Origin: Octopus sinensis
Taxonomy: Eukaryota
Direction: 5' to 3'
DNA: 64,000 nt
Assembly: GCF_006345805.1 (NCBI RefSeq)
Contig: NC_043006.1
Span: forward strand, 16,988,001 to 17,052,000
In this document: piece after piece, positions 1-64,000 of the stretch
How positions within the stretch are numbered: position 1 is the first letter of the stretch
Layout of the letters: the number at the start of each line of letters is the position of its first letter
The notes under the pieces: model-generated
What the model was told of the DNA's origin: nothing
The model's input: only the letters and a program-made list of their open reading frames with translations
Database searches by the model: none
Made by a program: the position numbers and the translations under genes

Positions 1-365
1 ACAAGTCCTGTGCGTAGAATCTGCGATCTCTCCTCAGACCAAAAATCATTTCTATTAGAAACCACAGGAATATTTTAGAAATCCTATATAAGCACTTATT
101 GATCACAGAAGATCTAAACAGAATCAAATGTTTTAGTTGAAAACAGGCTGAAATTGTTGAATAAAAACAAGTAAGTTAATGTGAGTTCATAAAATTTGTT
201 CAATAAAATTGGTAAATGGAATCAGGTTCTGCATTTTGTACATTAAAGTTGAGAAGAATAAACATTCTGTAAAGGGGGGAAATAAGAGAAAGTGGCATGG
301 GAAACATAAACAGATGTGGCAGCAGCAAAGCTCACTGTAATTTAAATGACATACAAAATCCTTAC

Positions 366-456
366 CTCAGTAATTGGATAAATATATTCTGCTAATTCTG
401 TTATCAATTGCTTTCGCCGTATCCATAACTGAGCATTTTCTTTAACTAAGTGTTCT
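366..456 (-). CDS. UVRAG: UVRAG coding exon, (R)EHLVKENAQLWIRRKQLITELAEYIYPITE
   Basis: Acceptor ttttttcactgtag and donor gtaagg; 91 nt, phase 2 to 0. Strong match to [28 protein letters not shown]. Confidence 0.95.
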
Positions 457-1111
457 CTACAGTGAAAAAAAGGGAAGAATTGAAGAATTTGTTACATTTA
501 ATTCTATATTGTGTTGTAAACAAAAACATTAGTTATAAATTAAAAAAAAAACATGTTGACATCCAAAGAGTTAATATTAATTTGAATACTTCTATTTTAT
601 ATAAACAGAAAACAAGCAAAAAAATTGCTGTGAATATTTTTAGTTGTGAATTGATTTAAACAAATTCTGGAGATGAAAAGTTCAAAAAAGTTTCAGAAAG
701 ATTAAAAAAATTTTTTTTTTTAATGAACACTGAGTTCAGAAGAGAAAAAATTAAAAAAAATCAAGTTTTATTGCATCTGTATGAAATGTAATTTATCACT
801 GAAATGGCAACTGAACCTATGTTGAAACAACCACAAGAAAGTAATATTGATATTTAAAAGAAGCACAATACCAGACATTACAAGAGAGAGCAAGAGACAG
901 AGATTATAGTTGATTAAACCAATCCCAGTTCTCAACTGGTTCTTCTTTCGATAGACTTCCCAAGAATGAAGAGTAAAGATAATTTCAGCATGATTTAAAC
1001 CCAGAATACAAAGGGACATAACTAAATACGGTAAGGCAATTTTTCACATGCCTTTTTTTAAAAAAATTTATTTATTATTTTTTTGTCTTTTCTGCCAATC
1101 TACTGCTGTAG

Positions 1112-1340
1112 AAATATTTACTGCCCACAAGGGGCTAAACATAGAGGGGACAAACAAGGACAGACGTGTTCAAGTCGATTATATTGACCCCAGTACGTAA
1201 CTGGTACTTAATTTATTGACCCCGAAAGGATGAAAGGCAAAGTCGACCTCGGCGGAATTTGAACTCAGAACGTAAAGCCAAACGAAATACTGCTAAGCAT
1301 TTCGCCCGGCATGCTAACGTTTCTGCCAGCTTGCCGCCTT
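1112..1340 (-). mobile_element. tRNA-derived SINE, family A (Deu/Nin-like core GCCTTTCATCCTTTCGGGGTCGATAAA)
   Basis: Full copy flanked by a 17-bp TSD ccaatctactgctgtag (1095-1111 and 1341-1357). Confidence 0.85.
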
Positions 1341-1896
1341 CCAATCTACTGCTGTAGGAAAGTCTTTATCGATAGAGATATCAATCTGTAGGAAATAATG
1401 TTCTTCTAACGAAATATCTTTTTATAAAAAAAATTACCGACCAAAAGAACCATGAAGATGATTTTCAAAGAAGTTTCAAGGAGACAAAAAAGTGAATTCA
1501 CCACTGAAATAGCAACTGAACTTCTGTTGAAAATGAGAAGTTTGCAAGCAAAATTTATAGAACCTTCAGAATTATTATGGAAAAAAAAATACCATAAGAA
1601 AAATAGCTGTGTCAGTAACACATAAACTATGTAGGTAAATCATATACAGCATTATAAATTAAAAACAAAAATATTACACAAGACAATAAGCCTTAATGCT
1701 CAATCATCATCACCATCTTAATGAATATATAAATGAGCATTTGTTTAAAGATTTGGTTCTTCCTTGATGTTGCCATGTTTTATGTTGGTATCCACTTCAT
1801 CTTAATTAAATGAAACATTTAAGGAATAAGACTATGATGCCAACTAAAAGGATATGCGTTACATGCCAGCATTCTATAGATGACAGCCAATATATG

Positions 1897-2284
1897 GAGG
1901 AAGCACTCCGTCGGTTACGATGATGAGGGTTCCGGTTGATCTGAATCAACGGAACAGCCTGCTCATGAAATTAACGTATAAGTGGCTGAGCACTCCACAG
2001 ACACGTGCACCCTTAACGTAGTTCTCGGGGATATTCAGCGTGACACAGAGAGTGACAAGGCCGGCCCCTTGAAATACAGGTACAACAGAAACAGGAAGTA
2101 AGAGTGAGAGAAAGTTGTGGTGAAAGAGTACAGCAGGGATCACCACCATCCCCTGCCGGAGCCTCGTGGAGCTTTTAGGTGTTTTCGCTCAATAAACACT
2201 CACAACGCCCGGTCTGGGAATCGAAACCGCGATCCTATGACCGCGAGTCCGCTGCCCTAACCACTGGGCCATTGCGCCTCCACT
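1897..2284 (-). mobile_element. tRNA-derived SINE, family D group
   Basis: Pol III A box TGGCCCAGTGG and B box GGTTTCGATTCCC on the minus strand; 12-bp TSD agccaatatatg (1885-1896 and 2285-2296). Confidence 0.85.
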
Positions 2285-3409
2285 AGCCAATATATGATGT
2301 GCAAGCTAAAAGAAGATATGAAATAAGGAATCTGTTCATATGGCTAATTAAAAAAATACAAAACCACCAAGAAACACAAAAAGCTCTAAAATTGCAATTT
2401 CATACATCTGTCTAAATACTGTCTGGAAAATGGACACCAATGGTGTAATTTACATTAAAAACAAAAAAGAAGCCAACTTTTTAATAACAGCAAGTCATTT
2501 AATTAGGATGCAATCCTATCACTGCTCTTTTACGAATTCTTATTTGCTAACTTTAACACTTTCGATACCATCCTACCTGAGAGTGCTCTTGATTGTATGA
2601 TAAAGATTATCTTTATTTTTTTTAAACTGATCTAAATCAAAAGTTTCCATGAAAATTTTATGTTAATTTAAATTCCAAACACCACTTAATAACAACAAAG
2701 TTATTTTACTAAGTTCTGTGCTGTTTTAAAAAATTAATTGAAACAAATGGAATGTAACAGCACAGCTCCCATGACTTCAGGAAACATTTTTTCACGCCGA
2801 TAGTTGCTGAAGTGTGGAACAAACTGCCGGCATCAGTTGTTAGTTGTCGGAGCACTGCATCCTTCAAAACTTTCGTGCTTTCTGAGATTCGCCAACACTA
2901 CACCTGATTTTCTCCCCTCCATACACACACAAGCATGTATCTGACTCATGCATTGTACGCTTTCCAGACATTTGTACATTACTGCATGTACTTTATATGC
3001 ACTTTCTGACAAGTTGTGGTGCACCTGAGCACTGTATACAAAAATTTCATTATATAAGGTATTTCAACAGAAAGCAATAATTTTCAAAAGTTTACAGTAG
3101 TTGCTTGACCTGCTAGAAAGAGAAGCCGAAATATGCCTCAAACTCACATCCTACTATCGATCTTGATAAAAAAAAAAAAAGCAGGGTATATTGGATAAGG
3201 TAATCCTAGCTATGAAAAAAAAAAGGATAGTCATAGTTGGAGTGTCTTTTTTTACTTCTTCATTTTCTTACACTCGCACCCCATTTTTCTTTCCATTTCA
3301 GTATTTTCATTTTATTTTCCCCATTTTCCACTTAGTGATTCAGAAAGTGAAAGAAAATTGTATTCCATTATTTCCTTGATTTTTACAGTAAATATGTCAT
3401 TATCCTCTA

Positions 3410-3775
3410 TCTTTTACTTGTTTCAGTCATCGGACTGTGGCCATGCTGGCATACCACCTTGAAGGGTTTTGTCAACTAAATCAACCCCTGTACTAACCGC
3501 TTGAGTTTAGTACTTACTTTATCGGTCTCTTTTACTGAACTGCTAGGTAATAAGGGGATGCAAACAAATAAGGTGGTGGGGGAGGGGGAAACAAAGACCT
3601 ACACATACATGTACACAATGGACTTCCATACTATTTCTGCCAAACAAATTCACTCACAAAGCATTGGATGACCCAGGCTATAAGAGATACTCGATCAAGG
3701 TACTGTGCAGTGTACTGAACCCAAAACCACGAGGTTGGAAAGTGAGCTTCTTAACCACAGAGGTGTGCCCACATC
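3410..3775 (-). mobile_element. SINE family C, degenerate
   Basis: Reverse complement of the family C body seen at 3981-4272. Confidence 0.7.
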
Positions 3776-3980
3776 TATAAAAATAACCAGTACCTCTGAG
3801 ATTTCGAGGTGATTTGATTTCTTACATTAATATTATGAAGCTAGAAGCTACAGATCTGTTAGAGATAAGCATGTGACTATATTGCATAACTAGTGATTAT
3901 TCTATCAGCTTAGGAATAACCAAGGCCAAAAATATCTCAAGTGGAGGCAGAACTTTAAAATATTTAAAAAAATTATATTT

Positions 3981-4272
3981 AGGCGCAGGAGTGGCTGTGT
4001 GGTAAGTAGCTTGCTAACCAACCACATGGTTCCGGGTTCAGTCCCACTGCATGGCATCTTGGGCAAGTGTCTTCAGCTATAGCCCCAGGCCAACCAATGC
4101 CTTGTGAGATGCTGGTGTGTTTACGTCCCTGTCACTTAGCGGTTCGGCAAAAAGAGACCGATAGAATAAGTACTGAGCTTACAAAGAATAAGTCCCGGGG
4201 TCGATTTGCTCGACTAAAGGCGGTGCTCCAGCATGGCCGCAGTCAAATGACTGAAACAAGTAAAGTAAAAGA
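3981..4272 (+). mobile_element. tRNA-derived SINE family C (internally deleted)
   Basis: Head ggcgcaggagtggctgtgtggtaag...ggttcagtccc; tail cagcatggccgcagtcaaatgactgaaacaagtaaa shared with many copies. Confidence 0.8.
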
Positions 4273-5218
4273 GAGAGTATTTATATCATCCTACCCATGC
4301 ATGCATGGAAGACGGACGTTAAACAATAATGATGATCATAAGAGAAAGAAAGGACATCAATATTGAACCATGAAATGTAGAATAGGTTATTGATCCAATT
4401 GATATTACATATTTGAGGATTAACTGTGAGGAAGAGACGAGCTGGAAGAAAAGGGCTGTGATGGCAATGGTCAAGGGGCTTGATTGGAACAGAGTATCAT
4501 TAATAGCATGAATAATCATGGCAACATGGGTCACAGCTCTGCTTGATTAGGTCTGACATGGGGCTAGCTAACAATACAACAAACCTCTGGGTGCTACATT
4601 TCAAAGCATATCTTGATAGAAACTGCATCTTTTGTTAGATTCAGTTATCAGTATAACAAGCGACAAATTCTCTATGCAAGGGTCATAATGACAACAAAAG
4701 AAATTAACTGAATTGCTGACAAAAATTCATAGAGAAAAGATAACTTGATATTAAAGAATCAATAAAAATAACAAAAATGAAATTCAAGAGTGGGAAGGAG
4801 AGTGCCCTGAATCCAGAATTTTTACTAAATTATTTTACTGTTCTTAGACACTAATAAAATTTAACAAAGTTTTTGAAAATATCTGTTTTTAAAAAAAAAA
4901 AAATTCCTAATTCTTCTATATATTGTTTAAAAGTGAATTTCTAAAACAATTTGTAAGCATAAGTTTTTTGATTTTAAATATATATGAAGCTTTTCTTTTG
5001 ATGCTAGCAGTGATACAGATTTTAAGAATTATTACAGTATGATCTTAAATCTAACCTTTTAAAATTTTAAATACATGTTGAAGAATATCCTATTAGAATT
5101 AAGCATGAAAGACCCAAACACTAAATACAAAATATATTTGGTTTTAAACAGAGAAACATCTCTATTTCTAAATAAAGAAAACAAACCTTGTTATTCATAA
5201 AAGTCTTAATACACTTAC

Positions 5219-5452
5219 AAAATATTATAGAAAGGAATATTGAAATTTTTTTCATTTTCCTTTGTGAAAAGTTCTTCATCTGAGGAGGAAAGCATGTCAT
5301 TACAAGAAGAGTCCTTGGCCCGAGATTTATCAGAGAGGTTACTCTTGCTCCTAGTAATGAAGCATTTTCTACCCTTTGTAACCTTACAACCCCACACTGA
5401 TAAGTCCTCCAAGAGTGCAGAGTAGCCAGTTATATTGGATGTGATGTGACGG
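5219..5452 (-). CDS. UVRAG: Candidate in-frame cassette exon of UVRAG (78 codons, Ser/Asp/Glu/Lys-rich)
   Basis: Acceptor ctcctgtttgctttttacatttag and donor gtaagt; 234 nt, phase 2 to 2; open only in the frame UVRAG requires. No recognisable homology to vertebrate UVRAG. Confidence 0.5.
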
Positions 5453-5879
5453 CTAAATGTAAAAAGCAAACAGGAGAATCAAGGGTCAAATGGAGAACTG
5501 CATTAAATCAAAATTATCAACTGAGAATGAGACATAGAAATTTATAAAGAAAAACTAGTAGAAAATTCAAGATATTCATAGTTTAGTTATGAACAGAAAA
5601 CGATTGGTTTAGGGGTGGATTAAAAAGAGGAAAGGAAATGGTCATTGAGGAAGAAACAGGAAGTTAGTAGAACTTGAACACCAAAACAAGGAAAGAAAAT
5701 GTTGACATAAATTGCAAATGCTGGGTGGGTCACCAACGATATATTCTGTATGTGTCTTTCATATCACAATATTTTATAAGAGATACACAGAGAAATCCTT
5801 TCAATATTATATGTGTCTAGCAAAAGGAATGGTTTAATTCATAGTTTTTCCATTTTATTTTTTATTAGCTCCTGCTGTT

Positions 5880-6268
5880 CTTGAGGAGACCTGTTGAGTC
5901 AAATACGTCAACATCAAAGAAAAATTCAAATGGAAATTGTAGTTAAGACACCCATGCCGTTGACATGTAAAAAGCACCGTCCGAACGTTGCAGATACTAG
6001 CGCTGCCTGACCGGCGCCCGTGTCGGTGACACGTAAAAGCACCAACCGATCGTGGCTGTTTGCAAGCCTACTCTGGCCCCTGTGCCGGTGGCACGTAAAA
6101 AACACCCACTACACTCACGGAGTGGTTGGCGTTAGGAAGGGCATCCAGCTGTAGAAACACTGCCAAATCAGACTAGAGCCTGGTGCAGCCTCCTTGGCTT
6201 ACCAGACCCCGGTCGAACTGTCCAACCCATGCTAGCATGGAAAACGGACATTAAATGATGATGATGAT
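5880..6268 (+). mobile_element. SINE family B with (GAT)n tail
   Basis: Body gttaggaagggcatccagctgtagaaa...aacccatgctagcatggaaa...gatgatgat. Confidence 0.8.
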
Positions 6269-7499
6269 TTCTCAATATTTTTGTCCAACAAGGTTTTCTT
6301 TGAGATGGTTTTGTCTTAGTTACTATCACATTTCTGAGCAAATATATACATTTCCTTTAATCTTTCACTGAGTTATCACAGATATATTTTATGATAGCTC
6401 TGTAGTTAAGAAGTTCACTTTGTGACCATGTGGTTTCACGTTCAGTCCCACTGCATGACACTTTGAGCAAGTGTCTTTTATCTGGATCCACCAAAAACTT
6501 GTAAGAGGATCTGGTAACTCAAAGCCCATTACGCATGTAAATGTGTTTGTGAGTGTGAATTGCCTTGTCTGCACATCATGCACAAACTGTAAATCCTCAT
6601 CATATAAGCTGTGTCATTCATTCATAATCTTCTATGGAAACATGTTCAGCCATTGAGCAGTTCATGTTCAAAGAGATATATCCTCCCTTGGAAACAGGTA
6701 AGAGCTAGTGACTGGAGGGGTAATCTTTCCCCCATAAGTTTTCTCTTACCCATACAATTATGGAAAAAGTGGACATTAAAATAATATTGTAGATTGTGTA
6801 TGAGTGTATATGGCAAACTGGCCAAATCAGAGCAACAGATAGAACACTTTGTGGTATTTATATTGGTCCTTTGAGTTCAAATCTTGTCAAGGTCTATTTT
6901 ACCTTTCACTTTTTTGAGGGTTGACAAAGTTGCAGTCAAGGACAGTGAACTGGCAGAATTATTAGAATGTCAAACATAGATGCCTTGCGGTATGTTCTAT
7001 CATTCTGTCTTCTAATAACCTTGACCATAATGATACTGATGGCACATTGTATCAACCCTTGCCTTTGCCAACATCAAGTATGGAGAAAGGAAACTTTTTG
7101 AAAAAAGCACACTAAAATCTTTTGAGCAGAAATATTTAATGTAGTCATCAGTTATGGCTGGTCAGAAGGTTACCATTGGTTTCACACCTATTATGCTCTT
7201 AGCAATAAGACTCCTCAGTCCTGCCTCCTTTAGTAAAGAGATTATGTGCCTCCAGCCAGCAGATCTGAGGGGTTGCCAATATTGCTAGGAGCAATGTAAC
7301 AGGTGTCACACCAATGGTAACTTCCTGACTGACCATAACCAACAACTACATTAAATACTCTTCTAGGTAACAATAATAGGGTGGGAGAAGTAGGCATACC
7401 TTTTCTTTTTTTTTAGCAGAGAAATAGATAAAGTAATCGAGATAATCTGAGAGTGTGATAGAATAATTAAGCTTAATTACAGTAGTAGGTATCACAACA

Positions 7500-8550
7500 T
7501 ATCTCTGTGTATGTACTACAGTCAGGACCGGTATATGAACAGAAGGACTATCTCTGTGATGAATGACAATGACCAGATTGTGACTGGTGATTTTAATGGA
7601 CATGATGGACTTCTCCTGCATATAACAGAAGCTATAGTTTATTGGTACAAGAAATAAGCAGGATTTACAGTTCTTGGGGTCCTCTGACACAATATAAGGA
7701 TTTGCTAACTTCAGGAAACTGGCCAGCCACCTCGTCACCTATAATCAAGCAAACACAATCCAGATGGGACATGAGACAGATATAGTAATGAATGTCAACA
7801 CTTTCTTTGGTGAAGAATGTACCACTCAACATAGACCAGTGATTAGTGACTTTAGACTAAGAGACAGGTGAACCTTGAGAGACAAAATAATATTGAATAG
7901 GAAGGTACGGCAGTTGAAAGAGTCACCAACCAGCTGCAGATTGAGATAAGTACTACAAGACAAACTACTGAGTGTCACAGGCCAGATCTATGGTTGGAGT
8001 AAGGTCTCAGCCAAATGGAAAATTCTGTGGTGGCGGAATAATACAGTAGAGAGAGCCATAAAAACCAGAAGACAGGACAGGAAAGACTGGAAGAAACGGA
8101 GAAGCAAAGAACAATGTGAAGTAGCTAAAAGAGAATTTGAAAGTAAGAAGTTTGCATATGTTTTTCAATCTAAGGATCAGAGATGTCAGGTATTCTGAAT
8201 AGCAAAGCAAATGTATTTGAGAAAAGAAACTCAAGACATTATTTGGGAGAAGACAGTGAAGAATGTTAACGGCACACGTGCTTTAACTGATTCTAAAAAC
8301 CAAGAGGCTCGAAAGTACTATTAGAAGAGGCTGTTGAATGCAAAGAATGTATGAAAGAGAGAAAGAGGATCTACTCCAAATAGACCCAACACAGGGACCA
8401 GACATAGCAGTTGATAGTAATATAGTCACAAGCACAATGGAGGATGTAAAGGCAGAGAAGGTAGCTAGTCCGTCAGGTTTAGTTGCTGAGTTGACTGAAA
8501 TATCTTGCAAAATAGGGCACATGTTAGTCACTTGCATAGTCTATCAATGA
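7500..8550 (+). pseudogene. Decayed RTE-clade LINE ORF fragment (APE endonuclease plus linker)
   Basis: Translates with stops and frameshifts to YVLQSG..EQKD, IVTGDFNGH, NFRKLASHLVTY, FGEECTTQHRPVISDFRL, PTQGP..SPSGLVAE. Confidence 0.75.
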
Positions 8551-10746
8551 AGTGAAAAACATTTACTAAACATTTTTCCATAGCAATTTGAAAAGAAAGA
8601 ACGCTCCTATTCATAAACCAAATAAATAAATTTTATTAAAATTTTAACAGATGCACACACGCACACACACACACACATATGTAAAACTGATCAATATATT
8701 GACTTTCATTTTTTTATGGAAATTTTCAATGTTTGGAAGTCATACTTTTACACATTTTTCCTATTTATTAGCCTGAGGCAAAGGCTTTTCCAAAGCACAT
8801 GCATACATATTTTGGGGCAAGAATTTCAATTGATAAATAGTCCTGTAAGGCTGTTTTAATCCTTTAGCATTTAAACCAGCCATATCTGGCCCAAATATTC
8901 TACCTGTTTTACATTAAAACTGGTGAGATCCAGCCTCTCTCTAACATCTACCCAGCAATGTCATACTAAAAATAAATAATCACATCTTTGAAATCTCAAA
9001 GCTACGAGATAATACAGGATTAATTTTATGAAATGTGAATATATAAGTATAAAATTTGACAAAGTAAACAATGCCACAGGATTAAAGATATTCAGATTTC
9101 CTTCAAGAAGATAATCATACCAGTTTAAAGTTTGGATAGAGCCTTATGCATTGACTTCACAGTTATCACTAAAATTTATTTCATGTTTTGATATGTAACC
9201 TCCAAAAGACAGACAAAATTCTATCATTATGGTAATAGACCAGATAAACTTCTATTAATTTTGAGTGAAATAAAACAGGTTGGAAATGTAACAGACTTAT
9301 AATTTGGCGAATTCAAAGATTTCTTTTTTTAAATACAAAAGATCTTGAAAGTATGACATTTTAAATTGAGTAAAAAGTGTTCCATTTTAATAAATTGAGT
9401 TTATCCAAAAACTGAATTAAAATCTGTAAATTATCTTTAATGAACAACATGAACCATTAAATGAAATATAATCCAGTTCCTGTTTATAAAAAGTTTAAAA
9501 TTTTTTTTTAAACAAACGGTACAAAGTACATGAGTAAGTGTTGGTCAAATCACTAATTGGGGTGGCTGACAAACAGCTGAAGAGTATAAGTCTTAATTAT
9601 GAAACATTATGACAGAAGAAACAAGTTCACAGATGAAGAATCTACTCTATTAATATTCATTACTTCTTTTTTAGCAAAATTGTAAGCTGGATTGAGTCAG
9701 CTAAAGGTTTGTATGTTTACCAGCAAATATTTCACATTTTCAATACACGACACGCAATGTCTTTGATCTGTTACTTTCATCTTAGTACAGGAAGAATATA
9801 TTTCTTAATTCATACAGCAGTATTCAGTTGTTTATACACTCATCTGGTTAGCATTTGCAAATGTTGACAGAAGATGGTTAAAGATAATTTTAGTTCTTGG
9901 TTAGTTATTAAACAAGGAGTATATGGTTAATAGTAAGGTATATAAAGATAATAATGGTTTTTAGTAATGGACTGGGAAAGAACAAGGAAAACTGGAAAAG
10001 AGAATGTAGTTTGGTGGTAAAAGTATCAGCTTCAGAGTATATTTTAAAAGAATTACTGGTGGATGGATAAATAAATGTAGTAACAGAAGAAAAAGCAAGA
10101 AATACAACTTCGTCCTGTATTATTTGTATTCAGTTGAAACCCACAACAGAATGCCACTGTTACATATACACACATTGTAGACCTCGTCCAAAAATAATGA
10201 AACAAAAAAAAAAGCAAAAACCACTTGACCAATTAACATGGAGTTACTCACTATGTTTATTTCCTCAGTTTTTTTTTTTTAAATAATACTACACAGGTTT
10301 CTACTCCTTGGAGTTGACTGACTCACTTTTCTATTTTGAAAGCCAAAGCTTTGGGAGCGGATTTGGTTGATGGAAACTGAAAGAAACACATCATGCTTGT
10401 GTGTGTGTGGGAGGGTGTTTGTATCTCCTTGTCTTGACATTGCATGATGGCTATCAGTGTAACTGTCATATGGGCAGTGTCATTTATTTCCAATATCCTG
10501 AAGAAACATGTCTGGCCATGGAGAAATATTACCTTGTTTGAAAACAGGAAATTGGTGGGTGACAAGAAAAGGTAAAATGGCCATAGAAAAATCCCCTGCA
10601 AATTTTCTCTAACCAATGCAAGCATGGAAAAGTGGATGTTAAAATGATTCTTCTTATTATCATTTAGAGTTGAATTCTGATTAAAATCATTATTTCCTTT
10701 TAATCCCTCCATATCCAGCAAAATACTAGTGAATTTGTGGCATTAA

Positions 10747-10965
10747 CCCTTTAGTGTTCAGATTATTCAATCAAACATAATGCTTATTGATTCCCATTGA
10801 TTTGAATTAATCATGCATTATCTCATATCTTCAAGATCTTGATGGTGTAATTACTTAATGTAGAATAACATTGTAGGGTAGGTGTGAGAGCCTGGATCTG
10901 GTCAGTTTGAACATAAAACAGATTAAATATTTTGGCTGGATATGGCCGGTTTAAATACTAAAGGG
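10747..10965. mobile_element. piggyBac-like MITE
   Basis: TTAA|CCCTTTAG...CTAAAGGG|TTAA termini. Confidence 0.75.
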
Positions 10966-11924
10966 TTAACCATATCCATTATATACCTTCTAAAATGTCA
11001 AAAAAAAAAAAATAAATAAAGTGGAAGGAAACTAATATTTTTTTTGTGTTTAGTGAATGAATCACTGAGCCACATCATTTATTTTTGCTGTTTTCATGAA
11101 AAGTAAAAAATAAGGCCTCGGTAAACCTTCCAACATTTTAATACTAAATAATAATGTGTACACAACTTGTTAAAAAAGCAATGATAAAATGCAGGCTTGG
11201 AAGGCAAATAAAGCAAGAGTTAAAACATTGGTTAACATGCAGCAGGAAATAAAACAATTTAGTGGGGATTTGTTTACAAAACCTCATTTATGTATTATAT
11301 TCTGTAGAATTATGCTAAAACAATAATCTTGAAGAATTTTCCCATGGAAAACTACATGCATTAAACATTTGACTGGAATGTTTTTAAATGTATGAACACT
11401 CAGAAATTAGGTTATGCAAATATAGCTCAATAGTTTACAGTTATTAAAGCTGTTTTATGCAGGCACACACACACACTTTCTGTTTTTAATACATACGATT
11501 TTTAAGGATTAAAAATCAAAAATAATGGTTTCAAAATAGACTTTAACAATTAAATTATTAAGCAATTATTATTATTATTATTAAGAAAAACGTGCAACAA
11601 AAGGAAAATATAAAATAACATTATAAAATAATCTGTGTGGAAGATTTGTACTTTAAAAAATTTTAAATCTGAAGTTGATTTCTTAAAGCTGTGGAATCTA
11701 TTAATTTGAATTAAAACTTTAATAGAGTTACATTTAATAATTTATTTGCTTCCGTGCAATAAAGCTGTTCAAATGTAAAGAATTCTTAAAAGTTTGAACT
11801 AGCTTTCAATTTCATCATCTACTACTAATAAGAGCTTCGTATTTGAAACAAAGAATTATTAACAATAAGCATTATAAGGTTAATATTAAAATTCAATATA
11901 GGTGCATAAATGGCATATAGGTGA

Positions 11925-12325
11925 GGGCAGGATTTGTGTGGTTAAGATATTTTCTTCTTAACCACATGGTTTCATGTTCAGTTCTACTGTATGGCACCTT
12001 GGGCAAGTGTCTTCTACTAAAGCTCTGGGCCAACCTTATGAATGGATTTGGTAAACAAAAACTGAAAGAAGTTCATCACACATATATATATATATATATA
12101 TATATGTGCATGCATGTATTAGATTTGCATAGCCTTGATATCACATGCTAGTTGTATACGAGCATCACCATCATACAATTGGTCTCCTTTGTTTTCAGTC
12201 TTCTGTGAGAACAATATTTCCTTGCTTAGGGACAGTGACAAGAAGGGCATCCAGCCATAGAAAATCTGCCACAATGCATTCCATCTGACTCATGTGAACA
12301 TGGGAAAATGGACATTAAAATGATG
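11925..12325 (+). mobile_element. SINE family C-headed element with family B-like tail
   Basis: Family C head, internal (TA)n, tail gaagggcatccagcc...gaaaatggacattaaaatgatg; ends about 30 bp from the donor of exon 12358. Confidence 0.65.
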
Positions 12326-12357
12326 ACTGTGTAAAATTATAACAGTAATTTTTTTAC

Positions 12358-12442
12358 CTAAGGGAATTATGGTTTTTTCTCTTCTCTTCCAGCTCCGTTC
12401 GCTCCACTTTAATTGCTGCATATTGTTCTTGTAAAAATGTCT
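12358..12442 (-). CDS. UVRAG: UVRAG coding exon (coiled coil), (K)TFLQEQYAAIKVERTELEEKRKNHNSL(R)
   Basis: Acceptor ttttgcttacag and donor gtaaaa; 85 nt, phase 1 to 2, exactly bridging the exons at 16305 and 456. Confidence 0.88.
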
Positions 12443-12844
12443 CTGTAAGCAAAATGTCCAAGATATTCTCATAGTTAATAAAAATAAAAAATTATGTTAA
12501 TTTATCGATCATATGTAGTTACAATTTCTGAGGCTGACCCTGATTCTATAACATAGACTTCATGTCTTAAAGTGATTTAAATTAAAACTTTCCATCAAAA
12601 TTTCGTGTTTAATTTATGTTTCAAATTTTGACATAAGGTCAGTAATTTTGGGGGCAGAGAATCAGTTGATTACATCAACCTCTTCACTTGAGTGATACTT
12701 TCATTTTATCAACCCTGAAAGGATGAAAGCAAAGTTGATCTCAGCAGGATTTGAACTCGGAATGTAGCAATCTAAAACTAATATTGCAAAGAATTCTTCC
12801 CAATGTGCTAACAGCCTTGCTAGCTTTCTACTCTTGACACAAGT

Positions 12845-13048
12845 TTGATAAGGAGTTGGCTTGTAAAAAGCACCCACTACACTCTCAGAGTGGTTGGTGT
12901 TAGGAAGGGCATCCAGCTGTAGAAACTCTGCCAGATCAAGATTGGAGCCTTGTGCAGCCATCTGGTTTGCCAGCCCTCAGTCAAAATTGTCCAACCCATG
13001 CTAGAATGGAAAGTGGACATTAAACAATGATAATAATGATGATGATGA
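12845..13048 (+). mobile_element. SINE family B (5'-truncated) nested in a MITE
   Basis: Family B 3' half with (GAT)n tail; MITE halves at about 12515-12630 and 13050-13090. Confidence 0.7.
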
Positions 13049-13604
13049 AAGCAGTGTTTTTCAACTGATATATGGTAACAAAAGAGTTAACCTTGTATGT
13101 AAACAAAGTGTTAGGAACAGCAAAAAAACTCAGTTATTAGCCATAAGGTTAAAATATATCTAAAACGATAAGGTAGTTCTCCATTTTGGAATCACTTAAA
13201 AGTAAGTGGTTAGCATTTTGAAAGTCATTGCAAAATGCATCAATATAGAATGTACCGTCAAATCAAACTGGTATGAAAAAGCAATGTAAATAAAATTATG
13301 ACAATATATTCAACAATCAACAGTCTTAATCATATATTATATGTGACTTACAGCTTGATTCTTTTACATTTATTATTTTAGAAAACACTACAACAGGTAA
13401 TCTAAAATGATATAAATTTGTTTATAGCTTGGTGGTGCTAAATAACAACCTTCAACCATATCTTAACTCTTTTGGCACCATTACATTGTTGAAATATACC
13501 ACCTGTGTTTTAATTAATTTTGAAAACAATGAAGAATTTAATAAAATAATATTGTCATTATTAACCTCATTGTTATCATCTTTCTATTGAAATATAATAA
13601 ATAA

Positions 13605-14105
13605 ATAAATGCGCCCTTTTAAAGCCTAGCCAGGCTCATGGACCTGGTTTCTATGGTGTATGTGTTCCCCAGCTGGAAGGAAGCCAGTCCATCGCAGCGT
13701 TACTCATTTTTTCTAGCTGAGTGGACTGGAGCAACGTGAAATGAAGTGTTTTGCTCAAGAACACAACACGTCACCAGGTCCAGGAATTGAAACTTCAATC
13801 TTACGATCATGGTGCTGACACCCTAACCACTAAGCTACATGCCTCCACTAAATAAATGTGCCCTTTTAAAGCCTAGCCAGGCTCATGGGCCCGGTTTCCT
13901 GGTTTCAATCGTGTACGTGTTCCCCAGCTGGACGGGACGCCAGTCCATCGCAGCATTACTTATTTTTTGCCAGCTGAGTGGACTTGAGCAACGTGAAATG
14001 AAGTGTTTTTCTCAAGAATACAACACGTTGCCTGATCCAGGAATTGAAACCACAATCTTATGATTACGATTCTGACACCCTAACCATTAAGCCACACGCC
14101 TCCAC
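13605..14105 (-). mobile_element. Head-to-tail tandem pair of family D SINEs
   Basis: Two similar copies of about 250 bp (about 13605-13847 and 13848-14105), each with a tRNA-like head and A-rich tail. Confidence 0.8.
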
Positions 14106-14954
14106 CTGTCGAAATATACTTTGTTTCAATCAATTTGTCATGATTAAGTTGGTACTTGGAACATGATCTAACATGAAATTTTGATGGAAGGTTTTACTTT
14201 AGATAACTGTAAACCAGGAAATTTATACTATAAAACCAGGGGTGATTGCTGACAGGTTGGAATACATTATTCAGGGATTTATTTTGTATTGCTTTGGTTT
14301 TTTTTCAATATTCACAGATACAAAAAGTAGTTGGTTCTTGATAGTCATCTTTGAATATATAAGGTTATAAATATAATTCATATTTTAAAAATATCACAAA
14401 TAGCAATGATTTTTCTGGACCTTCTCAGAGTGGCTAAAGCTTTGGCTATTTCTTTCTTGTATAGCTTTAGTAATTTGAAATTGTGCTGAAAGTTTTATGT
14501 TAGTAAAATTATGTTTGCCAATTTCTTAATTTGCCAATTACTAAATGCGTTCACTGTTAATTAATGAATCTCTTATTTGCTATTTCAGTTGGTTGCTACT
14601 ATCACAGTTTTCCCCTCACAGCTTTGTAATTTATTTAGTGATCTCAAGCCAATAAGGGAGACTCTACATGATCACTTATCTGCTAGAAATAGCTGCCAAA
14701 TCTCTCTCTCAAATCATATCTTACTGTTTTATATTTACAGAAGTACATTGGATGAGGTGGAAGGCCTTTGATGTTAGGTATGGACAATGAACAGCAATAC
14801 TGCACCTTGCAATAAAACAGATGTGGTACTGGACAACAAGTTAATGCCTGTAGGGTTACATCTGTATAAATATTTATTTGCAGGTCTGGGTAGAATCATT
14901 AGTTCTGCATATCTCAAGTCTTCAAGCTATAGAGAATAGGTGCCAGATTAACAT

Positions 14955-15362
14955 GTTGAGAAGCTTGCTACCCAACCATATGGTCTCGGGTTCAGGTTCA
15001 GTCCCACTGCACAGCACCTTAGGCAAGTGTCTTCTACTCTACCCCTGGGTTGACCAAAGCCTTGTGAGTAAATTTGATAAACTGAATGAAACTGATCATG
15101 TGCATGTTGTGTGTATGCGTATGCTCTTGTCTTGACATCACATAAAGGCTGTAAATGAGCATCATCATTATACAAGCAATGTTGTTTGTTTCCAGTCTTC
15201 TGCAAAAACATGTCTGGCCAAGGGAAATATTATCCTATTTGGAAACAGGTAAGGAGAGGCAACAACAAAGGCATCCACCTATAAAAATATCTGTCTCACC
15301 AAGTTCCATCTGACCAATGCAAGCATGGAAAAGTAGATATTAAATGATGAAGGATGATGATG
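14955..15362 (+). mobile_element. SINE family C-headed element, degenerate
   Basis: Head ...ggttcagtcccactgcacagcaccttaggcaagtgtcttctact; (GAT)n tail. Confidence 0.65.
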
Positions 15363-15909
15363 AAACAAATATCCATATGTTTAATGCTATTGAATCTACC
15401 ATATTTATCTGTCAGGACAGATTCATTAAATATTCCTCAGATAATTGTTTCTTTCTAATTATGTTAGCTTCTAAAAATTTGAATTTATAGCAAAATTTAC
15501 TTTCAGTTTATGTCCCAAGATTTCAATTACAAATATACATCAAAAGTGATACTGCTTTTTGATTTATTAACCATACAAATACCTCATACAATTAGTTGTG
15601 ATAAACTGACCTGAAGTTCTCTTCATTAGAATGTAATTAACCCAAAATTTACAGATAATGAAAAGCCAGCAGATTTTCTTCTATATCCTTTGCACAAGTT
15701 TTTATAAATCATTTGAAGTATAATATTAGTCTCTTAGTCCAAATGTAAATTCAATAAAGAAAAATACATTTTCATCCTAAAGCCTACCAGTGGTCAATTC
15801 ATTTTTCTTTAAAAAAAAAACAACTATAAAATGTCATTTGTATACTAGGTTTCACTGTGTTTATAAAGTAGAAAATTCATTTTATTAAATATTTTTAAAA
15901 ATTACATAA

Positions 15910-16187
15910 AGTTGCCAGCGCTGCCCCGACTGGCCTCGTGCCGGTGGCACGTAAAAAGCACCATCCGTCCGTGGCCGTTTGCCAGCTTCGTCTGGCACCT
16001 GTGTAGGTGGCACGTAAAAAACACCCACTACACTCACGGAGTGGTTGGCGTTAGGAAGGGCATCCAGCCGTAGAAACACTGCCAGATCAGACTGGGCCTG
16101 ATGCAGCCTTCTGGCTTCACAGACCCCAGTTGAACCGTCCAACCCATGCTAGCATGGAAAACGGACGCTAAACGATGATGATGATGA
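15910..16187 (+). mobile_element. SINE family B
   Basis: Internal GTGGCACGTAAAAAGCACC units and (GAT)n tail. Confidence 0.8.
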
Positions 16188-16304
16188 CCTTCTTCAGTAC
16201 AACTTAAAAAATTGTATTTTTAGCAAAAAAGAGGTCCCCCACTGCTATCTATTGTGTTGATAGTGACTGTGGTGGCAGCAGTAATAAATTGCATCAATAC
16301 TCAC

Positions 16305-16431
16305 TTCTAATATGATTGTCATTTGTCAAAGAATCCCTCTCTTCCTTTTGACTCTGTAAGTTGGCTGACTGCCATTGCATCTCACTTTGCAGTTGATGCA
16401 CTCGCAGCAACAGCTCTTCTTTTTCAGACAG
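16305..16431 (-). CDS. UVRAG: UVRAG coding exon (coiled coil), LSEKEELLLRVHQLQSEMQWQSANLQSQKEERDSLTNDNHIR
   Basis: Long pyrimidine tract ending caacag, donor gtgagt; 127 nt, phase 0 to 1; heptad-like composition. Confidence 0.9.
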
Positions 16432-16627
16432 CTGTTGAAGAGAAAAGAAATAAAATCCGTTTCATTAACATTATTTCTGATGATTTACTTCTTAAGCCAT
16501 TAATTGCAATATTTCTCTTGAGATATACCAATTTTGAAAATAATGAAGAATTTAGGAAAATAATTTTGTCATTATTAAACTAGTGTTTGGAACTTGAATT
16601 TACATAAAATTTTGATGGAAGGTTTGA

Positions 16628-16938
16628 TCCCTGTGCCGGTGGCACGTAAAAAGCACCATTCGAATGTGGCCGATGCCAGCGCCGCCTTGACTGGCTTCCG
16701 TGCTGGTGGCATGTAAAAAGCACCAACCGATCGTGGCCATTGCCAGCCTCGCCTGGCACGTAAAAAGCACCCACTACACTCATGGAGTGGTTGGCATTAG
16801 GAAGGGCATCCAGCTGTAGAAACACTGCCAGATCAGACTGGAGCCTGGTGGAGCCTTCAGGCTTCCCAGACCCCGGTCGAACCGTCCAACCCATACTAGC
16901 ATGGAAAGCGGACGTTAAACGATGATGATGATGATGAT
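16628..16938 (+). mobile_element. SINE family B nested in a MITE
   Basis: Three GGCACGTAAAAAGCACC-type units and (GAT)n tail. Confidence 0.8.
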
Positions 16939-17103
16939 CACTTTAAAACAAAAAAGGTTCTACCAATCATAAATCTAGGGGTGGTCTCAAGAAGGTTGGT
17001 ATCAAAAGATTTGAGACAGTGATTAGAATATTGAACAAGCAACTTGTGTATTGAGAATTCAGGCAAAACTCGCAAAAATATAAGTTTTTTTCACAAATCG
17101 TAC

Positions 17104-17209
17104 CTTTTTATTCCTCTCCTTTGATGCTTGAAGTTGTTGTTGAATATCATGTCGCAGTCTTTTGGCGGATGCTTTGTTTTGTCTGATAGCACGCAGTATT
17201 GTATTGATT
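17104..17209 (-). CDS. UVRAG: UVRAG coding exon (coiled coil), (R)INTILRAIRQNKASAKRLRHDIQQQLQASKERNKK
   Basis: Acceptor tctttgttccag and donor gtacga; 106 nt, phase 2 to 0. Aligns with [27 protein letters not shown]. Confidence 0.9.
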
Positions 17210-17759
17210 CTGGAACAAAGACCAAACAACAACAACAATAATTAATGATTTCAAATTTTGGCACAATACCAACAATTTTGTGGAAGGGGTAAGTTGATTG
17301 TGTCGACCCCAGTACTCAACTGGTACTGATTTTATTGACTCCAGAATGATGAAAGGTAAAGTTGACCCAAGCAGAATTTGAACTCCACAACGTGAAGATG
17401 AATGAAATGCTACCAAGCATTTTGCCTGGCATGCTAATGATTCTGTCAGCAGCAGCAGCCACCGCCACCACTACCACCACCAACAACAATCCTTTCTACT
17501 AAAGGCATGAGACCTGAAATTTGGTGGGAGGAAACTAGTTGATTACATCAACCCCCAGTGTTTCACTGGTACTTAATTTATCAGTCGGCCTAAGCAAAAT
17601 TTGAACTCAGAACGTAAGGACAGACGAAATACTGCTAAGCATTTTGCCAGGCATGCTAACGATTCTGCCAGCTTGCTGCCTTAATAATTATAATAATAAT
17701 GATGATGATGATGATGGTGATGAGAATAGCTTCAATAACAATTTTCCCATCCCTTGACA

Positions 17760-19200
17760 CAGTACCACAATTTTGTACAAATGGAGTGGAGTCAACTGAA
17801 CTGGCAAAGTAGAGATATGAAACTTTATACTGTTAAGCATTTGGTTCATCATTTTAACATTTTTAATAAAACGTTGGGCAAAATCTTAATCTCTGCATTC
17901 AGCAGAGTTATGGACCAGAATTTATCAATATCACTCTCATTTCTTTTCTTCCTCAATACCACCACTTCCCTGCTCACACAGCTGGGAATGTCCCCAATCT
18001 GTTACCTGTTGCAACATATATAAGTTAAGAGAGAAGTCAATAAATTTGCCATGTATCCATTGGACAAACTGGCCAATGAAAGTAATTTGCTTCTCACACA
18101 ACAACTCACAGCTGTTGCTTTTTTTTTTCATGACAGTCCAGCTTTTTGCCAAGTGTCACAACAGGCCATCAAGGTAGACATTTAAGTATTATCCTTAGGT
18201 CATTACAACACTGAAAACAGTTGAGAAAACTGAAAAGTGAAGCTGGAAAACCACTGCCTACCTGGATTTGACAAACCATGAAGGGTATACTTTTTTGTGG
18301 AACAATCAAATGGTTTTGTGCTCCAATGTCTAAGAGATCTGACAATGCAATCTTCATATTTCATTTCAAAGAAGTAATTGAGTATCATTTTGTCTGTTGG
18401 CACATCTACGATGCCTTTGCTGATTGCCTCTTATATTCTGCTAACTAGCCCCATCCCTGTAATCTATTGCTTTCTAGTATTACTTCTTTACTTTATCAGT
18501 TTTACTCTAATGGCTCACTTCAGAGAATGCCACTACCAGTTGTTTACAATCACTCATCAACTCCAGTTTAACTACATTAGTAATCCAGTTACTGTAGGCT
18601 TTCCAGGCAGGGAATGACACATTCAGCTTCCAACAATCTGGCTCCTGTCTAAGAATTTTATATAGGCCATCTGTGTAGACGACAAACTTGCGATTTGTGC
18701 AACTGACCACCTGACATCATGGATGTCTTATGTTATACCTATCCACTAACCTAATGAATATTGATTTAGATTCGATCAGAAAGTGACAGTATGGTTTATC
18801 TATGTTTACAATGGCATGTTAAAAAAAATCCAGTGGGTACCCACCAGACAGCTGGAACTGGGTGAGTAGACTTGTAATGTCTTCACTCACATCTATCAGA
18901 TAGTCCAATATAATTCCAGTGTGTGTCCAAGATGCCATTCTAATAACCCACTAGTATTTATGAGTGGGACATTACAAGAATGTCTCTAGATGCCTGAAGA
19001 AGTCACATAGAGACCTAACTGGTCAGTAGCCTGAATTGTCGCTTTGCTGTTAAATTCAGGATTCTTGATTTACCACCAAAAACCAAGAAGATTGTCTATA
19101 CTTTGAGATGCAGACCTTTCCGGAACAATATTAGCACTCCACTTGAACTAGGCCTGTGTACACTTTACAGTCATTGACAAGCATGAATGACTGAAAACAA
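17760..19200 (-). pseudogene. Decayed L1/Tx1-like LINE ORF2 fragment (endonuclease to start of RT)
   Basis: SSGVLILFRKGLHLKV, ITNVVKLELMSDCKQLVV, GDIPSCVSREVVVLRK, FWSITLLNAEIKIL (compare NFRPITLLNxDYKIL); many stops and frameshifts. Confidence 0.7.
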
Positions 19201-19802
19201 GATATCCTGGTCTCATTATTACATTGAAACACGATCTTAGCTTAAGTGACCTTGTTTCCAAGCTAGCTCCAGGTCACATGAGATGTTGTTGCTACTGTTG
19301 TAGATGCTAAAGTTCTACTACTGATCTCCTTGTCACTACTGTCACCAGCACCCTCTTCAACATAACTCGCACAGGGATTGTTGGTGAAGTGTAACGTAGC
19401 AGGGTCAGCAGTTGTAACGTTACAGTCAATGTCACATGCCGATGAAGTAAGATGGAGGTGGGAAAGTCACATGTTTTCTGCCTCCTGTTTAACCGAAGTG
19501 AGACACTCTATTTCCCTGTTCATTTTGCCTCTCACTTTTCCATTTTTATTGCTTTTAAATACAAGTGCCACCATATCTAAAACATATCTCTTTTAAAAAT
19601 CATTTCTGCAATTAGAAAACAAAAACACGACACCAAAAAAAGGGGCTAGAAAAACTAGCAGCCAAGTGCTGAGTTGGGTAGGAATCAGTTGATTATACCA
19701 ACTCCAATACTTGACTAGTACTTATTTCATTGAACTTGGACTGTAAAGGGATGAACTAAATATTAAAATATTTGGTTTGAGGCTCTATCAATTCTTTTTT
19801 TA

Positions 19803-20025
19803 ATTTTTATTGCCCACAAGGGGCTACACACAGAGGGGACAAACAAGGACAGACAAACAGATTAAGTCGATTATATCGATCCCAGTGCGTAACTGGTACT
19901 TATTTAACCGACCCCGAAAGGATGAAAGGCAAAGTTGACCTCGGCGGAATTTGAACTCAGAATGTAGCGGCAGACGAAATACCGCTAAACATTTCATCCG
20001 GCGTGCTAACATTTCTGCCAGCTCT
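19803..20025 (-). mobile_element. SINE family A
   Basis: Close copy of 1112-1340. Confidence 0.85.
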
Positions 20026-20231
20026 ATCAATTCTGCCAATAAAATATCTCATTTTTGATGAACTATCTTATTTTGAATTTCTATAAATACCAGTTTCTAA
20101 TATGAACACACAAAGCTGTGGGGCAAAATTAAAAGTGAAGGAAAATGGGCGTCGATTTGGCCTGCATGTGGATTACTTTATTCCAATAATTTTCCTAGAG
20201 ATAATAGTTTTGCATACGAATTTAAACTTAC

Positions 20232-20326
20232 CTCGTTAGAGAACTGTGTCCATACGAAAATATGAGATTGGAATGTTCTGTTTGATAAAATGAACGAGAA
20301 ATATCTCTAGGGAATTTAGTACATTT
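20232..20326 (-). CDS. UVRAG: UVRAG coding exon, KCTKFPRDISRSFYQTEHSNLIFSYGHSSLT(R)
   Basis: Acceptor ttcttatttcag and donor gtaagt; 95 nt, phase 0 to 2. Ends like UVRAG SYDVFSLLR. Confidence 0.87.
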
Positions 20327-21399
20327 CTGAAATAAGAAATTAAACATGTAATTAATGAATATATAAGATAAATGTGAGAATAAGAAATACAACTTACAAT
20401 GAAAATATAAGCAAGAAGGCAATTGAAAACCAGTCTAGTTAAAATTAAAAGTTTAGATACAAAATACAGAGAGAAATAAATATAAATTTGTATACAAAGA
20501 TTAAAGAAAAATTTTTTAAAACAGGTTTCTCTACTTTCTATGGTTTTATATCTATGTTTTTATTCTAATAAGAGCAACGGCTCTAGTATAAAGTGGTGTG
20601 CTTGCAATGGTGATTTTTTTTTTTTATCAGTTGATCCTTTGCAGAAGGATCTTGCATTCATCTGCCATAACACTAAGACTATTCTGCAGCCACTTATAGT
20701 TGACTGCAGGAAGGCAGTGTCACTCTAGGAAAGCTCAAAGTAGGTGAGAAGAAGATCAAATGTCAAACTGAATGGTGAAGTGGTGGGAATTGAAGAACAT
20801 ATGAAAAAAAAAAAAAAAGAGTGGAAAGAACACCAAATATTTAGAAATATCAAATCAGACAGAACTGCAATGGACTGTGTGTGTGTGACAAGTATAAATT
20901 GGATTAGTGTATACAGGGTGATTTTTGTATGGCACAAGCACTAGTAAAGTTGCTATGCAACTTGCAAAACTATGATCCCATGGAGAGGTGGCATTATGCT
21001 AAGAGATGTGTGGTTAAAGTATGAGAACATGTTGGAGCAGATTAGGTTTCTTGTTGGAGAGGAGAAATATAAGCCTTGAAAGAACCCTGTTGTGTATATG
21101 TATGTATGTGTGTGTGTGGTTCAAAGGTACAGAAAACAAAAGACAAAGACAGGTGAAGGAACAACAAGCAGGTGTATTAGTTTGATGAATCCATTCAAAA
21201 AGCTCTAGTTGGTCCGGGGCATTTGCCCAAGGTGACATGTAGTGGGACTAAACCTGGAACCACATGGTGAACTTCTGAACCACACAGCCACGCTTACATC
21301 TATTAATTAGACTTTCCCACATTAGTTCATGAACACAAGTTATGTAGGCCTAAATAATTAATAGTGACAGAAACAGCTTTAATACCAAAAGGTAATATG

Positions 21400-21662
21400 T
21401 ATCCCCTCTTAAAAGGGGATGTAGTGTAAGAATAAAGAATACTGCGATAGTTACCATGAGAGAACCTTTCCTATGGTCTTTTGGTGCATATAAACACTCT
21501 CGTTTATACTGCCAGCAGGAGATAAATCAACTGCCATTGCCACTCCACTAACGATATAAACAAGAGTGGTTATATGCCCAAAAGACCGTATGAGAGATTC
21601 TCTCAAGGTAACTATCGCAGTGTTCTCTCTTCTAACACAACATCCACTTTTAAGTGGGGATA
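21400..21662. mobile_element. Foldback / long-TIR MITE
   Basis: Imperfect inverted arms of about 110 bp (tatcccctcttaaaaggggatg... and ...catccacttttaagtggggata) around a loop of about 45 nt. Confidence 0.75.
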
Positions 21663-21774
21663 AATATTACCTTTTATGTAAGTCTATTTTAATATGAGGG
21701 AGATAAAGGAAAATATGCATCAATAAAGAGTGAAGGCCTCCTATGCACATTTAGTAATTAAATTATAAACTCAC

Positions 21775-21867
21775 TTCTAATTCTTCTTCTGTTGGTGCAA
21801 CAAAGAAATGGTGAAACATGCCAAACACGAGGCTGTTTGGAGGGAACCGGATTCCATCTTTCATAGT
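21775..21867 (-). CDS. UVRAG: UVRAG coding exon, TMKDGIRFPPNSLVFGMFHHFFVAPTEEELE
   Basis: Acceptor tgtcttttgtag and donor gtgagt; 93 nt, phase 0 to 0. Aligns with NQNEIIFGLNDGYYGAP. Confidence 0.88.
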
Positions 21868-22394
21868 CTACAAAAGACAAACAGAAAAAACAAATTTTAC
21901 ACTAGAAACAATTTCATAAATACTATTTATTAACTGGAAACCTTATACTGGTTAGTTGAAAAACAAAACATTCCTTATTAAAATTAATAGGTTCATACAT
22001 CAATATAATAGTTTTCTATTTTAAAAGCATACAAACATCAGCCTTAATATTTTTCATTTTTATCATGAGTGAATTCACAGAGTCATGAGTGCATTGGATA
22101 AAAAATGCTTTGCCAGTAAGTATATGCATTCTGAGTTCAAATGAAGACAAGGTTAACTTTACTTTCATCTTTCTGGGGATTGATAAAATAAAGTACCAGT
22201 AAAATACCACTTAGCTACACACCTTCATCCCAAAATATCAAAGGTTAAGCTGGCCACAGAAAAATTTGAACACCTATATATGAGGTTCCCAACCACTGGG
22301 TTATGGATCATTTGGCACCAGGCCACATAAAGTATAAATTAAAAAAATTTATTTATATTTTATTGACTATCACAGTCTGTAAGGTGTTTTTACA

Positions 22395-22590
22395 TCATCA
22401 TCATCATTTAACGTCCGCTTTCCATGCTAGCATGGGTTGGACGATTTGACTGAGGTATGGTGAACCAGACTCCAATCTGATCTGGCAGAGTTTCTACAGC
22501 TGGATGCCCTTCCTAACGCCAACCACTCTGAGAGTGTAGTGGGTGCTTTTACATGCCACCAGCACGAGGGCCATTTTGGTGGTACTGGCA
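22395..22590 (-). mobile_element. SINE family B, followed by (TA)n
   Basis: catcatcatttaacgtccgctttccatgctagcatggg... (reverse of the family B 3' end). Confidence 0.8.
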
Positions 22591-22594
22591 ACAT

Positions 22595-22625
<31 letters not shown>

Positions 22626-23111
22626 ATATATATTAACTATTTAGCTGTGTTTTGTTATGTGTATGCGTCTCTAGTTTGAGGGAAAAAAATGTCTTGCATG
22701 AAACCAGTCTATGGAGCAAAAAAGATTGGGGACTGTCGACCTATATCATTATCAATAACCATTTCTAACATAAGCACAAGGTTACAAATTTTAGTGGTGG
22801 GTGGTTGGGTAAGTAAATTAAATTGACCCCAAAACTTAACTGGTACTTAATTTTATCCACTCCAGAAGTAAAAAAGGTAAATCTGACTTCGGCAGGATTT
22901 GAACTCAGAGCATAAGGAGTTGGGTGAGCTGTAATTGAATACTGCAAAGTATTTTGTCCAATCCTCAATGAACTTTGCCAATCTGCTTCTGTAATATCAT
23001 TACTGATAATATAACCAAATCGTCTTAGCATAATTTACATATACGGAAATGAAAATCTTTTGAGAAAAAAAAATATTAAAAAACTTAAAAACAAAGATGA
23101 AATCAACTTAC

Positions 23112-23206
23112 TTTTGTATCCTGCAGGTGAAGACAGGATAAAAACACTTCCCATTCTAAGAAAAGTTTGAAGACATCATGACCAACCCAAACCCTAACTA
23201 GCAATG
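23112..23206 (-). CDS. UVRAG: UVRAG coding exon, (S)LLVRVWVGHDVFKLFLEWEVFLSCLHLQDTK
   Basis: Acceptor ctctcactag and donor gtaagt; 95 nt, phase 1 to 0. Matches CFVVKIWGG..YQLLIEWKVCL. Confidence 0.92.
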
Positions 23207-23215
23207 CTAGTGAGA

Positions 23216-23224
23216 GTTAAAGAA
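23216..23224 (-). promoter_or_regulatory. U12-type branch site TTCTTTAAC
   Basis: One mismatch to the consensus TTCCTTAAC; 9 nt separate it from the exon start (tctcactag). Confidence 0.75.
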
Positions 23225-23669
23225 AACTTTAAAGCAAGATTTCAAAACCAGGAAGAATAGAAATTAAGCATTTTACTGTGAGGTTAGAAAGAAAAGAAAG
23301 ATAGTGGGTTATCTATAAATCCCATAGGAATTTACAATAAAATGTTGCAGCACACACATTCATAATATCTATACATGTATAAAACTTACAATAGGCTTTG
23401 GCCAATAATGGCCAAAGCCTTGCTTAAACAGCACCACATGGAGTAGCCTTTTAAGTCAAATTGTGTGTGGGTCTCCAGAAATGGACTGTGCCTAAAATAT
23501 CAGAGCTTACTCTTCATTGCAGTACATACTCTCATCAAATTTTATACATTTTATTAACTTTTTGTTTTCTTGGACAACATTTTCCCCCCTTAACATTTCT
23601 AATATTACAACTAACACAATCATTTCAGCAAAGAGATACACTTTATTTCAGTCCTAATGACATGTTTAA

Positions 23670-23890
23670 CCCTTTAGCATTTAAACCAGCTATATCCGGC
23701 CCAAATATTCTATCTGTTTTATGATCAACTTGGTTAGATCTAGCCTCTTACACATTAGTTGACAATGTCATTCTAAAAATAAACAATCACACCATCAAAT
23801 TCTCAAAGCTATGAAACACTGCATGATGTCTTTAAAAGAATCTGAATAAATAAGCATTACATTTGACAGAATAATCTGAATGCTAAAGGG
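23670..23890. mobile_element. piggyBac-like MITE
   Basis: TTAA|CCCTTTAGCAT...ATGCTAAAGGG|TTAA termini. Confidence 0.75.
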
Positions 23891-23923
23891 TTAATGAAGG
23901 CATAGCATCTATCCGACACGAAT

Positions 23924-24375
23924 CATCATCATCATCATCGTTTAGCATCTGCTTTCCATGCTAGCATGGGTTGGACGGTTCAACTGGGGTCTGGGAAGCC
24001 AGAAGGCTGCACCAGGCCCAGTCTGATCTGGCAATGTTTCTACGGCTGGATGCCCTTCCTAATGCCAATGACTCCGTGAGTTTAGTGCGTGCTTTTTACG
24101 TGCCAGACGAGGCTGGCAAACGGCCACAATCGGATGGTGCTTTTTACGTGCCACCGGCACAGGGGCCAGGCAAGGCTGGCAATGGCCACGATAGGATGGT
24201 GCTTTTTACGTGCCACCAGCACGAGGTCAGTCGCGGCGGCACTGGCAACGGCCACGTTCGGATGGTTCTCTTACGTATCACCGGCACTGGTATCATAGCT
24301 GCAATTTGCATTGATGTTGATCAATTTCGATTTTGGATTTTCACTTGCCTCAACAGGTCTTCACAAGTAGAGTTT
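23924..24375 (-). mobile_element. SINE family B (long copy, several internal units)
   Basis: (CAT)n tail on the plus strand; repeated GTGCTTTTTACGTGCC units. Confidence 0.8.
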
Positions 24376-25079
24376 TGTGTCCCAAATAAATACAAAATAA
24401 TGAGCTACTGGCCAGCCACATGGCAATGATTCCAAACCTTACTTAGATTGCTTGCATGGTCTAATGGTTAAGCACAAACTTGAATGAATAAGCTATTACC
24501 ATCTTGGCTGAAGTGTCATAATTCCTATTTCATTGCTGTGTTCTAGGACAGGGCCAGCTTTAGGCATAGTGAAGTTTCCAGCTAAGAGGTTCTGTAGAGA
24601 CCCTATTAAGAAATTGTTAACAGAGAACTGAGTTGTATAATAACTAAACTGAGTAAGAATGCAGCCAAGATTATAACAGATCCAAGCAAAATAAGAGTGT
24701 TACACTTCTCAAATGCTTAATTATAAAATAACAAAAAATCCTTTAAACTGCAAAACTAATATTCCTGTATTTTTTTTAATATTTAGGATTAATCTTTTAA
24801 TGTTAATTGTTCCTAATAAAGTTAAATCATTATGAATAATGAAACTCTGACAAATGGTAAAAAATTTTTTAAATCCATATTTTGAGAGATTTTAAGCTGT
24901 AGCTTATTTAATGAATGTCTAAATCTAGCCATGGTTCTCACTAAAACAGTGAATATATCTTACTCAACTTCCTGGTATCATAGCACTTAAATTTGAAGAT
25001 AATTATTCAACACTTACTGGAATTAGCAAATAGCAGCATAGCTTGAGTCAAATCCTGTTTGATGAGAAACCTAATTTGG

Positions 25080-25089
25080 AAAAGGATAC
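25080..25089 (-). promoter_or_regulatory. U12-type 5' splice site GTATCCTTTT
   Basis: Matches the minor-spliceosome donor consensus RTATCCTTT exactly, at the position protein homology and phase require. Confidence 0.85.
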
Positions 25090-25153
25090 ACTTTTTGCTT
25101 GTCTCAACCTCTTCAGATTTAGTTGTGAGATCAAAGGCCTGCCATGTTGGATT
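25090..25153 (-). CDS. UVRAG: UVRAG coding exon, NPTWQAFDLTTKSEEVETSKK; ends at a U12-type donor
   Basis: Acceptor ttcaattttccag; NPTW motif of the UVRAG C2 domain; 64 nt, phase 0 to 1; donor GTATCCTTTT at 25089-25080. Confidence 0.9.
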
Positions 25154-25272
25154 CTGGAAAATTGAAAATACACAGTAAACAGTATTTTTTCTTTATAAAT
25201 GACAAAACTTAACTGCACATTAAATTATGTAATTAGTGGGAAATTATTTTGTCACAACAAAAACAGCATAAC

Positions 25273-26501
25273 TAAAGGGTGTGTAAGAGATTTGAGGACA
25301 GATTTATGTTTATAAAAAAAAAAACAGATATATAATAACAGATAATTACTTTATCAAAAAATGCTATGAAGATAAAAATAAACCTTCTTTTCTATAATGT
25401 TATTCAATAAAACCACCTTCAGCTTCAACAGTTGCTTCTAAACAAGATCTAAATCATCTATATGCTTGAATCAAGTGGTCTTGGTTCATTTTGAACATTA
25501 CTCTGACTATATCAGCTTTCAAAGAATCTTTGGTGTTATGGGCGTGTTCATTGACCTCTCTCTCAACAACGCTCCACATGTAATAGCCCAATGGATTGAG
25601 ATCTGGGGGAATTATGTGATCAAAATTTTCAGCCATCCATTGCTGTGTTACTAAAGCCATGTGTGATAGTGCATAGTCTTATTGAAACACATATGGCCTT
25701 CCATTGCATACATTGTTTATCCAGGGCTTAACAATTATTTCCAGGACCTCAATGTAGGTGGCAGAGTTAACTTTAAGGCCTTGTGGAAAGAAGTAAGGAG
25801 ACATCAGATGTCGTTTATTGCTGACAACCCCTAAAACCATGACAGTTGCAGGAAATTTTGTATGTATGACACTTGAAACTGCAGAAAGGTTTCCACATAA
25901 CCATCAGTCATTTCTTCTGTTAACTTTTTGATCTTGGTTGAAGTTTTTCTTGTTAGTGACAAACCAAACCAAATCTTCTGCTGGATTTTTCAGTTTGTTT
26001 AAGAGCCTTTTAGATTTGATGTAGTGATTTTCTTTTGCTTTTTCTTACAAATTGACTTTTCCTCATCATATAAAACTTTTATCTGATGTCTTCATGGACA
26101 ACATTTCTGACTGTTCCTTCTGACACATGGAGATCTTTTGCAATTGACTCATGGACTTTCTGGGATGGTAATCAATGGTCTGTTGAACTTGTTGGATAAA
26201 TTCAGGTGTTCTGATGATTTCAGAGCATTTAAAATGCTTTTTATGCTTTGATACTGGTGATATGTTTCTATCTTCAGTCTCTAGCTCCTTACAAACCTTG
26301 TAGACGAAAGATCTGGCAACTTTTAAAAATAGAGATATTTCTAAATCGCTATGCTCAGCCTTTATAGCCACAATAACAGCATGCCACTTCATTTCTTGAG
26401 TAAGCTGAGGATCTGCCATTATTATTTTCTGAAACAAAGACTATACAGATTTAGCAAAATATGCAGCAAAAAATGTCCTCAAATATCTTAGGCACCCTGT
26501 A
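25273..26501 (-). mobile_element. Defective Tc1/mariner-superfamily transposon (maT/DD37D-like)
   Basis: 28-bp imperfect TIRs (TACAGGGTGCCTAAGATATTTGAGGACA at the right end); transposase remnants IRTPEFIQQVQQTI, KNFNQDQKVNRRND, YVFQ*DYALSH, PDLNPLGYYMWSVVE. Confidence 0.8.
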
Positions 26502-26543
26502 CAGATGTGTGTATCTCCTTTGCCACTCGAACACCAATTTTGG

Positions 26544-26852
26544 TTCTTCATAACTTTCTGAAAAATGGCTATTTCTTGATAAAATTTTCTACAAATATGT
26601 TTCAGATGATGATGTAGATTATGAATGTGGCAAAATTTGATGCGGGGTGAAAAAAATTGGAGTGAGGGTTGGATAATTTACACACTTTAACAAAATGTAT
26701 GAGGAAACAATGTTGAGGGGTGTGAATTATCCAACCTCCCCCCAATTTTTTTCTTAATCAAATTCCGACATAATTGTAATCTACACCACCAGAAATATAT
26801 TTGTAAAAAAATGTTATTAAAACATATGTAGTCTTCAAAAAGTTATGAAGAA
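26544..26852. mobile_element. Degenerate long inverted-repeat (foldback) element
   Basis: Arms ttcttcataactt...ggttggataatttacac and gtgtgaattatccaacc...aagttatgaagaa. Confidence 0.6.
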
Positions 26853-28339
26853 AGTCAGTAGGCAGTCATACATGTATTGTTATGCCACAAAAACAATTCA
26901 AATATAGAAAAAGAAAACAACAGTACTTTCAAAAGAAAAACAGTGCAGAAACAAACTAATTAACTGGGAAAGTCTACTAAATAACATATTTGATTTTCAT
27001 CATAGGAAGTAGATCCAAATTAGCAAGGTTTTGCTTTTCAGAGATGAAACCAAGTTGTGCAGTAGAACCATTCTGCAATGTAGTTAAGTCCCTTCTCTGA
27101 CTATCAGCCAAAGATTATTTATAGACTGAAATGATAATGAATAGCTTTGTACTTTTAATATCTGAATCAAAATGCAGACTAGCTTCTTCTTTCATTAACA
27201 CAATATCTTTTTGCATCACTCACACAACGTTTTTGTTCTCATTTTCATTTTGTAGAGTAATTTACATTTTTTGTATTTTTCAAAGAGAAAAGAGAAGTGA
27301 TTATTTATTGTTTCCCAACCAAGTGACTTAGTGTTCAGTCCCACTACAGGGAACTTCAGATAAGTGTCTTCTACAATAGCTCCAGGTCAACCAAAGCCAT
27401 GTGAATGATTTTGGTAGATGGAAATTCAAAAGAGCTCATTGCGTAAATGTATGAGTCACTGTGTGTGCACATGTGTGTTTTTGAGAGTGAATTCATATTT
27501 TCTATTGCTTACACGTGTGTTCACATTGTAAAACTTGGCATATCAGATGGGTTTGTTTGTTTGCAGTCGATTGTAAGAGCATGCTTGGGCTTTTGTAAAA
27601 TGCCTTGACATGTTGCAATCTTTGTAAACAAATGGTTCAGCCAAACAGTGTCATTTCTTTCCAGAGCTCCACATAACCAAACCCAGGCTGTTGGTTGTTT
27701 AACAGAATTGGAAATTATTGCCTTGCTTGGAAACAGGTAGGGGTTAGCATCAAGAAGGGCATCTAACTAAAGAAAAATTCTGTCGCAACATACTCTTATT
27801 TGAGTTATGCAAGCATGAAAAAGCAGATGTTAAAATGATATAAAGCATGGAGTGGATTTAATAATAAATGATACTATCTCTAAAAGACAAAAAGTTATTC
27901 TACTAGATTAAAATAGTAGAAAATATCACATGAATGATAAAAATATGAAAATATTCATTGCTATTTCTTGTTATGTGGTAGAATAATTTTGCTGCACAAC
28001 AGATGCTGGTTCCATCTTTACTAAAGTATGCCTCCACAAGTGAGAAATATTTAAATGTCACTGAATGTGCCTATGTTTAGTGGGTGAAGATCTTACTGAC
28101 CCCTATTTAATTTCACAGTGTTTTCTGTACAATTATGCTTTGTACATAACTTTGACTTAAATTCACAAACAATAAAAATATAATTGTTTATGGCCAGTAC
28201 CAATGACAGAAACATGCAGCTACAGATAATGGATCACTCCCCATCACCTCCAATAAACAAAGCAAACAACAATATAGAATAGTTAGCTGTAAATAGCTGT
28301 AAAGCACACAGTGGAGTTAAAAATAAATGGTACAATCTC

Positions 28340-28550
28340 AAGGCGGTGAGCTGGCAGAAACATTAGCATGCCGGGCGAAATGCTTAGCTGTATTTCGTCT
28401 GTCTTTATGTTCTGAGTTCAAATTCCACCGACGTCGACTTTGCCTTTCGGGTCGATAAATTAAGTACCAGTTGCGTACTGGGGTTGATCTAATCGACTGG
28501 CCCCCCTCCCCCAAAATTTCGGGCCTTGTGCTTAGAGTAGAAAAGAATAA
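28340..28550 (+). mobile_element. SINE family A variant
   Basis: Head aggcggtgagctggcagaaac and Deu/Nin-like core; flanking direct repeat tacaatctc. Confidence 0.8.
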
Positions 28551-29580
28551 ATAATACAATCTCTAGAAGCTTATGCTTTACACATTACAATCATCCATGT
28601 TCTATGCTGGCATAGGTTGGATGGTTTGATATGATTTAATGAGTCCAAGGACTACATTGTGCTTCAATACCTGTTTTGGCATGGTTTCTATGGCTAAATA
28701 CCCTTCCTAACACCTACCACTTTACAGCATGTAATGGGTGCTTTTTTCAAGAATGAGGTCAACATGCAGACTGCATGACTACAAACTCTGAGGTAGATGA
28801 GGGGTTAAAGTATGAGAGAAGGGGCTAGAGCAGAACAAGATTTTTGCTGCAGTGGGGTTACATGGCTACTCACATTTAGAAAAGAGAGTGGGGTATGATT
28901 GGGGTGGAGTGGAGAAGAGATAAAAACTGTGGTGATGAAATTGTCCATGTGAACCCTCAAGGTACAAGGTGAGTAGATGTGAATGGGGTCAGTGAAAGAG
29001 AGAAAATATACATATAATAAACACAATACAGAATACTAAGCCTTAAGTGGATCCAAACTTTTAACCTAAGTTTTACAATAGATAGTAAGTAGTTACTTCA
29101 TTCCACAAAAATAAGAAAAGGAGACAAAGAAGCAAACTATTTTACAAGGTAAAAACAGTAGAAGGAAATTGATGCCATGTGAATGATACAAAATAAAATA
29201 CAATATTAAGTATTAAATAATTAACAAATATAAAAAAAAATTTCAAAATTAGGATGTATGTGCCAGCTGTTGGTCTGTTAAAAGCTACAAGTGGTTGTTA
29301 AGGAAAGCTAGCTAAATCTTAGAACTGAAAGAAACTGGCAACAGATTTATGTTAAGCTGTGTGATTAAGAAGTCTGCTTCCCAATCATGTAGCTTTAAGT
29401 TCAGTTCCACTGCATGGAACCAAGACTAGGGTAGAAAGACTTGCTTGTACAATGAACTCGAACTCAAAATTATGCTGTTGCAAAATAAACTTCATAACCA
29501 CACAGCAATACCCGAACCCATGAAGACTGAAAGTTGCTATTTGAAAGTAATTCTTTCAACATAATGTACTGAATGATTAA

Positions 29581-29980
29581 TCTATATATATAAAGCTGAA
29601 GTTGTCTGTGTATGGCAGGTTTGGTAGCCTTCGACTAACACTATCTCCTCCGAGACCCTGCAGTGCAAATTGACCAAAATTGAGAGTATGATAGAAGAAG
29701 GCTTGCTCTTCCTTCCGTAGAAGAAAAAATTCAAATCAGACCATGTTAAGACCAAAAATTATTTACATCAAAAAGGTGCTTTTTTTTCTATGAAAATCCC
29801 TATTTTTTTAACAATTTTTTTTACTGCTGTGTCGCCATTTTTCAGTGTATTTCAACCAGAAAAATGTTCACTTAAAGAGAATAACAAACTACATAATGCA
29901 AAATTTTTACTTTCCAAAAATTCCAATTCTAAAGGGTCAAAAAGAAATCAAGCTCGAGCAACACTGGGCTATACTGCTAG
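29581..29980 (+). mobile_element. Non-autonomous Helitron-like element
   Basis: A|TC 5' end, subterminal GC-rich segment, CTAG|T 3' end; termini shared with the 61841 and 62319 copies. Confidence 0.75.
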
Positions 29981-32705
29981 TTTAAAATAATGAAATAAAT
30001 TGAACACTTTGTGTCTGTGGAAGTTCCACATTTTAAAAGTCAGTTATTTACCTAGTTGAAAATACAGTGACCATACTAAAATGTAAAAATCATTTGCTTT
30101 CAAAGCAAAGCTTATAATAAACAAGCTATTATTAGTCATTTATCATGACGCTGCTTATTATTATGTTACACTTATGAGCCAATAGTATAACAACAACCTT
30201 TAATCTCTAGATGAAAAGGAAGAAAAGAAAAAAATACAAAACAGAAGCTTGTATTTGTCATGTGTGCCTGCCACATATTTTTGGATGGCATCCTGTTATT
30301 TTGATACAAAACACACATCTGAGCTCTGTATCTGTAAATCACCTCTCTCACAACAATTAAAGTTGTTGACCTGGTTTAAAGGAAATATCCTTATCAATTT
30401 AAATTCATCTGTATGTCCATCAGCCTGGTACTTCATGAATGAATAGGACAACCTGCTTTCAGTTCTCTTAAGTTTGTTCACTGCTTCCTCTTCACCAACC
30501 TAAGAGTTGCATGGCTACTTAATAATTACATATATTTTAAGCAAGTTTTTATGATAAAACTCAATAATGAACTGAATATATGTTATCCTTTCCTTCAAAA
30601 TATTTTTCTATGCAATAACTGCAGATTACGTTTTTTTCCTTCTCATAACTATAAATTATTTTGGGGAGATGAAAATTTGTCATTTTTTAAAAGTATAAAT
30701 TAAAAAGAACACTATCTACCCTCCCAGTAACATTTCTATAAAATCATCATCATCATAACATTCACTTTTCCAGGTTTGCATGGATCAGATGGAATTCACT
30801 GAGGTAGATTTTCTCCAGCCAGATACCCTTCCTGTTGCCAAAATTCACCTGTTTTCAAGCAAAGTAATATTACCCCTTCACCAAGCCTGTTTTTCTCATA
30901 AGATTAGAAACAAATAATACTCATTTACAACAATCATACAATGTCAAGAAAAGGAGATACAAACACACACACATACACACAAACAAACATGACAGGTTTA
31001 TTTCAGTTTCTGTCAACCAAATCCACTCAGATGCTTGAGTCAGCTCAGAGCTACAGTAGAAAACACTGGCCCAAGGTTCTGCACAATGGGACTGAGCCCA
31101 AAACGACATGGCTGGGAATCAATGAAAGCATTTAAGCAAGTGGGTAAATTTGAGCAACATCCCACTACAGCTCATTTATACTAACCAACAAGACTAATAT
31201 AATTAATGAAGTTTTTTACATTTTGCCAAAATTAATTAATAGCAAAAATACTGGTTGTCAAGCATTGGTAGGGGCAAACACTAATCCTAACCTAAAACAG
31301 ATTGAAATGCAATAGATCGATACTAGGGTCATAATTTTGGGTGGACATTAAAGAGGGAATGGTTTTGTTATCCAGCTCTGTTTATGAGTGACCCCTCAGT
31401 TTATGGCCACAGGGTATCTTTTTTCTCATAAATAACGGGGACATTTTCATATAACACCGCAAATAATTGTTGTTGACACACTACGGCAGAAATTGAATTC
31501 ACCTCAATAGACGTCATTGATTGGTTGAAATTGCCGAAATGCAAGAAATTAAACAACAAATAGCTTATAAACTAAAGAATTTTCTCAAGAAAGCCAAGAG
31601 AAAAAGATGTTTTATAAACACATTCTACCAGTATACGATGTTTAAAAGTGTTTATTTTAAAAATCTGATGGTCAAAGTGAAAAGATCCGAATTTTGAATT
31701 ATACTCTCCATGAGTAGAAGTTTTATGAAGTTTATAACAGTAGGCATAGCTGTGTGGTTAAGATGTTTACTTTGAAACCAAATGGTTTTAGGTACAGTCA
31801 AAGTGTAGAGCATCTTAGCTAAGTGCCTTTGCATGGCACCTGTCCTCAAGCCAGCCAATGCCATGTGAAGGAATTTAGTAAATGGAAACTGAGGAATACC
31901 ATTATGAGTGTGCATGTGCGTATGTGGGTATGTATGTATGTATGTATATACACACGTGCACGCACAGATGCATCAATCATTATTATTTTTTCCATGCTAG
32001 CATGGATCAATGGAAAACTAAAACAAATGATAATGTTTGTACAAACAGCATGCATCTTGTTTGCTAAGATTGCATAACATGCCAAGAAGTCTGGACATAC
32101 TTTTGCAAATGTTTACAACTGGAGATTACACATCATTAAAATGAGGGAAAATACAACTTCACTCACCCAATTACACCCCATGTGTGCACAAGTTCACACA
32201 CGCATATGCTCATACAAATTAAGGCATTACCTAACATGACAGGTACAGTGGCCATTTTAATTGCATATACAAAAATATCCACAAATTTTGACACTGTTTA
32301 TTTAAGTAATACTATTGTTTATTGTTTATAAATTACATCCATCGGTAGTATATATTAAGTTTGCTTATTTACCTATCATCCACAGTTCAAAGTCTATTTT
32401 TGTTGTGATTGTGGTTAAAAGCAGTTTAGCATATTACATTACGTTTTTTTTTTAAGTAAAATATTTAAACAAAAAGTAAAGATTAAAAAAAAAACTTGTA
32501 CAGATGTATCTAGTACCTCTTACTACACCCTTTACCCCCAATACCCACATAAAATTTACCAGCCCCTGTCCTTCCCTCAGGGGCTATATTACCCATTTTG
32601 TGAAGCACTGTTTTAGGAGAAGGCATACATAGATTATAGTAGAAAGGATGAAAGGGTAAAGTTGATCTCGGTAGGATCTGAACTTAGAGAAATGATAATA
32701 CTTAC

Positions 32706-32740
32706 TAAAGACCCAGAAATTTTTTCACTGGTATAAAAGG
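32706..32740 (-). CDS. UVRAG: UVRAG 35-nt microexon, (A)FYTSEKISGSL
   Basis: Acceptor tttttctttttacag and donor gtaagt; phase 1 to 0 fits both neighbours. Matches UVRAG EFYRSEVIKNSL. Confidence 0.92.
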
Positions 32741-33139
32741 CTGTAAAAAGAAAAAAAAGAAAAAAGTTATCAAAAGCAAACAATACATAATATTTCTCAC
32801 ATATATAATATATACTTTAAACTGACTTAAACAGGATAAATAAAATTATGTGTTTGATAGCAGATAAGAAAGTTAGCTCATAGGTGTGTCTGACATTTTA
32901 ATAATTTTGATTTTTTTTCAAAGTTATCTTTTTTTTTACCTCCAGTTTATCTAAGGAAAAAATAAAAAGGTGCATTTATGAAATTGTTCTTAATTATTCT
33001 GTGTGATTGGCTGCTTCACAACAACATGAGTTTTAGTTTGATCCTTCATCATTGCACCTTGGGCAAATAAGCTACCACTGTCTCAGATTGATGAATGCCT
33101 TATGAGTGGAATTTGGTAGACAAACTGAGTAGAAGTTGT

Positions 33140-33373
33140 AGAAAGGCGGTGAGCTGGTAGAAACGTTAGCATGCGGGGCAAAATGCTTAGTGGCATTTCG
33201 TCTGCCATTATGTTCCGAGTTCAAATTCCACTGAGGTCGACTTTGCCTTTCATCCTTTCGGGGTTGATAAATTAAGTACCAGTTGAGTACTGGGGTCGAT
33301 GTAATCGACTTAATCCCTTTGTCCTTGTTTGTCCCCTCTATGTTTAGCCCCTTGTGGGCAATAAAGAAATAAG
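33140..33373 (+). mobile_element. SINE family A
   Basis: 18-bp TSD aaactgagtagaagttgt (33122-33139 and 33374-33391). Confidence 0.85.
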
Positions 33374-33804
33374 AAACTGAGTAGAAGTTGTGTGTGTGTG
33401 TGTGTGTTACACCAAAGTATATTGGAAACAAAGCTGAAAAATTGATGTTTTCAAATAAAAATACGTTCTGTGACATTTGTTCTGTCCAAGCTAAACAAAA
33501 ATCCCTTTGTTAGTCTTGCTGTCAGAAATTTAGAGAACCAATGGAAATCAACAATGCTACTGTTCACCATAAAATTAAAATAATAAACTATAATGAATGG
33601 TGAAAATTGCATGAATTTTTATCACCAAAATTGTTAACCTTGCAGTATATATATTATATAAGCATTATTTTTACAGTTTATATGATTTAAAAGAATGACA
33701 AAAAATATTTAGGAATAATTTCATAAGTCAATTAGAAAAAAAGGGAAAAACAAAGCAATAACCCAAAAATCCTGGAATTATTTTAAAACTAAAAGAATTT
33801 CAGT

Positions 33805-34375
33805 ACAGGCATGGCTGAGTGGTTAAGAAGTTTGCTTCTCAGTTACATGGTTTCAGGCACAGTCCCCCTGAATGGCATCTTAGTTAAGAGTCTTCTACTA
33901 TAACCCCAGGGAGACCAAAGACTTGTGAGTGGGGATTTGTTGGAAGGAAACTGAAAGAAGTTTGTTTGCATGCAGGTGTGTATGTGTCTATGTATATACA
34001 TTATTCTTTTACTTGTTTCAGTGATCTGACTGCGGCCATGCTGCAGTACCGCCTTTAGTTGAACAAATTGACCCCAGGACTTATTCTTTGTAAGCCTAGT
34101 ATTTATTCTATTAGTCTCTTTTACTGAACCGCTAAGTTATGGGGACATAAACACATCAACATCAGTTGTCAAGTGATGGTGGGAAGACAAACACAGACAC
34201 ATATATATATACGACGGGCTTCTTTCAGTTTCCATCTACCAAACCCATTCACAAAGCTTTGGTCGGCCCAAGGCTATAGCATAAGACACTTGCCCAAGGT
34301 GCCACGCAGTGGCACTGAACCTAGAACCATGGGGTTGGGAAGCAAGCTTCTTATCACACAGCCACTCCTGCACCT
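33805..34375. mobile_element. Two convergent family C SINEs (about 33805-33990 +, about 34005-34375 -)
   Basis: Family C heads at both outer ends. Confidence 0.7.
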
Positions 34376-35325
34376 ATAGCCATTCCTATTATATATATAT
34401 ATGCACACATACACACATGTGTATGGGTGCATGTGCACATTACTGTCTTTTTGTCTTGACATTGTGTGATAATTACAAATAAACATCACTGTCATACAGG
34501 CTGTATCCATTTCCAATCTTCCATGAAAACATGTCAGGCCAAAAAATAAATATTATCTTACTTGGAAACAAGTGACAGTTGGTAACAGAGAGGGCTCCCT
34601 TCCTATCACAAACTCTCACTCGTTTCCAAGCAGAACACCAGCCTCAGTCACTTTTGTCTACCCCATGCGACCATGGAAAAATGCATGTTAAAATAATGAT
34701 TATGATGATAGATGCATTTGACATCTAAAACTTAATCATGACTGGTTTTAGAAATTGTTTTCAGGAGACAAAAAGAATGGTTTTAAAAATTAGCAGAACG
34801 TTTTGTAGGTTTTAGTTGTATCTATCCTTAAATCCAAGTTCAAATTCTGTTGAATAGATTTTATTTATCTTTACAGTTTCGATAAATTAAGTGCAAGTGA
34901 AGTAATCAGGGAATCAATTTTAATTAACTGCATTCTTCCACCAAAATATTTGGCCATAAGCCTATGCTACATTCACTAACACCATCACCACCGTTAACGA
35001 TGGAAATCCCACTGGAATTGAATTTGTTTCTTCTCATTGTGGTTGATAAAGTGCAAGTAACTAACAATGATTTAATCAACTCTATATTTATCTGTATAGG
35101 ATAATATATTAATGTGCTAAGTATATCAATATTATTTCTTTTCACATGATATAAAGGCCAAACAATATTGGAAACAGAAAAAACATGGAGCAGTGATCAT
35201 TCATAGCTTTCTCAAGAACATCAGAACACTAGAAATGGGCTCAATTGGGGATTGAAAGCACATCATAGTCATTGGTTTGCAAGAGGATTCTTTTTGCTTT
35301 ACACTGCATGTCACAAGAAAGATAT

Positions 35326-35630
35326 TGTTTGTTTTCCTTCTCGAGCCATGCCTGGCTCATAAGGGCCGGTTTCCCGGTTTCTTGGCGTATAGGTTCCCCA
35401 CCTGGACGGGATGCCGGTCCATCGCAGGTGAGCTGCAAGATGCAGGAGGAAAGAGTGAGAGAAAGTTGTGGCGAAAGAGTCAGCAGAAGTTTCGCCATTA
35501 CCTTCTGCTGGAGCTGTGTGGAGCTTAGGTGTTTCACTCATAAACACACACACCGTCCGGTCTGAGATTCAAACCCGCGATCCCTCGACTGCGAGTCCGC
35601 TGCTCTAACCACTAGGCCATGTGCCTCCAC
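35326..35630 (-). mobile_element. tRNA-derived SINE, family D group
   Basis: A/B-box head on the minus strand; 14-bp direct repeat cacaagaaagatat (35312-35325 and 35628-35641). Confidence 0.85.
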
Positions 35631-37589
35631 AAGAAAGATATCAATAATAATAGCTTCTGATTTAGGTACAAGATCATTGTTGAGGAAAGTGATTAGTCAG
35701 TATTTTCAACCCCATACTAGACTGGTACTTTATTTTTATTGACCCCAGAGGGATGAAAGGCAAAGTTCACCTAATGTGTGATTTGAACTGAGTGTAGTGG
35801 GTCATCACAAAAACTGCACAGTATTTCTTTCAGACACTGTAATGATTCTGCCAATAACCACCCTAAAAATATCAATAATGATTAAAAAAAAATGTGATGG
35901 TGTTTTTTAAATTGCATAAAAGTTTAAGAAATAGCTTCTAATAACTTAATGTATTTCACTACAATTTCCTTAGGTTCTTCCTGATAACAAAAGCCACTTC
36001 AGTTTCATCATCATTCACTGTTGTATGCATTCAGGTTAGTCCTCCAGTTTAAAGATACCTTCATCCCTCCCACCTACTAGTCTCAGAGGCCCTGTAAAAG
36101 GCCATGGGCACTGCTGTCCCTCTTGACTTAAAACATATATTGACTAATTATAGGTGCAGGTATGACAGTGTGGAAACATGGTCTTGAGTTCTATCTCACT
36201 GCATGACACCATGGGTGAGCATCTTCCATAGCCTTGGGCCAACCAATGCCTGTTGAGTGGAACTGGTAGAAACCCAATGTGTGTGCAATGTTTACATTCC
36301 ATGTCCTCACGTAAAAGCATTGGGCAAAAATAAAAACAAAAAACCCCCTGAAAACTGACATTTATTGACATTCCCTGCTAACCAAGTGTTCCTTGGCTCA
36401 GGACATTCAAACACAAGTTGAATAAAAACCCATTACCAGAAAAACAGGTAAAGATTACCAACAGGAAGGGCATCTGGCTGTAAAACAAGGCCTCAATAAC
36501 GTGGAAATTTTACCAGTGAGTGTATTCCATAATAAGGCACAAAAAGAAAATGACTCTCCCCAGACACAATAGAATATGAACTCATATAAAGAATCTTGCA
36601 AACCAAATTCAAAAACGTCATATATAATGATTTACCATTAATCTGAAGGATTACCCAATACTTATTAATAGACTGCATACATATGTATATGGTTGATTCA
36701 ATAATTGTGTAAAATTATTTAGTTACATCTCAAGAACAAAGGACATTATTTCATATCAGTCACTGGAGATAAAAACAGTGATCTGTTATTTATATTGAGG
36801 CAATCTCCAGAGTCATAAATGGGAAGTTATAAATGATAAAAACTACTCTAAAGAATGGGAGATGGGGGTAAATATAACACTATTGAGAGATATCAAAAGA
36901 ATATGATGGCAAAACAAAGAAAGAAAAAAGAAACATGATGGAATGGAATGACATACAAAATGTAACAATTAACAGTATTCAGACTTTAATAAAGCACTGC
37001 TAGGAGTTACCAACATAAAACCAGCACTTTAAAGAAAGGGTAAAACTAAAAGATAAAAATTTACCATGGACTAGATTCTCAAATTGTTTTTGATCTTGGA
37101 TAACCTTAGTAATTTAAATTACTCTGTTTATCATACTGACATTAGAAATGTTATTTCGAATTAAACCAAAGAAAATTGTAAAATCAAGCTCTTTTATCTT
37201 TTACTCATTTAATTTATTGGATTTTGGCCATGCTGGGACACAACTTGAAGGGTTTTAGTCCAACAATTCAACCCTGATACTTAACGATTTTTGAAGTCTG
37301 GTACTTATTCCACCAGTCTCTTTTGCTAAACCACTAAGCTATAGAGACAAGCAAACTAACCAGTTGTCAAGTGGTAGGGGAACACACACATACGTATATA
37401 CATAAGGTACAAACACTCACATAAATGCATACACACATATGTATGACAGGCTTCTTATGAAGGTGATGCTTCACCTGATGTCAAATTTTGGTGGAAGAAA
37501 GTTTTAATTTGGATCACTTTAAAACGTGAAATTTGCTTCATTAAGCCAGGAGTGGTCTCAGGTGAGTTGGTATCAAAATGGTTAAATGA

Positions 37590-38036
37590 TGACTGGCATC
37601 CATGCTAGCAGGGTGCAAAAAGCACCATACGAATGTGATCGTTGACAGAGTGGCTAACCGGCTTCCGTGCTGTGGCACATAAAAGGCACCATCCGAGCAT
37701 GATCGTTGCCAGAGCGGCTAACTGGCTTCCGTTCCGGTGGCACGTAGAAGAGTGTGATCGTTGCCAGTGTTGCCTTACTGGCACCTGTGCTGGTGACATG
37801 TGTAAAAAGATTCGAGCAAGGTCGTTGCCAGTACCGCCTGACTGGCCCCCATGCCGGTGGCACGTAAAAAGCACCCACTACACTCTCAGAGTGGTTGGCA
37901 TTAGGAAGGGCATCCAGCTGTAGAAACTCTGCCAGATCAAGATTGGAGCCTGGTGCAGCCATCTGGTTCGCCAGCCCTCAGTCAAAATCGTCCAACCCAT
38001 GCTAGCATGGAAAGCAGACATTAAACAATGATGATA
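37590..38036 (+). mobile_element. SINE family B (long copy) nested in a MITE
   Basis: Several degenerate internal units and (GAT)n tail. Confidence 0.8.
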
Positions 38037-38721
38037 AGAAGGATACATTGTACAATGAAGTCCTTGATAAGGAAGGTTACAGCTAGAACACCTTTGATCG
38101 TAAGTCACCTTCATCAAGGGAGACCTGAAGCTAAACAACAACTATACACGAAAAGTTTTAGTGAAAATAATAAAAATATGAATTAAATATAATTTACAAC
38201 CAACGATAAAAATAACATCTAAGAACAAATTTCTACTGTAATACTAATTAAGCTGAAACCTAGCAGCCAATACATTCCCTAAGTAATAGTATAGTAATTA
38301 AAGAAAACACACGCTCGTTAAATGAAATGCTCAAGTAAATCAGTGTGTTCTTATCCCATGGGCAAAAAAGCAATGCTTAAAATTATGTATTAATATCACA
38401 AAATTTTTTAAAGGAATTTTAAGAATTCAGAATTAAAATAAATCTAAATGCTTGTAGGTGTAGGTATGAGATTACAAATGAGAAAACATGTACTCAGTAC
38501 AAAAACAAAAGTACAAATATTTTAGTGAATACTACTCAAAAGTTCCATGTTTGTTGCTGTGTAAGCAACAGCACACACAAAACTGAATAGTAACACAGAG
38601 TAACATCAGTACTACAATATATAGGGGAGGTGTTGACTAGAGTTGACCAACACCTTGAGAGTGGAATTGGTAGATGGAAACAGCAGGAAGTTCCTATATA
38701 TATGCATGTGCGTGTATTATA

Positions 38722-39988
38722 TTGGGTTGAGGAATAATTCATGAGCATTTTTTTCAAATTTAAAAATGCACGCAGAAATAAAACACATTGGCAAAATGTT
38801 CTGCATTATTTAAAAGAGAATTTTTTGCTCTACAAGATGGTGTGTTTTGATTTTTTAATTTCATTGATTTTAGTGTATTTTCAGATCATTAAAATGAAAT
38901 GTCAAGTGGACAAAACTGGGCATTTTCGACACCATTTGCTTTTTGCATTTAATCAAGGTGTAAAGATGGCTGAAGCTGCTCGTGAGATTTGAGCTGTGTA
39001 TGGAGAAGGAGCAATGCTTCAAAGTACCGCCTGCCATTGGTTTTCATGCTTCAAAAATGGGAATTTTTACCTCAAGGATGGATCACACACTGGTCAGCTA
39101 ATTGAGTTTGATGAAGAGCAATTGAATCAACTTCATGAAAATCCATGTCAAACGACCAGAGAATTGGTAGAGCAGATGGACTGTGATAAAAAAATTGTGG
39201 TGAACCACCCTCACTGAATGGGTGAGGTTCAGAAACTTGGCACTTGAGTGCCACACACATCGAGTGAAAAACAACAAAAATCAACACTCCATAACTGCCA
39301 CCAGTTTGCTTGCTTGACATTGCTCAACACATAGTTACAAAATGTGTTTTCTTTACTGCATTGTTACTGGTGATGAAAAATGGTACCGTTACATCAATAT
39401 GAAGGAGCGAAAAGAATGGCTCAGCCCTGACAAACAAGCAACTCTGCAAATAAAACAAGACCTTCATCCTCGAAAGACCATGTGTGTGTATGGTGGGACT
39501 GGGAAGGCATACTTCATTATGAACTGCTTGAGCACAACCAAACACTCAATGCAGAATTACAGAGTTCAACAACTGCACTGATTCAATGAAGCAATTCAAC
39601 AAAAAAGACCGAACAGGCGAAATGGCATTCTTCTGCAACACAACAATGCCCATCCCCACATCACCAGTATGATCAAAGCCTTGACGCAAGAACTCGAATG
39701 GGAAGTGTTGCCTCATCCTCCATACTCTCCAGTCTTGGCACCATCTGATTTTCATCTCTTCTGACTGCTTTCGAACACCGTGTTGTGTGTCGTTCACTAA
39801 CGAAGGCTTGGTTGGATGAATTCTTTGAGTCAAGACCAGGAGATTCCTATTGCCGAAGCATCGAAAAACTTATTGAATGATGGGAGGAAGTCATAAACAA
39901 CAATGGAGAGTATACTATTAATCTGTTGTAGCTTTTTTGTTTAAAATAAGTTTGAAAAAAAATGCTCATGAATTATTCCTCAACTCTA
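38722..39988 (+). mobile_element. Full-length defective mariner transposon (D,D34D type)
   Basis: TIR ttgggttgaggaataattcatgagcattttttt and its near-complement at the right end. Remnants FRHHLLFAFNQG, *VPH (WVPHxL), IVTGDEKW, HNNAIPH, HPPYSPVLAPSDFHLF, with stops and frameshifts. Confidence 0.88.
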
Positions 39989-40207
39989 CATATATTTATT
40001 TATCTATTTATCTATTGTGAGCATGAATACATTTGCCTCTTCCTACTGTGTTGACATTTTTTTGCACTGCTTAAAAACAAAAGCACTATTATTTATAAAA
40101 GCCTTGTCCTTGTTTGTTTGCAATCTGCCACAAAAACCTATTCAGCCATCAAGATGTTCTTTGTTCATTGTACTAGAAGAAATAGTAGCTGGAGAACAAA
40201 TAGTAGC

Positions 40208-40861
40208 TGCATCTACATGATATGTTTTTACAGTGCACACTCGTAAGGGTTAGTTTTAGAGTTGGTTAGGGTTACACAGATCCATCAGGACCTCTGTATT
40301 TAAGTAGTACCAACAAATCTTCCTCAAATCACACTCCACAGTTTTCCTTTTTTAAAAGACACATCAAATACTGTAGTCCTTGATACACTGAGCTTGAATA
40401 AAAAAAGATTGAATAGTCAAAGCTACAGTGCCTTTGATGATAGATCTATTGATCAGGGCTAACCTGGAGTTACCAACAGCAGCATCTACATAAGCTGACT
40501 AATAGTTATTGACCCACTTCAGTGATAGGAGATGAAGATAAAGTTATGCAACAGTTATGTCGTTTTGTTAACTTCTGCTCCAATTTTAAAATGGTGTGGT
40601 TTAAGTTAATATAATATTAAGTATATCGAATCTAAAGAGAAGACATAGAATGCTCGTAGTGGGCTCATCCCCATATTTCTGTTGAAATACACTGCCTTTG
40701 TTTCAATTTTGAAATTAAAGAAGAATTTAGTAAAATAACTGTCATTATTATTCTGGAGTAATCTCGTTTCAATTTTGAAAATAATGAAGGATTTAGAAAA
40801 ATAATTCATTATTGATCTGGAGTAATTAGGTGTCAATTTTGAAGATAATGAAGAATTTAGT
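40208..40861 (+). repeat. 654-bp direct repeat, copy 1
   Basis: By manual comparison differs from 41500-42154 by one 1-bp indel and one substitution. Confidence 0.92.
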
Positions 40862-41032
40862 TAGCCAAAGTTAGCCAATAAATAATCCAACCAATTGTAA
40901 GAAAAAGATACCTCAGTAAACTTCATCTGATCCATACCAATGTGAAAAAGTGGATGTTAAAACAACAATAATACACAAACAGACACACACAAAAGCATGC
41001 AGACAGAGATATGAAACAAAAAGTGATATTAC

Positions 41033-41153
41033 CTGGTGATTTTGCATCGGTATGTAGTGTAAAAAATGTTGACAATTTGTTATTGTCTGTCCCTAGTTCG
41101 TCTTTGTACACTAGATTCCGCAAGGAGACACTTTTCAAATGACGGATCCTTTT
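41033..41153 (-). CDS. UVRAG: UVRAG coding exon (first visible; N-terminal C2 domain), KRIRHLKSVSLRNLVYKDELGTDNNKLSTFFTLHTDAKSP
   Basis: Acceptor ttatttgcag and donor G|gtaata; 121 nt, phase 0 to 1. Matches the recalled UVRAG motif QRRLRHLRNIAARNI...DTYFTLH. Confidence 0.93.
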
Positions 41154-41499
41154 CTGCAAATAAGAAGTATATATTTAGTTGCATTGCTTATTTACTAAAT
41201 AAAAAAAAATTCACAAATTAATGATATCACAGTTATTTATTAAAATGGTTATTCAGGTATTTAGAAAAAGGCTTGTAAGAATCTTTTTGATGAAATATCT
41301 CTAATAATTTTTTCATAATGATAGTAAAATACCAACCCATTTTAGTTAAAACTAATTTCTTAAAGCAATATTTCATTTATACAAACAATATTTGGTAAGA
41401 ACTTACACTGGCTCAAACTAACAAGAAAGTTTTGAGGTAGTTGCTTGACCTACAAGAAATAGTAGACAAATTGGCACTACTTAAATATAGAGGTCCCGA

Positions 41500-42154
41500 T
41501 GCATCTACATGATATGTTTTTACAGTGCACACTCGTAAGGGTTAGTTTTAGAGTTGGTTAGGGTTACACAGATCCATCAGGACCTCTGTATTTAAGTAGT
41601 ACCAACAAATCTTCCTCAAATCACACTCCACAGTTTTCCTTTTTTAAAAGACACATCAAATACTGTAGTCCTTGATACACTGAGCTTGAATAAAAAAAGA
41701 TTGAATAGTCAAAGCTACAGTGCCTTTGATGATAGATCTATTTGATCAGGGCTAACCTGGAGTTACCAACAGCAGCATCTACATAAGCTGACTAATAGTT
41801 ATTGACCCACTTCAGTGATAGGAGATGAAGATAAAGTTATGCAACAGTTATGTCGTTTTGTTAACTTCTGCTCCAATTTTAAAATGGTGTGGTTTAAGTT
41901 AATATAATATTAAGTATATCGAATCTAAAGAGAAGACATAGAATGCTCGTAGTGGGCTCATCCCCATATTTCTGTTGAAATACACTGCCTTTGTTTCAAT
42001 TTTGAAATTAAAGAAGAATTTAGTAAAATAACTGTCATTATTATTCTGGAGTAATCTCGTTTCAATTTTGAAAATAAAGAAGGATTTAGAAAAATAATTC
42101 ATTATTGATCTGGAGTAATTAGGTGTCAATTTTGAAGATAATGAAGAATTTAGT
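41500..42154 (+). repeat. 655-bp direct repeat, copy 2
   Basis: See copy 1. Its terminal degenerate subrepeats (aattttgaaaataatgaagaatttag) continue to about 42240. Confidence 0.92.
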
Positions 42155-45100
42155 CAAACAGCTGTCATTCTTAATCTGATGTAACTGTTTCAATTGAGTT
42201 TTGAGAATAATGAAGAATTTAGTTAAATAACTGTCATTACTGATATTGCATTTTAAGGTAACAAGCTGGCAGAATCGTTAGCGACATTTCATTCATCTGT
42301 ACATTCTGAGTTCAAATTCCATCAAGGTTGACTTTGCCTTTCAGGGTCAATAAAATAAGTACTAGTTGAACATTGGGATTGATGTAATTGACTCATTCCT
42401 TCCCAAAAAATTGCTGCCCTTGTGGCAAAATTTGAAATCATCTATATTGCATTTCGGACAAAAAGTTATGTAAAATTTTAATGGAAGATATTATATTAGA
42501 TCATTCTAAAACATGAAAGTTTGTATCACAATCAGGAGTAACCTCAGGCAGGTTAATATTGGAAAGATTGAAGAAAATACTACAGTTTAAATAACCAAGT
42601 TTTGAATAATGCAGAGTGTTTTTTTAACATACACTCACAACCATAAATTTGAGGGCTTGAGTCTAATTTATTCAAGCACAATACTAGACAAATCGTTATT
42701 TCATTGAACACCGAAAGATGAAAAGCAGAGTTGAGCTTGGTGAGGTTTAAACTCAGAACATGAAATGATATAAACTAAACATTGATTCTGCAAAACCACT
42801 GCCATTTTAGAACAATATAATAATAATAATCATGGTTTCCATATTCATTTCCTCATTTTGGTCTTAGGATAGGTAAATCCACAAAAATGATTTCAATCAT
42901 ATTTTGATGTTGATAGTTTTAAATGTTGTCAGTAATACCTACAACCTAATCATTTCATCTAGAGTTTTTATTGACTTTCGTAAATATTATTATCCAATAA
43001 TGGACAATAGGTTGGCAGAATTGTCAGAGTGCCAGACAAAATACTTTGCAGTATTTTTTTCAGCTCTTCACATTCTGAATTTAAATACCTCAAAGCAAAC
43101 TTTGCCTTTCATCCCTCTGGAGTTGATGAAATAAAGTACTAGTCAAATACTGGGTTTCATAGTTATCAACTAACTCATTCCCTCAATTTTTCAGGCCTTG
43201 TGCCTATACTAGAAACAGTTATTATCCAAAAGAATTCCTTCATGCATTACATACCCTTATTATTTGAGTTTTGTCTTGGAAACAATATTGGCAGTCTTGA
43301 GTGCTTTCTCATTGAGCTTACTTTAATTTTCCAGACTAAATGCATTTATCTAGTTTCATTCTTTTATGTTCTGAATTCAAGTCCCACAGAGACCAACATC
43401 ACTTTTTATCAACACCCACCACTATTATAGATAAAATAAGCGAGTCATTTAATAGATTATACCTATCCCAAACAAAATTAGCATGTAATTATTTAATATA
43501 ATGTAATAGATATATTCTCCATCTAGTGAATCAAGCTGCTTCTATTCCTGTAACAACATAACAAACCTGATTCCCATATCCACTTCCTCGTTTTGGCACA
43601 ATTCTTCTGTCCTCAAAACTATCAACTTCAGTTCAGAAATTTCTTTCTGTCTACACGAACTAATTTATAGTCAATAATTCCAGTGAAATATTAATAAGAA
43701 CTAATTTTACTTGGCTACACTGTATATTTTCTATGTTAAAACTGCATCAAAGACACTGAGCAATGCCTCCCGCAGAGAAATCAATTATACACTTTATTAT
43801 GTACAGAAATATGTAAATATAATGGAAATATTTAATATCTATAATTTTATGCTTTGCTTTTAATTGACTATAAAGAAAAATAAAAATCCATAAGTTTAAC
43901 CCTTTTATTTTTACTTTTCCAAAAGATAGTCACCAAGTATTAAATAGCTGCTTCAGTGATATATTTGTATAAGTCAGCAACAAACCAGCTGAGTTTATAA
44001 GAGTGTTGGATGGACTATCTTGCCATATTTGTTCTACCTCATTGCATTCTGAGTTCAAACCCTCATTGATGTCAAGTTTGCCTTTCATCCTTTCAGGGTC
44101 TATAAAAAAATTAAAAAGCTACCAATCTAGGATGGTGGACTGGCAGGACCGTAAGAGAGTTGGGAAAATATGCCTTGTGGTATTTATTCCAAGTTTTTGT
44201 GATCTGACAGCAACACCCATGACAACACTGATGCCAAGATGTATCAGCCCATGTTGGTAGCCTTTCCTTTGGACAAACATCAGAGGCATGGAGAGGAGAG
44301 TCTTGTCTGTATGGGCAACAGCTAGTCTTCCTCATAATAATCTTGACCAGGGCAGAAGCATGGCTGACTTTGACTCAGAGAGTCCCTATAATTTACACTG
44401 TGTCTTGGCCTATGTATAATGATTTTGACTACAAAGTGATTAACAAAAATATCTGAAGACACTTTTCTCATTGTAGTTGGTCAACTACACATGACATGAA
44501 TGATAGTCTAAAGCTTAGTTAATACAGTTAATGGTTTCTAAGAGTACTTTGTAAAGTGATTAGACAGTAGTTAAGGAGAACAGTTTCCAAAAACCAAATC
44601 ACAAATTTCAAAGAAATCACCAGCAAATCACCACTTTCTTTTCTCATACAATAAATGAATAAAAATCAGGAAAAAAAAATTAAAAGTAGAATATTCATTT
44701 GCTTTTAGTGATCAACAGACACAATAATAAGATGTTAGTAAACAAATTTATGGTTTTTTTAAAAATGAAAATGGTGATTACTTCATTCTAAATGTTACTA
44801 AGGTAATGTTAGAAATAACGTTTATTTCTAATATTACTTTAATAACTAACATTTACAAAAACTATAAATTTTTTTATGAACATAATTAGGTTACAACATA
44901 TTTTTTCAACTGCTTTAGTTGTTGTTTTTAGGACATTTAGTCAAAGGAAAGGTACACTACACCACAAAAATCTGATAAAAAGTTAAACTTATTCCATTAC
45001 ACAGCTGTGATAGTTAAGTGGACCTTGACCTAAAGCTCGCTTAAAGATAACAACTAAAACAATTCTATATTAATTATATTACTTAGCATGTAAAAAAGAC

Positions 45101-45419
45101 TTTAAATCATTGGAAGATAGATAAGATATCCATGTTAAATCATGAAAAATTTCTGCCATAACACTTAAAGTGTATGAAAATATTCACTGATTTGGACATT
45201 GTTAAATCCTCCGAATTTGGTTATAAAATTATGAAACCTTGCAAAACTTAACAGAAGTAGTATCATGTGGACCTTATTTTCCTGTGCATGCCATTAAAAT
45301 ACTTAAAAAACTTGACAGCAACACCAACAATCCACACTTATTCCTTTTTCTAACTCAAAACATGGAGTAAGACGTCTTCACTTAACTACTCTTCAACTTA
45401 CAAACTATAGCCAAAGAAT

Positions 45420-45960
45420 ACAAAACTGCTTTGATATCAAACCCCAAGCTTCCTCTTTACTACCTACTTATAAACAAAATAGGTAACATTTTTATAGTAG
45501 TAATACAAAATGCTGTTGCAAACTACACATCACATCAAACTTAATTAAAGTATAGTGAAAAGACATCTAAAATCTGTAACTCCACAAATGGTTTACCACG
45601 AGAATTCATCCTTTCAGTCTTTTTACTTATATCTAAATGACTTCCCCTATATCTCTATAAAGATATGGCATCAAAGCCTCAAAAGCAGATTGTGTCACAA
45701 TCACATCCTCCCATCTTCACCAGACACAATTGCATGTCAGCTACCTAGAAACTTGGCATTAGACAAATAGACTAAAAGTACCACTTCCCAAATCTACTAT
45801 TTCTGATATCAGATAGAGACACCTATACATTCAACAAGATAACATACCACACATGCTGAGATGATTAAAAAAATACAAAGAATTACATTTAATCAACACA
45901 ATCTGACATATTCAAACAATACATCAGATCCATCATGAGTTATGTCAGCCTTACCTGGAA
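45420..45960 (-). pseudogene. Possible second, highly decayed L1/Tx1-like endonuclease fragment
   Basis: Weak motifs (CLNM, IVSGEDGRM); many stops. Confidence 0.3.
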
Positions 45961-47904
45961 CCCCAGCCTTGCCACAACAAACCACAAAGAACATTAAATG
46001 GGACAATCCATGCACACAGACCATTCTTACTCTTTACACAATGAAACATACTCCACCTGGGTATGCAAAGAGGATAATTTGTTGATGCAACAAGCCCCCA
46101 ACCTTTATAGTCCCTCTTACTACAATTATAATCATGTGCAAATAGTCAGGTACCTTTACAACACAGTATTAAAAATACTTTTCCCTTGCACAATCCAGAC
46201 TAAAATAAAACAAATATGTACAAAAATAGCAACGGTATCAATTATTCATTGCCCACTAATTAGCACCAAATACAGCTAAGGTGCACACAACTAATGTTAA
46301 GTGCAGAGATACAACAGCCAAGTTGCAACAGAGTTCACCTTGTTTACACACAGAAACAGACTGTGGCAGTGGAAAAACAGCAATATACCAAGTGTGCCAC
46401 ATTGCACATAATCTTGGGCAAATATCTTCTACCCTAGCCACCAGAGTGAAGTTTGGCATAGAGAAGCTGGCAGAAGACTGCCAGATGTATGTATGCACAC
46501 ATACACACATGCAAGTGAGGAATGGTAGAATATCTGCTTAATGTTCATTGATCAAAAATACACAAATAGAATTTACGTTTTGATTAAGTACTTTAATATT
46601 GAGGTTGACTTTGTCTTTCATCCTTAAGAGATTGATAAAAATAATACTAGACAAAGTACTGGGGTCAGTGTAATCAACAAAGTCATAGTTTAAAAGATTG
46701 AAATCAAAAAGAGAAAAAAAAAAAGAAAAGAAAAGATCCAATTAGTGATTCATAAGGTTATGACAACAAATTATTTCCCCATTAGCTGTAACTAACTCAA
46801 GATAAGAAAAATACATAAAAATAAAATATAAAAAGGAAGTAAAACATACTATTAGTGACTCCAAAGTCTAATGTCTCCTAAGATTATATTACTATCTCAC
46901 TTACAAATAGTTGTACTAAAGCTTGTTCTTTTATTTCTTTCAGAACTTAAAAACAAACAATATATATTCATATCAGAATTCGTTTTTTTCACGATATCAG
47001 TATTTCTGTGCTTATGTGAGATAGATGGATGATGCAACAGTATACTATTCACTGAATCTGGATTTTGCAAACATCACTTCTGAACTGCCAAAGTGTTCTT
47101 AATTTGATCTATTTAATACTTTGCAAATCTTCTACCACACGTTTGCCTCCCATTCATTGGCACCTTAGCTTCCAGCATACACTATCAAATAGTATTATGT
47201 GTCCATACAAATGTATTTGTTTCTTCTGCATACATCTGCTAATACTTTTGTACCCCACTCACTTTCAGTTCTCTTGCGCTATCTAATGCCATATGGCAAC
47301 ATACATGTTACTTACACCTCAAATAGTCTGCCTTGTACTTATCAAGTACTTGTATTGAATTAGTACAAGTACTAATTAAGTACACTCAGTAACTCACCGA
47401 ATAAAGAAAACTGCATAGTCACCAGGGGAAATATTTATAGCTTTATATAGCACCAATAGTCACAGGTAAAGACATTACTGCATTATTATTGTATCCAGAA
47501 AGGTTTTCTATAATAATTTTAAGTTTAAACAATTCTCTGGAAACAAATAAAAAAAAAAACAAAAAAAAAAAAACTAGTATAGTCATTGCTTTGATAATCA
47601 ATGAGAAAACTGAAGCTTACTTGTGTCTCAATTTTAACCACCTAATACTAACATTTAGTATGTATTTATCATTGCAACAGAATTCATATTGACCCATACA
47701 AAAGGGATATTGAAAATATGCAGACATAAACAGCCATGAACTCATACACTCAATTATATGTGCAAAGATGCAGAACATACATATAGGAACATAATTTTGT
47801 TTTCACTGATGAAGGAATTTAAAAACAAAATACTGGGAAAATAAAACAAGATGTTATCTGATACATATTAACATATACATACACACACACACACACACAT
47901 ACAT

Positions 47905-48271
47905 ATATTATTTGTTTCAGTCATTTGACTGCAGCCATGTTGGATCACTGCCCTGAAGGGGTTTAGTCAAACAAACTGACCCTAGGACTTATTTTTTTAA
48001 GCCCAGTACTTACTCTATCGATCTCTTTTGCTGAACTGCTAAGTTATGGTGATGTAAACACACCAACACTGATTGTCAAGTGGTGATGGGGGAGGGGGCA
48101 AACGCAAAGACACACACACATATATGATGGACTTCTTTCAGTTTCCGTCTACCAAATCCACTCACAAGGTTTTGGTTAGCTCGAGGCTAGAGTAGAAGAC
48201 ACTTGCCATGCAGTAGGACTGAACTTGGAACTATATGGTTGGGAAGCAAACTTCCTACCACACAGCCACGT

Positions 48272-48275
<4 letters not shown>
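47905..48275 (-). mobile_element. SINE family C, followed by (CA)n
   Basis: Reverse complement of the family C body and head. Confidence 0.75.
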
Positions 48276-48312
<37 letters not shown>

Positions 48313-48319
48313 GCATTAT

Positions 48320-48460
48320 GTAATTATTTACATTTGATGGATATTTGTCCTCATTTTGTTTGTTGTTAACAGAACATTTTGGCTGATACACCCTCCAGCC
48401 TTCATCAGGTGTCTTGGGGAAATTTCGAACCCGGGTTCTCATTCCTAAGGTATTTTTCAA

Positions 48461-48493
<33 letters not shown>

Positions 48494-48563
48494 TGTCACT
48501 GCCTGGAATTGAACTCGGAATCTTAGGGTTAGTAGCCCGCGCTCTTAACCACTGCGCCATATG
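48320..48563 (-). mobile_element. tRNA-headed SINE with internal (AAT)n and a hammerhead-like tail
   Basis: A box TGGCGCAGTGG, B box GAGTTCAATTCC, (AAT)n, then GACAC-CTGATGA-AGGCTG...CAGCC-AAAATGTT. Confidence 0.75.
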
Positions 48564-48931
48564 TAATGTTTATAAGGTTAAGGTGATAGAATATTGACCA
48601 ATATCTGTGGACCATGCAAACAATTCTACTTACTCCAATCTGTCTGACAAATTACATTTCTACTCTGGATTAGCAATAAGAAGGACACCTGGTGTTCAAA
48701 ACAGGAGCATTACACAAATTTTCAAATATGTTAGAGTAACCCCTCCTGTTATATAACATACACACACGCACACTAGTTTATTAATTTCTTTAAAGTTAAA
48801 CCTTCTTTCCATTACCACTTACAAATAATCTACCTTGAGTTTCTTTGTTTCTTGTATATAGTCAAGCATACACATTACTGTTAAACTTAACATCAAAACT
48901 TAAGGTATTAAAGGATAGAGAATCCTCTTAA

Positions 48932-49153
48932 CCCTTTTGTTACCTTATTTCTGTTGAGATGCTCTGTGTTTCTTTCAATTAATTTTAGAAATAACAAAGA
49001 ATTTAGTAAAATAACTTAGTTATCATTCAGCTAGATTTAGGAACAGTAATTGTGACTGAGGTTCCGTGGAAGGTTTTAATTAAAAACTTATGAAAACAAG
49101 ACATTTACATTACAGAGCCAGAGCCGGTTTCAGCCGGGTTAGTCACGAAAGGG
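48932..49153. mobile_element. piggyBac-like MITE
   Basis: TTAA|CCCTTT...AAAGGG|TTAA termini. Confidence 0.75.
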
Positions 49154-49596
49154 TTAAACACCAGCCAAAATTCCATCCATCTGGAAGAGGTAAAAGGCCA
49201 AACACTACCTCTCTTCACCTGACAAATTATTGTTATAAACAATAATGATTTCTAATTTAGGCACAAAACCAGAAGCTTTGAAGGAAGTTCAATTTGATAA
49301 CACTGACCCCCCACCCTGTATTTGACTTGTACTTTATTCAATTGGCTCTCAAAAGATGAAAGAAGCAAGGCTGACCTCAGTGGTATTCAAACTTAGAATG
49401 TAAAAAGAGCAGGAAGAAATGCTGTTAAACATTTTGTTCCATGTGCTAATGATTCTACCATCTCTCTACCATAACAACAACAACAACAATAATAATAATA
49501 ATAATAATAATGTGCAGAAAGAGACCTTGGTGAGACCCCTGACAACAGGCTGCTGTCTGCTCTCACAGAATCAACCAGAGGAAACAAGACCGAAGT

Positions 49597-49786
49597 AAAA
49601 CAACAAAAACAACAACGATAATAATAGTAGTAGTAGTAGTAGTAATGATAATAATAATAATAATAGTAATAATAATAATAGTAGTAATAGTAATAATAAT
49701 AATAATAATAATAATATTAATAGTAGTAATAATAATAATAATAGTAGTAGTAGTAGTAATAATAATAATAATAATAATAATAGTAG

Positions 49787-49819
<33 letters not shown>

Positions 49820-49825
49820 TAGTAG

Positions 49826-49863
<38 letters not shown>

Positions 49864-49867
49864 GTAG

Positions 49868-49905
<38 letters not shown>

Positions 49906-49932
49906 GTAGTAGTAGTAATAATAATAGTAGTG

Positions 49933-49975
<43 letters not shown>
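49597..49975. repeat. Compound (CAA)n/(TAG)n/(TAA)n microsatellite
   Basis: Directly visible; explains the poly-L/I/Y ORFs. Confidence 0.97.
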
Positions 49976-49977
<2 letters not shown>

Positions 49978-50284
49978 CAATCAATCAATCAGATTACAAC
50001 CACCAAATAATCTTTAACCTTATAAACAGTACTAATTTCTTATACTTCAAAGAAAGCATCTGATTCACTCACAAATGCTTCATTCTTAATAGTTTCAGGT
50101 AGAGTTTAACTAGAAAGGTCAAACTTAATCTTAGGAAACTTTCTTCTCAACAGAATCATATTTAAATAGATATTGGCCTAACCTATAATTGATCTTCGTG
50201 TGTACCATGAAAAAACCTACAAAATAGAAATGGTTTACTATTAAAATAATCTCATTTTTTCCTTCATCTTTCATATATATATCT

Positions 50285-50646
50285 TTTAGCTTGTTTCAGC
50301 CATTGGACTGTGGTCATGCTGGGGCATCACCTAAAAGGATTTAGTCAAACAAATTGACCTCAGTACTAATGTTTTTGTGAGTCTGGTACTTATCCTGTCA
50401 GTCTCCTTCACCAAACTGGTAAGTTATGGGGACATAAACAAACCAACACTAGTTGTCAAGCAGTGGTGTGGGGACAATACATATATGCCATATATGTAAT
50501 GGACTTCTTTCAGTGTCCATCTATCAAATCTATTCACAAGAATTTCGTCAAACTGAAGCTAAAATAGAAGATACTTGCATGAAGTACCATACAATGGGAC
50601 TGAACCAGAAACCATGTGACTGAGAAGCAAACTTCTTACCACAAAG

Positions 50647-50686
<40 letters not shown>
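50285..50686 (-). mobile_element. Degenerate family C SINE plus (TG)n
   Basis: Reverse complement of the family C body; (TG)n at about 50648-50684. Confidence 0.7.
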
Positions 50687-50900
50687 TTTGTTTTCCCATG
50701 CTAATTTTTAGGTTTTGATGCTGTTCCTGTCACCAACTCTCAGCTGTTTTTCAAGTAAGCTAGCTTTTTAATCCAGAGGAACTCGAAAGCACAGAGCTAA
50801 TGGATGATTTGGTGACAGGAAAAGTCAGCAGACATCATTAGTTGCAGTCAAGTTAGATTGTAAATATTCCTACAGATACACACATACATATATAGAAATG

Positions 50901-53900
50901 CATACACTTATACCACAAGCACACATATACATAAAAGATCTTTTCTCAGACATTGGTTGGCATGGAGTAAAGCAAAATACATCTGCATAAGCATACACTT
51001 ATACACACGCATACATAAAAGATCTTTTCTCAGACATTGGTTGGCATGGAGTAAAGCAAAATACATCTGCATAAGCATACACTTATACACACGCATACAT
51101 AAAAGATCTTTTCTCAGACATTGGTTGGCATGGAGTAAAGCAAAATACATCTGCATAAGCATACACTTATACACACGCATACATAAAAGATCTTTTCTCA
51201 GACATTGGTTGGCATGGAGTAAAGCAAAATACATCTGCATAAGCATACACTTATACACACGCATACATAAAAGATCTTTTCTCAGACATTGGTTGGCATG
51301 GAGTAAAGCAAAATACATCTGCATAAGCATACACTTATACACACGCATACATAAAAGATCTTTTCTCAGGCATTGGTTGGCATGGAGTAAAGCAAAATAC
51401 ATCTGCATAAGCATACACTTATACACACGCATACATAAAAGATCTTTTCTCAGACATTGGTTGGCATGGAGTAAAGCAAAATACATCTGCATAAGCATAC
51501 ACTTATACACACGCATACATAAAAGATCTTTTCTCAGACATTGGTTGGCATGGAGTAAAGCAAAATACATCTGCATAAGCATACACTTATACACACGCAT
51601 ACATAAAAGATCTTTTCTCAGGCATTGGTTGGCATGGAGTAAAGCAAAATACATCTGCATAAGCATACACTTATACACACGCATACATAAAAGATCTTTT
51701 CTCAGGCATTGGTTGGCATGGAGTAAAGCAAAATACATCTGCATAAGCATACACTTATACACACGCATACATAAAAGATCTTTTCTCAGGCATTGGTTGG
51801 CATGGAGTAAAGCAAAATACATCTGCATAAGCATACACTTATACACACGCATACATAAAAGATCTTTTCTCAGACATTGGTTGGCATGGAGTAAAGCAAA
51901 ATACATCTGCATAAGCATACACTTATACACACGCATACATAAAAGATCTTTTCTCAGACATTGGTTGGCATGGAGTAAAGCAAAATACATCTGCATAAGC
52001 ATACACTTATACACACGCATACATAAAAGATCTTTTCTCAGACATTGGTTGCATGGAGTAAAGCAAAATACATCTGCATAAGCATACACTTATACACACG
52101 CATACATAAAAGATCTTTTCTCAGACATTGGTTGGCATGGAGTAAGCAAAATACATCTGCATAAGCATACACTTATACACACGCATACATAAAAGATCTT
52201 TTCTCAGGCATTGGTTGGCATGGAGTAAAGCAAATACATCTGCATAAGCATACACTTATACACACGCATACATAAGATCTTTTCTCAGACATTGGTTGGC
52301 ATGGAGTAAAGCAAATACAATCTGCATAAGCATACACTTATACACCACGCATACATAAAAATCTTTCCTCAGACATTGGTTGGCATGGAGTAAAGCAAAA
52401 TACATCTGCATAAGCATACACTTATACACACGCATACATAAAGATCTTTTCTCAGACATTGGTTGGCATGGAGTAAAGCAAAATACATCTGCATAAGCAT
52501 ACACTTATACACACGCATACATAAAAGATCTTTTCTCAGGCATTGGTTGGCATGGAGTAAAGCAAAATACATCTGCATAAGCATACACTTATACACACGC
52601 ATACATAAAAATCTTTTCTCAGGCATTGGTTGGCATGGAGTAAAGCAAATACATCTGCATAAGCATACACTTATACACACACGCATACATAAAGATCTTT
52701 TCTCAGACATTGGTTGGCATGGAGTAAAGCAAAATACATCTGCATAAGCATACACTTATACACACGCATACATAAAAGATCTTTTCTCAGACATTGGTTG
52801 GCATGGAGTAAAGCAAAATACATCTGCATAAGCATACACTTATACACACGCATACATAAAAGATCTTTTCTCAGACATTGGTTGGCATGGAGTAAAGCAA
52901 AATACATCTGCATAAGCATACACTTATACACAACACACGCATACATAAAAGATCTTTTCTCAGACATTGGTTGGCATGGAGTAAGCAAAATACATCTGCA
53001 TAAGCATACACTTATACACACGCATACATAAAAGATCTTTTCTCAGGCATTGGTTGGCATGGAGTAAAGCAAAATACATCTGCATAAGCATACACTTATA
53101 CACACGCATACATAAAAATCTTTTCTTCTCAGACATTGGTTGGCATGGAGTAAAGCAAAATACATCTGCATAAGCATACACTTATACACACGCATACATA
53201 AAAGATCTTTTCTCAGACATTGGTTGGCATGGAGTAAAGCAAAATACATCTGCATAGCATACACTTATACACACGCATACATAAAAGATCTTTTCTCAGG
53301 CATTGGTTGGCATGGAGTAAAGCAAAATACATCTGCATAAGCATACACTTATACACACACGCATACATAAAAGATCTTTTCTCAGACATTGGTTGGCATG
53401 GAGTAAAGCAAAATACATCTGCATAAGCATACACTTATACACACGCATACATAAACATCTTTCTCAGGCATTGGTTGGCATGGAGTAAAGGCAAAATACA
53501 TCTGCATCTGCATACGCATACACTTATACACACGCATACATAAAAGATCTTTTCTCAGGCATTGGTTGGCATGGAGTAAAGCAAAATACATCTGCATAAG
53601 CATACACTTATACACACGCATACATAAAAGATCTTTTCTCAGACATTGGTTGGCATGGAGTAAAGCAAAATACATCTGCATAAGCATACACTTATACACA
53701 CGCATACATAAAAGATCTTTTCTCAGACATTGGTTGGCATGGAGTAAAGCAAAATACATCTGCATAAGCATACACTTATACACACGCATACATAAAAGAT
53801 CTTTTCTCAGACATTGGTTGGCATGGAGTAAAGCAAAATACATCTGCATAAGCATACACTTATACACACGCATACATAAAAGATCTTTTCTCAGACATTG

Positions 53901-55783
53901 GTTGGCATGGAGTAAAGCAAAATACATCTGCATAAGCATACACTTATACACACGCATACATAAAAGATCTTTTCTCAGGCATTGGTTGGCATGGAGTAAA
54001 GCAAAATACATCTGCATAAGCATACACTTATACACACGCATACATAAAAGATCTTTTCTCAGACATTGGTTGGCATGGAGTAAAGCAAAATACATCTGCA
54101 TAAGCATACACTTATACACACGCATACATAAAAGATCTTTTCTCAGGCATTGGTTGGCATGGAGTAAAGCAAAATACATCTGCATAAGCATACACTTATA
54201 CACACGCATACATAAAAGATCTTTTCTCAGACATTGGTTGGCATGGAGTAAAGCAAAATACATCTGCATAAGCATACACTTATACACACGCATACATAAA
54301 AGATCTTTTCTCAGACATTGGTTGGCATGGAGTAAAGCAAAATACATCTGCATAAGCATACACTTATACACACGCATACATAAAAGATCTTTTCTCAGAC
54401 ATTGGTTGGCATGGAGTAAAGCAAAATACATCTGCATAAGCATACACTTATACACACGCATACATAAAAGATCTTTTCTCAGGCATTGGTTGGCATGGAG
54501 TAAAGCAAAATACATCTGCATAAGCATACACTTATACACACGCATACATAAAAGATCTTTTCTCAGACATTGGTTGGCATGGAGTAAAGCAAAATACATC
54601 TGCATAAGCATACACTTATACACACGCATACATAAAATATCTTTTCTCAGGCATTGGTTGGCATGGAGTAAAGCAAAATACATCTGCATAAGCATACACT
54701 TATACACACGCATACATAAGATCTTTTCTCTCAGACATTGGTTGGCATGGAGTAAAGCAAAATACATCTGCATAAGCATACACTTATACACACGCATACA
54801 TAAAAGATCTTTTCTCAGACATTGGTTGGCATGGAGTAAAGCAAAATACATCTGCATAAGCATACACTTATACACACGCATACATAAAAGATCTTTTCTC
54901 AGACATTGGTTGGCATGGAGTAAAGCAAAATACATCTGCATAAGCATACACTTATACACACGCATACATAAAAGATCTTTTCTCAGGCATTGGTTGGCAT
55001 GGAGTAAAGCAAAATACATCTGCATAAGCATACACTTATACACACGCATACATAAAAGATCTTTTCTCAGACATTGGTTGGCATGGAGTAAAGCAAATAC
55101 ATCTGCATAAGCATACACTTATACACACGCATACATAAAAGATCTTTTCTCAGACATTGGTTGGCATGGAGTAAAGCAAAATACATCTGCATAAGCATAC
55201 ACTTATACACACGCATACATAAAATATCTTTTCTCAGGCATTGGTTGGCATGGAGTAAAGCAAAATACATCTGCATAAGCATACACTTATACACACGCAT
55301 ACATAAAAGATCTTTTCTCAGACATTGGTTGGCATGGAGTAAAGCAAAATACATCTGCATAAGCATACACTTATACACACGCATACATAAAAGATCTTTT
55401 CTCAGACATTGGTTGGCATGGAGTAAAGCAAAATACATCTGCATAAGCATACACTTATACACACGCATACATAAAAGATCTTTTCTCAGACATTGGTTGG
55501 CATGGAGTAAAGCAAAATACATCTGCATAAGCATACACTTATACACACGCATACATAAAAGATCTTTTCTCAGACATTGGTTGGCATGGAGTAAAGCAAA
55601 ATACATCTGCATAAGCATACACTTATACACACGCATACATAAAAGATCTTTTCTCAGGCATTGGTTGGCATGGAGTAAAGCAAAATACATCTGCATAAGC
55701 ATACACTTATACACACGCATACATAAAAGATCTTTTCTCAGGCATTGGTTGGCATGGAGTAAAGCAAAATACATCTGCATAAG
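50901..55783. repeat. 84-bp tandem array, about 58 copies
   Basis: Unit ttttctcagacattggttggcatggagtaaagcaaaatacatctgcataagcatacacttatacacacgcatacataaaagatc; 28-aa periodicity in the ORF track; main variant is cagac/caggc. Confidence 0.98.
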
Positions 55784-56015
55784 GCACGGCATAGTGAGAT
55801 TGAACCCAAAGCCCAACAGATTAAAATATAACCTATTGTACTTGTTTATAAAAAGTTATAATTTTCTTTTAATGCTCTAATTTCTACCAAGTCATTAGTG
55901 TGAAAAGTATAACTTATGACTAACAACAATACATAGAAACTGTTTACAATTTAACCAGAAAAAAAGGAATAAGATTTTCTTATAATTTCATTTATATTAT
56001 ATGATTTACTTAATC

Positions 56016-56185
56016 ATCATCATCATCATTTAATGTCCGTTTTCCATGCTAGCATAGGTTGGACGGTTCGACCGGGGTCTGGAAAGCCAGACGGCTGCAC
56101 CAGGCTCCAGTCTGATCTGGCAGTGTTTCTACAGCTGGATGCCCTTCCTAACGCCAGGCACTCCATGAGTGTGGTGGGTGCATTT
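56016..56185 (-). mobile_element. SINE family B, 5'-truncated
   Basis: (CAT)n followed by the reverse of the family B 3' end. Confidence 0.8.
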
Positions 56186-56837
56186 TTTAATAGTGTCGAA
56201 TATTTGACTAACTTATAAACAGAAATATTATGCTGATACCTACTTATTTTTATAAGTTAATCAGAAAGGGTGAAAGTTTGAATGCAGTTACCAGACAGCC
56301 CTGTATACCTGGAGAAATGAGCTCTTAATAGCTGTAACATAAGACAGGCACCATAAGATGAAACCAGAGGGGGCAGAGAAAGTGAGAAAGTGACTGACAT
56401 AAGTTTTTACTTAAAATCACCTAAAGGATTAAACAGTTGTAAGTATGAGATGACAGAATGAAAAAAAAAAGGGTGAGAGATAGTGATGTACAAGGCTCAA
56501 ATTAAAACAAAAACAAAACATAAAACGAAATGTCTTCCCTCAACCCCAACTAATAATGATGTGAGGCATTCTCCCCAGACTATGCATAAACATTTCCCAG
56601 TCCTTCTTCCCAAGATACATATCCCCTGAAACTTTATTCTTACTACTGCTTCCTCACCAACAAACCAGCAAATTTAATTTGAGCATCAATCCAACTGACC
56701 AGTTATTCCAATCCATTTAATTTAGGAGAGATTTAAAATTGTACAGCTTTTGGTCTTTCTTGGGAAAATGAATATCTAACTCAAAGAGAAAAATTTCAGG
56801 TATCATTGCTTCTGTTATATATCACTAACCTTTCTTT

Positions 56838-57192
56838 TAGTTGCTTCATTCACTGGACTGTGACCATGCTGGGGCACCACTTCAAAAGGTTTAGTTGAAC
56901 AAACCCTGCTACTTACTTTTTAAGGCTGGTACTTATTCTATAGGTCTCTTTTTCCTGAATCACTTAGTGGGGATGTAAACAAACCAACACTGATTGTCAA
57001 GTAGTCTGTATGTGTGTGTGGGAGGGGGGCAGAAACACACGTGATAGGTTTTCACACAGTTTCTGTCAACCAAATTCACTCACAAGGCATTGTCGGCCCA
57101 GGACTATAGTTGTCCAAGGGGCCAGGCAATGGGACTGAATCTGAAACCAAGTGGTTGTTTAATGAGCTTCTTAACTACACAGACATACCTGT
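56838..57192 (-). mobile_element. SINE family C, degenerate
   Basis: Reverse complement of the family C body and head. Confidence 0.7.
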
Positions 57193-58130
57193 ACTTTTAT
57201 ATATATAAAAAAAAAAACTGAGCCAATGTGCCAATGTTGCTATCTGTGTGGTCATTTGACTCTCTAGAAATAGCAGTCAAATCTCTATAAAATTACAATC
57301 AGTCATCTAAGAAATGAATGACACTTAGGATAATGTAATCCTAGATACACAAGCTTGAAAACAATAATAAAATGGATGGTCATGGCTGGAATGCTTTTGA
57401 TGATGAGTGTTCACCAGACAGAGCAGACCCGGAGCCAAACAGACAAATATATATTTAAGCAGAAAAATTGAAATTCGTTTGAGTATGTTTACATATTCCA
57501 GTAACTATTTAAAAATACATTTAGATCACCAGTGCATTTCTAAATGTATTTTTAGTCATCTAAGTAGTCACTAGATATTCTGAAAAGATTTAAACATCTA
57601 AAGAAATTAAAATATTTCAAAAATGACAGACAGGTGATTAACATTCCTTTCAACTAGTCAAATATTTTGGACTAACAGTCTTAAGAAGCCGAGACATGTA
57701 TATTGGCCTTCAGAAGTGAAAATATTCAAATAAGCTTGACAGGAGGATTACAAATGTATAATTTATTCCACCATTTTCTTTTCTTTTTTCTTTTATTAAT
57801 TATTTTTGTATAAATTTTATCATATCTTGTGACAAATGAGATACAGGAAATGAGCCAAAACCTAATTAAAAAATGAATAGCATGAAAGTGAATCCATTAT
57901 CATTACAATAAAACATGTATGGCTTTCCAACTGCTTTTGTTGGTAGTTGGTACTTCTCAGATTTCTCTTACTTTTGATACCAACCTATCTGAAAACCTTT
58001 AAGTTCTCTGATACAGAGTTCTATTTTTGGAGGGATCTGAAAACTTTACAACAAACCTTCATATTAGCCCTTTAGCATTTGAACTAGATATAACTGGCCC
58101 AAATATTCTGCCTGCCAGTTTTATGTTTAA

Positions 58131-58351
58131 CCCTTTAGCATTTATACCGGCCATATCCAGCCAAAAGTATTCTGCCTGTTTTATGTTCAAACTGACCAGA
58201 TCTGGTCTCTCACACCAACCCTACAATATCGTTTTAAAAATTAACAGCTACCTCATCAAAATCTCATAGCTACAAGATAATGCATGATTAGTTCAAAACA
58301 ATGTGGATGAAAATGCATTAATTTTGGCAGAATAATGCGAACACTAAAGGG
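58131..58351. mobile_element. piggyBac-like MITE preceded by a partial tandem copy of its left end
   Basis: TTAA|CCCTTTAG...CTAAAGGG|TTAA; related 60-bp stub at about 58064-58125. Confidence 0.7.
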
Positions 58352-59126
58352 TTAAAGCCATCAGAACTGGCCTCTCATGCCTACCTTACAATATCTTTCT
58401 AAAAAGAAACAGTCACATCATCAAAATCTTGAATATAAATAAGCATTACATAATAATGGCTACCACAATTACTAACTCCTTTTCAATTGAGTAGAGACTC
58501 AATCTGGTCTACCTCAGAAGAACCTCACAACTCTTGCCATCTTTGTCACTTAGTTTTGTTAACATTCGAATGCTAAAGAGTTAATTTATGTTCCAAAAAC
58601 TGGCTTGATAATGGCATTTTACCAAACTCTTGATTATTTTATAAATTAATTAAAACTAAGGTAGTGTATTTCAACAGAAATATGGTGATAAAAAGGTTAA
58701 ATTACTTGTCATGTTTACCAGCAACTCTTTGAGGTCCTTAAACTTTTCCAGGCTACTACTACCATGATTCACCTGCCATAATTTCCTTGTACACCAAAGA
58801 CCTCAATTAAAAGCCTTATTTGGAATAATGATCTACAGGACAAGATGGAAAGGTAATTCTATTCTACATGTCAAATTGTAGTACCACATGCAGTAGTACA
58901 CACGTTCTATGTATAATTTCTTGCAGTACACATGCCCTAAGCATAACTTCTTGTACCACTTACTTCTACAACATTGTGTACCTTATAAGGACGAGTTGCT
59001 GACCCAACAATCAAGCCACGTTCAGCATGAATAACAATGATGGATTTTAAAATGTGAGCAATAAAAATACTAGTCAGTTTGATAGTATTGTTGTTGCTTA
59101 TGTCAGTGAACTATACTGCTATGTGG

Positions 59127-59356
59127 CTAGGCGGTAAGCTGGCAGAAACAGCGTGCCGGGCGAAATGCTTAGCAGTATTTCGTCTGCTGTTATTTTCTGA
59201 GTTCAAATTCTGCCGAGGTCGACTTTGCCTTTCATCCTTTCGGGATGGTTAAATAAAGTACCAGTTACGCACAGGGGTCGATGTAATTGACTTAATCCAT
59301 TTGTCTGTCCTTGTCTGTCCCCTCTATGTTTAGCCCCTGTGGGTAATAAAGAAATA
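59127..59356 (+). mobile_element. SINE family A
   Basis: 15-bp TSD tatactgctatgtgg (59112-59126 and 59357-59371). Confidence 0.85.
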
Positions 59357-61840
59357 TATACTGCTATGTGGTGCCAATTTGGAAACAGCTATTAGAAGCC
59401 AAGTGTCTTGGCTGTAATAATGATGACAAGGTATAAGTTTCTCTTGGCTAGCTGTCCAGTAACTCATTAACTTGGTCATCTAAAGCTAATTTCATAATGC
59501 ATTTTTAAAAAAAAAACTCAGTTACATTTTATGTAATTAAAAGTAGTTTAGAAAGTTAATGGCCACCACAATTACTAACCCCTTTTCAACTGAGTAGAGA
59601 CTCAATCTAGTCTACCTCAGGAGAATCTCAGAACTCTTGCCATCTTTGTCACTTAGTTTTTGTTATCGTTTAGATCAAAGTTAACTCTGACCAAGCAAAC
59701 CTATGAGGAAAGACAAGCCAACCATGATCAAATTACCTTTTCCTTAGACATTGCTGTATGTAATACCACATTCTTTTATGTATGTGTGTCATATTTTTTT
59801 TTAAACAGAAAAGTATGATTTGAAAGAGATTTAGTTGCAGGTTGAGCAACTGCATTGGGGCCTCTTTCAGCTTTATGTGCACAATAACTAACCTCATTTC
59901 CCCTCAGCAAAATAAGCATCAGCTGCTTGGACAAGCACTGCACTGCTGACTGACCAGAAAGTTCAGTATTTGAAAGCTAAAGATGCCATCAAGCTTTAAA
60001 ATCTCTGAGTAATTTGTAATAAAATAAAAGAGAAATAGCTTTCAGCAGTGTAAGAGTTATATATTTCTTTAGCTTACATTGATGTGTCTAAGACACACAG
60101 TAATGGCAGCCAATCAATATTGACAGGCTTCCCTGTACAAGAAAAGAAAAATCAGTTTAAACAGAAAGCCATTTCATTGAATGGGCAATAAAACTTAGCC
60201 ACACACTACAACATCTGGCCCACAGACAAAAGCTTATTCACCAACACACTACAATGCCTGGCCTGCCGATAAAGACTTACCAACTCACTATGTCTGGCCC
60301 ATAGATAAAATCTTACCAACTCACTATGTCTGCCTCACAAACAAAGATGTACCAACAGATCATAATGTCTGACCCAGATACTAAACTTAATCTCCAACAC
60401 AATTCAATGAAGACTCACAAAACCAGTGCAATGTCAGGCCCACAGATGTATTGTCTCATCATTCTGTCCATTATCTCATTTTCCATAAGGATGTCTGCTT
60501 CTTGGAACTAATTAACTGCATACCACCTCCACTGAGTTCAACTCAACACACTTGTCTCTCATCCTCTTGTCATCCATACCCTGTCCCTGACTGCTCACAG
60601 TGTGGCACTAACCATCATGCACAATCTTTTTTTTACCCTAAAACATTAAACCTCTGAAATTTATTCCTTGCAGATGGCTGTAGGTGTTCTATTTTATGTA
60701 GTGACTAAAGCATTACATAAAAAAAATTAGTAGCTAACATCCAGAATGAGTTAAAAACTAAACAACTATGAATACAAACAGAGTATTCTTTCTTACATGA
60801 AATGTTTTGTGCATTGCTTATTTTTTAAATCTATTTGTAGGAATGACTAAAATAAGATACAGTATCACCAGTACTGAACAACACTGGACTGGTCTAGAAT
60901 TGAAGAAAATTAAATTTAAAAAAAAAGCCTAAATAGGAACAAAATAAAATTATCAAAAAATATTTGCCAAGTACTTATTCATTCACTTTCCTGGTATTAC
61001 TCCTCTTTTTGCTATCATTTTTTTTTTTTATAAGACAGCTACTATGTTAACTGCAAGAAATAGCAAACAAATCTCCTTCAAATCACACATCCTGTTCTAT
61101 ATGAAATAAGGACTACTTTATCTAATGTTAGTCCTTGACACACTATGTATGACTGACTAACAGTTAGGATGGTCAATAGTGAGCGAGAAGTAAAACAATA
61201 AGCCTATTCGATACTTTTTGCTAACTTTTTTTTCCCAACAGCCCCATCACTCCCCTTAAACACTGCACTCTTCCTTTTCTCTAACCATTCCTTCAAATAA
61301 TTTTGCAACAGCTCAAATTAAACATCAATTCCATTTGGTAAACAGAAACTGAAAGAAGCCTGTTGTATATATGTATATACGTATGTGTGTCATGTTTGTG
61401 TTTGTCCCCCACTTGACAATTGGTACTGGTGCATTGACATCCCTGTAACTTAGCGGTTTGGCAAGAGAGCCCAATAGAATAAGTGCCGTGCTTAAAATAA
61501 TAATAATAAGTGCTGGGATTGATTCATTTGACTAAATAATTTTCCAAGGTGGTGCTCCAGCATGGCTGCAGTCTTATGACTGAGACAAGTAAAAGATAAA
61601 AGATAAATATGTAAATGTATGTTTAGAGGGTAAGAAAAAATATATTAACCACAAGAACTATAAGAGAAATAAACACACACACAAATCTATACATACATAG
61701 GGGGGGGGGTGCTGAAAAGTTCTTGGCTTTAGGAGTAACATGAAAGGCCTGGTTGAAAGCCTGACCTTCTACATTCTTTTACAGGGTTTAGCAAAAATGA
61801 AGGATCATTGCAATAATTGTGTGAATCTGAGATGGGAATA

Positions 61841-62226
61841 TCTCTCTATATATAAACGGCAGTTTGTCTGTGCGTGTTTCTGTGTGTCTGTTTGCTTGTA
61901 CCCTCACCCCGACCACGGCTTTCAACCGATTCTGATGAAACTTGACACACACATAGCCCAATGTCATAATTCAAAACTAACCCAGCGAAAATTTTGAAAA
62001 GTTTCCCCAGTTCTGAAAAAAATCGATAAATTCGACATGGGGTCGAGATTCGGAAACACGAACCACAAACTGTCTAGGGGACGCAGCTCCATCCTTTTTT
62101 GACTCTCAAAAAAATATTTACCATCATTTTTTTCCATTTTTTTGCTATGTTTTGGCTATAACTCTCTAAAAATGCTTTATAGTTATTTCCCTTACAAACC
62201 TGAGCAACGCCGGGCGATACTGCTAG
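61841..62226 (+). mobile_element. Non-autonomous Helitron-like element inserted in a mariner-like MITE
   Basis: A|TC...CTAG|T; the empty site gggaata|tgttg is seen intact at about 62870-62890. Confidence 0.8.
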
Positions 62227-62318
62227 TGTTGGATAAAATCCTCCTGCATTTTCTTTTAACCAAAACCAAGAACTTCTCTGCACCCTTTTGTATGTTTAGA
62301 GGGTAAGAATAAAATATA

Positions 62319-62688
62319 CTAGCAGTATCGCCCGGCGTTGCTCGGGTTTGTAAGGGAAATAACTATAAAGCATTTTTAGAGAGTTATAGCCAAAAAATGG
62401 GAAAAAAATGATGGTAAATTTTTTTTAGTTAAAAAGGTCGAGTTGCGTCCCCTAGACAGTCTGTGGTTTGTGTTTCTAATTCTCGACCCCATGTCGAATT
62501 TATCGATTTTTTTCAGAACTGGGGGAACTTTTCAAAATTTTCTCTGCATTAGTTTTGAATTATGACATTGGGCTATGTGTGTGTCAAGTTTCATCAGAAT
62601 CGGTTGAAAGCCGTGGTCAGGGTGAGGGTACAACCTAACAGACACACAGAAACACACACAGACAAACTGCCGTTTATATATAGAGAGA
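62319..62688 (-). mobile_element. Non-autonomous Helitron-like element (inverted sister of 61841-62226)
   Basis: Reverse-complement copy; the empty site aaatata|ttaaccacaaga is seen intact at about 61640-61655. Confidence 0.8.
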
Positions 62689-62737
62689 TTAACCACAAGA
62701 ACTGTAGGAGAAATAAGCACACACAAATCAATATATA

Positions 62738-62951
62738 TGAGTGGGGTGTTGAAAATTTCCTGGATTTAAGGGTATCATGAAAGGACTGTTTGGAGGCCAA
62801 CTTTTTGAGTTCTTTTACAGAATTTAGAAAAACTAAAGGACCACTGCAATAAGTGTGTGAATCCGAGAGGGGAATATGTTGAATAAAATCATAATTGATC
62901 CTCTTGTATGTTCTTTTACCCAAAGACAGGAACTTTTCAGCACCACCTCGT
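62738..62951. mobile_element. Mariner-like MITE
   Basis: Terminal inverted repeats gagtggggtgttgaaaatttcc / ggaacttttcagcaccacctc; related to the interrupted copy at about 61700-62285. Confidence 0.6.
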
Positions 62952-63504
62952 GTGCTTACAGGGTAAAAATAAACTAGATTAACCACAAGGACTGTAGGAG
63001 AAATAAACACACAGACACACACACACAGAAATCAACACATAGAAGCTTAATCCTTCAGCATTTAGATTACACTGTCTCATGTAATGCATATTGAAATTCT
63101 TCTGAATTTATCATGCATTATTGCGTTGCTTTGAAATTTCAATGATGTGATTGTCTATTTTTAGAATGACATTGTAGGATAAGTGTGAGAGGCTATATCT
63201 GACTAGTCTGAACATAAAATATATGAGATGGTTATGATTCGCTTAAATGCTAAAAAGTTAATCACACAGATGCAGAATCTGCCAAGCTGACATTTACATT
63301 TTTTAATGTAATTAGAATAATTCTTAACTAGAATTTGATTTGATAGCAAAAGTAAATAAACACTAATGTTTAATAATTAAATGTAAAAATAAGACAAGAA
63401 AATTTGACATCTAGATAATAATGAACTGAGAAATTTATATCTGCACAATGATAAACAGCTATTAAATTAACTTCTGAGATATTAATGTAAATGATAATTA
63501 ACAT

Positions 63505-63990
63505 GCATCATCATCCTTTAATGTCTATTTCCCATGATGGCATGAATTTGATTAGAGCTGGTTAGCAGGAGAGCTGCACCAGGTTTCAGTCTGACTTGAC
63601 TTGTTTCCTATGGCTGGGTGCTCTTCCTAACACCAAATACTTTACGGTATTATGTCAGATACTTTAACAGTTCTACCAATACATCATCATTGTTTAATGT
63701 CTGCTTTCCATGCTGGCATGGGTTGGACAGTTTCACATGTCTGTTGTGGTATGGTTTCTACAGCTGGTTGCCAACCACTTAAAAGAGTGTGCTGAGTGCT
63801 TTATATGTACAGGTGCAATTACATAGCATTGGCACAGGTGCTTTTTAAGTGGCACTGGCACCTGAAAAGACAAGTCTGTATGTGTATAAGACAACAGTTT
63901 TACTTAGCTTGACGTGTCTTATCAAGTACAGGAAATTACCTCATCTCCCTGTCCCTTGTCATTTGCTCAGTGAAGCCCAGCATCCGAAGA
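63505..63990 (-). mobile_element. Degenerate family B SINE fragments (two (CAT)n tails)
   Basis: catcatcatcc...tttccatg and catcatcattgtttaatgtctgctttccatgctggcatgggttggac. Confidence 0.55.
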
Positions 63991-64000
63991 TCCTTTCCTA

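What the first reader, a model, noticed from the sequence alone, without database searches (positions are those of the whole stretch)
23207..25089. U12-type (minor spliceosome) GT-AG intron splitting the UVRAG C2 domain
Seen: protein homology and phase place the donor at T|GTATCCTTTT, a perfect U12 consensus. The 3' end has TTCTTTAAC followed by TCTCACTAG, the short branch-to-AG spacing typical of U12 introns. Every other intron here has an ordinary GTRAG-like or GTA donor. Knowledge: U12 introns are rare, usually ancient and rate-limiting for expression. From memory the human NPTW...YLGQQ segment is one uninterrupted exon. Inference: an ancestral U12 intron lost in vertebrates, or a rare gain, placing a core autophagy gene under minor-spliceosome control.
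Basis: partly seen in the sequence, partly recalled or inferred. Interest (0 to 1): 0.72.

Follow-up and report, generated by a model that had tools for sequence, protein, structure and literature searches.

The report
Ancient U12-type intron in octopus UVRAG
The octopus autophagy gene UVRAG carries one genuine minor-spliceosome (U12-type) intron that dates back at least to the last common ancestor of bilaterian animals and was deleted in bony vertebrates, which makes it a clean but ordinary member of a well-known intron class.

Summary
The window is Octopus sinensis chromosome sequence carrying UVRAG on the minus strand. Exact mapping of the NCBI protein models leaves one possible junction, intron 25089..23207 (1883 nt, phase 1). 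Its donor is T|GTATCCTTTT and the branch site TTCTTTAAC puts the branch A 10 nt before the 3' junction. The other 14 UVRAG introns have GTAAGT, GTGAGT or GTAA-type donors.

The genome encodes U11, U12, U4atac and U6atac. Of the 14 introns tested, this one pairs best with the octopus's own U11, U6atac and U12 recognition boxes and worst with the U1 5' end.

An intron sits at the same alignment column and phase in all seven invertebrate orthologues mapped:
- **U12-type:** Octopus, Argonauta, the scallop Argopecten, the brachiopod Lingula and amphioxus.
- **U2-type:** Lottia and Capitella, where a −1 T-to-G change turns Ser into Val.
- **Absent:** a teleost and a bird, which keep the neighbouring introns.

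U12-dependent splicing itself and any regulatory effect remain inferred. This is a new member of a known kind and of modest interest. O. sinensis minor introns were already surveyed genome-wide in 2023.

The parts
25090..25153 (-). UVRAG coding exon 4 (NPTWQAFDLTTKSEEVETSKK plus the first base T of a split Ser codon), upstream of the U12 intron
   Evidence: Exact mapping of P0121; sequence read.
25081..25089 (-). U12-type 5' splice site GTATCCTTT (9 of 9 matches to RTATCCTTT), preceded by T at position -1
   Evidence: Predicted duplexes with the octopus's own U11 5' end and U6atac box are the strongest of 14 introns (-6.9 kcal/mol each), and the duplex with the U1 5' end is the weakest (-2.4).
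23207..25089 (-). The U12-type GT-AG intron: 1883 nt, phase 1, intron 4 of 15 in the coding region
   Evidence: The only frame-consistent junction for P0121. Both NCBI isoforms, plus the O. vulgaris, O. bimaculoides and Argonauta models, read ...ETSKK|SLLVRVW.
23216..23224 (-). Branch-point sequence TTCTTTAAC (8 of 9 matches to TTCCTTRAC). The likely branch A is at 23217, with 10 nt after it up to the 3' junction. The C-to-T difference gives a G.U pair with U12.
   Evidence: The duplex with the octopus U12 box AAUGAGUAAGGAAAAUAA is -11.9 kcal/mol, the best of 14.
23207..23208 (-). 3' splice site AG
23112..23206 (-). UVRAG coding exon 5 ((S)LLVRVWVGHDVFKLFLEWEVFLSCLHLQDTK), the second half of the C2 domain
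   Evidence: alignment to human UVRAG.
25012..25017 (-). In-frame cryptic U2-like donor cca|GTAAGT at intron position +73. It has the same phase and would add 24 residues. It is not used in any model.
   Evidence: The read-through frame closes after 6 codons in Argonauta, so it is not a conserved exon extension.
23960..24330 (-). High-copy dispersed repeat (SINE-like, G+C-rich, with an internal 62-nt tandem unit) inserted in the intron. It accounts for part of the intron's greater length compared with the orthologues.
   Evidence: The genome search gave 5277 candidate loci, and all 40 scored copies are full length at 89-94% identity; tandem unit.

Best explanation
Window 25089..23207 (minus strand) is a bona fide U12-type (minor-spliceosome) intron of the GT-AG subtype in Octopus sinensis UVRAG. 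It interrupts a Ser codon (T|CA) in the C2 domain. By analogy with studied U12 introns, the U11/U12 di-snRNP would recognise the 5' splice site GTATCCTTT (through U11, later U6atac) and the branch site TTCTTTAAC (through U12) together. The first AG 10 nt past the branch A would serve as the 3' splice site. The intron is orthologous to U12-type introns at the same codon position in Argonauta, a scallop, a brachiopod and amphioxus, so it was already U12-type in the last common ancestor of protostomes and deuterostomes. It later converted to U2-type in the Lottia and Capitella lineages and was deleted precisely before the divergence of ray-finned fishes and tetrapods. Shown here: the junction, the motifs, the snRNA genes and their complementarity, the orthology and the phylogenetic pattern. 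Inferred: actual U12-dependent catalysis, and any effect on UVRAG expression.
For: The junction is unique and exact. The donor matches RTATCCTTT 9 of 9, and the branch site matches 8 of 9 at 10 nt. All 14 other introns of the gene are U2-like. U12 (126.6 bits), U11 (94.5), U6atac (96.9) and U4atac (83.8) genes are present with intact recognition boxes GAGUAAGGAAAAU, UAAAAGGG and AAAAAGGAGAGA. This intron gives the best U11, U6atac and U12 duplexes and the worst U1 duplex of 14 introns. The orthologous intron, at the same alignment column and in phase 1, reads GTATCCTTC/TTCCTTAAC in Argonauta, GTATCCTTT/TACCTTGAC in Argopecten, GTATCCTTA/TTCCTCAAC in Lingula and GTATCCTTG/ATCCTTGAC in Branchiostoma belcheri, with the branch A 10-16 nt from the 3' junction. 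Across 127 introns of 9 orthologues, the only five donors within 1 mismatch of the U12 consensus are these five (p = 8e-8). All five have T at -1, while the two U2-type versions have G at -1. That is the pattern predicted by the class-conversion model in PMC7367187. Logan contigs of at most 3.7 kb from another cephalopod encode up to the full 747-residue protein uninterrupted, so they must be transcript assemblies; they carry the spliced junction DTSKK|SLLVRVW.
Against: No RNA-seq reads from O. sinensis itself were examined, so the junction rests on NCBI gene models and on assembled transcripts of a related species. No intronIC score was computed. The polypyrimidine content upstream of the 3' splice site does not separate these introns from U2 introns (0.64-0.68 against a mean of 0.69). 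The U12-box duplex energy discriminates only weakly, because two U2 introns reach -10.9 and -11.0. Some introns with a U12 consensus can also be spliced by the major spliceosome (abstract of PMC10853781, listed). The branch-to-AG spacing of 10 nt is, from my memory of mutational studies, at the short end of the functional range.
Confidence: 0.92

Rival explanations
1. The real exon runs 72 nt further, to the strong U2-type donor cca|GTAAGT at window 25017. That donor is in the same phase and would add 24 residues (CILFQIRFLIKQDLTQAMLLFAN...) to the C2 domain. On this reading the GTATCCTTT is only coding sequence.
For: The frame stays open for 27 codons past the U12 donor, and a consensus GTAAGT lies in frame before the stop. 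tblastn aligned KKCILFQI weakly to human SCFVVKI.
Against: None of the annotated Octopus or Argonauta models, nor the assembled cephalopod transcripts, contains the insert. With the U12 donor, the NPTW-to-VRVW spacing matches human and most orthologues without a gap; only Capitella carries a 2-residue insertion. The read-through frame closes after 6 codons in Argonauta, 10 in Argopecten and 8 in Branchiostoma. By my rough estimate, 24-27 open codons in 65% A+T sequence would arise by chance about 15% of the time.
Confidence: 0.04
2. The intron has U12-like motifs but is removed by the major (U2-type) spliceosome, either wholly or in competition with the minor one, as a hybrid or dual-class intron.
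For: It has GT-AG ends. Its pyrimidine content near the 3' end (0.68) resembles that of U2 introns. Dual-spliced sites are reported in human (abstract of PMC10853781, listed). The same intron did become U2-type in Lottia and Capitella.
Against: Its predicted pairing with the U1 5' end is the weakest of all 14 introns (-2.4 kcal/mol against -5.6 to -10.7). The -1 base is T, not G. Both U12 motifs have been kept in five lineages while the rest of the intron diverged in sequence and length (237-1883 nt), which implies selection through the minor spliceosome.
Confidence: 0.04
3. A recent gain, or a U2-to-U12 conversion, specific to cephalopods.
For: Lottia and Capitella carry U2-type introns at this site, and vertebrates carry none.
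Against: The same U12-type intron is present in a bivalve, a brachiopod and a cephalochordate. This option would require at least four independent conversions in the direction regarded as very rare (PMC7367187, PMC10639083).
Confidence: 0.01

Closest known systems
U12-type GT-AG introns as catalogued by intronIC (IAOD, Moyer et al. 2020, PMC7367187; pan-eukaryotic survey of Larue & Roy 2023, PMC10639083, which included Octopus sinensis)
   Same: It has the 5' splice site /GTATCCTTT, a TCCTTRAC-like branch site a short fixed distance from the 3' splice site, a non-zero phase, T at -1, deep conservation across animals, and a host genome with U11, U12, U4atac and U6atac.
   Different: Nothing about its class is different. 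This particular intron and host gene are not mentioned in any searchable paper. Because human lacks the intron, UVRAG should not count as a minor-intron gene in human-centred lists.
Examples of U12-to-U2 class conversion (Burge et al. 1998; Dietrich et al. 1997; Table 1 of PMC7367187)
   Same: At one orthologous position, some lineages have a U12-type intron and others a U2-type one. The converted versions have gained G at -1 and a GTRAG-like donor and have lost the branch-site motif.
   Different: Here the -1 change falls on the first base of a split codon. The class change therefore goes with an amino-acid change: Ser (TCN) in all five U12 species and Val (GTN) in both converted species. This is a small and tidy illustration, not a new principle.
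Vertebrate UVRAG gene structure (human protein in PDB 7BL1 and 9RX5)
   Same: It is the same protein (E = 1.7e-87 over residues 13-467). The flanking introns are shared at alignment columns 91, 103 and 160 in the bird (columns 160 and, shifted by one, 91/92 in the teleost model, which lacks the small exon between them).
   Different: In the teleost and the bird the two octopus exons are fused into one 54-codon exon, NPTW...GQQ. The intron was deleted, not converted.

Membership tests
U12-type (minor-spliceosome) intron, GT-AG subtype | 5' splice site matching /RTATCCTTT directly at the exon boundary | tested here: met
   GTATCCTTT matches 9 of 9 at the only junction compatible with the protein.
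U12-type (minor-spliceosome) intron, GT-AG subtype | Branch-point sequence TCCTTRAC-like, with the branch A roughly 10-20 nt from the 3' splice site | tested here: met
   TTCTTTAAC matches TTCCTTRAC 8 of 9, with 10 nt after the branch A. The mismatch still pairs as G.U with U12.
U12-type (minor-spliceosome) intron, GT-AG subtype | Weak or absent polypyrimidine tract compared with U2 introns | tested here: inconclusive
   The pyrimidine fraction at -25..-4 is 0.68, against a mean of 0.69 for 120 other introns. This measure does not discriminate.
U12-type (minor-spliceosome) intron, GT-AG subtype | The host genome encodes the minor-spliceosome snRNAs U11, U12, U4atac and U6atac | tested here: met
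   All four exceed their Rfam gathering scores in the O. sinensis assembly and have intact recognition boxes.
U12-type (minor-spliceosome) intron, GT-AG subtype | Better complementarity to U11, U6atac and U12 than to U1 | tested here: met
   It ranks best of 14 introns for U11 (-6.9), U6atac (-6.9) and U12 (-11.9) and worst for the U1 5' end (-2.4). The U1 sequence used was the textbook one, not taken from this genome.
U12-type (minor-spliceosome) intron, GT-AG subtype | Both motifs conserved at the orthologous intron in distant species | tested here: met
   Argonauta, Argopecten, Lingula and Branchiostoma keep both motifs. At the site, 5 of 7 introns qualify against 0 of 120 elsewhere, p = 8e-8.
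U12-type (minor-spliceosome) intron, GT-AG subtype | Bias in phase and in the -1 base (non-zero phase, -1 U) | tested here: met
   The intron is in phase 1 and has T at -1 in all five U12-type orthologues. The bias itself is described in PMC7367187.
U12-type (minor-spliceosome) intron, GT-AG subtype | The junction is used in real transcripts | tested here: inconclusive
   Gene models of three Octopus species and Argonauta use it, as do assembled contigs of at most 3.7 kb from another cephalopod that can only be transcripts. No O. sinensis reads were available.
U12-type (minor-spliceosome) intron, GT-AG subtype | Probability above threshold from the intronIC SVM | not tested
   intronIC and its position weight matrices are not installed here.
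U12-type (minor-spliceosome) intron, GT-AG subtype | Splicing depends on U11, U12 and U6atac | not testable with these tools
   This needs knock-down or suppressor-snRNA experiments.
UVRAG / Vps38 orthologue (host gene) | Full-length similarity to UVRAG, with an N-terminal C2 region, a coiled coil and an Atg14/Vps38 BARA-type domain | tested here: met
   E = 1.7e-87 to human UVRAG chains 7BL1 and 9RX5 over residues 13-467. PF10186 scores 35.7 bits against a cut-off of 33.2. NCBI names both models UVRAG. Pfam C2 (PF00168) itself did not reach significance on the octopus protein.

The most novel reading that the evidence does not exclude
The U12 intron in the C2-domain region of UVRAG may have been kept for more than 550 million years because slow or regulated minor splicing sets the dosage of UVRAG, and so of PI3KC3 complex II (autophagosome and endosome maturation), in invertebrates and amphioxus. 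On this reading bony vertebrates, Lottia and Capitella each escaped that control, by deletion or by class conversion, and the conversion was paid for by a Ser-to-Val change in the protein.
Probability: 0.1. Interest if true: 0.5.

Novelty: new member of a known kind. Interest (0 to 1): 0.3.

Why it matters
The result adds one well-documented case to the catalogue of ancestral bilaterian U12 introns. A single orthologous position shows all three known fates: retention, conversion to U2-type with the predicted -1 T-to-G change, and precise deletion. Because the -1 base is the first base of a split codon, the case shows that an intron-class constraint can fix an amino acid (Ser), and that release from the constraint goes with a substitution (Val).

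It also means UVRAG depends on the minor spliceosome in molluscs, brachiopods and amphioxus but not in bony vertebrates. That matters to anyone carrying minor-splicing phenotypes, or human lists of minor-intron genes, across phyla. It does not change how minor splicing or autophagy is understood.

Tried and rejected
1. A chimeric human/octopus query returned only vertebrates. It was replaced by a query made of octopus exon peptides.
2. Four of the 12 gene look-ups found no record: Branchiostoma lanceolatum, Haliotis rufescens, Ptychodera flava and the lamprey Lethenteron reissneri. Lamprey, shark, hemichordates, echinoderms, arthropods and cnidarians therefore remain unsampled.
3. The count of the donor motif in the window is not significant on its own, so it was not used as evidence.
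4. Polypyrimidine content and the U12-box duplex energy discriminate poorly, so they were not relied on.
5. The downstream in-frame GTAAGT donor was considered as the true exon end and rejected.
6. A scan of the whole window against Rfam found no RNA gene, so the intron hosts no known snoRNA or similar RNA. Stop-to-stop frames in the intron are repeat-derived or trivial.
7. Literature searches for UVRAG together with 'U12-type' or 'minor intron' returned no papers. The IAOD paper and its one held supplement do not mention UVRAG or Octopus.

Full report
**What the window is.** The window is G000:C10:16988001-17052000 of a 2.72-Gb, 13,516-contig assembly. The best protein hits to the exon peptides are the two NCBI models 'UV radiation resistance-associated protein isoform X2/X1 [Octopus sinensis]' (P0121, 708 aa; P0122, 786 aa). 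Both lie on a contig of 105,892,736 bases, the same length as C10. P0121 matches human UVRAG in PDB entries 7BL1 and 9RX5 at E = 1.7e-87 over residues 13-467 and passes Pfam PF10186. The gene is on the minus strand and is larger than the window. Exon 1 lies 12 kb beyond the window end, and the last six coding exons lie up to about 8.3 kb beyond the window start.

**Checking the observation.** I mapped P0121 back onto the DNA by exact k-mer diagonals. For each pair of neighbouring exons I then listed every donor/acceptor pair that reproduces the protein. Between residues 92 and 93 there is exactly one solution: intron 25089..23207, 1883 nt, GT-AG, phase 1. The donor is aaaagt|GTATCCTTTTCCAA and the acceptor is ...AAAGTTTTCTTTAACTCTCACTAG|catt. 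The branch motif TTCTTTAAC occupies 23224..23216, which leaves 10 nt after the probable branch A at 23217. The other 13 introns mapped have donors GTAATA, GTAAGT (x4), GTGAGT (x4), GTACGA, GTAAAA, GTAAGG and GTAACT. Intron 1 has CAG|GTAAAG. The description is therefore correct, including the claim that this donor is unique in the gene.

**Chance.** The motif count alone says nothing. GTATCCTTT occurs once in the window against 0.73 expected, and RTATCCTT occurs five times against 5.15 expected. The signal lies in its position and in the comparative data described below.

**Is there a minor spliceosome?** The assembly contains U12 (126.6 bits), U11 (94.5), U6atac (96.9) and U4atac (83.8), all full length and above the Rfam gathering scores. 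The recognition boxes are intact: GAGUAAGGAAAAU in U12, 5'-UAAAAGGG in U11 and AAAAAGGAGAGA in U6atac. I computed RNAduplex energies between these octopus boxes and each of the 14 introns mapped within the fetched sequence. The candidate is the best for U11 (-6.9 kcal/mol; the others range from +1.4 to -4.4), for U6atac (-6.9; the others -0.4 to -4.6) and for U12 (-11.9; the next best are -11.0 and -10.9). It is the worst for the textbook U1 5' end (-2.4; the others -5.6 to -10.7). The U12 comparison is only weakly discriminating, because the A-rich box also pairs with ordinary pyrimidine tracts.

**Orthologous introns.** I fetched the annotated UVRAG genes of eight other species and mapped their introns in the same way (mapping). 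A protein alignment places an intron at the same column and in phase 1 in all seven invertebrates.
- **U12-type in five.**
  - O. sinensis has T|GTATCCTTT and TTCTTTAAC.
  - Argonauta hians has T|GTATCCTTC and a perfect TTCCTTAAC.
  - The scallop Argopecten irradians has T|GTATCCTTT and TACCTTGAC.
  - The brachiopod Lingula anatina has T|GTATCCTTA and TTCCTCAAC.
  - The cephalochordate Branchiostoma belcheri has T|GTATCCTTG and ATCCTTGAC.
  - The branch A lies 10-16 nt from the 3' junction in all five.
- **U2-type in two.** Lottia gigantea has G|GTAAGC (196 nt) and Capitella teleta has G|GTGCGT (52 nt). Neither has a branch motif.
- **Absent in two.** The teleost Mugilogobius chulae and the bird Upupa epops encode NPTW...GQQ as one 54-codon exon. 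The bird keeps the neighbouring introns at alignment columns 91, 103 and 160; the teleost model keeps those at columns 92 (shifted by one) and 160 and lacks the small exon between 91 and 103.

Over all 127 mapped introns, the five donors within one mismatch of RTATCCTTT are exactly these five (5 of 7 at the site against 0 of 120 elsewhere, Fisher p = 8e-8). A branch motif within one mismatch at 8-20 nt is found in 5 of 7 against 2 of 120 (p = 1.7e-6). Intron length ranges from 237 to 1883 nt, so only the splice signals are conserved.

**Evolutionary reading.** A U12-type intron shared by molluscs, a brachiopod and a cephalochordate was present in the last common ancestor of protostomes and deuterostomes. 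The alternative needs at least four parallel U2-to-U12 conversions, the direction regarded as very rare (PMC7367187, PMC10639083). Lottia and Capitella are then minor-to-major conversions, and bony vertebrates show a precise deletion. All five U12 versions have T at -1 and split a Ser codon (TCN). Both converted versions have G at -1 and a Val codon (GTN). This fits the excess of -1U and the avoidance of -1G described for U12 GT-AG introns, and the proposal that a gain of -1G drives conversion (PMC7367187).

Human DNA could not be read here. Teleost and bird bracket human, however, and a marmoset isoform (P0090) lacks exactly human residues 91-144, NPTW...YLGQQ, as expected for one cassette exon. 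The lamprey look-up failed, so 'lost in vertebrates' is established only for bony vertebrates.

**Transcript support.** Both O. sinensis isoforms, the O. vulgaris and O. bimaculoides models and the Argonauta model all read ETSKK|SLLVRVW. Logan contigs from another cephalopod (P0124, P0216, P0219, P0220) are 978-3685 nt long and encode up to the full 747-residue protein uninterrupted, so they can only be transcripts. They carry DTSKK|SLLVRVW. The only Logan fragment found in the P0121 and P0122 clusters (P0214) covers the C-terminus and does not span the junction.

**Rival donor.** The frame stays open for 27 codons past the U12 donor, and a consensus cca|GTAAGT lies in frame at +73 (window 25017). 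This explains why tblastn read through the donor. No model or transcript contains the 24 extra residues. With the U12 donor, the NPTW-to-VRVW spacing matches human and most orthologues without a gap; only Capitella carries a 2-residue insertion. The read-through closes after 6-10 codons in Argonauta, Argopecten and Branchiostoma. It is best seen as a potential cryptic U2 site, of the kind known to be activated when minor splicing fails. That last point is from general knowledge and was not tested here.

**Comparison with what is known.** On every sequence and comparative criterion I could test, this is an ordinary member of the U12 GT-AG class. The polypyrimidine criterion was uninformative. 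An intronIC score and biochemical dependence could not be tested. O. sinensis was one of the species processed with intronIC by Larue & Roy (2023), who note that molluscs and Lingula are relatively rich in minor introns. The existence of such introns in this genome is therefore known. No searchable paper links UVRAG to U12 or minor introns, which is expected because human UVRAG lacks the intron. The functional gloss, that slow splicing limits the expression of an autophagy gene, is an extrapolation. The 2023 survey argues that neutral processes explain much of minor-intron evolution.

**Verdict.** This is a new member of a known kind, of modest interest (0.3). Its main value is as a neat example in which retention, conversion and deletion are all seen at a single orthologous site.

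Noticed in passing
G000 genome-wide (e.g. C19:20092690-20092805; L010, L011): U6atac has at least 43 genomic matches above the Rfam gathering score, whereas U11, U12 and U4atac have 1 to 5 matches above theirs. This may be an amplified or retro-copied U6atac family in the octopus genome.
   Followed up: no
window 40208-40748 and 41500-42041: Two 100%-identical direct repeat blocks (243 + 300 nt, spacing 1292-1293) flank UVRAG coding exon 2 (41156..41033). This could be a very recent duplication or an assembly artefact (also seen as duplicate tblastn hits).
   Followed up: partly
window 5219-5452, minus strand: Isoform X1 (P0122) includes an extra 234-nt cassette exon inside the 11.9-kb intron. 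It adds 78 residues (SRHITSNITGYSALLEDLSVWGCKV...) in the coiled-coil region. These residues are absent from isoform X2 and from the Argonauta and transcript-derived cephalopod sequences. O. bimaculoides has a 786-aa X1 model in the same 90% cluster.
   Followed up: partly
window 23960-24330, inside the U12 intron: A 371-nt G+C-rich dispersed repeat (SINE-like, with an internal 62-nt tandem unit) gave 5277 candidate loci in the genome. All 40 scored copies are full length at 89-94% identity. It inflates the octopus intron compared with the 917-nt Argonauta intron.
   Followed up: partly
window 25012-25017, minus strand: An in-frame consensus U2 donor GTAAGT lies 72 nt inside the U12 intron, in the same phase as the U12 donor. 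It is a plausible cryptic site if minor splicing is impaired, and it is not conserved in Argonauta.
   Followed up: yes
L015 (Lottia) and L021 (Capitella), orthologous intron: Both lineages that converted the intron to U2-type changed the split codon from Ser (T|CN) to Val (G|TN). The intron-class change therefore coincides with a substitution in the C2 domain.
   Followed up: partly
P0212 (Octopus vulgaris model, 807 aa): The O. vulgaris UVRAG model has an unrelated 100-residue C-terminal tail (…STVESLLKKHTKFNDGGLIASYK…) in place of the conserved end. This is probably a gene-model fusion with a transposon-like ORF.
   Followed up: no
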